In this document: in pieces, positions 1 to 64,000 of the stretch
How the letters are laid out: the number at the start of each line of letters is the position of its first letter
Numbering within the stretch: position 1 is the stretch's first letter
Source: Cyanophora paradoxa CCMP329
Lineage: Eukaryota; Plantae; Glaucophyta
Assembly (NCBI GenBank): GCA_004431415.1
Contig: QPMI01000036.1
Span: 1 to 64,000, forward strand
Length of the DNA: 64,000 bases
Direction of reading: 5' to 3'
Program-made: the position numbers and the translations under genes
Notes under the pieces: model-generated
What the model was told of the DNA's origin: nothing
Databases searched by the model: none
Seen by the model: only the letters and a program-made list of their open reading frames with translations

Positions 1-3000
1 CTAACCCTAACCCTAACCCTAACCCTAACCCTAACCCTAACCCTAACCCTAACCCTAACCCTAACCCTAACCCTAACCCTAACCCTAACCCTAACCCTAA
101 CCCTAACCCTAACCCTAACCCTAACCCTAACCCTAACCCTAACCCTAACCTAACCCTAACCCTAACCCTAACCCTAACCCTAACCCTAACCCTAACCCTA
201 ACCCTAACCCTAACCCTAACCCTAACCCTAACCCTAACCCTAACCCTAACCCTAACCCTAACCCTAACCCTAACCCTAACCCTAACCCTAACCCTAACCC
301 TAACCCTAACCCTAACCCTAACCCTAACCCTAACCCTAACCCTAACCCTAACCCTAACCCTAACCCTAACCCTAACCCTAACCCTAACCCTAACCCTAAC
401 CCTAACCCTAACCCTAACCCTAACCCTAACCCTAACCCTAACCCTAACCCTAACCCTAACCCTAACCCTAACCCTAACCCTAACCCTAACCCTAACCCTA
501 ACCCTAACCCTAACCCTAACCCTAACCCTAACCCTAACCCTAACCCTAACCCTAACCCTAACCCTAACCCTAACCCTAACCCTAACCCTAACCCTAACCC
601 TAACCCTAACCCTAACCCTAACCCTAACCCTAACCCTAACCCTAACCCTAACCCTAACCCTAACCCTAACCCTAACCCTAACCCTAACCCTAACCCTAAC
701 CCTAACCCTAACCCTAACCCTAACCCTAACCCTAACCCTAACCCTAACCCTAACCCTAACCCTAACCCTAACCCTAACCCTAACCCTAACCCTAACCCTA
801 ACCCTAACCCTAACCCTAACCCTAACCCTAACCCTAACCCTAACCCTAACCCTAACCCTAACCCTAACCCTAACCCTAACCCTAACCCTAACCCTAACCC
901 TAACCCTAACCCTAACCCTAACCCTAACCCTAACCCTAACCCTAACCCTAACCCTAACCCTAACCCTAACCCTAACCCTAACCCTAACCCTAACCCTAAC
1001 CCTAACCCTAACCCTAACCCTAACCCTAACCCTAACCCTAACCCTAACCCTAACCCTAACCCTAACCCTAACCCTAACCCTAACCCTAACCCTAACCCTA
1101 ACCCTAACCCTAACCCTAACCCTAACCCTAACCCTAACCCTAACCCTAACCCTAACCCTAACCCTAACCCTAACCCTAACCCTAACCCTAACCCTAACCC
1201 TAACCCTAACCCTAACCCTAACCCTAACCCTAACCCTAACCCTAACCCTAACCCTAACCCTAACCCTAACCCTAACCCTAACCCTAACCCTAACCCTAAC
1301 CCTAACCCTAACCCTAACCCTAACCCTAACCCTAACCCTAACCCTAACCCTAACCCTAACCCTAACCCTAACCCTAACCCTAACCCTAACCCTAACCCTA
1401 ACCCTAACCCTAACCCTAACCCTAACCCTAACCCTAACCCTAACCCTAACCCTAACCCTAACCCTAACCCTAACCCTAACCCTAACCCTAACCCTAACCC
1501 TAACCCTAACCCTAACCCTAACCCTAACCCTAACCCTAACCCTAACCCTAACCCTAACCCTAACCCTAACCCTAACCCTAACCCTAACCCTAACCCTAAC
1601 CCTAACCCTAACCCTAACCCTAACCCTAACCCTAACCCTAACCCTAACCCTAACCCTAACCCTAACCCTAACCCTAACCCTAACCCTAACCCTAACCCTA
1701 ACCCTAACCCTAACCCTAACCCTAACCCTAACCCTAACCCTAACCCTAACCCTAACCCTAACCCTAACCCTAACCCTAACCCTAACCCTAACCCTAACCC
1801 TAACCCTAACCCTAACCCTAACCCTAACCCTAACCCTAACCCTAACCCTAACCCTAACCCTAACCCTAACCCTAACCCTAACCCTAACCCTAACCCTAAC
1901 CCTAACCCTAACCCTAACCCTAACCCTAACCCTAACCCTAACCCTAACCCTAACCCTAACCCTAACCCTAACCCTAACCCTAACCCTAACCCTAACCCTA
2001 ACCCTAACCCTAACCCTAACCCTAACCCTAACCCTAACCCTAACCCTAACCCTAACCCTAACCCTAACCCTAACCCTAACCCTAACCCTAACCCTAACCC
2101 TAACCCTAACCCTAACCCTAACCCTAACCCTAACCCTAACCCTAACCCTAACCCTAACCCTAACCCTAACCCTAACCCTAACCCTAACCCTAACCCTAAC
2201 CCTAACCCTAACCCTAACCCTAACCCTAACCCTAACCCTAACCCTAACCCTAACCCTAACCCTAACCCTAACCCTAACCCTAACCCTAACCCTAACCCTA
2301 ACCCTAACCCTAACCCTAACCCTAACCTAACCCTAACCCTAACCCTAACCCTAACCCTAACCCTAACCCTAACCCTAACCCTAACCCTAACCCTAACCCT
2401 AACCCTAACCCTAACCTAACCCTAACCCTAACCCTAACCCTAACCCTAACCCTAACCCTAACCCTAACCCTAACCCTAACCCTAACCCTAACCCTAACCC
2501 TAACCCTAACCCTAACCCTAACCCTAACCCTAACCCTAACCCTAACCCTAACCCTAACCCTAACCCTAACCCTAACCCTAACCCTAACCCTAACCCTAAC
2601 CCTAACCCTAACCCTAACCCTAACCCTAACCCTAACCCTAACCCTAACCCTAACCCTAACCCTAACCCTAACCCTAACCCTAACCCTAACCCTAACCCTA
2701 ACCCTAACCCTAACCCTAACCCTAACCCTAACCCTAACCCTAACCCTAACCCTAACCCTAACCCTAACCCTAACCCTAACCCTAACCCTAACCCTAACCC
2801 TAACCCTAACCCTAACCCTAACCCTAACCCTAACCCTAACCCTAACCCTAACCCTAACCCTAACCCTAACCCTAACCCTAACCCTAACCCTAACCCTAAC
2901 CCTAACCCTAACCCTAACCCTAACCCTAACCCTAACCCTAACCCTAACCCTAACCCTAACCCTAACCCTAACCCTAACCCTAACCCTAACCCTAACCCTA

Positions 3001-4680
3001 ACCCTAACCCTAACCCTAACCCTAACCCTAACCCTAACCCTAACCCTAACCCTAACCCTAACCCTAACCCTAACCCTAACCCTAACCCTAACCCTAACCC
3101 TAACCCTAACCCTAACCCTAACCCTAACCCTAACCCTAACCCTAACCCTAACCCTAACCCTAACCCTAACCCTAACCCTAACCCTAACCCTAACCCTAAC
3201 CCTAACCCTAACCCTAACCCTAACCCTAACCCTAACCCTAACCCTAACCCTAACCCTAACCCTAACCCTAACCCTAACCCTAACCCTAACCCTAACCCTA
3301 ACCCTAACCCTAACCCTAACCCTAACCCTAACCCTAACCCTAACCCTAACCCTAACCCTAACCCTAACCCTAACCCTAACCCTAACCCTAACCCTAACCC
3401 TAACCCTAACCCTAACCCTAACCCTAACCCTAACCCTAACCCTAACCCTAACCCTAACCCTAACCCTAACCCTAACCCTAACCCTAACCCTAACCCTAAC
3501 CCTAACCCTAACCCTAACCCTAACCCTAACCCTAACCCTAACCCTAACCCTAACCCTAACCCTAACCCTAACCCTAACCCTAACCCTAACCCTAACCCTA
3601 ACCCTAACCCTAACCCTAACCCTAACCCTAACCCTAACCCTAACCCTAACCCTAACCCTAACCCTAACCCTAACCCTAACCCTAACCCTAACCCTAACCC
3701 TAACCCTAACCCTAACCCTAACCCTAACCCTAACCCTAACCCTAACCCTAACCCTAACCCTAACCCTAACCCTAACCCTAACCCTAACCCTAACCCTAAC
3801 CCTAACCCTAACCCTAACCCTAACCCTAACCCTAACCCTAACCCTAACCCTAACCCTAACCCTAACCCTAACCCTAACCCTAACCCTAACCCTAACCCTA
3901 ACCCTAACCCTAACCCTAACCCTAACCCTAACCCTAACCCTAACCCTAACCCTAACCCTAACCCTAACCCTAACCCTAACCCTAACCCTAACCCTAACCC
4001 TAACCCTAACCCTAACCCTAACCCTAACCCTAACCCTAACCCTAACCCTAACCCTAACCCTAACCCTAACCCTAACCCTAACCCTAACCCTAACCCTAAC
4101 CCTAACCCTAACCCTAACCCTAACCCTAACCCTAACCCTAACCCTAACCCTAACCCTAACCCTAACCCTAACCCTAACCCTAACCCTAACCCTAACCCTA
4201 ACCCTAACCCTAACCCTAACCCTAACCCTAACCCTAACCCTAACCCTAACCCTAACCCTAACCCTAACCCTAACCCTAACCCTAACCCTAACCCTAACCC
4301 TAACCCTAACCCTAACCCTAACCCTAACCCTAACCCTAACCCTAACCCTAACCCTAACCCTAACCCTAACCCTAACCCTAACCCTAACCCTAACCCTAAC
4401 CCTAACCCTAACCCTAACCCTAACCCTAACCCTAACCCTAACCCTAACCCTAACCCTAACCCTAACCCTAACCCTAACCCTAACCCTAACCCTAACCCTA
4501 ACACCTAACCCTAACCCTAACCCTACCCTAACCCTAACCCTAACCCTAAACCCTCTAACCCTAAACCCTAACCCTAACCTAACCCTAACCCTAACCTAAC
4601 CCTGAACCCTAACCCTAACCCTAACCCTAACCCTAACCTAACCCTAACCCTAACCTAACCTAACCCTAACCCTAACTAAC

Positions 4681-4721
<41 letters not shown>

Positions 4722-5699
4722 CCCTAACCCTAACCTAACCCTAACCCTAACCCTAACCCTAACCTAACCCTAACCTAACCTAACCCTAACCCTAACCTAA
4801 CTAACCCTAACCCTAACCCTAACCCTAACCCTAACCCTAACCCTAACCCTAACCCTAACCCTAACCCTAACCCTAACCCTAACCCTAACCCTACCTAACC
4901 CTAACCCTAACCCTAACCCTAACCTAACCCTAACCCTAACCCTAACCCTAACCCTAACCCTAACCCTAACCTAACCCTAACCCTAACCCTAACCCTAACC
5001 TAACTAACCTAACAACCTAACCTAACCCTAACCTAACCCTAACCTAACTAACCCTAACCTAACCCTAACCCTAACCTAACCCTAACCCTAACCCTAACCT
5101 AACCCTAACCCTAACCTAACCCTAACCCTAACCCTAACCCTAACCTAACTAACCCTAACCCTAACCCTAACCCTAACCCTAACCCTAACCTAACCCTAAC
5201 CTAACCTAACCTAACCTAACCCTAACCTAACCCTAACCCTAACCCTAACCTAACCCTAACCTAACCCTAACCCTAACCTAACCCTAACCCTAACCCTAAC
5301 CCTAACCCTAACAACCCTAACCCTAACCCTAACCCTAACCCTAACCCTAACCTAACCCTAACCTAACCCTAACCCTAACCCTAACCTAACCCTACCCTAA
5401 CCCTAACCTAACCTAACCCTAACCCTAACCCTAACCCTAACACCTAACCCTAACCCTAACCCTAACCCTAACCCTAACCCTAACCCTAACCCTAACCCTA
5501 ACCCTAACCAACCTAACCTAACCCTAACCCCCAACCCTAACCCCTAACCTAACCTAACCCTAACCCTAACCTAACCCTAACCTAACCCTAACCCTAACCC
5601 TAACCTAACCTAACGCCTAACCCTAACCCTAACCCTAACCCTAACCCTAACCCTAACCCTAACCCTAACCTAACCCTAACCCTAACCCTAACCCTAACC

Positions 5700-5736
<37 letters not shown>

Positions 5737-5916
5737 TAACCCTAACCCTAACCCTAACCCTAACCTAACCTACCCTAACCCTAACCCTAACCTACCCTAA
5801 CCCTAACCCTAACCCTAACCCTAACCCTAACCTAACCCTAACCCTAACCCTAACCTAACCCTAACCCTAACCCTAACCTACCTAACCCTAACCCTAACCC
5901 TAACCCTAACCCAACC

Positions 5917-5957
<41 letters not shown>

Positions 5958-7143
5958 CCCTAACCCTAACCCTAACCCTACCCTAACCCTAACCCTAACC
6001 CTAACCTAACCCTAACCCTAACCCTAACCCTAACCTACCTAACCCTAACCTAACCCTACCTAACCCTAACCCTAACCCTAACCCTAACCCTAACCCTAAC
6101 CCTAACCCTAACCCTAACCCTAACCTAACCCTAACCCTAACCCTAACCCTAACCCTAACCCTACCTAACCTAACCCTAACCCTAACCCTAACCTACCTAA
6201 CCCTAACCCTAACCCTAACCCTAACCTAACCTAACCCTAACCCTAACCCTAACCCTAACCCTAACCCTAACCCTAACCCTAACCTAACCCTAACCCTAAC
6301 CCTAACCCTAACCCTAACCCTAACCTAACCCTAACCCTAACCCTAACCCTAACCCTAACCCTAACCCTAACCCTAACCCTAACCCTAACCCTAACCTAAC
6401 CCTAACCCTAACCCTAACCCTAACCCTAACCCTAACCCTAACCCTAACCCTAACCTACCTAACCCTAACCTAACCCTAACCCTAACCCTAACCCTAACCC
6501 TAACCCTAACCCTAACCTAACCCTAACCCTAACCCTAACCCTAACCCTAACCTAACCCTAACCCTAACCTACTAACCCTAACCCTAACCCTAACCTAACC
6601 CTAACCCTAACCCTAACCCTAACCCTAACCCTAACCCTAACCCTAACCCTAACCCTAACCCTAACCCTAACCCTAACCCTAACCCTAACCCTAACCTAAC
6701 CCTAACCCTAACCCTAACCCTAACCCTAACCCTAACCCTAACCCTAACCCTAACCTAACCCTAACCCTAACCCTAACCCTAACCCTAACCCTAACCCTAA
6801 CCCTAACCCTAACCCTAACCCTAACCCTAACCCTACACCCTAACCCTACTAACCCTAACCTAACCCTAACCCTAACCCTAACCCTAACCCTAACCCTAAC
6901 CCTAACCCTAACCTAACCCTAACCCTAACCCTAACCCTAACCCTAACCCTAACCTAACCCTAACCCTAACACCTAACCCTAACCTAACCCTAACCCTAAC
7001 CCTAACCCTAACCCTAACCCTAACCCTAACCCTAACCCTAACCCTAACCTAACCCTAACCCTAACCCTAACCCTAACCCTAACCTAACCCTAACCCTAAC
7101 CCTAACCCTAACCCTAACCCTAACCCTAACCCTAACCCTAACC

Positions 7144-7180
<37 letters not shown>

Positions 7181-7343
7181 TAACCCTAACCCTAACCCTA
7201 ACCCTAACCCTAACCTAACCCTAACCCTAACCCTAACCCTAACCCTAACCCTAACCCTAACCCTAACCCTAACCCTAACCCTAACCCTAACCCTAACCCT
7301 AACCTAACCTAACCCTAACCTAACCCTAACCCTAACCCTAACC

Positions 7344-7384
<41 letters not shown>

Positions 7385-7894
7385 CCCTAACCCTAACCCT
7401 AACCCTAACCCTAACCCTAACCCTAACCCTAACCCTAACCCTAACCCTAACCCTAACCCTAACCCTAACCCTAACCCTAACCCTAAACCTAACCCTAACC
7501 CTACCTAACCTAACCCTAACCCTAACCCTACCTAACCCTAACCCTAACCCTAACCTAACCCTAACCTAACCCTAACCCTAACCCTAACCCTAACCCTAAC
7601 CCTAACCCTAACCCTAACCCTAACCCTAACCCTAACCCTACCTAACCCTAACCCTAACCCTAACCCTAACCCTAACCCTAACCTAACCCTAACCCTAACC
7701 CTAACCTAACCCTAACCCTAACCCTAACCCTAACCCTAACCCTAACCTAACCCTAACCCTAACCCTAACCCTAACCCTAACCCTAACCCTACCCTAACCC
7801 TAACCCTAACCCTAACCCTAACCCTAACCCTAACCCTAACCCTAACCCTAACCCTAACCTAACCCTAACCCTAACCCTAACCCTAACCCTAACC

Positions 7895-7935
<41 letters not shown>

Positions 7936-8162
7936 CCCTAACCCTAACCCTAACCCTAACCCTAACCCTAACCCTAACCCTAACCCTAACCCTAACCCTA
8001 ACCCTAACCCTAACCCTAACCCTAACCCTAACCCTAACCCTAACCTAACCCTAACCCTAACCCTAACCCTAACCCTAACCCTAACCCTAACCCTAACCCT
8101 AACCCTAACCCTAACCCTAACCCTAACCCTAACCCTAACCCTAACCCTAACCCTAACCCTAA
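1..8162. repeat. Telomeric repeat array (CCCTAA)n, i.e. TTAGGG on the - strand; left chromosome end
   Basis: Continuous CCCTAA hexamers from base 1 to 8162. Nearly perfect to ~4500, with many single-base indel variants at ~4500-7900. Confidence 0.99.
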
Positions 8163-8342
8163 GGAACGCTCTTTGTTCCACCTTCCTCTGTGTCTATCTG
8201 CCCACTCCCCACATCAACGCGGAAGAACTTTCCCGTTTCCTTTTCCTTTCTGTCTCAGTCCTTTCCGAAATTCCTACGCACCTCCGCGATCGCATTTGGA
8301 CCTGTTGCCCAATAGGACCTGTGTCAGCGTTTAGTTGGCCAC

Positions 8343-8452
8343 GTGAGGAGAACCGATTTTCCAGAAAGCCCCAGGGGGGCAGTTTTGTATTGGTTGAGAA
8401 GAGCCACATGATGAGACCGGAGCTCGAGCGCTGGCATGTGAGGAGAACCGAT
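8343..8452 (-). mobile_element. 80-bp insertion flanked by a 15-bp direct repeat (putative 5'-truncated retro-insertion)
   Basis: GTGAGGAGAACCGAT occurs at 8343-8357 and 8438-8452. The 80 bp between are absent from units 2-4, which have a single copy. Confidence 0.6.
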
Positions 8453-9735
8453 ATATACATCTCCAGTCATCAAGCATTCTAGCAACGTTAACCTTTCCGT
8501 TTCGGCTGCTGTCCACTGCAGACCCTTATCATTTCACTTCCCCCTTTGCCTGTTGCTGCCTTCGATGGAGGAATTGCAGAGGAGATAGGGAGTCAGGATG
8601 AATCTCAAAAATTAAGGCTGACTCGCACCATTGATCAGAAGCTGCTTTTCAGCATGCTGCTTGGCATTCATTGCTGTGACAAGCTCATCTTTATCTTTCC
8701 CCCTGTGGGTTACGCTTGAACTACGGCAACGCGCTTGAACTGAGCTCGAGGGGGGAGGGGGGGATGGCACTCTCTAGATCTAGGTTAACGTTCAATTTCG
8801 TGGCGACTGCGTGTGTGCACCGACGTGCACAGATTCTAAAGCTCTCCTCCAGCGCGTTTTTAGCATCCTCTCCGATGTCCACTGCCCCGATGCGCAACAT
8901 TAATTGGTCGGGCCAGGTCGGCTTCATGGGGGTTACAACCCTCCCCCGACCTTCGGTTGCTCGTGGTCCACTGCCCCGATGCGCAACATTAATTGGTCGG
9001 GCCAGGTCGGCTTCATGGGGGTTACAACCCTCCCCCGACCTTCGGTTGCTCGTGGTCATACCCAAGCCTTGCTGGGACTCGGCGAACCAGCCAACCAGGT
9101 ACAGCGGCACAGCGCTGCGCCTGCGCCTGTACGACGCGCCCCACGTCTCACTGCAACCTCGACGGGGCTCCAAGCGCTTTTTTGTGCGCGGAAGAACTGC
9201 CGTTCCCTTTTTCGCCGCGTAGCTCTGTAATCCTGCCACGCAGAGACTCAGAGCGGCCCTGATCATTTCACTTCGGCGCTTCCTGCCCCGGCGCCGGTTG
9301 CGGACGTGCTCTCCCTTCGCCCGGGGCTCTCGTCGTTCTGTGCGCGACCGCTCTTTACTGAAGACAGTCCTGGTGTGCGCCTCGAGGCTTGAAGTCTCAT
9401 TCTGCATCTTTCTTTCCAGCGCAGGCCTTGGCCGGCGTCGATTGCTGGCTGGCGCCTCGGGGTCCCTGCCGGTGATTGCGCGCGCAGGAATCGCCAGAGG
9501 AGATCAAGAGAATGCTTTTATCATCATGTGCGCGTGCGCGGTTGCGGGATCGCAGTCGTTGCCGCGGTTGAACCGGTTGTTGTTGCAGTACTCGCGGGGC
9601 GGCTGCTGCATCGTGCTTTGGCGCCTGCGGCGTCGCTTCTGCAGATGCCTCCGGCCCCCTCAGCGTTCGCGACTGCAGGTGATCCCGCTTTTCTTAGCCA
9701 CGCGTGCGGGCCGCTGGGCTTCTCGTGGCATCGAC

Positions 9736-10765
9736 ATGCTCCTGGCAGCCGGCTTCTCTTTCCGTGGCTCCGGCATCATTCCAGCCGGACTTCGACTGTC
9801 CGGACGGCCATCGAATGGTCGCCCGCTCGTCCCACGTCGCGCTATCCACGCAAGCCGAGTCGTTGGCCACACGCAAGCCGAAGGTTCAGCAGTGCTTCTG
9901 CGTTCTGGACGCCGCTTGATCGTGTGCGCAGCATCCAGCTATGTGCGCTTCATCGAACAAGCCATGTCGGAGTCTGACAAGCATAAACAGGCTGATGAAC
10001 TTGCCGTGGTGCGGCTTTCGCCTCACGGAATCGCTCGTCATTCTAAATGTGCATACAGGCCATCGCGCAAGCAGGCGAATTCGGTCAACGTCAAGTCCTG
10101 GAGGCTGTCAAAAGACTAGAAGAAAGGCTTGACACAAACGTCAAAAGCCTTGAAGAAAGGCTAGACACAAACGTCAAAAGCCTAGACAAAAGGCTGGACA
10201 CGAACAACACAAACGTCAAAAGCCTAGACACAAACGTCAAAAGCCTAGACAACAAACTCTGGGTGCAAACGTTACTGTTTCTCTTTGCTGAGAGGAGTTC
10301 CGAACTCTACGGCCAGGCAATTATCTCTCTTGTCGCCACAGCCTTTCTAGGGTGAGCATTTTTCTCGTTTCAGTCACCACCATATGAATGTCGTATGCAG
10401 AGTGCTGGGCCTCATCGTTGCGCTGCTTAGCACCATCCTGTCACGCAACGGTGCGAGTTGTGTTCAAATCTCAGATACATCTGCACATTCGTGAGTAACA
10501 CGCAATCTCATCAGGGTCTGCTCCGCCCTCTGGTCCCAGCATGGCTCCGCCTGCGGCCGCGGCTGCTGTGCCCGGAACCATGCCGTTGGCCTCTTATCCT
10601 GTGGCCTCGCCGCCATCCGCCTCTCCGACCACGACCTTGCCACTGGCGGCCTCACAGCCTGCGGCCCATCCACCCGCCTCCTCCATGCCCGCTGCTTCCC
10701 TGCCTGCGACCTCCTCGCCCGCCGTTGCACCTGCCCCGCCCACTCCGGCCACGCCCGTGCAGTAG
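9736..10765 (+). CDS. Subtelomeric repeat gene, copy 1: N-terminal targeting-like peptide, 11-residue coiled-coil repeats (LEERLDTNVKS), hydrophobic TM segment(s), Pro/Ala/Ser-rich tail
   Basis: Three GT-AG introns (~10009-10058, ~10352-10399, ~10451-10513) join ORF pieces in frame: ...ADELAV|AIAQAGEF...TAFLG|VLGLIVALLSTILSRN|GSAPPSGPSMAPPAAA...TPVQ*. The start codon is uncertain. Confidence 0.6.
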
Positions 10766-12184
10766 TGGCCTCCGGAACGCTCTTTGTTCCACCTTCCTCT
10801 GTGTCTATCTGCCCACTCCCCACATCAACGCGGAAGAACTTCCCCGTTTCCTTTTTCTTTCTGTCTCAGTCCTTTCCGAAATTCCTACGCGCCTCCGCGA
10901 TCGCATTTGGACCTGTTACCCAATAGGACCTGTGTCAGCGTTTAGTTGGCCACGTGAGGAGAACCGATATATACATCTCCAGTCATCAAGCATTCTAGCA
11001 ACCTTTCCGTTTCGGCTGCTGTCCACTGCAGACCCTTATCATTTCACTTCCCCCTTTGCCTGTTGCTGCCTTCGATGGAGGAATTGCAGAGGAGATAGGG
11101 AGTCAGGATGAATCTCAAAAATTGGATGAATCTCAAAAATTAAGGCTGACTCGCACCATTGATCAGAAGCTGCTTTTCAGCATGCTGCTTGGCATTCATT
11201 GCTGTGACAAGCTCATCTTTATCTTTCCCCCTGTGGGTTACGCTTGAACTACGGCAACGCGCTTGAACTGAGCTCGAGGGGGGAGGGGGGGATGGCACTC
11301 TCTAGGTTAACGTTCAATTTCGTGGCGACTGCGTGTGTGCACCGACCATCGGACGTGCACAGATTCTAAAGCTCTCCTCCAGCGCGTTTTTAGCATCCTC
11401 TCCGATGTCCACTGCCCGCGGCCCCGATGCGCAACATTAATTGGTCGGGCCAGGTCGGCTTCATGGGGGTTACAACCCTCCCCCGACCTTCGGTTGCTCG
11501 TGGTCATACCCAAGCCTTGCTGGGACTCGGCGAACCAGCCAACCAGGTACAGCGGCACAGCGCTGCGCCTGCGCCTGTACGACGCGCCCCACGTCTCACT
11601 GCAACCTCGACGGGGCTCCAAGCGCTTTTTTGTGCGCGGAAGAACTGCCGTTCCCTTTTTCGCCGCGTAGCTCTGTAATCCTGCCACGCAGAGACTCAGA
11701 GCGGCCCTGATCATTTCACTTCGGCGCTTCCTGCCCCGGCGCCGGTTGCGGACGTGCTCTCCCTTCGCCCGGGGCTCTCGTCGCTCTGTGCGCGACCGCT
11801 CTTTACTGAAGACAGTCCTGGTGTGCGCCTCGAGGCTTGAAGTCTCATTCTGCATCTTTCTTTCCAGCGCAGGCCTTGGCCGGCGTCGATTGCTGGCTGG
11901 CGCCTCGGGGTCCCCTGCCGGTGATTGCGCGCGCAGGAATCGCCAGAGGAGATCAAGAGAATGCTTTTATCATCATGTGCGCGTGCGCGGTTGCGGGATC
12001 GCAGTCGTTGCCGCGGTTGAACCGGTTGTTGTTGCAGTACTCGCGGGGCGGCTGCTGCATCGTGCTTTGGCGCCTGCGGCGTCGCTTCTGCAGATGCCTC
12101 CGGCCCCCTCAGCGTTCGCGACTGCAGGTGATCCCGCTTTTCTTAGCCACGCGTGCGGGCCGCTGGGCTTCTCGTGGCATCGAC

Positions 12185-13193
12185 ATGCTCCTGGCAGCCG
12201 GCTTCTCTTTCCGTGGCTCCGGCATCATTCCAGCCGGACTTCGACTGTCCGGACGGCCATCGAATGGTCGCCCGCTCGTCCCACGTCGCGCTATCCACGC
12301 AAGCCGAGTCGTTGGCCACACGCAAGCCGAAGGTTCAGCAGTGCTTCTGCGTTCTGGACGCCGCTTGATCGTGTGCGCAGCATCCAGCTATGTGCGCTTC
12401 ATCGAACAAGCCATGTCGGAGTCTGACAAGCATAAACAGGCTGATGAACTTGCCGTGGTGCGGCTTTCGCCTCACGGAATCGCTCGTCATTCTAAATGTG
12501 CATACAGGCCATCGCGCAAGCAGGCGAATTCGGTCAACGTCAAGTCCTGGAGGCTGTCAAAAGACTAGAAGAAAGGCTTGACACAAACGTCAAAAGCCTA
12601 GAAGAAAGGCTAGACACAAACGTCAAAAGCCTAGACAAAAGGCTGGACACGAACAACACAAACGTCAAAAGCCTAGACAACAAACTCTGGGTGCAAACGT
12701 TACTGTTTCTCTTTGCTGAGAGGAGTTCCGAACTCTACGGCCAGGCAATTATCTCTCTGGTCGCCACAGCCTTTCTAGGGTGAGCATTTTTCTCGTTTCA
12801 GTCACCACCATATGAATGTCGTATGCAGAGTGCTGGGCCTCATCGTTGCGCTGCTTAGCACCATCCTGTCACGCAACGGTGCGAGTTGTGTGCAAATCTC
12901 AGATACATCTGCACATTCGTGAGTAACACGCAATCTCATCAGGGTCTGCTCCGCCCTCTGGTCCCAGCATGGCTCCGCCTGCGGCCGCGGCTGCTGTGCC
13001 CGGAACCATGCCGTTGGCCTCTTATCCTGTGGCCTCGCCGCCATCCGCCTCTCCGACCACGACCTTGCCACTGGCGGCCTCACAGCCTGCGGCCCATCCA
13101 CCCGCCTCCTCCATGCCCGCTGCTTCCCTGCCTGCGACCTCCTCGCCCGCCGTTGCACCTGCCCCGCCCACTCCGGCCACGCCCGTGCAGTAG
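12185..13193 (+). CDS. Subtelomeric repeat gene, copy 2
   Basis: Same exon/intron structure as copy 1, with one 7-aa coiled-coil repeat fewer. Confidence 0.6.
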
Positions 13194-14605
13194 TGGCCTC
13201 CGGAACGCTCTTTGTTCCACCTTCCTCTGTGTCTATCTGCCCACTCCCCACATCAACGCGGAAGAACTTCCCCGTTTCCTTTTCCTTTCTGTCTCAGTCC
13301 TTTCCGAAATTCCTACGCACCTCCGCGATCGCATTTGGACCTGTTGCCCAACAGGACCTGTGTCAGCGTTTAGTTGGCCATGTGAGGAGAACCGATATAT
13401 ACATCTCCAGTCATCAAGCATTCTAGCAACCTTTCCGTTTCGGCTGCTGTCCACTGCAGACCCTTATCATTTCACTTCCCCCTTTGCCTGTTGCTGCCTT
13501 CGATGGAGGAATTGCAGAGGAGATAGGGAGTCAGGATGAATCTCAAAAATTGGATGAATCTCAAAAATTAAGGCTGACTCGCACCATTGATCAGAAGCTG
13601 CTTTTCAGCATGCTGCTTGGCATTCATTGCTGTGACAAGCTCATCTTTATCTTTCCCCCTGTGGGTTACGCTTGAACTACGGCAACGCGCTTGAACTGAG
13701 CTCGAGGGGGGAGGGGGGGATGGCACTCTCTAGGTTAACGTTCAATTTCGTGGCGACTGCGTGTGTGCACCGACGTGCACAGATTCTAAAGCTCTCCGGA
13801 TCCTCCAGCGCGTTTTTAGCATCCTCTCCGATGTCCACTGCCCCGATGCGCAACATTAATTGGTCGGGCCAGGTCGGCTTCATGCATGGGGGTTACAACC
13901 CTCCCCCGACCCGGTTGCTCGTGGTCATACCCAAGCCTTGCTGGGACTCGGCGAACCAGCCAACCAGGTACAGCGGCACAGCGCTGCGCCTGCGCCTGTA
14001 CGACGCGCCCCACGTCTCACTGCAACCTCGACGGGGCTCCAAGCGCTTTTTTGTGCGCGGAAGAACTGCCGTTCCCTTTTTCGCCGCGTAGCTCTGTAAT
14101 CCTGCCACGCAGAGACTCAGAGCGGCCCTGATCATTTCACTTCGGCGCTTCCTGCCCCGGCGCCGGTTGCGGACGTGCTCTCCCTTCGCCCGGGGCTCTC
14201 GTCGTTCTGTGCGCGACCGCTCTTTACTGAAGACAGTCCTGGTGTGCGCCTCGAGGCTTGAAGTCTCATTCTGCATCTTTCTTTCCAGCGCAGGCCTTGG
14301 CCGGCGTCGATTGCTGGCTGGCGCCTCGGGGTCCCCTGCCGGTGATTGCGCGCGCAGGAATCGCCAGAGGAGATCAAGAGAATGCTTTTATCATCATGTG
14401 CGCGTGCGCGGTTGCGGGATCGCAGTCGTTGCCGCGGTTGAACCGGTTGTTGTTGCAGTACTCGCGGGGCGGCTGCTGCATCGTGCTTTGGCGCCTGCGG
14501 CGTCGCTTCTGCAGATGCCTCCGGCCCCCTCAGCGTTCGCGACTGCAGGTGATCCCGCTTTTCTTAGCCACGCGTGCGGGCCGCTGGGCTTCTCGTGGCA
14601 TCGAC

Positions 14606-15614
14606 GTGCTCCTGGCAGCCGGCTTCTCTTTCCGTGGCTCCGGCATCATTCCAGCCGGACTTCGACTGTCCGGACGGCCATCGAATGGTCGCCCGCTCGT
14701 CCCACGTCGCGCTATCCACGCAAGCCGAGTCGTTGGCCACACGCAAGCCGAAGGTTCAGCAGTGCTTCTGCGTTCTGGACGCCGCTCGATCGTGTGCGCA
14801 GCATCCAGCTATGTGCGCTTCATCGAACAAGCCATGTCGGAGTCTGACAAGCATAAACAGGCTGATAAACTTGCCGTGGTGCGGCTTTCGCCTCACGGAA
14901 TCGCTCGTCATTCTAAATGTGCATACAGGCCATCGCGCAAGCAGGCGAATTCGGTCAACGTCAAGTCCTGGAGGCTGTCAAAAGACTAGAAGAAAGGCTT
15001 GACACAAACGTCAAAAGCCTTGAAGAAAGGCTAGACACAAACGTCAAAAGCCTAGACAAAAGGCTGGACACGAACAACACAAACGTCAAAAGCCTAGACA
15101 ACAAACTCTGGGTGCAAACGTTACTGTTTCTCTTTGCTGAGAGGAGTTCCGAACTCTACGGCCAGGCGATTATCTCTCTGGTCGCCACAGCCTTTCTAGG
15201 GTGAGCATTTTTCTCGTTTCAGTCACCACCATATGAATGTCGTATGCAGCGTGCTGGGCCTCATCGTTGCGCTGCTTAGCACCATCCTGTCACGCAACGG
15301 TGCGAGTCGTGTTCAAATCTCAGATACATCTGCACATTCGTGAGTAACACGCAATCTCATCAGGGTCTGCTCCGCCCTCTGGTCCCAGCATGGCTCCGCC
15401 TGCGGCCGCGGCTGCTGTGCCCGGAACCATGCCGGTGGCCTCTTATCCTGTGGCCTCGCCGCCATCCGCCTCTCCGACCACGACCTTGCCACTGGCGGCC
15501 TCACAGCCCGCGGCCCATCCACCCGCCTCCTCCATGCCCGCTGCTTCCCTGCCTGCGACCTCCTCGCCCGCCGTTGCACCTGCCCCGCCCACTCCGGCCA
15601 CGCCCGTGCAGTAG
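14606..15614 (+). CDS. Subtelomeric repeat gene, copy 3 (putative ATG changed to GTG)
   Basis: Same structure as copy 2, but GACATG is GACGTG at 14606. Either this copy is impaired or the real start lies elsewhere. Confidence 0.5.
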
Positions 15615-16657
15615 TGGCCTCCGGAACGCTCTTTGTTCCACCTTCCTCTGTGTCTATCTGCCCACTCCCCACATCAACGCGGAAGAACTTCCCCGTTTCC
15701 TTTTCCTTTCTGTCTCAGTCCTTTCCGAAATTCCTACGCGCCTCCGCGATCGCATTTGGACCTGTTGCCCAATAGGACCTGTGTCAGCGTTTAGTTGGCC
15801 ACGTGAGGAGAACCGATATATACATCTCCAGTCATCAAGCATTCTAGCAACCTTTCCGTTTCGGCTGCTGTCCACTGCAGACCCTTATCATTTCACTTCC
15901 CCCTTTGCCTGTTGCTGCCTTCGATGGAGGAATTGCAGAGGAGATAGGGAGTCAGGATGAATCTCAAAAATTGGATGAATCTCAAAAATTAAGGCTGACT
16001 CGCACCATTGATCAGAAGCTGCTTTTCAGCATGCTGCTTGGCATTCATTGCTGTGACAAGCTCATCTTTATCTTTCCCCCTGTGGGTTACGCTTGAACTA
16101 CGGCAACGCGCTTGAACTGAGCTCGAGGGGGGAGGGGGGGATGGCACTCTCTAGGTTAACGTTCAATTTCGTGGCGACTGCGTGTGTGCACCGACGTGCA
16201 CAGATTCTAAAGCTCTCCGGATCCTCCAGCGCGTTTTTAGCATCCTCTCCGATGTCCACTGCCCCGATGCGCAACATTAATTGGTCGGGCCAGGTCGGCT
16301 TCATGGGGGTTACAACCCTCCCCCGACCTTCGGTTGCTCGTGGTCATACCCAAGCCTTGCTGGACTCGGCGAACCAGCCAACCAGGTACAGCGGCACAGC
16401 GCTGCGCCTGCGCCTGTACGACGCGCCCCACGTCTCACTGCAACCTCGACGGGGCTCCAAGCTTAAGCGCTTTTTTGTGCGCGGAAGAACTGCCGTTCCC
16501 TTTTTCGCCGCGTAGCTCTGTAATCTTGCCGCAGTGCCACGCAGAGACTCAGAGCGGCCCTGATCATTTCACTTCGGCGCTTCCTGCCCCGGCGCCGGTT
16601 GCGGACGTGCTCTCCCTTCGCTCGGGGCTCTCGTCGCTCGGTGCGCGACCGCTCTTA

Positions 16658-16740
16658 CCGGCCAGCTTGCTGGGGGCTGGGCCTACGGCTAGGGGGGCCG
16701 CAGTGTACATTCCCACAGATGGTTTAAATTCATGTTCGAA
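16658..16740 (-). repeat. Structured interspersed repeat 'M', truncated copy at the subtelomeric-array junction
   Basis: The + strand reads GGCCAGCTTGCTGG...GGCCGCAGTGTACATTCCCACA, shared with the 17756-17877 and 29834-29955 copies. Confidence 0.75.
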
Positions 16741-16743
16741 TTC

Positions 16744-17538
16744 TCAAGAATCTCCTTCCTTGCCTGATCCCAAGAAGAAGAAGAAGAGTATGTATAAGAC
16801 ACGCCCAAGCCAGCCAAACGGTTATGACGAAAGGCGAAGGACGCAAAGGCCCAAGGCACAATCAATAGTGAACCAGCTTGCGGATGGAGAGATCGTAGTT
16901 GATCTCCTCGACTGCAAAAGATATGACCTTTTTTTATATCGTCAAAACCCAAAAGATATGACCTTTTTTCATGTCATATTTCATAGAATCTGCGAATAAA
17001 TTATCCCCTCAACATGTACACCTTAGGAAAAAACAATGTTGTTCACCAAAACGTCGCCGAAGAACGTCGTTCTGCAAAAATGGATTTGTCAGACATTGAA
17101 CGCATAATCCAACGTTAACAAAGTGCACACCTTAAGGTTCAACATGCGAAATGCCGCCGTCAGCTCAGTAAGAAATGAGTAAATTTTTCGAGGTGCTGCG
17201 TAGTCTCCTCTCGTCACGGAATTCACTGTTTGCTTTCATTCACAGAATTCACTTCGTCAGCAGCTCAGGCTTACCCGCTAGGCGTGATAACTCATTGGAG
17301 AGCGATGTCAACGAGATGAGAAAGTCTTCGAGGGGGACGTGAAACCGCGATTTCGCTGACGAACTTGCGATTGAGAGCACATCCTCAAGAGATTCTCCGG
17401 GTTTACATAAGCCAAGTTCGATTTCCACGTCGGTTAAATTCACAAGGGGAACACATGTGGACTCCGCACTGTTCAACGATTCGAGGAAGCGGACGTACGC
17501 GAGAGAGAAGCATAATGATTGAAGAGATTGGCTGAACA
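16744..17538 (-). pseudogene. 5'-truncated tandem duplicate of the translin gene
   Basis: Homologous to 18088-18786 (RFHVPLEDFLISLTSLSNELSRLA...VEEINYDLSIRKL). It lacks the N-terminal exons and has a ~100-bp insertion in the last exon (~16773-16873). Confidence 0.8.
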
Positions 17539-17755
17539 GAGAAGCAGCGAATGAGGTCAGATCGAGAATCGAAGCTACTAGGCTAGCCGCTAGCCGCTAG
17601 TGTAATCGAATCGAAGCCTGTAGGGGCTCCCGCCACCGCCCCGAGACGACCCCCGCCGCCACAAGACGTGATGCAGCACCACGCCGCGCATGCGGGCACC
17701 TGTAGCTATTTAGCTAGCCAGAGTGTCCGCGGGGAGGCGCATTACTCTCCTTAGG

Positions 17756-17877
17756 GGGCCACGCAGGGCCCGGCCGGCCAGCTTGCTGGTGGGCTGGGCC
17801 CGCGGCCGCGGCGGCCGCAGTGTACATTCCCTCACTTGTAGCCCGGACTTGTGGTTTGAATTCTTGTCCAAATGCTT
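17756..17877 (-). repeat. Structured interspersed repeat 'M', full copy
   Basis: The - strand reads AAGCATTTGGACAAGAATTCAAACCACAAGTCCGGGCTACAAGTGAGGGAATGTACACTGCGGCCGCC...GGGCCCAGCCCACCAGCAAGCTGGCCGGCCGGGCCCTGCGTGGCCC. Confidence 0.85.
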
Positions 17878-17960
17878 ACGGCTGGACTTGCGAAGCTTGG
17901 AAGGGGTTGGAATGCATGCAAGGGAGGTTCATTACCCCCTTCCAGGATCTTTCCAGCTCG

Positions 17961-18050
17961 GGGCCCAGCCGGCCATCTTGCTTGGGCGCCGCCATGCACA
18001 TTCCACACTCATAGCCTGGATGTTGCGAATTGGATTTGTGTCCAAACGCC
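17961..18050 (-). repeat. Repeat 'M', degenerate internally deleted copy
   Basis: GGGCCCAGCCGGCCATCTTGCT...CACATTCCACACT...GTGTCCAAACGC aligns by eye to the other copies. Confidence 0.65.
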
Positions 18051-18087
18051 ATGATCAAGCTGGGACTTGGACAAAGGGAAGCTCACC

Positions 18088-19118
18088 TCAAGAGTCTCCT
18101 TGCCCACCTGATCCCAGTTTGCGGATTGACAGATCGTAGTTGATCTCCTCGACTGCCAATAGCATAAAAGACACACTTTTCCCCTAAAACCAAAGAAAAG
18201 ATACGACCTTTTTTGATGTCATATTTCATCGAGTCTGCGATTCGTTTACCAGTTATCCCTCCAACATGTACAGCTTAGTTAAAAACGTTATTACCAAAAC
18301 GTCGCCGAAGAACATCGTTCTGCAAAAAGTGATTTGTCAGACATTGAACGCATAATCCAACGTTAACAAAGTGCACACCTTAAGGTTCAACATGCGAAAT
18401 GCCGCCGTCAGCTCAGTAAGAAATGAGTAAATTTTTCGAGGTGCTGCGTAGTCTCCTCTCGTCACGGAATTCACTGTTTGCTTTCATTCACAGAATTCAC
18501 TTCGTCAGCAGCTCAGGCTTACCCGCTAGGCGTGATAACTCATTGGAGAGCGATGTCAACGAGATGAGAAAGTCTTCGAGGGGGACGTGAAACCGCGATT
18601 TCGCCGACGGACTTGCGATTGAGAGCACATCCTCAAGAGATTCTCCGGGTTTACATAAGCCAAGTTCGATTTCCACGTCGGTCAAGTTCACAAGGGGAAC
18701 GCAGATGGATTCCGGACTGTTCAACGATTCGAGGAAGCGGACGTACGCGAGAGAGAAGCATACTGATTGAAGAGATTGGCTAAACATCCCGCTGAATTGA
18801 TAGAATCGCTCGGCTGGGATCAAGGCGGCCAGCGTCTGGAATTGAGATCGAATCGATGGAAGCGTCTCACGCACACGCCCGATAGCCTCGTTGGCGCGGC
18901 CGCTGTGTACGAGCTCTAAAGTCGCCGACATGCTGCGACATCGATCAGATCAGACCCGCGGAGCTGACGAACGGGTCCAGGGACATCGACGAGAAGAAAA
19001 CGAACCGACGGGAAGTCACATCGATCTCTTTGACCACGCCCCTGATCTGCTCGCGGAGCGCGGCGTCGCGCTCCAGCACGTCTGCGTAAGCGGAGAAGAG
19101 ATGGAACACGTCGGCCAT
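18088..19118 (-). CDS. TSN: Translin
   Basis: Spliced product MADVFHLFSAYADVLERDAALREQIRGVVKEID...RFHVPLEDFLISLTSLSNELSRLA|VNSVTRGDY...FRMLNLK|NDVLRRRF|DSMKYDIKK|VEEINYDLSIRKL matches translin family motifs. Confidence 0.92.
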
Positions 19119-19297
19119 TCCGCGTACGCGCCGCGCTTGAGCGCCGTACGTGAAGCTCAAGCAGGTCGTGGGACGGCAAGTACCCCCCTCGGCAGGGAGC
19201 AGCCTGGGAGCTGTGGGGGGAGCACACACACACACGTGCACAGTGGGGACTGCAGCGGCTGAAGCGATCGACAATCGAGTCACTGCAGCTTGATCCG

Positions 19298-20529
19298 ATG
19301 ACGTTCGGAGCGCTCGCGGCGTTCCTGGCCGTCGCGCCGGCGCCGCGCCCCCAGCATCGCCCAGACCAGCTCTCGTGGCGTCCGAAGCTGGCATGGCACG
19401 GCTTCGCTAGCGTGTGCCCTATCGAGCGCGGGATCTCCCGCTCGCGTCGGCCTTGCAGTGACGTTCAGCGGATAGGCTGGCGCGTCACCCCTGCAGCGGC
19501 CGGCCGGGGATTCGCCGCTGCCCGGAGATGCGGCGCCGCTTCGTACGCGCGGCCATGGCTCGTGGCATCCGCGAGTCCGGGAGCCGGAGACGCCGATGCG
19601 CCACCGGACGCGGACCAGCGCTTGCTGCTCGAGAAGCCGCGACAGAACCCGGGCTATCGTGACTTCGCGCCCGTCAGTGGCGACCAGGAGATGGATATCG
19701 CGTCCATCAAGGCGCTTCCGGAGTACCAGCAGGCCGTGCGCTCCGCCCCCGCACGCTTTTCGCGCGTTGGCCCACGGCTGCAGCGCAGTTCGGCATCGTG
19801 CAGACCGCGTTCATGGCGTCCCTCAGTTGCCTCATGGCGCTCGTTCAGGAGGTCCTGCCGTTCGCGCTCATGCGCAATGCCGTCTCCTGCATGCACCCGT
19901 TTCCCGTCATCTACCTCTGCATCGTCTACGGGATGCGTCGCGGCTTGGAGTGTGTGGCCATCGCGGCTCTACTTCTCTTCTTCGTCACCGGCATTCAAAA
20001 TCCCGTGATCTACGTTCTTACCACTGGGTCGGTCGGCCTCGCTCTCGGATTCGGGTGGCGCTACCGGGTTCACCCTGCCCGGCTTTTCACCTCGATCTGG
20101 TGAGTTGAACGCCGCGCAGGTTGGCATGATCAGCTCTGTGCTCTTCGCTACTGCAGTTCGAGCGTATGGCCTGTTTGGCTGCTTCCAGTTCGCCTCCATG
20201 TTCCTCGGCGAAAATGTCTTCCAGCAATTCGCGAACATCGCTCAGCAGCTGGCCACTGCTTTCGGAATTAAAAGCTCCTTCACGATGCAAGACTTTCTTC
20301 GCTCTCTAATTTGGTGGTGCGCTCTGCTTGGCGGTAGGTCTTCTCTGCGTTCCAACCAAATCTCTCTAGGATGTCCTTCTGGCACATCATCTTCGTGCAC
20401 ATTGCGTGCTTTTGGATTGTAGACCGGCTTTTCAAGAAGAAGAAGGAGTCCAGATGGTTGCCTGCAACTCCGGCTGAGATGACACCTTCACTCCCGTCAG
20501 CAGCGCCTGCAGTGCCCCCCACGCTTTGA
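19298..20529 (+). CDS. DUF2232/YybS-like multi-TM protein with N-terminal transit-peptide-like extension
   Basis: IVQTAFMASLSCLM...HPFPVIYLCIVYG...GSVGLALGFGWRYR resembles cyanobacterial DUF2232 proteins (recalled, not searched). About three short introns. Confidence 0.6.
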
Positions 20530-20869
20530 GTGATGAGAGGACTAGGGCTGATGAATGTATGCCGATTTGGCACCAACTTTTGCATCCTTCGGGAGGGGGG
20601 GAGGCAACGAAGCTAAGGTTGGACGGTCACCAGTACTAGTGCCTGTGTGGAACTCGAGCGCGAGCTAAAGGCCAGGAGCATGCACATCATGGCATCATGA
20701 TCACTCCCAGAGCCTCGGAGTCCCTCAGAGCAACATGTACACAGGTCCCGGCTCGACGCGAGTCGCCCCAGGCCCAGCTGCAGTGGAGATCCCGGGAAAG
20801 CTTGACTACGTGTCTGGTGTCCAGACTCTGAGAGCACTTAGGGGCTCCTGCCTCAGACGCGCCCAGACG

Positions 20870-20904
20870 GCCCACGTTGCAATTCAGTTCGTGTCCAAGT
20901 GCTT
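20870..20904 (-). repeat. Repeat 'M', 5' remnant
   Basis: AAGCACTTGGACACGAA on the - strand, ~24 bp after the predicted kinase stop. Confidence 0.45.
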
Positions 20905-20927
20905 GAAGGATCCTGATCTCGTAAATC

Positions 20928-23900
20928 TCACATGTTTATGGGGAGGTCGAGGGGGAGGAGGGACCCGAACGCGAGGCCAGGTGGCAATTCATCATGTGGG
21001 CAATGGGCGAACAGGGCAGTGTTGCCCCACGTGTGAGCCACGCCAGGGATTGCCTCGCGCCGCTCGGGGTCGAAGCAGCCACTCGCCAGAACCTGGAGTG
21101 GGTGAGTAGCCGGACCCATGACGAAGCAATGCCACCGAGCACCTCAAGGGGCGGCATGTCGCGGCCAGAAGGTCCATAGAGCTCGCGGAAGGTGGCCTCC
21201 TCCGGGTGACGGGCCTGCTGTGCAGGGCGCCGCAGCTTTGCAAGGGGGCAACCTGCCAGCGCAGAGAAGAGGGCATCCACGGCAGGGTGCGAGAGAGCCT
21301 TGGCGAGGCTGTATCGCTTATCATGACATGCATGAATCCTGGAATCAATTGGGAGCAACATGTGTACCTCTTGTTCTTCAAGCGCTCTGCCCGCCACAGA
21401 AGATCCCATACCTAAACAGCACAATGCGTCAGACACGCTTAGCAAGTGGGATAGAGGCTCGCGCCATGTACGCTAGGTCCGATGCCTCCCAAAGTTTTCC
21501 CCTCAGGAACTGCGTATCCATGTGAGAGCACACGAAATCGGAGGAGTCAGCAGTGCTCGCCTCTGCCGGGTCCATGTCAGGGGCGAGGATCGACTTGCCG
21601 TAGTCGCAAACTGCAATAATTCGCATTACGGCTCGAGCGCTGAAGGTGAGAGAAGGCTGATGCACTCTTGACGAGAGGTGTGGCAGTGAGATCGAACACG
21701 AAGGACTGGCCACCAAACCGGTACTGCCCGGCAAGGCGCTCTCAACATTGAAGCTGAGCCAGCCGGAAAGAAGAAAAGGGGAGGGGGGGGGGGAGGGGGG
21801 GGGGGGGGGGGGGGGCGCACATGGAGGAAACGCCGGTCGAAGGGCTGTGTCGGGTACTTGTCGTGCAGATTGGGAAAGAGTGCCGCGCGCGGCTCCGGAT
21901 GCCACTGTAGTACAGTCAATGCACCGTCGAGCCCACAATGCGGTGTATGGGAGAACTCACGAGAAGCAGGACATTGTGCGCCTTGAAGTCACTGCGTCGC
22001 ACCTAACATCAGGAGCAGTCTCGGCGGGTGCGGCACAAACGAACCTGTGCCGGAAGCCAAGTGCGGAAGCATGGTGTAGAGCAATGCAAACTTGGGCAAG
22101 CGCCCTGTGATAGATCTGTCAGCGTCGAATGAAGCGCGGAGGGAATTCCTCTGAGGGCGTGCACCCTCGGAGAGCAGTGACAAATCCGGCAGGCTGCACA
22201 GAGATCAAGGTGCTGCAGGAAGCAGGGCGCTTGGGACACAGGTGACTCACCTGGGATTCGTCGAAGAGCTCAAGAAAGTCCGTGAGGTTCATCTCGCAAC
22301 GCTCCATGATCTATCTTACGTGTCAGGCCACCCAAGCAGGGCCCACAGCTGAAAGAGAGAAGGGGGGGGGGGGGGGAGGGGGGGGAGGGGGGGAGGGGGG
22401 GGGGGGGGGGGCACACCTGCAGTTGCGACGCATCCCGCGGAACGTACATCTAAGCAAATGGAGAGCGGATGTCAGACAAGCGGCGCGCTGGGTATGGAGC
22501 CGGCCTGGCGAACCCAGTCCCAAAGCTGAACGAAGTTGGGCGTGCACTTCTTGACGGCGCCGAGCTGCAGCAGCTCGCGGTGCACTCGAGCCTGTGAAGT
22601 GTTACTGGGCGCACTTCAGAGCAACCAGAGAGGCGAGGTGCACCTCCAGCAAATGCGAATCCGGCATCGCAAGAAGGGGTGCCGCGTTACCGGCGCTCAT
22701 TGCTTGTCGGTCCGCTTCTTTGAGCTCCTTTTAATCGCGGGAGTCAGATATGCCACAAAAAAAGCAGACTGTGTAAGATCGTCACGGAAAGCGCACCCGC
22801 GGCCGCTGGACCTGCCGGCCCCAGATGTTAGATTGATCAGGCGGAACAGCTGCCAGGGGCAACGGCGCTTGCCTTGATCGCAAAAGGCCGGCCACGGAGA
22901 CTCCAAAGAGCGACGTGCGAAAAGCCCCCCTTGCCCAGTTGCTCTCGGCCATTTGTAAAGCCTGCACCGAGCAAAACTCATCCAAAAGGAACAAAACACG
23001 TGGTGAAGAGGTCAGCCATACCAAGGCTCTCGAGTGCTGCCGTAGCACCGCGGTCGATATATGGCGCCCGGACAGTGCCATCGATCTCCCGCTCCTGCAA
23101 TGTCCGGTTTACGGGACCGAGGAATGAGAAGAAAAAATCACAGAGGGGGCGCACGAGCTTCCGGTCCTGCACGAAGGCTCCGCCTCGCCGCCACAACTGC
23201 TCCAGGATTATGGAACAGTTACAGTGTGTTATGCGAGTGTCCTATGCGGAAGCCATACCAGCGCAACTGCCGCGGCAGCTTCGGCAGGGAGGGTTGGCGT
23301 GCCGGGCCCAGCTGGGCAGTCATCACGGTAGCCCTGCAGGACGTAGCTGCAACTCGCGTAAGAGGGCGTCAGGCCATACGAGTACGGGCACGCAAACCGG
23401 AAGGCTGCAGAGTATCCTCCGAGCTGCAAGACACGGGCCTGGACTTCCTGCCTAAAGCCGTCCGCGAGTTTGATGTTATCCTGCCAGCCCGATTGAGTGA
23501 TTGAGTGTATGCGCCTGCTCTTCGAGACCATGCGTACCTGGTTCTGTTTTGAGCTCGCGAAAGACTCCCATTTGGACGCATCGAAGCTTCGGAAAAGCGT
23601 CAGACGCACTCGCAAGGCAAGGGACGGAAGGCATACACGACTAGGATGACGGGCTTTTTGGAGGGCGTCCGCAGCGCCCAACGTGAGCGCATCTCCACGT
23701 CTGTCCTGGCTATCTGAGGGGGAGCTTGGGGCAGCATCATTGAGAGAGGGGTCAAACGTGCTCACGGAATCAAAATCTCCAGACAGAAGCTCGCGAGCGT
23801 AGACGGCCACCGTGTGTGGTACAATGCCTGTAGAAAACACAGCGCCAATTTGTGATGCCCCATCAAGAGCCATGTCGAGGAGCAGGTCTCTGCGATTCAC

Positions 23901-25749
23901 CACTGTTGAGGGCTTCGCAGACAATATGGGGACAAAAAACGTACGAATGAGAAAATCCGAGCTCGTAGGCGATAGACGAGATCGATTGTTTCTTCTTGTC
24001 CTTCTAGCGAAATTCGGCATATAGCTTGCGACTTGCAAAGGAAAAAAATCAGCCACCTTTCCCGGCTGCGCGACAAGCCCGAATGCGCGTCCAACCTCCG
24101 GAAGAACGCCCTCCGCAGCCTGCCCCGAGACATCGGGCGTCAGAACGGGCTTTGCAATGGTTTGAGCAGAGCTTGCCTTCAACGCTCGTCGTACGATGCG
24201 CGGGGCGCTGGCAAGTATTGGGGGCAGAATGATAAGAAGCGAGATGCCGCCCGACGACGCCGTCGCAAGAAGCAGCGAGCGGCGCTGGTCGAGAAGCCGA
24301 CGCGCGCTTCCGGATGTCGCGGCGGCGACCTTTGAGAGGTCGAGGCCCGCATTGTCCGACACAGCGATGCGCGACACTGCTGGGAAGCCGGCTGGAGCTG
24401 CGCCTGTAGCGCACGCATGCAGGGCGAACCGACGCAAGAACGGAAGCTGCGTGGGCGCGAGGACTTTTCCGGGCGCGGAGCGGGAAGCCGCGAGAAGCGC
24501 CTCCGAGGCGGCTGGCGGTAGTGCGATGGCCTTCCTGGGTCCGCTCGTGAACGTCGAGGAGCGCTGCAGGAGACCCCTGGGCGACATCGCGGGCGCCGAG
24601 ATAGCCGGGGCCGAGGCCGAGATGCGGTCGCGGCTCGGGGGCGGAGCTCGAATGCCTTCATGCCGGGGACGGGGCGAAGCGGCCGACGATGGGGCCGGCT
24701 TACCCGGTGGCGATGCGGAAGCAGCCGGCGCCGAATCGACTCGAAGCGGACCTCTGAACGGGGCAGAGAAAGGAGCGCTTTCGGATTCGAGGGCGAGGCC
24801 GGCCGCGCCAGAGGAACGGGATCTAGACACCGCCCGCCCCGGATGTGGGGAGCTTGCAGAAGTGGGCAGCGCATGCGGCTTTAGGGGGCCGCGCCGGAGG
24901 GGAGACAACGCCCGAGTCGGCTCCAGGATGGAGACGGCGGCGGCTCGACCGATGCCCGGTGACCGGCCTGCCACATCGGCCTCGGATGAACCCGGAGCGG
25001 AGTTGGAGAAGACGAGGCGCCGAGCCGCTGATGGGGAAGGCGAAGCCGTCGAGGCAGCGCCGTCGTGACCGTCCCCGCCGAAGATCGCACCGAATATGAT
25101 CTGCAGAGTTCTATTAGAGGCCACAAGAGGAAGACGCGGCGGCTCGCCGGCACCTTAATCGCGCTCAGGCCCTCCTTCGGCGCAGGCGACTCCTCCTCTT
25201 CGATCGCTTCAGGGGGCAATGGCTGCACTGCGCCAGGCGTGTCTGGCCTACTACGGTGCGGGGTGCCGATCACAGGCGATGGCGCCGGCGAGCCCGACGC
25301 AAGGGCCGGAGGTGCCGGGGTGCGGCGCAGCCGCGATCTGGCGCACGCCAAATTAGCTTGCAGCATTGCGTAGCTAACTCAGGTGGGGAGCTCGAGGGGC
25401 TAACGGTGAGAATAGCCTCCCGTTGCCAGGAGGGTTGGACGCTCCCCGGGGTCCCTCGCGGCCTGGAGAGGGCGGAGCCCGATCCTGGCCGTTGATCGAG
25501 CCCGGGCGCACCTGCCGGGGAGTCAGATCAACTCATGCGGGAGAGCGCGCGGGACGAGACCGTGGCGCCAACTGCGAAAATCGACGCTGGGAGCTCGATC
25601 CGCACGTCCCTCTCGACTTCAGCTGCAAATATGGACCGCGACGGCTGCGCAGACGTTGGCTCGGCGGCTAGCTGCCCCGGCCGTTCGGAGGGTGCGAAAA
25701 GCGAAGACGGTAGCGCTACGTCCTCCGGGGCGCTGGTGCTTGCCCCCAT
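20928..25749 (-). CDS. Divergent Ser/Thr protein kinase with long low-complexity N-terminus
   Basis: Spliced catalytic loop ALHHASALGFRHS|DFKAHNVLL (~22100-21960), hinge-like IMERCEMNLTDFL, DFG-equivalent CDYGKS (~21600) and MGASTS start (myristoylation-like). The 5' part could be a separate gene. Confidence 0.65.
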
Positions 25750-25892
25750 CGTCGCGCCTTCGCCTTGAAAAATGCACCGCCTTCTGCAGGGGTACGCATC
25801 CGGAAACAGCGAAGGCGCAGTCCCACGGCGCCAGAACCGGCGTACGCCTGTTCTCGCGCGCCGCCTGAGCTACATGCGCGACGGAGAAGGCG

Positions 25893-26868
25893 ATGTCAGC
25901 GCTCATTGAACCCCTGCTGCGGGCGCTGTCGGGCCCCCAGGCCGAGCGCGAGGAGAACGAGCTGCTGTTGGAGGAGATAGCGCTCGAGGAGTTCGAGGCC
26001 GCGATTGAGCGCCGAGGCCGAAGGCGACAGCTCCGCCGGGAGGCTACCAACCAGCGCCTCGAGGCGCAGCAGAACCTTGCCGTGTTCAGGGGGTGCGCCT
26101 CCCCTTGAACCTAGGCGCGCAAACTTGATGTGCTTTACTGCAGGCAGCTGCGAGCCAAGGAAGACGAGGTTGAAGCGCTTCGCCAGAAGCTTGACGGGTG
26201 CGGCGCGGTCATGTGCTCGGCGTGCGGCCTGACTCCCTTCAGGTGGCACTGGGAGCTCGAGCAGGACGACGGGAAGCGCTCTCCAGGTGCCTGAATAGGC
26301 CACCTGAAATTTTCCACTTCTGATGACAGCTGTTGCGCAGAAACAACCGAGGCGCTTCGTGAAAAAGTCTTCGCTCTGATCGACGAGGTTGACGCAAAAG
26401 ATGCTCGTGTGTCGGAGCTTCGCGACAAGCTCGCTCAGATTGAGAGTGCGCCAGAGTGCGGGGCGCCCCCGCAACCGCTTATCAGCCGCAGTCATGCTGG
26501 AGCCCGATTTCGACTCGAGCTCAAGCGATACGGAGGATGATGACGTCGAGGAGCCCGATCATAGCGGCGACGAGGAGGATGCACGCATTCGCCGCACTGC
26601 AGCTCCGTTTCCGCCACTGGAAACCGAGTTGGTGGAGCGCAGGCCGGTCACAGATAGCGATGCTGCGGCTGGCGCAGGCGTCGGGGCAGATCTGGGCGAT
26701 CGCTTGGCAGGTGCATCAACGCCACCTCGGACAACTGATTCAGAACAACCGGCCACTCCAAACCCACAGCTGAGCCCAGCTACTTCTTCCACCGCTCTTC
26801 TCACCCCTGCTGCTCTAAGCCCAGCTGCATCGGCAAGCACCTGTTTGCCAGCTATTCTCGAGCGATAA
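25893..26868 (+). CDS. Hypothetical coiled-coil protein with acidic, low-complexity C-terminus
   Basis: E/R/L-rich heptad exons (ALREKVFALIDEVDAKDARVSELRDKLAQIE) separated by GTGCGC...AG introns. Confidence 0.5.
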
Positions 26869-26941
26869 TAGTAAATAGTAATACCCAATATTGAACCATC
26901 TACTTCAGAGTGCGATGACGATTATAATTAGGCATCCCGAA

Positions 26942-28116
26942 GACAAGGGGGAGGGGGTACGCAAAATTTGCGGTGGCGCGACGATTACGGCGCCCGGCAG
27001 CGCGGCGGGCCAGGCTTCCCACCCGTGGGTGCCTGATAACGCCGCGTGTCAAGCTGCTCGGAAAGTCGCGCGCCAGCTCCACCCGACCCCCGTAGACCGA
27101 CAACGCTAGCCAGCCCAGCCGGGCGCGAGCCGACAGCCGACGCGGGCACATCACCGTCCAGCATCACTGCCGAAGCCGACAGCCCGCCCCCGGAGCGACG
27201 TGGAGCCCCGCCGACCTCGCCATGACGCCGACGCTTTTTGAATCGATATCTCAAGGACCTTGCCCGCGCCCCGCGCGGGACATACGGATAGCGCGCTGCC
27301 ACTCTAGATCTTCCGTATAACGTCGCAGTCCTAAAGCGTGCGAGCGACCGCCTCGACTTCGCCCGAGCTCCCGCCATCGCCGCCCGGCCACCCACACGCC
27401 GCCCGCCGCATAGCCGATGCCCGATGACCGCCAGCTCTCTAAGATGACGCACCCGACGTCGACGTCGCGCGCCGCCGCCACTAGTACTGTCCCTCGAATG
27501 CCGCCGTCATGCTGCAGGCGCCGCGCGCGCCGCCCCATCCTCACAGAACGTGCTCGCGCGCCTGCAGATCTCGACCTGCATCTCGACCTCTCTCCTCCGC
27601 CTCGAGCTCGCCGCGCGACGGGGCCGTCGGCGCCGTCCGATGTACAACTACGGCGGGGTGCGCCCACGCCCAACTAACTCCCTAGCGCCCCGCGCCGGCC
27701 CCTCCCCCGCCCAGAGCCCAGGCCCCGCGGGCCCACGCCCCCGCCCCCTCTCCCCCGGCCTGGGCCCAAGGGGCGCCCACCCGGACTCCTCCTCCCCGAG
27801 GTCGGTACAGAGACGTGTACGCTCGGTCCCCCCCCCCCAGAGCCAGACGAGGCTCGCCCGGACCCGGCCTCCAAGCTGGCCCCTGCCGCCGGCGCCAGCG
27901 CCCCGCCTCCGCCCCCCGGCTCCAGCGCCCGCCCGCGCCCTCCGGCTCCAGTGCCCCGCCCCCGCCCTCCGGCTCCAGCGCCCCGCCCCGCCCTCCGGCT
28001 CCAACGCCCCGCCCCCGCCCTCCGGCTCCAGCGCCCCGCCCCCGCCCCCGGCTCCAGCTCCCCGCCCGCGCCCTCCGGCTCGAGCGCCCCGCCCCGCCCC
28101 CGGCTCCAGCGCCCCG

Positions 28117-28147
<31 letters not shown>

Positions 28148-28482
28148 GCTCCAGCGCCCCGCCCGCGCCCTCCGGCTCCAGCGCCCCGCCCGCGCCCTCC
28201 GGCTCCAGCGCCCCGCCCGCGCCCTCCGGCTCCAGCGCCCCGCCCCGCCCTCCAGCTCCAACGCCCCGCCCCCGCCCCCCGGCTCCAGTGCCCCGCCCTG
28301 GCCGCCCTCCAGCGCCCCGCCTCCGCCGCCCCCCACCCGCTATGCACCCCGCTCCCGCCCCCTTCCCCTCCCTCCGCTCCGCCCCCGCCACCCCCAACGC
28401 CCCGTGCGCCCGCCTCCCCTCCCCCCCCTCCCCCAGGGCCAAGACTCCGACAGATAGCTCCTAGCTAGGGCAGACAGAGCCT

Positions 28483-28520
<38 letters not shown>

Positions 28521-28703
28521 CCCTCTTGCAGGGCCAAGGACCGACTCGACTCCACACCGCTCCTTCATAATAGCTCGCAGCTAGCTAGGGCAGGGTAGCA
28601 CGACGTCTCCCCTCTATGCCGCAGAGCAGGTAGAGCAGTCGGACGGTGCCCCCCCAGTCAAACATCTATGACGGGGCGGTAATTGTTGTCCTTTTTGAAA
28701 AAA
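26942..28703 (+). mobile_element. ~1.76-kb non-autonomous retro-insertion with A-rich tail and 16-bp TSD
   Basis: AATTAGGCATCCCGAA (26926-26941) and AATTAGGCATCACGAA (28704-28719) flank it. It ends in CTTTTTGAAAAAA and has no recognisable ORF. Confidence 0.65.
27895..28335. repeat. GC-rich minisatellite, ~27-bp unit (GCCCTCCGGCTCCAGCGCCCCGCCCGC)
   Basis: More than a dozen imperfect tandem copies of the CCGGCTCCAGCGCCCCGCCC core. Confidence 0.9.
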
Positions 28704-28997
28704 AATTAGGCATCACGAAAGGGTGCAGGGGAGATCACTAGTACTAGCCCGGGGGGGGGGGGGGCCGCAGGTTCCGCACGGCCGGGCCTCCGCGCGGTGG
28801 GGAGACGCTTTTCATGATCAGGCAAGTTAGCATTTCCCGATTTGACCTTCGCGCTGACTCCGGGATGCGCTCGCTTGCGCAGGCCACTCCTTCGCTCGTG
28901 GAGCTGCGCTTCCTTTGATCCTGCTTTGTGCAATTACGCGTCGGTTTGCGCGAAGGCGCGGCGAAGGTACAGCGGGGCAAATGCAATAGCGACCTAT

Positions 28998-29110
28998 AGC
29001 GTTTGGAACCACATGTCTGGACTCCGATTGTGGGAATGTACACTTACTGCGGCCGCCGCAGCCGCGGGCCCAGCCCACCAGCGAGCTGGCAAGCCGCGCC
29101 CTGCGTGGCC
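28998..29110 (+). repeat. Repeat 'M' copy
   Basis: GTGGGAATGTACACT...GCGGCCGCCGCAGCCGCGGGCCCAGCCCACCAGCGAGCTGGC...CCCTGCGTGGCC. Confidence 0.8.
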
Positions 29111-29800
29111 AACTTCGACATCCCAAATCGCAGTCCAACAGGCCTCTACAATGCCAGAGCCCATCCAGAATTCGAAAGTCCCAACTAGCACATGTGAACC
29201 GCAACTTCGGCATCGTGTTCCTACCGATGTCATCGAGATTTTTTCCAAGAAGACTGCGCCAGAAAGCCTGCAGGACGGCGACGAGTACGGAGACCCGATT
29301 GTAGTGGTGGAGATCAACAAAGGCAGCATCGATATGCGCCAAGATCCTGCTCGCAACTTTGTGCATCCAATTCCACAAAATCCGGAGAGTGAGATCGCCG
29401 CTGCTTTCATTCGTCAAGGCGGCAACCCCATCACACTTCAGTCCGGACACGTCTCGAAGCTTGCCTTCACATTCACCTCGCGGCAGCAAGTAATCGTGCG
29501 CTCTTTGATGCCGATGACGAGCTGCTTTGCTCAATTTATATTGACTGCACATCTCTCCAGTATGCATTGGCAAGATTGTTCCGCGACCCGGCGCTTGCCT
29601 GGGCCTTGCATACACCCAACTTTGATGATGTCGCCAAAGTGCTTGATATTATTGCCGGTTCATTTTATTTGGTTGCTTACGCATCATTCATTGGGCATCA
29701 GACCTGCTTAAGATCAATGCATATGCGCAGTGAAGAAGGGCATGTTTGACGTCATGGAGCACATGGATCCATTCAATCTGTGAGAAATCCTACTGTCGGA
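29111..29800 (+). pseudogene. Coding-like remnant, possibly a CACTA/CMC-type transposase fragment
   Basis: With one GT-AG intron it reads FTFTSRQQVI|YALARLFRDPALAWALHTPNFDDVAKVLDIIAGSFY...MFDVMEHMDPFNL. This is only loosely reminiscent of the L..LF..P / DI.DG / D.FNP motif series. Confidence 0.25.
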
Positions 29801-29833
29801 CATTGCCCCAAGATCAATGCATTGCCCCTCAAC

Positions 29834-29955
29834 GGCACAGGGCCCAGCTGGCCAGCTCGCGCGCTGGTGGGCTGGGCCCGTGGTCGCAGCGGCCACAGTG
29901 TACATTCCCACACTTGTGCCCTGGACTTGCGGTTAGAATTCGTGTCCAAATGCTT
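29834..29955 (-). repeat. Repeat 'M', full copy directly after a stop codon
   Basis: TAG|AAGCATTTGGACACGAATTCTAACCGCAAGTCCAGGGCACAAGTGTGGGAATGTACACT... on the - strand. Confidence 0.85.
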
Positions 29956-31733
29956 CTACTTCAGATCTTTTGGAAGGAACGCGTTCTCGTTTTGGAGCTT
30001 GTCAATCAAGCCTTTGAGTTTCAAGTCTCGGCTCACTTCCACGGCCTGTAAGAACGCCTGCGGCGCGTGTTTGAACATAATACCAGCTGGGAGTGGGGAG
30101 GGGCACCAGAAAAATATTACGCAAAGCAGATGTAGCCGCTTTGTGGATGTCTGTCTTGGCGCGCATCCTGTACGGGACCCAATGTTGATTAAGCCAATGC
30201 TGGGCGTAAAATCAAAAACATTCGATCTCACAGCTGAGTTCCTTTGTCAATCGCTGCAATCAAAGCAGTTTCATTTCGATCATTCAGTTCAGCTTGCTGT
30301 AATGCTTGAGCTTCAGCCTGAACGATTTCGGCTAGCTCTGGAAGCGGATCTCCCGAGTAAACGAATTCTGTTAAAGAAAGTAAGGTGGGGGGGCCCACCT
30401 TGACTTCTGTGCGAGGCATCCTCCAACAGCGCCCAGACTCGATCTCGTTCCAACTGATATAGAGGGCATACGAATCGCTCGACGAACACAAGTGTAAGGT
30501 GCATGCACTAGGAGAAACAGCGGACCTGCAAAGAGGCCATCGAATGGGCAAGCTCATCCCGTTGTTTCATCAACAACTGGATGCGACTGAGAGAGGAGAA
30601 TCAGAGCTTATATACACGGGCAGTGCGGGAGATGCGGACATGTGCTCGAAAGGCCTCTGTAGTTCACCGTTGTGTAGGGCTTCATGCACAAGCCTGTGAT
30701 GCCTCACCCTGTGAACGCACATCTGATGTGGTTTCTCGTTGGCACACTACACCGACAGCGAACCGAAAGTTGAGCAGCTCTTGCGTAGAAATTTCGGCAC
30801 ACTGAACCTGATCTCGTGTGTCAGCGTGGCGGCGTACAACAGAAATCGTTGATGTTGCACACGGCGAGATCCTGCTCGAGCACATCCAGCTCCTCTTCTC
30901 GGATTGCCGCGAAGTTCCAGGCGGCGCGCATGTACGCGTTCCTGTCGGTCTCGCTGGGAATTGCCTCCTTCGACGCAGCAAGCGCGCTGACAGCCTCTCG
31001 CAACCTTTGGTTCTCGCATTCGACGCAGTCTGCGAGCAATGCGAGCCTTCTGCGAAGACTGCGCGACGCCCAGAAATCAAAGCAAACTAGCCTAGATGAG
31101 CTCGGCTGCGCACCGCGAGAAGCGGACGTGGTGATCCAGAAACTGGCGGCATCGACCGCGCAGCTCGTCGTTCGCGGCCAGATCCCGCTCAAGCGTCCCC
31201 CAGCGCTCCAAAATACCGGTTGCAAAGCGCGATCCGCCATCCAGGGCAAGCAGTTCACAGAGTCGGTCCCGAACGCCGGATGCTGAGCCTGACGCGCTGC
31301 CTTGCTCTTGCAGCCGTGCGGCCTCTTCCAACACCTCCTCGTACTCGTGTTGAATAGCGGTCACCATGCAAGGATGCAGCTCGAGCTCTCCGCGTCCGCT
31401 TACAGAGCGACTCAAGAGCGCGGGAACCCCGACGGACGCCGCAAGGGTACGGAAACGTTCTGCTCGACACCCGATTGCTGCTCTTGGCACTCTCGTCGCT
31501 GGAGGAAGCCGATTTGATCCGAATTGATCCGAATTTGATCGAAGTCCCCGGGTACGCCGTGACGTATACAGCGCGTTAATATTGGCGCGAAAGTTCGGCG
31601 AGGCGCCTGGGCTGCCCTGATCCTCATCGATCCCCACTCTTCTCAGCGTCTCGCGGGGCATCGTTAGAGGCTCCCGGGCTGCCCTGATGCCCTGAAGCCG
31701 ATTTGATCTGAGTCCGCGGGTACGCACGTTCAT
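29956..31733 (-). CDS. Hypothetical helical protein, multi-exon
   Basis: Successive coding-like exons (EYEEVLEEAARLQEQ..., AYMRAAWNFAAIREEELDVLEQDL..., AFLQAVEVSRDLKLKGLIDKLQNENAFLPKDLK*). No family recognised and the start is uncertain. Confidence 0.45.
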
Positions 31734-31808
31734 CGAAGTGCATTGGCGCGATTCACAGCTCAGCGGCTAGCCATTGCTTTGTCCGCAGCTAGCTTGTCTG
31801 TGTTATCA

Positions 31809-32763
31809 ATGCCGCAGGTGCCGCGGGTTGGCGTCGCCGTGCTGGTGGTTCGGCGCGGGCCCGGAGGAGAAGCGGAAGTCCTCGTCGGGCAGCGCATCAA
31901 CTCGCATGGCCACGGAACGTGCGTGTACTCGTAATCGAAATCATTGAATACTAGTCGATAACCGTGCAGCCGCTGAGCTGCCCTTCGCTTCGAATTCGAC
32001 GAGTTAGCACGAGCCCCTGATGCATCAGTCCTAGAGACTAGAGTCACGGCTTTCAATGGCATTGTGGGCAATATTAACCGCGCGCTCAGCTTTCAGCTTC
32101 CCGGAGGGTACCTCGAGTTTGGGGAAGACTTTGAAGCTTGCGCGCGACGGGAGGTCGCGGAAGAAACCGGGATGACTTCACTGGGCCCTGTTTCGTTTGT
32201 TCACGTCACTAACAAGTACGTGACGTAGTGCTAGCTAAGTAGGCCCTTTTTTTATAGACGGGGCAATCAAAGACGTCCTGTTTTCTAGTTGATCTAAAAT
32301 GCAACGGGAGATGGGGGTTTGATCTAGTTGGTTCATAATAATCCATAATGGCATATCGTCAATCCATCGGGTCGCGATCGCTAACTAGCATTTGGACACG
32401 AATTCAAACTAGGCCTAACTAGGCCTCGCAGCTTGATGTTGGCGGAAGGCCAGCACACGATAACGATCTTCGTGCGCCCCCCTTCCCCCCTCCCATCTCC
32501 AATGATGTTCAAGATTTCCGTGAACTGGCCAATGCACATGCAGCTACCAAGATTTTCCGTGACGTTCAAGATTTTCGACCTGAGGCTGACTGCGGACGTG
32601 CATGCAGATGCGTGCAGAGCACAATCCGGGGAATGAACCAAGAGTGCTCGAGCCCCACAAATGCAGTGGCTGGCAATGGCTGTCGTGGAGCTCCATCCGA
32701 CGGCTCCAGCCCCTCTTTTTGCCCCTCCAGCTTCTAGTCAACTCTGGTTACGAGCCTGAATAG
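31809..32763 (+). CDS. NUDIX hydrolase, NUDT15/AtNUDT1-like
   Basis: PRVGVAVLVV...VLVGQRINSHGHGT|FQLPGGYLEFGEDFEACARREVAEETG (Nudix box)...EPHKCSGWQWLSW...PLFLPL. Confidence 0.88.
32387..32409 (+). repeat. Repeat 'M', 5' remnant inside a NUDIX intron
   Basis: AGCATTTGGACACGAATTCAAAC, a 23-nt match to the M 5' end. Confidence 0.6.
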
Positions 32764-32923
32764 CACATTCTCCCCTCCCCTCCCCTCCCCCCCCCCCCCT
32801 CCCCCTCCCCCTCCCCCTCATCCCCACTCTTCTCCGCCCTTCCCTGCCGCATCTGTACGTGTTTCGCGATCTTCCATTCAACCCTATTGACAAAAAAATT
32901 ATGAATTACGAGCTGGTGACCTT

Positions 32924-35258
32924 TCACTTGAGCTTGAGATCGGCCGCAGACGGCACTGCCTGTGCGTCTCCAACCACGGAGATGGTGGGGTTAGACTTGA
33001 GGAAACGCTGGGCGACGCGCTGAAGGTCTGCTGGCGAAACGGCGTCGATCTGTGGGGGTGTGAATCAAACGATCGCATGTGGCACAATCACGGGGCTACC
33101 GCGCGAACCTGAGCACAGAGCTCCTCGGGCGTGAAACGCTTGCCGTAGATCAGAAGCTGGCGTCCAACATCGTCCGCAAGGATGGACCTAATTGGGGGTG
33201 TCAGGGGCAGCGTCCCAAGCGCTGAAAGCACCGTGGTAGCACACCGTGACTCGAGGTTCATGAGGAGCGAGGTCTTGGTCTGCGCCTTGGCACGGGCAGC
33301 CTCCTGCTGGGTGGGAGCAACCGAAGCCATCGCCTTCATAGCATCGGCAAGAACCTGCACGGGCAAGTGCTTGAACAGATGTGCATCTCGATTCCGGGGC
33401 AGAAAACCTACCTCCGAAAGCTCCTTAGCGCGGTCCGACTCCGCTGAGCCCACGACGCCGAAGAGGCCAGAGTCGGCATACATCACATTGAACGCGGTGG
33501 CAGACTGAACCTGCAGTAAGGGCGTCAGCTCGAACAGATCCCAGCAGGACACGGGTGGTTCGACGTCACCCATGCATGCTTGTTGAGAACACCCTGATAG
33601 AGCCGTGTATACATACCTGCATACAGAGTTGAGAAGGGGGAGAGCACAGTCATTCACTTCGTTTCGCACCCTTGCCAGGGCCGCCAGCGGAGAATGAATT
33701 GCCTCCGCCCATCATCATGTGAAGGACAACAGATGCCGCAAGATCCTTGTCATGGTGGCTGATGCCTGCCCACAGCAGAGCATCAAACACGAGCAGCCCA
33801 ATTCGACGAAAACTCCTCGCTCGACGCACCCTCGAACGCCAGGGCGACATGAGTGAGAGGGCTGGCGAGCTGCACGCGAGACTCGCCGCCAAAGTACTGC
33901 AAGAACGCTCACTGCTCGTTCACACATACAGACCACCCGGACGGGGGGGAAAGCACCTTGGAAGGAGCCCGCGTGACAGGAGCGCCTGCGGAAGACATCG
34001 TGCCGAATGCCATCTCCGCCATCTCAACGAGCTCCTCGTGCTCAACGCCCGCAGCCGCAAGGACCATGCGAGTGGGCTGTGTGCGGATGTGTCACTTGAA
34101 AAGAAAAGAAACGCACAGGGAATCATGGCATATTCACCTGGAAGAAGGTCTCGCAGAACGAAGCAAGATCGTCGGCGGAGATCTTCTCGAGGTTGTGCTC
34201 CGGGCAGATGGTGGGCAGCCCCAGCCCAGTGCGACGGTACGCCTCGGCGTGTGCGCCGTCGAGGACGAGCGTCTGCACAGCTGTTAACCGCGAGCGCCCT
34301 TTCATTGGGGCCATTGACCTCACCTGGATGTTCGTGCTCGCAAGCTGCTGGTGCGCGGCGGCGAGCGCTCCACGAGCAGCCTTCAACTCCTGTGCCTTGA
34401 AGTGCCGGTTCTTTGCCTGTGCGGAGAGGAGCTCCACAAAGTATGGCAGCTTCGAGCGCAGAAATTCCGCCGAGTACACGATCTGCTCCCGAGAAGCCGA
34501 GCCGAGGAGGGCGCCGCCAAGGTGCTCGACCTCGCGAACGGTGCGGAATGCGGTGCGGTCCGCCATCGACTGCACGCTTCCCTCAGCAAAACGCGCGGGA
34601 GGCAGGATCGGGGTGATACCTTGAACGCGAGCTGCTCCAGGAAGTGGGACACGCCGTTGTTCGCGGGGGTCTCGTACCGGCTTCCGGCATCGACATAGAG
34701 AGACAGAGTGGTGATCTGGCCGTAGTTCTCGACTGACGCGACGCGCAGCCCATTGGACAGGCGCGAGACCTAGAGCTCATGTCATGGGCGCGTCGGGATC
34801 CGCCCTTACGGGGGCCTCAGACCTTCGCCTGCGGCGCCGGCAGCTTTTCAACAGCGGAGTAATCGATGTGGCCAGTGCCCGGAAGCGGCTCGGTCATAGG
34901 CCGGCTGGGAGGGGTTGAGGAGTCGATGAAACGGTGAGGCGAGCGGGCAGGGACGAGAGGCTAGCACGCACTCGCCGAGAGCCGCCGACACGGCATACTT
35001 GCGCTGCGAGATTCCCTGCGCCGATGGAGGAGGGGCCAGGAGTCAGCGATTGCGTGCGCGGGTCGGCGTCGGGCGGCGGCCCGTCCAGGGCGTCGCAGAG
35101 CTATCCCATAGACTGCAAAGAAGCATTCGCGCGCCAGGAATCCGCGCGGCCGTCATGGCGGTCGGGCGCGGATCCGCGTGCCCTGTGCGGCCGAACACAT
35201 TGGAGGGGCGCATTCGCACCCGGAGGACGCGGGCCCGCGGAACCACAGCGCGGAGCAT
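32924..35258 (-). CDS. PMPCA: Mitochondrial processing peptidase alpha subunit (M16 family)
   Basis: Presequence MLRAVVPRARVLR; LSNGLRVAS...YVDAGSRYE...GVSHFLEQLAFK; glycine-rich loop MMGGGNSFSAGGPGKG; SATAFNVMYADSGLFGV. Confidence 0.93.
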
Positions 35259-35437
35259 CTTCCTGGCGATGAACGGGGGCGAACTGCGAGGAGGGGGTAC
35301 CGACAAACACCGGTCTCTCCTTCTCTAGCAGCTGGCACGCCTGCAGATCAATACTCAAACCCACATATCTGCTGCCTTGCTGCCCAACTTTGCTGCCCAG
35401 GCTCACCCACCTCGTGAAGCCGGCTGGAGTCGGTTCG

Positions 35438-36915
35438 ATGCTCGGCCCCGGGGCCGCTCGTCTCACGAGGCATCGTCTGCGCGTGAGAGTAGAGCCGTAC
35501 TCCTCGGCGCGACACCAGCACAACCGGGACGCCGTCACACCGACCGGTTCGCGCTCTCCCTCGCGGCGAGCGGCGAGAGGCCCTTGCTTTCGAGCGCCTG
35601 TTGTTGCCGCACCTTCTTTTGCACAGCGTGTACTGATGATAATCCTCTCTGTCAGGGGACACCGCCGCCGTCGGACGGCGTGGAAATGGCTGCGGGGCGC
35701 CTCCGTCGTGCAGAGTGCAGCGGGATGCCCCGCAGAGTGTAATAGAGGAGCTCGAGAGGAGCTTGAGAGATCTCGGCGGTGATTGCCTCGCTCCCGCCCG
35801 CGTGCTGCCTCTTGACCTGCCAGGGGTCTCGCAGCCAGCAAGCCGGACGACCCAGCGCGGAACCCCTCCATCGTTATAACTCCTGCGGCAAGATCATCTA
35901 GGTGCGCCCCTGCTGCCTCTCATGCTACTGCCTGTTACTGCCCCTCCCCTCCCGCCCCACCCCCTCCCCCACCCCTCCCCCTCCCCCTGCCCCCCCCCCC
36001 CCCCCCCCCCCCCTTCCCATGCGTCGAGCTGCAGGGGCGTTCAGTCTCTGAGTGGTGCTGCGCAGAACTGCCGACTTCGGGGACTCTATCCTGGTGAGAG
36101 GTGGCCTTTGCATGACGCCTGAAGGCCGCTATGTTTTGGATCTGCTCCAGAGGGTGCCTGTCCTTGTTGACAGTGAGCACTTCTGCCTGCTGTTTTCTGT
36201 TCGTCTGCTGACGTGTTGCAGAGCTGAAGCGCGAGGCTTTTGGGGACTGCACCCAAATAGTCCAAGAAGCAAGTTTGCACTCAGTGCTTGAGATGTACAG
36301 TATGGTTAGCGAAATCGAGCACAGTGTTCACAGACAGGTGGCTTTGCTTGCGTGGTTTTTCTTTTCTATCTGTCCTCAAGGTGCCGGCCTCGCAGGTTTT
36401 GAAAGTGCAGCCCAGCGCCTTGCCCCCTTTAGTCATGGTGCCACCTCGGCAGCACAAGACGGTTCTCTCTTACCTGCGAATGCTCCTGTTCATGCTCCCC
36501 ATGTATGTAAGACGAATGACAGGTGCTTACATCGGCGCTCCTTTATCTAGCCATCACTTGCTGATTCTTCTCAGATCTCTTTCGGCCGGAGTTCATTGAC
36601 AGGCTGCCAGCACGGGACTGGGCGACAGTCTGTGATCCACTGGAGCTGGAGCGTCTGATAGCGCTCGTGGAAAGGTTGCGCCTGTACATACGCAGCTGTC
36701 CGCGCGACCGGGAGCGGGACACACACGAGGTTGAGGGAGACACGTTGCTCTCATTTCAGCGATTGTCGCTTGCACAGCCCGCAGCATCTAGTTCGGCGCC
36801 AGTCCAACGAGCAAGCATGTTCTGTCCCCCTTCATCCCTTCTTCCCTCCCATGCTGTTGGAGGAAGTCCGCCTCCACGATTTGGCAGCAGCACTGCCACA
36901 TTGCGGTTGTCTTGA
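35438..36915 (+). CDS. Hypothetical protein, multi-exon
   Basis: Coding-like exons (GGLCMTPEGRYVLDLLQR; LHSVLEMYSMVSEIEHSVHRQ; PLELERLIALVERLRLYIRSC) bounded by GT..AG introns. The start is uncertain. Confidence 0.35.
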
Positions 36916-37203
36916 TTGATCTTTCTGGCTGCTGTTGGTCTTGGTCGATGTATGTTCAGCGTAGATACGTGATGTACGCTATCGGCTAGCTAGCTGCGTC
37001 TGTGACCTACGCCTGTGAAGGTGAGGCTCTCGAGCTCGCCGTTTTTTTTGCCGGCCCGTCCATCACATCCCCGCCCCCCCGCCCCCCCCCCCCCCCCCCC
37101 CTCCCCCTCTTCCCCAAGAGCCCGACCCTAAATCCAAATCGAAGCCCGAGGCTCAGCTGCAGCTGAGAGCGCTAGCCCAAATGAAAAGCCCGAGTCTGAA
37201 TTG

Positions 37204-37285
37204 AATAATCAGAGAAAGAACGGTCCCCAGAGTCGCTGGGGCAGGCTGCTGATGATGCGCTGTCGGCTGCGCATGCAGGGAATTG
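37204..37285 (-). pseudogene. 82-bp exact copy of coding sequence from 43303-43384
   Basis: AATAATCAGAGAAAGAACGG...GCAGGGAATTG is identical at both loci. Confidence 0.9.
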
Positions 37286-37387
37286 GATCTAGAGTTGCGA
37301 TTACGATCGGAATCAGAGTACTAGTATGCCAGCGCTACAGTACTAGTAACAAAAGTGGACAAGACTTCGAGTGCACCTATTTGCACA

Positions 37388-37763
37388 TCGAGCTAGGGGC
37401 GCAGATCAGCTAGAGTGACTCGGCGAGGTAGCCCCACAAAAACTGGAGATGAGGGCAAGCAGATCCTCGGGAAGGCTCAGAAGCTTCTTGTCCGATTTGA
37501 GAGCGATGCGCACTGGCCTCCGGCCCACCTCCGTCGCATTCAAGGAGCCGGACCGCGGTGCTCGCCCCCAGGAACTGCTGGACAGGATGCTGCTCGCGCT
37601 GCTCTCAGACAAAGGGCGACCCATAGGACCGCCGCCGCTGGAACGGCACGCGGGGCCAGCAAGGCTGCGGGGCCCTCCTGGAGCGCTGCTGGGCCCAGCA
37701 GGAGCGTTGATGGACCCCCCGGAGCGCTGCTGGGACCAGTTGAAGCGCTCATGGGCCCTCCTC
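37388..37763 (-). pseudogene. Copied internal fragment of the F-box gene (donor ~47392-47751)
   Basis: Near-identical sequence including LLSLPEDLLALI, with a few substitutions and a 17-bp insertion. Confidence 0.9.
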
Positions 37764-38309
37764 TAGCGCTTTTGGCGGTTTTCTCCTAACGATGCAGCGC
37801 TTGTGTGAGCGGCACTCATTACAGGTTACGACGAGGACTGTCTCCGAGCGCGCTGGTGCTCGCGCGTCAGCAGTAATCAAACGAATGTAGGACGGATGCT
37901 CACGATGCACGCGAACGGTGCTGGATGCTCCTGCGACAAGCGGGCTGTTGCAGCGTTTACACACCGTGAGCTTGATACTGGCGTCCCTGCGCAGCGATCA
38001 ATGGCCCCCGGGCTCATCGAGCGGTATCCGCGCACAACCGAATGAGGGCCTTTGTGCCGATCTTGCGCATCGTCGCCGCGTAGAAGCGCGCAAGCGCAGG
38101 GTTATGCGGCATGGTGTGGAACGCGGCCTGGTAGAGGTAGCTCATTCGCTGGAGCGCGTCTCCAACCTTCTCCTGCTTCTCCCGGACCTGCTTCGACGGG
38201 CGCTTCCCGTGCGCGGGCTGCTGCTGCTGCTGTTGCGGCGGCGGCGGCGCTGGTTGCGACGGTGCAGGCTTCACGGCGGACGCCTGCGCCGGCCCGGTCT
38301 CGTCCATAA
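37749..38309 (-). CDS. RPP21: RNase P subunit Rpr2/RPP21 family
   Basis: QRMSYLYQAA...LARFYAATMRKIGTKALIRL|D.SIKLTVCKRCNSPLVAG.SSTVRV|...VVTCNEC zinc ribbon; two introns. Confidence 0.9.
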
Positions 38310-38405
38310 CCTCCGCCTGTCTCAGGCTGCTCAGCCAGGCTACCGGACTGTCTCAGTCTCTGTCAGTCTGAGGCACAAGGGTACAAGCAGACGCGGCGCC
38401 CGAAC

Positions 38406-40848
38406 ATGAGCCGCGAGAGGCTCTACTTCGGCATCGCATGCCTCGTCGTGGCGTGCATCTTCCTGGCTGGAGCGGCCCCCACGCAGGCCGCCGCTGTCAA
38501 TCCATGGGTCGTGCGTCCGGCGACTCTCGCGCCGCCTGAGGCCCCTATCCTATACGCAGCCGCGTTCGAGCACTAGCGCGCAGGACAAGTACGAGGACTG
38601 GTACCAGAACGGGACTCTGTGGTGCTCCCCGCGGACGCCGGTGTGCATCGACAAGCTGCCGAACATATCGAGTCCCTCGTTCCGGGCTAGGGTCCGCAAG
38701 CGCATCGAGATGCGGCTGCATCCGCGCTTCAACCCGTACAAGTTCGACGGCGCCTACCTCGCCGAACTCTCCGACAAGCTCAGCGCCGTGTGCGACAACC
38801 GGTCCCGCCTCATCATCTCGTACGCCGGTAAGCGGATCTATCCCGCGCGCTCTTATTGTATTGCCAACCGATCGCGCAGACGCCGCGTACGCCCCGATGC
38901 TCCACAACTTCCTGCTGTCGGCGCAGAGAGCGGGGGTGCTGAACGTCACGTTCGTCTTCGCGATGGACGACTACATCGACCGCCTCATGGACCAGTTCGG
39001 CGTGCCGCACATGCTGCTGCCGGAGGTGGCCCGCACGAAGGGCGGCCTCGGAAAGTACCTCTTCATGTTCAACACCCTCATGCTTGGCTACTCTGTCTTT
39101 CTCATCGAGCCTGACGTGTACGTCGGCTCGAACCCCTTCGAGCACCTCCGCTGGCAGTGCGACCTCTCCTTCCAGTCCGAGGTGCGCCACCCCGTGCCCC
39201 CGAAATGCGGGGGGCGGCTGGTGGAGCGGGGTTCGGCAGGGGTACTTCTGGAAGGACGTGTCGAAGGAACACGTGAATATCGGGGACTTCTTCGCCCGCT
39301 CGAGCGTTCGGACTGTCTCCATGTGCGGCCGGGGCCCCCGCTGCAGTCTCGCAGCGCTCGCTCAGCCGTGCCCAGGTTTGGGGAGATGATCGAGCAGTTC
39401 CGCTGGGACGCCTGGGACCAGCAGGCCAGCCCAACCCCCCCCCCCCCCCCCCCCCCCCACCCCCCACCCCCCCCACCCCTCCCCCGTCCCTCGCCCCTCC
39501 CCTCTCCTTCCCCCCCCCTTACCCCCCTCCCCTGCCCTTCCCCCCCCCCCCCCACGCCCCATTCAGCCCTCGAACTGGCACACGCAGCTCTTCAACCACA
39601 TCCTGAAGAACAACTGGCTCCGCATGAACCTCACTCTCTGCGCTCTCGATATGCACAGTTTGCCCCGCCCTGCCCGCCCCAGCCCCGTTTCTGCTGATCT
39701 GGGACCGCCTTGTCGCAGTGTATATGAAGTAATCACCGTCCCTCCAGCGCCCGTCTGCACTTCTTCGGACGCTAACGATGGTCTTAGCGGTGGCCTGTAC
39801 TTCTGGCTGCCGCACCTGCGCGCACGCTCGACTCCGATCGTGACAGTGCACAACTCGTTTGTCGAGCCGTCGTACAAGGCGCGGGCGCCGCCGCGCGCAC
39901 CGCCGCACACCTCACGCGCCGCAGATTCACATGTTCCACCGGGGCGACCTGTGGCTCGTGCAGGACGACGACGCCTTCTGGGGCGGCCGCAAGTACCTCA
40001 CCTTCTCCACCGGCGCGCCCCTCCGCCCGCCCGCCCCGCCCCGCCCCGCCCCGCCTCACGCCCCGCAGACATGGAGAAGCCGATCGAGCAGCACTTCCAC
40101 GTGGGCCCTAGCCCTGCCCCCTCCTCGCCGCCCGCTCGAGACGGGGCCGCGCAGGCGCTGCGGATGGCGGCGCTACTGGCGCACGGCCTCAACCGAACCC
40201 TCGTCCTGCCCAGGGTGCAGTGCCGGGGCCACCCCGCCTGGGACCTCTTCCAGATCCGCGAGCTCCTCTACTGCCACGTCGACCACTGGGCCGACGTGGC
40301 GCGCCTGCAAAGCCACATGGACACCCGGCCCCCGAACGTCGACGAAAACGCCGCGCTGCGCGCGCGCTTCCTTACGCCGGAGGGTGCGGGGGCGGGCCGG
40401 GCCGGGACGGGGCAGGGCGCGGGGCGGTGACGGGGCGCGCAGTGATGCCGAAGTACGACGTCGTGCTGGACACGGACCTCGCGTACAGGGACCTTGTGGC
40501 GGACCTAGGGCGGGCCCCCTTCACCGGCTCCGCCAACCTCCGCTTCGACGGTGACATCACCACCGCCTATGACTTCAAGAGCGTCCCCGTGCAGGCGCTT
40601 CTCCCCCCACCCCCCCTCCCCGGCGCGCCCCGCGCCCCCTCACGGCCCTGCAGCTCGCGCGCTGGATGTCCGAGGAGGTCATTCGCTGCGTAGGGATGCG
40701 TTCCTGGGAGAAGGACGTCGGCGAAGCCGGCGGCACCTGGTCCGTGCCCCCCGACTGTGGCCTCTCGAAGGTGAAGCCCGCGCACCTTCTCCGGTCCAGC
40801 CGCCTGTCGTGTCGACGTCTGACACACAAGCAGTGGAACTGGTGGTAG
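38406..40848 (+). CDS. Golgi glycosyltransferase, nucleotide-diphospho-sugar transferase (GT77-like) with O-fucosyltransferase-like C-terminal part
   Basis: Signal/TM N-terminus; LGYSVFLIEPDVY...NPF...DLSFQSE, VNIGDFFARS, WDQQ|LFN, and later ALLAHGLNRTLVLP. Confidence 0.75.
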
Positions 40849-41089
40849 GAGCATTGGTGGTGGTGACAGACATAGAGGCGCACTCCGCGCCCGTTCGCCC
40901 GTTGCGCGATATCGATGGAATATTCGAGTATCTGTGATGATTTAGCTATCTTTTTAGCTATAGGCCGCAGGACAGGCAGGAGATCGTCTAGATCAGGTGA
41001 AGACTCCGAGAAATTCAGCGGTTACAGCTGACTCAGTGATCGCGATCGATCCTGGCGAATATTAATGTCCAGTAGCGAAGAAAGTCCGA

Positions 41090-42285
41090 CGGTCTAGATG
41101 CCATGATCATAATGCCATGATGCCATGATCATAATGCCATGATGCCATGATGGTTGCCCATGGCCACATTCAGTGACTGTGCCATTGTGCCCACCATGGC
41201 CACGCGTACGTCCGTATACGTATACGTGGCCATGCATGGGCGGTACCGTATACGTAGTACCGGTCACCGTGGCACCGCCGGGCGGGGTGGCCAACTTGGC
41301 AATTGCAATTGCATGCGCAATTGCAACTGTTGAACGTTGCCAGTTGACATTAATAAAGTCATGATCATCGGATTCCGGATATCGATAGTCGGCGGTTACG
41401 AACCTCGGAAGTTTATGGCCCGGCCATGGGCCGGGACTCCCGGGACTCCGGGCCGGGCCCGGGGAGTCTCATGATCAGCCCCACGGTCACCGTGGCACCG
41501 GCCCGGCCGGTCACCGGGTACCGGTACTCAGTGACTCTATTGGTCAGACTCAAGATTTGAGACGTGTACGCGGGCCCCGGGCGGGGCGCCGCCCCCCCGG
41601 CCCGGCGGGCCGGCCCCCAAGCCGCACGAGGGACCGTCACGGCGTCGACGTCGACGTCGGACGTCGACGGGCCGCGGGACCGGATCTTCTCCGGACTCGG
41701 ACCGTCGGACCGTCGGACTCGCGATCGAGACCCGAAGTTCCGAAAAAGTTCTAAAATTTTCGACCATGGCCATGGCCACCGCGCGCACACTGCACGGCGC
41801 TGACCTTGCAATTTCGGCGCCGGCCGGCCGCCGCCGCGGGCGGCCCGCGGGGCCGCCGGGCCGCAGGCCGGACGTCGACTCCGGGACCCGGTGACCCGAC
41901 CGTCGGACGTTGCGTCTGCCCCATGGCCAGACCGTCGACGTCAAGGCGTCGGACATTTCCAAGTTGCGTCTGCGTTTTTTTCTAGATCTCAGAGTCTATA
42001 CCATAGCTAGATCTAGACTCTGTGATTCACATTACATTTCATAGTAGACTCATGATCATGATCATGATCAAGTTTCTAGACTCATGATCAGTGACTGATC
42101 ACATGAAAGTTCGGCATGATTTACATATGCATGTGCATGACGCAGTGCAGAGCGGGTGATCATTACCGCATGATCATGAATTCGCAGTACCTGTGCAGGA
42201 AGTCTAATTATGGATGTATACACTGACATGCACATGCATATGCATACTATGATGATATGGGCCCTACTAGCCTAGTAGGGCTAAT
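41090..42285. repeat. Non-coding tract of nested short palindromes and micro-duplications
   Basis: Examples: ATGCCATGATGCCATG, CACCGTGGCAC (x2), GACGTCGACGTCGGACGTCGAC, GACCGTCGGACCGTCGGAC, CATGATCATGATCATGATC, TAGCCTAGTAG. Confidence 0.85.
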
Positions 42286-44121
42286 ACGCAAAGCCTTGCC
42301 ATGGGGCTGTGCATGCATCATACCTATACAGCATACTCGAAAGCAGTGCCCTTCTGGTAGAATGGGGCAGGCTCTGAGAGAGGCTCCCGCCGGAAACTCC
42401 CGAAGTAGAAAGTGCCGGAGTACAGGAAGCAGGCCACGAGGAGGCTGAGGTATGGGGCATGGGTTCAGAACAAAAAGTGCCTGGGTTCAGAAAGCAGGCA
42501 GGGGGCCGAAAATGTGCGCGCGTGGGAGGGGGGGGGGGGGGGGGGAGGAGGGGGGGAGGGGGGCGGGGGGAGGAACTTACGTCACGACGAAGAAGTAAAA
42601 TACGAGTGGGCCGATCATTTCTAGCCCGCTCGCCTGCCCCAGTGCGTACACCTACGGGATGGACGAAGGGCACGGAATCAGTGCAAGTGTAGCGTCCAGC
42701 TTCCTCGGCCCCGCTCACCTCGCTGTACGCAATGAGGCTCGCTGCCCCGCCCAGCCCCGTGGCGCCCAATATCTGAGCGCTGGTGCGCGTGTCCGCCCTT
42801 GTCCCTCCCTGTGTCAGCCCGCGTGGCAGCGAGCTGTTCGGCGTTGGAATGTGCACCCATTCAATGCCGAAAAGATGCAGACGGCCAGCGCCGTGGCGGA
42901 TGCGCCTGCCAGGCGCTCCGTGATCACCATGAGCTCGCTTGAGTAGACCCAACCAGCCCCATGGTACTTGGCTTCCGGGTAGAGCCTGGTGTCGGCGGGC
43001 CGGTGCAGCGTCAGGCCGGCTGAACATGGCGAGCAAGAGAGGCCGACCTCTCGACGAATGTGTAGGGGTGGGCGAGCTTCCACAGCCCGAATGCCAAGAT
43101 GAACAACGGAAGTAGAAAGACGAATAGAATCTCGAAGCTTCAGGATGAAGCTCCAGGTCAGCGAATCGAAAGCAGACACGAAAAAAAGTCCTGGAGACAC
43201 GAACAGCGTCAGGCCCGTCGCCTTCGAGAGCCCACGGTGAAGGCTCTTGTTGAGGTAGAGGCGCATGCAGGCTAGGAACGCTAGCAGTGCGTAGCCAATC
43301 CAAATAATCAGAGAAAGAACGGTCCCCAGAGTCGCTGGGGCAGGCTGCTGATGATGCGCTGTCGGCTGCGCATGCAGGGAATTGTTTGAGGGGATGCCGA
43401 CCCGGATTTCCGAAATTGGCAGGGCTAAGCACCTGGAGGAAATGGATATACATAGCCGCGCTTATGATGCAGGCAAGCGCCGTTGCAATCAGGCACGTGA
43501 ACGTGACCCTGTTGTAAGGGTGTTGTGTTTTCGACCGACCTGGGGGGTTGTGTTTTCGACCGACCTGTTGTTCGCACGGCGAAGGGCGAGCCAGAAGACC
43601 GTTGCGAGCGTCATAGTTATGATGGCGCCAATCCGAATCTCGACGAAGAAGATCTACGCGACAGAATTCATTTTTCAATGATTCGGATTTATCACTAGGC
43701 TTACGGAGTTGTACAGTGTCGTCTCGTTAGCAGAGAGGTTTGCTGGAGAAATAAATCAGTACGATTTCAATGTCTACTTTCGTTCCAGGACGCGCACGGA
43801 AAATGAAGCGCAGATGCGAGATCGGGCCTGCGAGGATGTTCGGGGCATCAGCTTCAGGTGTCATACCGGGCGGGCTTCGGCTGATACAGGACTGGGCTAG
43901 CCGGAGCACCCATAAGGAGCCAGAGCCCTGAACGAGGCTTGTCAGGCCTGCACATCGGAAGGCGGCGGCGCCGCACCCCAAACGAAGAATAGTAGCGGCG
44001 CCGCGAATAAGAACACACTTCCGAAGAGCAGCTGGTATGTAAGCAGCTTAGAAAGCGCAGGTATGTTGACGGGACGGCGTACCTGTTCAGCCTGCGAAGG
44101 GGCCGCCATCTGCGCAAGCAT
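42281..44121 (-). CDS. Hypothetical membrane protein, multi-exon (3' end unclear)
   Basis: Hydrophobic segments (LLFGSVFLFAAPLLFFVW; VTFTCLIATALACIISAAMYIHFL) and plausible short introns. No family recognised. Confidence 0.35.
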
Positions 44122-44526
44122 CGATGTAAGAGCACCGTAGGCAAATTACACCAACCAGCGCTAGTTAGCTCGATCGACGTCGACACGTCTTCGTATCGGT
44201 GCTCATATGCATCAGTTGCAGCTGCAGCTGCAGCTGCATTTTGCAGCTGACCAGTCTAGTCGCGGCCAGAGGTGTACGTGCCATGTCGCGACCAGTTAAG
44301 CGTACGTGCTTACGCCCACACGCACGCGCTTCTCGGCGCGCCTGGCGAACCTTATCTGGTAATCTCCGACTTCCACGGGTACAGCCCTCCCTTCGTCTTA
44401 CCGGGTACAGTGTCGTCCAGCAAGGTCCGCACGTTTGTCTCACCGCCGTCAGCCTTCCTCCTCGTGCCTGGGGCTCTCCAAAAGGCCCCGATGCCGCCTG
44501 AGGGAGCGCTTTTCTCCAAGCGCAGG

Positions 44527-45315
44527 ATGCTGCGGTCACTAGCAGGCAACGCGCGGGCGCTGCGGCGCGCGGCGTTGCCGGTCGCGTGCGTTCGCGCGTC
44601 TTTGGCGCCTGCATCTACTTCGGCGGGCTTCCACGCGTCCGCGGCCTCGCTCGCCGGCGAGTCCCCGATCTACAAGGCTGCCAGCATGCTCGGCAAGAAC
44701 ACGCCGATTCCGATGTCCCCCGAGGAGGCTACACTCGATCGCGTCCCCAACCCGAACCCCGGCACTCAGTACCTCGTGCGCTTCACGTGCCCGGAGTTCA
44801 CATCAATCTGCCCGGTCACTGGAGCGGTGCGCCACGCCGCGCGTGCCCTCTCGCGGCGTCATACGTGCGCTGTCCGTGGTCTGACACCGGGACGGTCGTC
44901 TCAGCCTGACTTCTGCCACCTCGTCATCGACTACGTGCCGCGGGACTACCTGGTAGAATCAAAGTCCCTCAAGCTCTACCTGGGCTCCTTCCGTAACCAC
45001 GGCGCCTTCCATGAGGCCTGCACCGTGATGGTGGGCCCGCTCCGCCCCCCGCCCCGCGAGGCCCCTGCAGCTGGCCGCGACCCCTCACCCCGCGCAGGTC
45101 GGACAGCGCCTCGTCAAGGAGCTTGACTGCATCTGGCTGCGCGTCGGCGGCTACTGGTGCGGACTCGCACCCGCGCCGCACCTCGCGCCCCTGACCTCTA
45201 TCTCAGGTACCCGCGCGGCGGCATCCCGATCGATGTCTTCTTCCAGACAGGCCCACCCCCGCCGGGCGTCTGGATTCCGGACCAGGGCGTGCCCACCTAC
45301 CGCGGGCGCGGCTAG
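44527..45315 (+). CDS. queF: NADPH-dependent 7-cyano-7-deazaguanine (preQ0) reductase, unimodular type I, with mitochondrial-like presequence
   Basis: Introns 44827-44904, 45031-45097 and 45157-45206 give ...[19 protein letters not shown]|[42 protein letters not shown]|[20 protein letters not shown]|[35 protein letters not shown]. The catalytic Cys/Asp, the QueF motif and the HE motif are intact. Confidence 0.95.
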
Positions 45316-45433
45316 TGTACCGCGCTTGCCCACATGAGAAATGTTATAAGAGCGACGCGCTGCCGCCGTTTGCTACTCGTGACGCTGCTACAATTTTGCG
45401 CGGTGGCGCTTGCGATTGCTCGCATGGGGAGCT

Positions 45434-47893
45434 TCAGCGGGGCCGGATCGTGATGGCGACTTCGCGGATCTCGCAGGCCTGCGCGGCAAGTGTGGCGGCG
45501 GAACGGCGAGTCCTCCCCTGGGGGGGCGCCACTGGCGCGGCGCCCCGCATGAAGCCTGCGCGGCGCTGCTCTGCGAGAAGAGCCTCGCGCTCCTCGGAGT
45601 TTAGCGCCGGCACGGCCTCCCGCGCCGCGCTGTACGCCAAGAAGAAGCCTCCGCCGGGCGCCTCATGTTCCAGTATCTGCGCCGCGTCAGACCGTCTGGG
45701 GCCTCGCCAAGCGACCCGTGTCGCACCTCGAGCTCAACCCCGCTGCCGACGGCGAACGAGGCGGCCGGCCTGCGGTGGCCCGCTGCTTCCGGCTCGAGAG
45801 GGCGCGCGACCAGAGGCACGCTGATGAAGAACACTGCCTCGGGCCCTTCTCTTTCTGCCTGAAAAGGATGCCGCATGAGGGAGGCGCCCCGCGCGCGCGC
45901 GCGCGCGTCCGAGGGGGCGCGCCTGGTCGACGGTGACCGTCAGATCTACCCAGAGGAAGCCTTCCCAGGCGCCAGAGAAGCCTCCCGAGCTCCACGCCCA
46001 CTGATGGCCTTGTTAGGGGCCGCGGGATCGGGGGCGGGGCACGCGACGCGCCCGCGGCGGGGCCTTGAAGGCACTCGTGTCAAAGGAAGCTGTCGACACG
46101 AGGGCGTAGCGCAGCGCCCCGCCCTCCGCCTCGGCCCCCGCGAGGTTCTGCGGGGCATCAGGCGCGGGGCGCTGGCTGCGAATCGGGACGGACCGTGAAG
46201 CTCTTGCTCCAGGCGACCGTGTCGGCGTCGCGAACGGTGACCACGGCAGCGAGCCGCCGGCCGGCCTGCAGCCGCGTCAAGCGCTTCGCGACGCCTGCAC
46301 AGGGGCGGGGCACCATCGCGAACTGCCGGACCATGCGGGTGCGGTGATCGGCCTCCGCCTGGCGGGTGCCTCAGTCGCGGGGGCCGGGGCGGGCGGGCGG
46401 GCACACGAGCGGGGAGAGAGGGCAGAGGACGCGGGCGACGAGGTCCTCGACGTGCGCCGAGTAGAGGAGCCCGAAGGGGGCGCCCCCCTCGCTCCACGAG
46501 GTCGCCAGGAGCTCACCGACTCCCCGGCCCGCCGCCCGCTCCGCACGCGCGACTGGACGCCCCGCCTCGGGGGCCGCGAGCGGGCGCGCCGGGGGCGGGC
46601 GGAACCGGCGTCGGAGGCGAGGGTGATCCAGGAGGAGCGGTCGCTGCGGCACGCGAAGAGCTGGCACTCCGCCTCGCCCAGGACCCAGCCTAACCCCGCG
46701 GTGAGCGAACGCCGGAGCGGTCGGGCGGCAGCAGCGGGAGCCTGCGATGGCGAGGGAAGAGTCGCGGCGGCGAAGGAGGGCGGGGAGTCCCCCAAGAGCA
46801 GCAGCAGGACCATTCGGCGCCTGCCCCTCCTGAAGCACCTCCAGGCGGGCTACTACGGCATTTGCAAACTGCCGCGAGGCGTCGGACGGCGGAGGCGGGG
46901 CCCGAAGGTGGCGACATCGAGCACGAACGTAGCGGGTGGTGAGAGGGAACCTGTGCCGCCCATCGATGATTAAAGCAAACCGCAGCATCCGTAGCGCCGA
47001 CCGCCGCTGCGCCAGCCTTCGCTATGTGGGCCACGCACAGCCAAACGGGAAAGGCGGACCTCCCTCGCAACCTTCTTCGGGTCCTCGTACCTGCGAGGGA
47101 GTCAAGACCGGGGCCGACGTTCGGGCGTTCGGGCGCACCTCACAAAGCTCTGACCGCGGGGTAGCGGGGCGTGCGGCCCCAGGGATCGAAAGGACTTCTG
47201 GCAGCGCCCTCGGACCCGCTCGAGCAGCTCGCGGCCCTCCCGCTCGTGCCGCTCCCGGTAGGCGCGGCGCCAGTCGCCCGCCTCGCCGATGCCCTCGTGC
47301 GCAGCGGCGAAGAGCTCAGCGCCGAAGTCCTTCTGGAAGCGCGAGCGCCACAGCGCCGATGCCTCGGCCAGGCGCCGCAGCGTCGAACAGGTCGAGCTCA
47401 GGGCGCAGAGCGAGGTAGCTCCACAGAAACTGAGGATGAGGGCAAGCAGATCCTCAGGAAGGCTCAGAAGCTTCTTGTCCGATTTGAGAGCGATGCGCGC
47501 TGGCCTCCGGCCCACCTCCGTCGCATTCAAGGAGCCGGACCGCGGTGCTCGCCCCCAGGAACTGCTGGACAGGATGCTGCTCGCGCTGCTCTCAGACAAA
47601 GGGCGACCCATAGGACCGCCGCCGCTGGAACGGCACGCGGGGCCAGCAAGGCTGCGGGGCCCTCCTGGAGCGCTGCTGGGCCCAGCAGGAGCGTTGATGG
47701 ACCCCCCTGGAGCGCTGCTGGGACCAGTTGAAGCGCTCATGGGCCCTCCTCGAACGCTGCTGTGTGAACCGGAGGCGCGCGGGGGCCGCGGAGGGCGAGC
47801 CGCCGCGCCTGAGGCGCTCGATGCTGCGGCCGGAGAGCTTCTGGAGGCCGGCCGGGGGATGCGGGATGGACCAGGACCAGGAGCGCCCTGCAT
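45434..47893 (-). CDS. F-box protein
   Basis: LLSLPEDLLALILSFCGATSLCALSSTCSTLRRLAEASALWR F-box. Downstream exons are approximate. Confidence 0.75.
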
Positions 47894-48204
47894 CTCTGCT
47901 GGAACCACCAGCAAGCTTAAGGAAGCGCGTTTGCTTGCACTACGTACCCCCCAAAGCCTGCAATTTGCAGAAAGAAACAGCCGCTGTTTGGCCTGGCCAG
48001 CTCTGGGGATTCCGAGTGGAGCATAGTGAGGCGGTGAGGCGTCTAGCAAGTCGTCTAGCACAGCTAGCTCCAGCTGTCGGCGCCTCGCAATGGGGGCGCT
48101 GCCACAGTCGCTACCTCGCTGCAGTTTCTAGTACAGTTGATATCTCCTTTTGCTGAAGGCGCTCAAGGGCAGTCGGCGAGGCTCAGCGCAAGACGCTCGA
48201 GGGG

Positions 48205-51200
48205 ATGGCGGAACCCCCTCGCGCGTCCTCTGTTTTTGGCTTCATCCGTGCCAGCGACGCTCCGCCGGCCTCCCTCCGACGCGCGCGCAGTGACCAGGTG
48301 AGCGCCCGATTCAGCGCCAACGTTAGCATACGCAGGGACCTGATCGGCCTTGCGCCCGCCACAGCTGTCCACCTTGCGTGAGATTGAGCTAGCCGAGGCC
48401 AAGAAGCGGCGGCACGAGTTTGTACAGAACCCCTACCACCGCGGTGAGCGCCCCGCCCCGTCAGCCGGTGGTATCGCCACTGAGGCCGCCCGTGCAGAGC
48501 TCAGCGCTTCAGAGGTCGCGCTCCGGAACCGCCAGCTGAGGAATGCCGCGCTTCACAGGAAGACGCGCCTCGGTGCCCTCGGGCTGAGGCTACCGCTCGC
48601 GGCACACTGACGCCCGTGAACAGCGTACATGTCCACGACGATGGATCTGCTGGACCAAACGGACGTCGTGAAGCGGCTCCCGCCCGCCGCGGGCAGGCCA
48701 CCGCGCGGTGCGCGCCCCGCCCGTCGCCGCCCCTGCGCGCGCCAAAGAGCCGAAGCAGCGCCGCGTGCGGAGGGGCCGCCGGCCGCGGGCGCGGGGCGGG
48801 AGCACTTCAACACGGTGCTGCTCTCGGACGTGCGCTCGGAAGCCGATAGCGAGGATGAAGAGGCGGGGGACGAGGAGGGCAAGCTTCCGCCAAAAGGCCG
48901 CTCGCTTAGCGCGCCCGGCGAGCTGAAGGCGCTGCGGGGGCCCGCGGAGGCTGGCCCCCTCGTGGCCGGCGCGGGGGTCGAGATCGCCGCGCTCGAACGC
49001 GTGCGCGCTGCATGGTGCTGCGGCGCGGGCGGCGCCTGATGCGGGGGCAGCTGGGCCAGAAGCTCGACCTCGTGAACGCCAGGCGCATCGTGCCGGTCTC
49101 GTACGGCGCCATGGACGGCCCGCCCGCCCCGCCCCGCCCCGCCCCGCGCCTGCCTGAGGGTCTCGCAGAGCTGATGAGCGAGGCCCGCCTCTCCTTCCCT
49201 TCCTTCGAGGCCGCCCTTCGCGCCGTCCGCGCCCCGCCCGCTCTTCCGCGCCGCCGCGCGCCCGACGATCGCGGCAGCTGCGCGCGCACTGCGGCTGCGA
49301 GGAGCACGTGGTGCCGATCGAGGCGCAGTGGGCACGCTACGAGGGCGCGTCGCGGCATCGCTCACCTCGCTCTCCCCGCCGCTGAGGCAGCGCAGGGCTC
49401 TTCGAGCGGCTTGCGGCCGTCGCGCACGCTTCCTGCGAGCGGGCCAACGACGCCGTCGCGCGCGGTCAGCCGCGCCCCCCGCCCCGGCCGGCGCCGCGCC
49501 CGGGCGACCCCGCGCAGCGCGGCGGAGGCGCAAGGAGGCGGAGGCGGCGGTGGGGCGGTGCGGGAGGCCGCCCTTGCCGCAGAGGGTCGCGCGCGCGATT
49601 TCGAGGGCGAGGTCGCCCGCCTCCGCGCCGAAGTCTCCCGCGCCGCCGCTGCCGCCGAGCGGTCCGGCCCAGAGCGCCCGGGGCCTGCGCGCGCCCCGCC
49701 GAGGCCCGCCGCAGGGCGGAGGCGGCGGCGCGGGACGGGCAGCGTGCGGGGGAGGAGGCGGCACGGGCGGCGCGGGAGGAGGTGGCGCAGCTGCGGGCGG
49801 AGAACGAGGCCCTCAAGCGCCTCGCATACTCGAACTGTGCGCCGCCGCCCCGGACCCGCCCGCCTCCTGACGCCCCGCAGCGTTTGCCCAGTGGCGCCGC
49901 GAGCGGGAAGAGGCGGGCCTCGCGCGGCCCCCAAGCTCCTATCTCCCCGACAACGCGCGCCCTCTTGCCAGCCCTTCCCGCTGCGCACCTGACGGGATGC
50001 GCGCAGCGGGTGCTGCCGCCGCCGGTAGTGCCGCCGGCGGGCCCTCCGAGCACCCTCGTCAACGTCCGCAACCGCCGCACGGGTGCGCCCTCCGGCGGCC
50101 GGCGGCGATCGGCGGCCGAACGTGGCGCAGTGACGCGGCGCGTGAAGAAGAGGCGGCCGCCGCCGGCACCGCAGACGCGGGAGAACGTCGCCTTCTTCCT
50201 CACGCAGGACAAGGAGCAAGCGGCGGAGGCGGAGGAGGAGTGGACGGAGGAGGAGGTGGAGGAGGAGGTCGTCGAGGACCTCCTCGAGCAGCGGCCCGCG
50301 CAGGCCGGCCCCCGCGGCCCCGGCCGCGAGCCTCCGCGCCCCGACACCGTCCGCGGCCCCTCCCGGCACCCCGCCCCCGCCTGGCGAGCGGGGCCGCAGG
50401 AGGGCCCGTCGTCGACAGACATGCACCGGGCGGCGCTGTCGATGAAGAACCGGTTCGCGGAGGAGCGGGAGGCGGCGGGGCGGGAGGAGGGGCGGGGCGA
50501 GCGGGCGGCAGCGGAGCGAGAGCTCCTCGAGATCCTCGCGAAGGACGAGACCGCCTTCGACGCAGCGCGCGCACTCCGCGAGTTCGACCCTGTGCGCCCC
50601 GCCCGCCCCGCCCCGCCCCGCACCGGCCCCGGCACGAGCGCCGCGCAGGAGACGCTGGAGGCGCTGCGGGCGTCGCGGGCGCGCGCCGGGTGCGACTCGG
50701 ACCATCCCGGGTCGCTCTGAGCCGTGCCGACGGAGAAGTGCGCAGGGACGTCCCCGAGCAGCAGACGCTCGAAGTGGCAGTCCAGGAATCCGAGGAGGCC
50801 CTTGATGCCCTCGGGGCCGCCGAGGGGTACGCCTAGGCCTGTCTAAAGCCAAAGAGCCAGTCGAGGCAAGAGGGGGCTTAGGCTTTCCCCTTTTGCCTGG
50901 ACGCAAAGGCCTGGAGTGTTGATGCCATCGCCGCAGCGAGCGGGAGGAGCTGCTGAAGACGACGGCCATCCTCGTCCGGGGCCTCAGCCAGCACGAGTCC
51001 CTGCAGCGCTACGGCCGCCTCGCGGAGACGCTCCTCAAGCTTAAAGCGCAGCTGGCCGAGAAGGCGGCGCAGCTGGCGGAGCGGGCCGCCGAGCTCGATT
51101 TCCGCAGCCGGGCCCCCAAGGACATCGAGGGCCTGATCGCGTGGAAGCGCTCGCGGAAGGAGCGCGCCGCCGCGGGCCACGGGGCCCACGGCGAGCACGA

Positions 51201-53011
51201 CGGCGAGGGCCGCCCCGCCCCGCCCCCGGCCCCCGACGGCCTGCAGCGCATGCTCGAGGTGCCGCCGCCGCGGCCCCGCGCCGGGTTCGCGCCGCCGAAC
51301 CCCCCGCAGACCATCCGCTCGACAACGGAGGCGGAGGCGCTCGCCGCAGAGGCCGCCGCCGCCGCAGCAGCCGGCGAGGAGGAGGAGGAGGCCGCCGCGC
51401 AGGCCGAGGCCGCCGACGCCCCCCCGGCGCCGAGGCGGCTGAGGAGGCGGCCTCTCCGCCTTTTCCCGACGAGCAACAGCCGGAGCAGGGCGGGGCCGGC
51501 GAGGGCGCGGCGGGCGGGGAGGCGGCGGCGGGGCCGGAGGCGGGGTCGGGGCCGGGGTCGGCGCGCGGGCCCCTCGTGGAGGCGGGCGTGCAGACGGAGG
51601 AAGAGGGTGTGGAGGCGCTGGCGGCGGAGCGGGAGAAGTCGCTTCGGCGAGTGGAGGAAGTGGTCATCAAAGCGGCGCACCTCCTCCGCAAGGGCTTCAA
51701 GATGAAGGAGAAGGACGCGAGTGCGCGGGGCGGGGCGGGGCGCGTGGCGGGGCCTGAGGCGGGCCGGCAGAGGAGAAGGCGAAGCCGGTTGCGGTGCTGG
51801 CCCTCGTCGACGACGTGTACGCCGCCAAGCTCGTGCGCCGTCCCGTCCGCCCCCCGCCCGCCCCGCCGAGCGCCCCGCCAGGCGGAGGACCGCAAGGCGG
51901 GGCGCGGCCGCCGCGTTCCCCTGGCGGACTTCCTCCTGGAGCACCTGACGGCGACGTACGGGCTGCGACCGATGGCTGAGAAGCAGTTCCTCATGGTGCT
52001 AGCGACGGTCATCGCCATGGGGGACCAGTCCCCCAAGATCGCCCAGTTCGGCCGCATGCTCAAGGGCTACAGCCAGCCCGCACAGGACTTCTTCCTGTCC
52101 GCCCGCGCCCCCGCGCCCTCGCCCCCGCGCCCTCCCACCGAGGGCCTCCCCTAACGCCCCGCAGCGAGGCGTACGAGTTCCTGCGGGGCCCCGCGGCGAG
52201 CGTCGGGCCGCCCCTGCCCGCCGGCGACGGCGACGTCGACTGGGCGCCCCTCTCGGTCCGCCCGCCGCGAGCGTTCCCGCGAGCCGCCCCTCCCGATGCG
52301 CTCGGCAGCGGCTGGAGCACACCGTGCGGGCGTTCTTCTCGTATCTCAGCATGGAGACGGTGCAGCACATCCTGGCGGAGGTGCGGGCTCACGCAGTCCC
52401 GATCACGCCCGAGGAGAAGAAGGCCGCCAAGCACCCGGCGCTGGCCTCCGAGACGCACAAGGCGGACGCGCATGCCTTCCTCGGCACCATCGTCGGCCAC
52501 TGGGCGGAGGAGAACGAGCGGCGGCGCAAGTGGCTCCAGCAGCTTTTCCGGGAGGGGGACCTCAACCGCGACGGGGTGCTGCAGTACGGCGAGTTCCGCG
52601 ACATCGTGCGCCGCGTCGACCCGCAGGCCGACGAGCGTGCGCAACCGGCCTCCGTCGCTTTTTCAACATTGAGCCCGGAGTGTGTGCTTGTTTGGATTTC
52701 TCAAACGTGCGCGCAGGTTCTCTACAGCGGCTGTTTGCCGATGCCACCGCGATTCCCGAGGAGCGCTTCGCGGACATCATGCAACGCCTTGGCTTGCTCG
52801 CCTGGAGGCGTTCTGCCGCGGCGGCGGCCCCCGCCGCCGCTTCCCCGCCCCCTGCTCCCGCCGTCTCAAGAAGCCCCGGCGCGTCGCCCCCTCGCAGCCC
52901 TGTCAAGGTCCAACCCCGCCCCCTCTTTCCGCCACCGCCGCCGATTCCAATTTCTTACTCCTTGCGTCCCCATCTACCATCGCGATCGGCCCGCAGGACA
53001 CAAGGAAGTAG
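48205..53011 (+). CDS. Large coiled-coil / EF-hand protein (C-terminal part reminiscent of TSNAXIP1-like flagellate proteins); may be two genes
   Basis: LVDDVYAAKL..PLADFLLEHLTATYGLRPMAEKQF..IAQFGRML; EF-hand LFREGDLNRDGVLQYGEFRDIV. Confidence 0.55.
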
Positions 53012-53230
53012 GACGGAGGTCACTCTCGTCGTTCAAATGTACATGTACGGATTCATACTCCCCGTGTCCCACCCGTCCCGCCTCCCGCACGCTCTCGCTC
53101 ATCATTGCTGTTCATTGAAGAAACAAGAGCACATGCAGGACGGTAGCCGGGCTGATGATGGGGGGGGGGGGGGGGGGGGGGGGGTGTTGGATGGGCTGGA
53201 CGAGGCTGGCTAGAGAGGGGGTGTGGTGTG

Positions 53231-54042
53231 CTATCGCAGGCTGTACAAAATAAGGAAAAGAAGACAGGCGCCGATGACAGAGAAAATGACGAGGCGATCC
53301 TTCTTGCTCTTGCGATTTATGGCCCCTAGGGAAAAGGAAAAATGAGAGTGTTGAAGAATTGTGGGAGAACAACGGGCAGCACGGCGCACCGATGATGGAG
53401 CCGATGGCAGGAAACCGCTGACCAACGCTCGTGAGGCGCGAGTACGCTCTGTTGAGGAGGTCCCGCTGCTGGGCGAGATTGTCCCGCGCCTGCAGGGCCT
53501 GAGCGACGATGCCGTCGGCTACGCGGTCGGCGTTCCCGATCGTGCTCCGCTCGCGGAGAAGGGAGTCCACGTTCGCGCTCCCACTTTGCTTGTAGGACCC
53601 ATCCTCGTTCCTTGCATGAACGTGGCTCATCAGCTGCGCGTGCTGTGTGTACATATTGATGTTCGCCTTCGTCTTCTTGAACTCCTGTGTGTAGTCGTAC
53701 AGAATCTCTCGATGTCGCTGAAGCATATGCATCATCGAAGCGCTGAGCGCAGGGCTAGCTGCGGAGACGCATCGGCTCATCGCCTCGTTAACCTGAACGG
53801 GACCCGGAGCGGTCGGCGCACGCGAAGGTGTGCGAGAAGACCACTCTACTCACTTCTGATAGCCTGCTGAGAAGCTGGTCGATCTCCGCCGCTCGGGAGC
53901 TAGAAATCTGGTCGAGGTCGGCTGGACGGCCCGAGGCGCCTGTGCCATGCTTTGCGAAAGCTGAAAGCTTCTCATCGATGTCATTCTCCAGCCGCCGCGC
54001 GTCCTTTCTCAGCCCTTCCCACACGACGGCCGGATCTGACAT
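53231..54042 (-). CDS. GOSR1: Golgi SNAP receptor complex member 1 (Qb-SNARE GOS1/GOS28)
   Basis: WEGLRKDARRLENDIDEKLSAF...LQRHREILYDYTQEFKKTK...LLRER...RFPAIGSIIG|AINRKSKKDRLVIFSVIGACLLFLILY (C-terminal TM). Confidence 0.93.
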
Positions 54043-54226
54043 ACCAACGCCAGAAATCGACCGGGTGAAAGCTGGAGAAGGATCGTACACGGACGAGTGC
54101 TCAACAGCTCGAGCTCGCATGCAGCTGCCGGGTAAACCGGGGCTTTCGGCGTCGTGTACGTATACCCCCAACTGCAAAACGTTGCGGGCCCCCACGCCGC
54201 CCTGCAGGCCGTACCGCCTTGCTGCG

Positions 54227-56954
54227 ATGGCTTCGCGCACAAATTTTATCGACCTGAGCGGCGACGGCGAGGATGACGAAGCGCTGGCGCGGCGGCTGCA
54301 GGCCGACGAGAATGGGGGCGAGGCGGCGGCGGGAGGGCCGTCTGCCATTTGCAATGAAGACGAGGCGCTGGCACGCCAGCTGCAGGAGGAGGAGGAGCGC
54401 GAGGAGCGCGAGCGACAGGAGCGCGAACGCGAGGAGCTGCACTCGTTTTTGGAGCGCGAGGAGCGCGAGCGGCTTGAGCGCGAGTCCGGCCTCACCCGCT
54501 GCACTTTGTGCCACCGAGACGTGCAATTGAACGAGATGCATTGGATAGAGGCCTGCCCGCACCGCTTTTGTCGGAGTGCGCTTGGGCCGCATCCCTGCAG
54601 TTCGGTTTTGGCCGCCTGACCGCGCGTGAGCAGCCTGTCTCCACGGCCACATCACTGAGCACTTCCAGGTTCGCATGCCTGCGCCGTCGCCGTGTCTACT
54701 CGAGCCCTGTCGCAGCGACGAGTGTACACGGGAATCAAGTGTCCCCAGCATGATTGCTACAAGCCTATTCAAGTCTCGGACCTGCGGGAGCTTCTCAGCG
54801 ACGACGAGTATCAGCGCTTCCAGGATGCCAGTCTCGAACACCTCGTGTCGTCCTCGTGCGTGGACTCGTGCAAGCTCTCGATTCGGCGGCTCCGAACCAA
54901 TCGCAGGGACCAATACGTGAAGTGTCCGGGACCGAACTGCAGTGCCATCATCGAAAAGCGCGCAGTCTCGTCTGCGACAAGAGCCGCTACGATAACTGAA
55001 CCGCACGCGCAGACTGGGCGCTCGCGGTGACCGGGTCGCCGCTTCCGTGTCCCTCTCGTTCTCTGAGCCCCGGGCGGTGAGCCTCCATGTCGGCCGCGGC
55101 TGGAGAACTTCACGTGGGCATGAATAGCAGCGGCAGGGGCAAGGCGGCAGCAGCTCCAGGGCGGACGAGGCAGAGCGCGACAAGGCACTGAAGCGATTTC
55201 GCTGCCAGGCGTGCAGCACAGAATTCTGCGCGGAGTGCAAGGCCGTTCCGTACCACGAAGGCTACACCTGCACCGCGGTTCCGTGTCGCTCGCTTGTGGC
55301 GTCCTGCGCAGCTGTTGAGCTGCCCGCAGTACGAGGAGTATCTGGGCGCTCGGCACTGCCGCTACTGCCAAGCACCTATCCCGGACCCCGATGCAGCTCG
55401 CTCCCCCTCATCCAAGGCGCGTTTCTCTCGCGTCCTCTACCCCCCCCCTCCCCCCCTCCCCTCCCCCCCCCCTCCCCCTCCCCCTCCCCTCCCGCCCTTA
55501 CAGCGGGAGAGTGCAGGCAGCGGGATCGGGCCGGCGGCGGAGACGGACGGAGAACGTGGTGGAGGTGTGCGGCTCACAGGAGTGCCGCGAGAAGCAGAAG
55601 CAGAGCTGCACGGCCGTCCTCCGGTAAGCCGAGCCCGCCCGGTGCCGCCTCGCGAGGAAGCGAGAGGGCGGCAGCTGCGGGCACCCTTGCCTGGGCATCG
55701 CCGGGGAGGAGGAGCACCTGGCGTGTCTGGAGAGCGGGTGCGGGGCTGCGCGCGGCATCTCAACGGGGCCGGCGGGGGCGAACGCGGCGGACGTGGCCTT
55801 CCCGCCCCCCGGGGGCGCCCTCGTGGAGGCTCAGGCCGGCCCCTCGTCGGGCCCCGCGAGGGCGGCGCAGGGCGGGCAGACGGCGGACGACTTCTGCGCC
55901 GTGTGCTACGTCGATACGCTGAAGCAGGCGCCCTGCATCCGCCTTGCGTGCGGCCACGTCCTCCATTATTCCTGCGCCCGCAGCCGCCTTGCCTCCCGCT
56001 GGCCCGGTGCCCTGCCCCCCCCGCGCCCCCCGGCGCCGGCCTGTCTCTGAGGGGCGGCAGGCGTGCGGGTGACGTTCGCGTTCTGGAACTGCCCGCTGTG
56101 CAACCGGGGCCCGATGGAGCACGGGGCGCTGGAGGAGCTGCTGGGCCCGCTGCGGGAGATGCACGCGGAGCTGGTGAACAAGGCCGTGCAGCGCCTCGAG
56201 GCCGAGGGGATGGCCCGCGACCCTGCCCTCACCGACCCCGCCTCCCGCTTCCACAACGACCGCCCCGCCTACGCCCTCCACCGCTTCTCCTACTACCCCT
56301 GCAGGCACCCCCGGCCCCCACCGGCGCGCCCCTCGGCATCTCACGCGCCCCGCAGCCTCTGCAAGCGCCCCTACTTCGCTGGCAAGGCGAACTGCGAAGG
56401 GGCCGCCCAGGCCGAGGTGAAGGCCTCGTGCGCCGGGCGGGAGGGGTGCGGGCCGTCGAGGCGTGGCGCGCAGGTGGAGCTCATGGTTGACGAGGAGAAG
56501 CGGAAGGACCTCATCTGCGGGCCCTGCTCCAGCAAGCGCGCCCGATCGCCCCTCCCGCCCCCCTGCGCCCTCTCAAGGTCCCCCGCAGCCCCGCCGACAA
56601 CTGCCCGAAGCACGGCCGCGACTACATTGAGTACAAGTGCAAGTTCTGCTGCTCGGTCTGAACAGCACGCCTAGCCGCTCCCCGCCCCGCCTGCACCGAG
56701 CCCCGCCCAGGTTGCGGCCTGGTTCTGTTGGGGCACCACCCACTTCTGCGACTCGTGTCACAAGGCCCGCCCCCCAGCCTGCGAGAGCGAGCGTGGCCTC
56801 ACCCTTGCGGCAGGTGGCCGCGACGATCGTGCGGCAGCCCATCGAGACGCTTCCAGCCTGCACCTGCCCGAGGGGCAGCCGCCCCCACCCCCCGAACGGC
56901 ACTGCCGAGTTCTGCGCCGGCTGCTCCCTCTGCCGCATTCTCGGCTCGTTCTAG
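54227..56954 (+). CDS. E3 ubiquitin ligase: UIM-like repeats + RING1-IBR + MYCBP2/Highwire-type RING-Cys-relay domain
   Basis: DEALARRLQ/DEALARQLQ; CTLC..CPHRFC..IKCPQHDC; YVKCPGPNC..FRCQAC..FCAEC..PYHEGYTC; ADDFCAVC..APCIRLACGHVLH..RWPG.RVTFAFWNCPLC..YYPC..PYFAGKANC..CPKHG..EYKCKFCCS.AAWFCWGTTHFCDSCH..HPPNG.EFC.GC..CR. Confidence 0.85.
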
Positions 56955-57462
56955 CGAGATAGACTATTGATACCGATAACAGCGTAACTTGAAGCAGCTG
57001 TTGCCCCGCTGGAAAACTGTGCTGGGAGCTCGCGGGCAGATGAATTCGAACTCGCAGCTCAGGCCGGCGCCGGCGGCACCTTGGCAATATAGCTAGCGCT
57101 AGCTAGACTCTGCTGAGATAGCCAAGCCTGGTTGCCTAGCGCTAGCTTGCGACGCTAACGAGCTGTCCGCGGCCGAAGTGCGCCGCGGCGCTACCACAAC
57201 TTGCAACTTTTTTGGCAACTTGGCAAGCGTGCAAATGCAATGTACATGCACTGCGCCGCAGCGCCGGCCGCGCGCGCCCGCCGAGCCGGCCGTCAAAACG
57301 TTGCAGTGCCCAACTGAGCCCACCACTGCGCCAGGCCAGCGCACGCATGATACTAGTACCTGCAGCTGCTCCGGCCGTCCGAAGTCGACGGTCCGACGGT
57401 CCGAATGCACAATTGTGGACTACCCCCCGGGCCCACAATATCAGGCGGTCATCAGGCGCAAG

Positions 57463-59206
57463 ATGAACAGCACAGCGTTCGCCGTCGCGGCGCCTGTCGC
57501 CCAGCCGACTCGTGGCGTGAATGTCGCGAGCCTGTCGCGCCGCCAGTTCGCCGGCCGGAAGGTCGGAACGCGTGGGTTCATGGGGGCGAAGATGAGTGTC
57601 AAGGCGGCCCCGCGGGTGCGTTCTTCCTGCATAATTAGCGTTTCATAGCATTTCTGTTCAGGGCGGGGGCGCTCCCGCCGCGCGCGTGCGCTGGACTAAT
57701 ATCTTCTATCATGTGCAGACGTTCAACGTGGACACCACGACCGAGGCTAAGCTGCGCGTTGCGATTGTTGGCGGCGGTCCGGCTGGTTCTTGCGCGGCCG
57801 ACGTGCTGGCGAAGGCGGGCATCGAGACCTATCTGTTCGAGCGCAAGCTCGACAACGCCAAGCCCTGCGGCGGCGCTATCCCGCTCTGCATGGTTTCGGA
57901 GTTCGACCTGCCGGAGTCTATCATTGACCGCAAGGTCACGCGCATGAAGATGATCTCGCCCTCGAACGTCGAGGTCGACATCGGCCAGACTCTGAAGCCG
58001 AACGAGTACATCGGCATGACCCGCCGCGAGGTCCTCGACGGCTTCCTTCGCGAGCGCGCCGAGAAGAACGGTGTGCCCGCGGGCCCTGCCGCCGCCTCCG
58101 ACCTTGCCGCTGAACGTCCTTGCAGGGACCAAGGTGATCAACGGCCTGTTCCTCAGCATGGACAAGCCGAAGAGCGGCGACGGCGCGTACACTCTCCATT
58201 TCACTGACTACAGCAACGGCATCAAGGGCGAGCCGAACAGCATCGACGTTGACATGGTCATCGGTGCCGATGGTGCCAACTCCCGCGTGGCAAAGGAGAT
58301 CGACGCTGGCGACTACGAGTACGCGATGGCTTTCCAGGAGCGCATCCGTCTCCCGAAGGACAAGATGGAGTTCTACGAGAACCTTGCCGAGATGTGCGCG
58401 GGCAACTCGAGCTCGCTCCTTTTAATTCCTCTCTGACGTGCGCTGTAGGTACGTCGGCGACGACGTCTCCCCCGACTTCTATGCCTGGGTTTTCCCCAAG
58501 GTTCCCACCCAACCCGCGGCGAAACGCTGCCCGGCTGCTGACTGTTCTCCCTGCAGTACGACCACGTGGCCGTCGGAACCGGCACCGTAGTGAACCGCCC
58601 TGGAATCAAGGGCTACCAGACCGCGATCCGCGAGCGTGCGGCCCGCAAGCTGGAGGGCGGCGAGCTGATCAAGGTCGAGGCGCACCCCATCCCGGAGCAC
58701 CCGCGCCCCCGCCGCGTTGTTGACCGCGTGGCGCTCGTCGGTGCGCCGCGTACGGAAGTGCTATGCATATCCGCTCTGATGCGCGGGCTCCAGGCGACGC
58801 TGCGGGCTACGTGACCAAGTGCTCTGGCGAGGGCATCTACTTCGCGGCGAAGTCGGGCCGCATGTGCGCCGAGGCGATCGTGGAGACGAGCAAGAACGGC
58901 GAGCGCGTGCCCACCGAGGCCGAGCTCAAGTCGACCTACCTGCGGCGGTGGGACCAGAAGTACTGGGCCACCTACAAGGTGCTGGACATCCTGCAGGCCG
59001 TCTTCTACCGCTCGAACCCGGCGCGCGAGGCGTTCGTCGAGCTCTGCGCGGACGAGTACGTGCAGAAGATGACCTTCGACTCGTACCTCTACAAGACCGT
59101 CGTCCCGGGCAACCCCATCTCCGACTTCAAGCTCCTCGTCAACACCGTCGGCTCCCTCCTCCGCGGCAACGCCCTCGCCCCGGAGACCGCCGCCCCGCCC
59201 GCGTAA
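57463..59206 (+). CDS. chlP: Geranylgeranyl diphosphate reductase, plastid-targeted
   Basis: Transit peptide MNSTAFAVAAP...; LRVAIVGGGPAG...ERKLDNAKPCGGAIPLCMV...GDAAGYVTKCSGEGIYFAAKSGRMCAE. Confidence 0.98.
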
Positions 59207-59634
59207 ACCGCTTCCCGCCGCTTTCCCCCGCCCTGCCCCTCCCCTCCCCTAGCATTTCAAGCCCCTTTTTTCAGCTGCAGACCGCAGGCCCCGCAGCCTC
59301 TCCCCGTTCCTGATGTAGTTCCGTGGCCTTCAGTCCCGAGAGGCCGCTTCCCTTATAGATACTGTACTAGATGCTAGATGCATAATGAGCAAACACAAAA
59401 TGTACTTCGCCAGTTCATCAATGCATGCACGTGCTCAGAGGCTGGCACTAGCTAACGGTGCAATTTATAAATGAAGGTCACACCGGGTAGTGGCGATCGA
59501 TGCAACGCAATTGCAAGGTATGTCGAGCATTCGGACACTTGAACACCGACGGCAGTTGTATTCTACAGGTACTACGCTAGCAAAGAAAGATCATGCCTGG
59601 GACGACACGGTGCGGCCGACGACACGGGACCACC

Positions 59635-61889
59635 TCATTTGCTGTCCTTGTCGTCCTTGCCGTCGTGGTCTGACGGGCGCTCCTTGGACTCGTCGCGGCC
59701 CTGCTCCTCGTGGCGCTCCTTCTCCTGCTCGCCCTCTCGCCGCTTCTCGTCCCTGTGCTCCCCGCTCTCGCGTCGCTTCTCCTCGTGCTCTTCCCGCTCC
59801 CGCTGCTCCCGCCTCTCTTCGTGGGACTCCTCCCGGCGCTCCTCTTTGTGCTCCTTCTCCTCCTTGTGCTCCTTGTGCTCCTTGGAGTCGCCGCCCTCGG
59901 CGGCGCGCGCCGCCTGCATTGCTGCCGTGTGCACGGCCGCCGCGTCCACCGAGGAGGAGGCCGTCGAGCGCGACGAGGCCGTCGCCGCCGTCGCCGGCTG
60001 CGGCGGAGGCGACGCCGTGTGTCCGCCGTGGCCCCCGTGTCCACCGTGGCCCCCGTGACCTCCGTGACCGCCGTGGCTCCCATAGCCGGGGTAGCCCGAG
60101 GCTGAGCCCTGGCCCATCGAGGCGCTCTGCTGTGCCGCATATTGCTGGTAATACGCCTGCAAAGGAGCTGAGTCGAGTGAGCGCGATCGGGGAGACGGGG
60201 GAGCGGGCACCTGGTAAGCGGCCATCTGCTGCGCGTCCATCCCGCCCCAGCTGCCCTGGCCACCCATGTCCCCTCCCCAGCCACCCTGCCCTCCACCGTA
60301 ACCGCCCTGACCGCCGCCGTAGCCGCCCATGCCGCCATAGCCCTGCGACTGGTCGAACGACAGACGATCAGTGGGCTGCTCGCATTTGCACGCGCGCCCA
60401 AGGAGAGGGCAGAAAAGGGAGGGGGGAGTGGGGATGGGTCTCGGGCGGACCGACATGAGGGCGGGGCCAGATTCGTGCATGCCGGGCATCCTGTTCGGCA
60501 GCATCATGTTCATAAAGTCACTGCGGGCCGCGTCAGGTACACGGGGAGTGGAAAAGGGTGCGTGGCCGGCACCGCGTGAGCTCATTGTTGGAGTGGATGG
60601 TGAGGTCGCTGAGGTTCGAGTACGTGATGTCGAACGTCACGGAGCCGCCGAAAAGCGGCACGCCGTCCAGCGCTCGCTTCGCGGCCTCCGCCTGAGAAGC
60701 GTCCATGAACTTGATGAGCGCCTGGAGGCCTGCGGTCGCCAAAATGAGCGCTGGGACGCAGCAACGCTGGGTTCGCTCGCGTCGGGCGCGAACCCTTGGT
60801 GGCGATGTTCTTTGTCGTGATAACGATTTTATGGACCGCGCCGTACGGCGAGAAGATTGCATGCAGGATGTCCACGTTCACCTGGAATTTCGTCGATTAG
60901 AAAATGAAGGGGTGGAGGAACTTGGAAGCGAATGTGCGCCGCACCGTGAATCCGTATGTGGAGGCATTGATGCGGACGAGGAGAATGTGGTTTGTATCGC
61001 CGTCATGCTGCACCTGTTGGCATGTCCAGTGAGCCACGCGTGACTCTCGCGAGCTACGGAATAACTAGGGAGAAACCAGAAAAGAACGAAAGTCGAAGCA
61101 TGGGCGGAAGCAGTGACAAAGCGGCCGGGGAGGCGCCGAGGGGGTCGCCGGGGAGTGAGAGTGGTGGGTGTGCGGGGCTGCAAACCGCAGGTGACGAGCT
61201 GGTGACACCCTGTTGTCAAAACGCCGTACTCCAAGGCAGAAATACCGCCGGAAAGCTGAGCGAGGGCCGACGAACGGCAGGACGGGGCGGGAGGGCAGGC
61301 GGGCAGGGAAGGGGGGGTGGGGCCGATCAGTCAGGGCTGGGAGCGGGGCGGGGCAGGAGGGAGGGAGGGTGGGAATGCGGGAGATGGGGGCAAGAAAACA
61401 GCCGCTTTGCCGTAGGGGCAAACGAAAAAAGGCAGCAAGAGTCGCAGCCCGATGTGTGCACTGAAGAGGAAAGACCGCGTACCGAGTTGAGTTGCTGATT
61501 GACCGAATACCGGACGTACACGTTGCGATTCCTGTAGAATGGAGTGAGCTGCACGAAAGACAGAGCGAACGCTTCGCTACGGCGCGACATAGACGCACTT
61601 GATGCGCGGCTGGATGCTTGAGTAGGTGGTCACGAACCCAATGGAAGAGCTCACGTCCTCATATTCGACAAGGGCCTGGTTGCGCTGCGCCATGTGAACG
61701 ATGTTCCGGATGGGCCCGAAGGGCGCGCAAAACTGCCGAATGTCCTCCTGCAGGCGATTGAGCCGGCGGCACAGAGATCGAGACGCATCACCTGACCTTC
61801 AGGACGTCGTTCCCAAGGCTGCGAATGTGAACCACCTTGGACGGCCCGCCCTCGGGCGGAGGAATCGAGGGCATTCCGAATGCCGCCAT
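59635..61889 (-). CDS. PTB/hnRNP L-like RRM protein with Gly-rich and charged C-terminus
   Basis: PSKVVHIRSL...NQALVEYED...NVYVRYS; NHILLV..VNVDILHAIFSPYGAVHKIV..GLQALIKF..AEAAKRALDG..ITYSNLSDLTI. Confidence 0.85.
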
Positions 61890-62020
61890 CGCGATAGGCG
61901 TGACCGATCGAGATCAGTGGAGCCTCGCTGCTGGGCACACTCGGTGGCTCCTTCCGGGTACGGTTGACTCCAGCTGGGTACTCGTTGCTGGCGAGGTTCT
62001 GGCCGAGGAGCTCGCGAACA

Positions 62021-64000
62021 ATGGCCGAGGAGCTCGCGAACAAGGTTCTAGCGGCGCTTGCGGATGGCCCTATCGCCGACTCGGGTCCCTTCGCCGAGAA
62101 CCTGGGCATCGACCACAAGCTCGTTGTGAGTCGCGCGCTCGCAAGCGCGGCGCGCGCCCTCACGACTCGCGCAGGACGGAGCGCTGAAGAGCCTGTCGGC
62201 GAATGAGTATGTCGTGCTGGAGCAGATTGAGCACAAGGGCTGGGCGCTGACCGCCGAGGGCGAGAAGTACGCCTCGGGCGCCGGCTCGCCTGAGGCGCAA
62301 GTCTTCAACGCTATCCCCGCGGACGGCATCCAGATGCCCGAGCTGGAGGCGCGCCGCCGCCGCCGCCGCTGTCGCAGCTGCGCGCGGCGGAGCCGTCTCA
62401 ATCGCGCCGCAGAAGGCGCTCGGTGAAGTTGCGAAGATCGGCTTCGCCCAGGGGATGAAAAATAAGTGGTTCGCGCTCGACAAGGCCACGAAGCTCGTCA
62501 AGAAGTCGGTGCGACAGTGCGGCGCGGCGCGCGGGTGGAGCTGGCTGAGCGCTCCGTGCCGCGGGCAGGCGGAGAGCATCGTGGACTCGGTCGCGGAGCA
62601 GCTGCGGGCGATGAGCGTCGGCAAGGTGGACAGCACCGTGGACGTGGAGGGCCTCAAGAAGCGCAAGCTCGTCTCGCCAACGTGCGCGCCGGCGTCGGGG
62701 CGCTGGCAGCGGGCGGCTGCGCGAGTCGCTCAGGCGGCGCTGCAGGTCGAAGGTGACCTACAAGGTGGCGCGTGGCCCGAAGTACCGCGCGACGGTGGCG
62801 AAGCAGGCGACGGACCTCACCGACGAGATGCTCGCCACGTGCGCCGGCCGCCCGTGCCCGCCGCTCCTTTCGACCCGGCCTCCAGCGGCGCGTGGCGCGA
62901 GACGGAGTTCAAAGAGTACAACTTCTCTGCCCTTGGGCGCGTTCCGCAGGCCGGCCACCTCCACCCGCTTCTCAAGGCGCGCGGGCCGCGCAAGCGCCGA
63001 CTCCCCGCCCTCAGCCGCACGCCGCCCCTGCGGCCCGCTCCGCGCATGACTGGCCACGCAGGTGCGGGAGCAGTTCCGTCGGATTTTCCTGGATCTCGGG
63101 TGCGGGGGGGGGACGGGGCGGGGCGGGGCGAGGCGGGGGGTGACGGGGCGCAGGTTCGAGGAGATGCCGACGAACCAGTGGGTGGAGAGCTCCTTCTGGA
63201 ACTTCGACGCGCTCTTCCAGCCCCAGCAGCACCCCGCCCGCGACTCCCACGACACCTTCTTCACCAAGCGTCCGCTCGCCCCCTCCCCGGCCCGCCCCCG
63301 CGCCCCGGCGAGCCGCGCGCAGAGCCGGCGGAGACACAGCGGCTGCCGGCGGACTACGTCGAGAAGGTAAAAGCGGTGCACGAGAAGGGCGGCCACGGCT
63401 CGATCGGGTGCGACCGGCCGCGGCCCGGCGCGGGGGCGGGGCGGCGCGGGCCGGCGTGGGGCCGAGCGGGCGGCAGGTACCGGTACGACTGGTCTCTGGA
63501 GGAGTCGAAGAAGAACCTGCTACGGACGCACACGACGGCGGTCTCGTCGCGGATGCTGTACGCGCTGGCGCACCAGCCGGGCGGCTTCCAGCCGCGCAAG
63601 TACTTCTCCATCGACCGCGTCTTCCGCAACGAGAACCTGGACGCGACGCACCTCGCCGAGTTCCACCAGATCGAGGGCCTCATCGCCGACCGCAACCTCC
63701 ACCTCGGCAACCTCAAGGCCGTCATCCGCCAGTTCTTCGCCCGCCTCGGCCTCACCGAGCTCCGCTTCAAGCCGGCGTACAACCCGTACACGGAGCCCTC
63801 CATGGAGGTCTTCGCCTACATGCCCGCCCTCGGCAAGTGGGTCGAGGTCGGCAACTCGGGCGTCTTCCGCCCCGAGATGCTCCTCCCCATGGGCCTGCCC
63901 CCCGACGTCCGCGTCATCGCCTGGGGGCTCTCCCTCGAGCGGTCCGCCCCGCCCCGCCCCGCCAGCGCGCCGCGCCTGACGCGTCGCAGGCCGACGATGA
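62021..64000 (+). CDS. FARSA: Cytosolic phenylalanyl-tRNA synthetase alpha subunit (runs off the window end)
   Basis: GHLHPLLK|[13 protein letters not shown]|[36 protein letters not shown]...[10 protein letters not shown]...[25 protein letters not shown]...[14 protein letters not shown]...[11 protein letters not shown]. Confidence 0.98.

Follow-up and report, generated by a model that had tools for sequence, protein, structure and literature searches.

Eukaryotes are said to be unable to make queuosine and to depend on bacteria for it (PMC13326639, PMC9406330, PMC12301720). What place, then, does a gene for QueF, the enzyme that reduces preQ0 to preQ1 in bacterial queuosine synthesis, have in the genome of the glaucophyte alga Cyanophora paradoxa? 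The gene lies in the stretch of DNA analysed here, the first 64,000 nucleotides of contig QPMI01000036.1 (referred to as the window), and runs on the plus strand from nt 44527 (ATG) to nt 45315 (TAG). A transcribed QueF bearing a presequence hints that Cyanophora makes its own queuosine precursor instead of only scavenging.

Structure and transcription of queF

The queF gene is divided into four exons with an open frame of 197 amino acids. Exon 1 (nt 44527–44826) encodes residues 1–100, comprising a predicted mitochondrial presequence (nt 44527–44655, approximately residues 1–43), the mature N-terminus, and the catalytic Cys95. Exon 2 (nt 44905–45030, residues 101–142) carries Asp102, the QueF motif with Glu118, Glu137, and the backdoor Cys139. 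Exon 3 (nt 45098–45156) covers residues 143–162, and exon 4 (nt 45207–45315) residues 162–197 and the stop, including a C-terminal tail of the alphaproteobacterial type. The exons are separated by intron 1 (nt 44827–44904, 78 nt, in frame and stop-free), intron 2 (nt 45031–45097, 67 nt) and intron 3 (nt 45157–45206, 50 nt), all of them GT-AG and each with a branch-like motif 14–24 nt upstream of the AG. Exons and introns are all on the plus strand. The codons are host-like, with a GC3 of 0.84 in a reading-frame check of the joined exons.

A sequence-only reading of this DNA had proposed a complete queF with three GT-AG introns and had recommended a check on the spliced mRNA. Its coordinates are exact. 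Each exon is an exact match to the protein tig00000144_g9004.t1 of EukProt Cyanophora paradoxa P009296, and three probable RNA runs from three studies yield contigs in which all three coding introns are precisely skipped. The RNA status of these runs is a guess; nevertheless, the skipping of the introns indicates that the contigs derive from cDNA. The coding part of that gene model stands, and a probable 101-nt GT-AG intron in the 5′ UTR (nt 44425–44525, plus strand) had been missed. Its joint is found in one RNA contig (run X15), with 20 nt on the short side of the joint. An in-frame upstream ATG at nt 44491 sits inside this intron, which ends one base before the ATG at nt 44527; splicing it out makes ATG 44527 the start codon. 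ATG 44491 was ruled out as the start on this ground, that is, by one contig. On the other side, the 3′ UTR extends at least over nt 45316–45360 (plus strand), which is transcribed, and the contigs in X16 and X19 stop at nt 45360.

The flanks of queF are occupied by spliced genes. A well-covered gene on the minus strand (approximately nt 42300–44379) is arranged head-to-head with queF, the ends of the RNA contigs of the two being separated by only some 25 nt. The product appears to be a membrane protein, and the tested long ORF of this gene has no Pfam match. Downstream, a convergent spliced gene on the minus strand (nt 45339–46400 and beyond) overlaps the 3′ end of queF, so that RNA contigs of both cover parts of nt 45316–45360; two of its splice joints have the unusual ends GC..GC and CT..GC. 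An F-box domain is encoded at about nt 47330–47470, likewise on the minus strand.

Could queF be a bacterial contaminant, a mis-assembly or a decaying pseudogene? The high identity of QueF to free-living alphaproteobacteria would fit contamination, as would the removal of 36 bacterial contigs from the published assembly (PMC6704402), yet the spliceosomal introns are removed in RNA, and one genomic-type contig carries the whole queF stretch unbroken, introns included, together with spliced neighbours. Furthermore, 14 sequencing runs contain 99% of the words of the queF stretch, the GC3 is host-like, and CCCTAA telomere repeats occupy approximately nt 1–8100 of the window on the same contig. The sequence-only reading had argued from host context against contamination, and the spliced neighbours, the telomere and the introns removed in RNA agree with it. 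The splicing data refute both contamination and pseudogene status, to which we assign next to no probability. It is confirmed that queF is a genuine nuclear gene of a eukaryote.

Identity of the enzyme

Against the preQ1 synthase equivalog TIGR03139 (cutoff 86.9), Cyanophora QueF reaches 140 bits, compared with 44.5 against the bimodular model TIGR03138 (cutoff 293). It is a single T-fold domain of less than 200 residues, and the solved structures that match it best, whether compared by sequence or by predicted fold, are those of B. subtilis QueF (PDB 4F8B). The motifs are found at residues 95 (CPVTG), 101 (PDF), 118 (ESKSLK), 135 (FHE) and 163 (YPRGG). The family-defining residues of B. subtilis QueF are Cys55, Asp62, Glu78 and Glu97 (PMC5372742). 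Cys55 and Asp62 correspond to Cys95 and Asp102 of Cyanophora with identical spacing. Glu78, the feature of the QueF motif that separates QueF from GTP cyclohydrolase I and QueF-like proteins, corresponds to Glu118 within ESKSLKLY. Similarly, the substrate-anchoring Glu97 corresponds to Glu137 and the protective backdoor Cys99 to Cys139. The catalytic motifs had been described as intact, and every family-defining residue is indeed present. GTP cyclohydrolase I, QueF-like and bimodular QueF are ruled out by the motif, the scores and the fold ranking. Judged from its sequence, the protein is a bona fide unimodular (YkvM-type) QueF (TIGR03139/PF14489), for which preQ0 reductase activity is expected from knowledge of the family.

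Relatives and origin

Relatives were searched for with contiguous segments of the window, fetched loci or the database record P0001 as query. In bacterial and archaeal species genomes, the best 80 matches share 68–76% identity with Cyanophora QueF and are nearly all labelled Alphaproteobacteria, with a few bins labelled Bdellovibrionota or without assigned label; the search patterns were taken from the query, which biases this list toward near kin. Among QueFs of plasmid records, those of alphaproteobacteria share 66–75% identity, whereas others share 42–50% and are devoid of the C-terminal tail. In a rooted tree, Cyanophora QueF falls in the alphaproteobacterial-type clade with support of 100/100 against Bacillus, Lachnospira, Parabacteroides and Neisseria. 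That the tail recalls alphaproteobacterial QueF had been noticed from the sequence, and both the tree and the 68–76% identity are in agreement. The final trees, built on an alignment of 155 columns, leave out long-branch representatives and near-identical rows and do not sample cyanobacterial and Rickettsia sequences; in four trees the backbone is without resolution.

Some relatives look eukaryotic. The QueF P0002, on a 1.3-kb intronless JGI contig resembling a transcript, is the sister of Cyanophora QueF (support 98–100/89–90), with 78–80% identity (80% over the mature part) and a unique motif in common; its carrier is, at a guess, another glaucophyte. Two others, P0109 (assembly GCA_016292395.1) and P0474, adjoin an alpha-mannosidase gene and an ATP11 gene, respectively, each of these neighbours with an apparent intron. 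Both QueFs are intronless, have their own Arg/Ser-rich extensions, and pair together (99–100/92–98). The loci of this presequence-bearing pair are L002:1643–2419 and L163:760–1308, and the carriers look like two intron-poor eukaryotes; red algae are one guess.

The four eukaryotic QueFs therefore fall in two pairs. Their union was recovered in 0 of 200 bootstraps, although the AU test does not reject it (p=0.17), and the 100/100 row labelled as eukaryotic in the rooted tree is a support against the outgroup only and is no evidence for eukaryotic monophyly. With this p value and 155 undecisive columns, the data are compatible with a single old origin as well as with two separate transfers. Of the proposal that queF was retained from an endosymbiont, the alphaproteobacterial type is upheld, and the single eukaryotic clade was not recovered.

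A viral donor was considered and rejected, the best phage match (48–50%) and the best IMG/VR match (62–69%) being below cellular alphaproteobacteria. The metagenome scan for relatives gave only bacterial-looking loci among the matches listed. In metagenomes, an XRE-family helix-turn-helix domain is fused to alphaproteobacterial-type QueF in at least 18 clusters (P0029, P0123, P0336, P0374, P0385, P0397, P0427 and P0447 among them), and the fusion is possibly a self-regulating QueF. The operon order queA-tgt-queF was observed in about 27 of 80 loci (L005–L077, Azospirillum and Acetobacterales), and queC-queF-queD-queE neighbourhoods in a few other loci such as L081.

The N-terminal extension and probable location of QueF

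The first 43 residues of Cyanophora QueF have no counterpart in bacterial QueF in the alignment and are disordered in the predicted model. In accord with the Arg/Ala/Ser-rich, acid-free extension described earlier, they contain 14 Ala, 6 Ser and 5 Arg but neither Asp nor Glu. The stretch is Arg-rich from residue 3, has its first Phe at residue 35, and is amphipathic, with a hydrophobic moment of 0.69 over residues 10–20. Such presequence-like extensions recur, since three further eukaryote-looking QueFs each bear a different Arg/Ser-rich one. A mitochondrial location, as predicted from the presequence, is the best reading.

Alternatively, QueF may serve the cyanelle (plastid) or both organelles and give preQ1 for plastid tRNAs. 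Cyanelle transit peptides usually have a Phe in the first 10–18 residues (PMC4510345), whereas QueF has none in the first 34 and is Arg-rich from residue 3. The rule has exceptions, as an early Phe is absent in 42 of 187 nucleus-encoded cyanelle proteins, and cyanelle transit peptides are also Ala-rich (PMC4510345). Retention of the 5′ UTR intron would, hypothetically, add 12 residues with a Phe at position 8, a cyanelle-type trait and a possible switch for dual targeting, but retention is seen in no RNA contig. Moreover, QueF is of the alphaproteobacterial and not the cyanobacterial type. It is absent from the accessible parts of the cyanelle-proteome supplements, which is weak evidence. A role in the cyanelle is on balance quite unlikely, and mitochondrial QueF is the reading pursued below.

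A proposed pathway for mitochondrial queuosine

In the proposed pathway, the nucleus-encoded QueF would be imported into mitochondria, lose its presequence, and assemble as a tunnel-fold oligomer. Using matrix NADPH, it would turn preQ0 into preQ1 by reduction of the nitrile via a thioimide at Cys95; Glu137 would anchor the substrate, and Cys139 would act as the protective disulfide partner. The preQ1 would be inserted by a bacterial-like TGT at G34 of the mitochondrial tRNAs for Asp, Asn, His and Tyr, and queuosine would be completed by QueA and QueG/H. The preQ0 would most likely be made from GTP inside the alga by GTP cyclohydrolase I, QueD, QueE and QueC, with import of preQ0 by YhhQ as a side route. 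C. paradoxa has been reported to be without a mitochondrial tRNA-Thr gene, with no mention of a loss of GUN tRNAs (PMC13578239), and queuosine has not been demonstrated in any algal organellar tRNA (PMC12301720). Since the TGT published for the downstream step in algal mitochondria is chlamydial (PMC12301720), the pathway of Cyanophora would be chimeric.

The core of this proposal, a mitochondrial QueF feeding tRNA queuosine whether preQ0 is made de novo or salvaged, appears probable. The fuller version, with preQ0 supplied de novo and with import, activity and partner enzymes as predicted, we regard as evenly balanced. The earlier statement that the window has no other que gene agrees with tblastn, in which bacterial QueA, TGT, QueE and QueD have no significant match there. 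It is conceivable, though less to be expected, that the alga makes no preQ0 and that mitochondrial QueF turns bacterial preQ0, imported by YhhQ, into preQ1. A set of queF-tgt-queA-queG and YhhQ without queD, queE and queC is an established configuration in bacteria, and preQ0 is preferred by E. coli YhhQ (PMC5372724).

The preQ1 might also not be matured at all, QueF being an orphan or repurposed transfer whose product is inserted as is by TGT or goes to secondary metabolites or other nucleic acids; preQ0 is known to feed tRNA, DNA and secondary-metabolite pathways (PMC5699537). Nevertheless, the strong conservation of QueF (78–80% identity to the second eukaryotic copy and 68–76% to bacteria) fits a role in tRNA, as do the recurring presequences and the predicted mitochondrial QueA and QueG of related algae, and we consider repurposing unlikely.

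Cyanophora QueF supplies a step missing from the proposed algal mitochondrial route and extends it upstream. It bears on the capabilities of early mitochondria and on the exchange of micronutrients between algae and bacteria, and an alga that can be cultured makes the queuosine dependence of eukaryotes directly testable. A further and tentative hypothesis, which we hold to be doubtful, is that the alphaproteobacterial-type QueE, QueC and QueF steps were inherited from the mitochondrial endosymbiont and retained in patches, and that GTP-derived queuosine is made in Cyanophora mitochondria. If this were true, universal queuine auxotrophy of eukaryotes would be wrong, auxotrophy would be the result of repeated loss, and the QueE/C/F inheritance would be common to other algae and protists.

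Comparison with known systems

No literature on Cyanophora with queuosine, or on queF with protists, was found in a search that had most subscription journals outside its reach, and queF is unmentioned in the accessible parts of the supplements of the Cyanophora genome, organelle-atlas and cyanelle-proteome papers. Within the same reach, no earlier report of a presequence-bearing alphaproteobacterial-type QueF was found. The sequence-only reading had advised that prior reports in protists be checked before novelty is claimed; precedents exist (PMC12301720, PMC4758236), and the novelty is lower than it implied. Both a QueF in a eukaryote and a bacterial-type queuosine route in mitochondria have precedents, in the Physarum and the Chloropicon and red-algal reports described below.

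With the unimodular QueFs, B. subtilis 4F8B and the alphaproteobacterial subtype (Azospirillum, Thioclava, Emcibacter), the Cyanophora copy shares the T-fold, the QueF motif, the catalytic Cys/Asp/Glu/Glu set and the backdoor Cys. Unlike them, it is nuclear, contains introns, and has a 43-residue presequence, and its gene stands alone, in contrast to the queA-tgt-queF operon of Azospirillum and Acetobacterales. The canonical salvage of queuine in eukaryotes (QTRT1/QTRT2 and QNG1) leads to the same end product, Q34 in GUN tRNAs, yet it takes up finished queuine and has no need of QueF. As a side observation, the part seen of the mitochondrial proteome table of Andalucia lists a queuine tRNA-ribosyltransferase and no QueF (PMC7050145, supplement file 1).

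Physarum polycephalum, like Cyanophora, is a eukaryote with QueF. According to the part of Schaap et al. 2015 that was accessible (PMC4758236), QueD, QueE, QueC and QueF are listed as its preQ1 biosynthesis genes, by which a de novo route to preQ1 is predicted. The closest relatives given there are Cyanidioschyzon for QueD, alphaproteobacteria for QueE and QueC, and the gammaproteobacterium Moritella marina for QueF; location, downstream enzymes and a test of the que set are not given in that part. The Physarum QueF is probably of the bimodular type, and its closeness to Moritella marina suggests an acquisition separate from that of Cyanophora.

The nearest parallel is in algae. For Chloropicon, a mitochondrial salvage route of YhhQ, BL-TGT and QueA along with QueG has been predicted by Turmel et al. 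2025 (PMC12301720), who found orthologues of TGT, QueA and QueG in red algae and proposed the route to be ancestral in Archaeplastida; QueF is not named in the accessible parts of their text and supplements. These enzymes and Cyanophora QueF have in common that they are nucleus-encoded, of bacterial type, predicted to be mitochondrial, and found in Archaeplastida. Cyanophora QueF joins these two scattered precedents, Physarum and the algal route, into a testable case against strict queuine auxotrophy of eukaryotes. The Chloropicon route begins with imported preQ1, whereas QueF would shift the entry to preQ0 or, together with QueD, QueE and QueC, to GTP.
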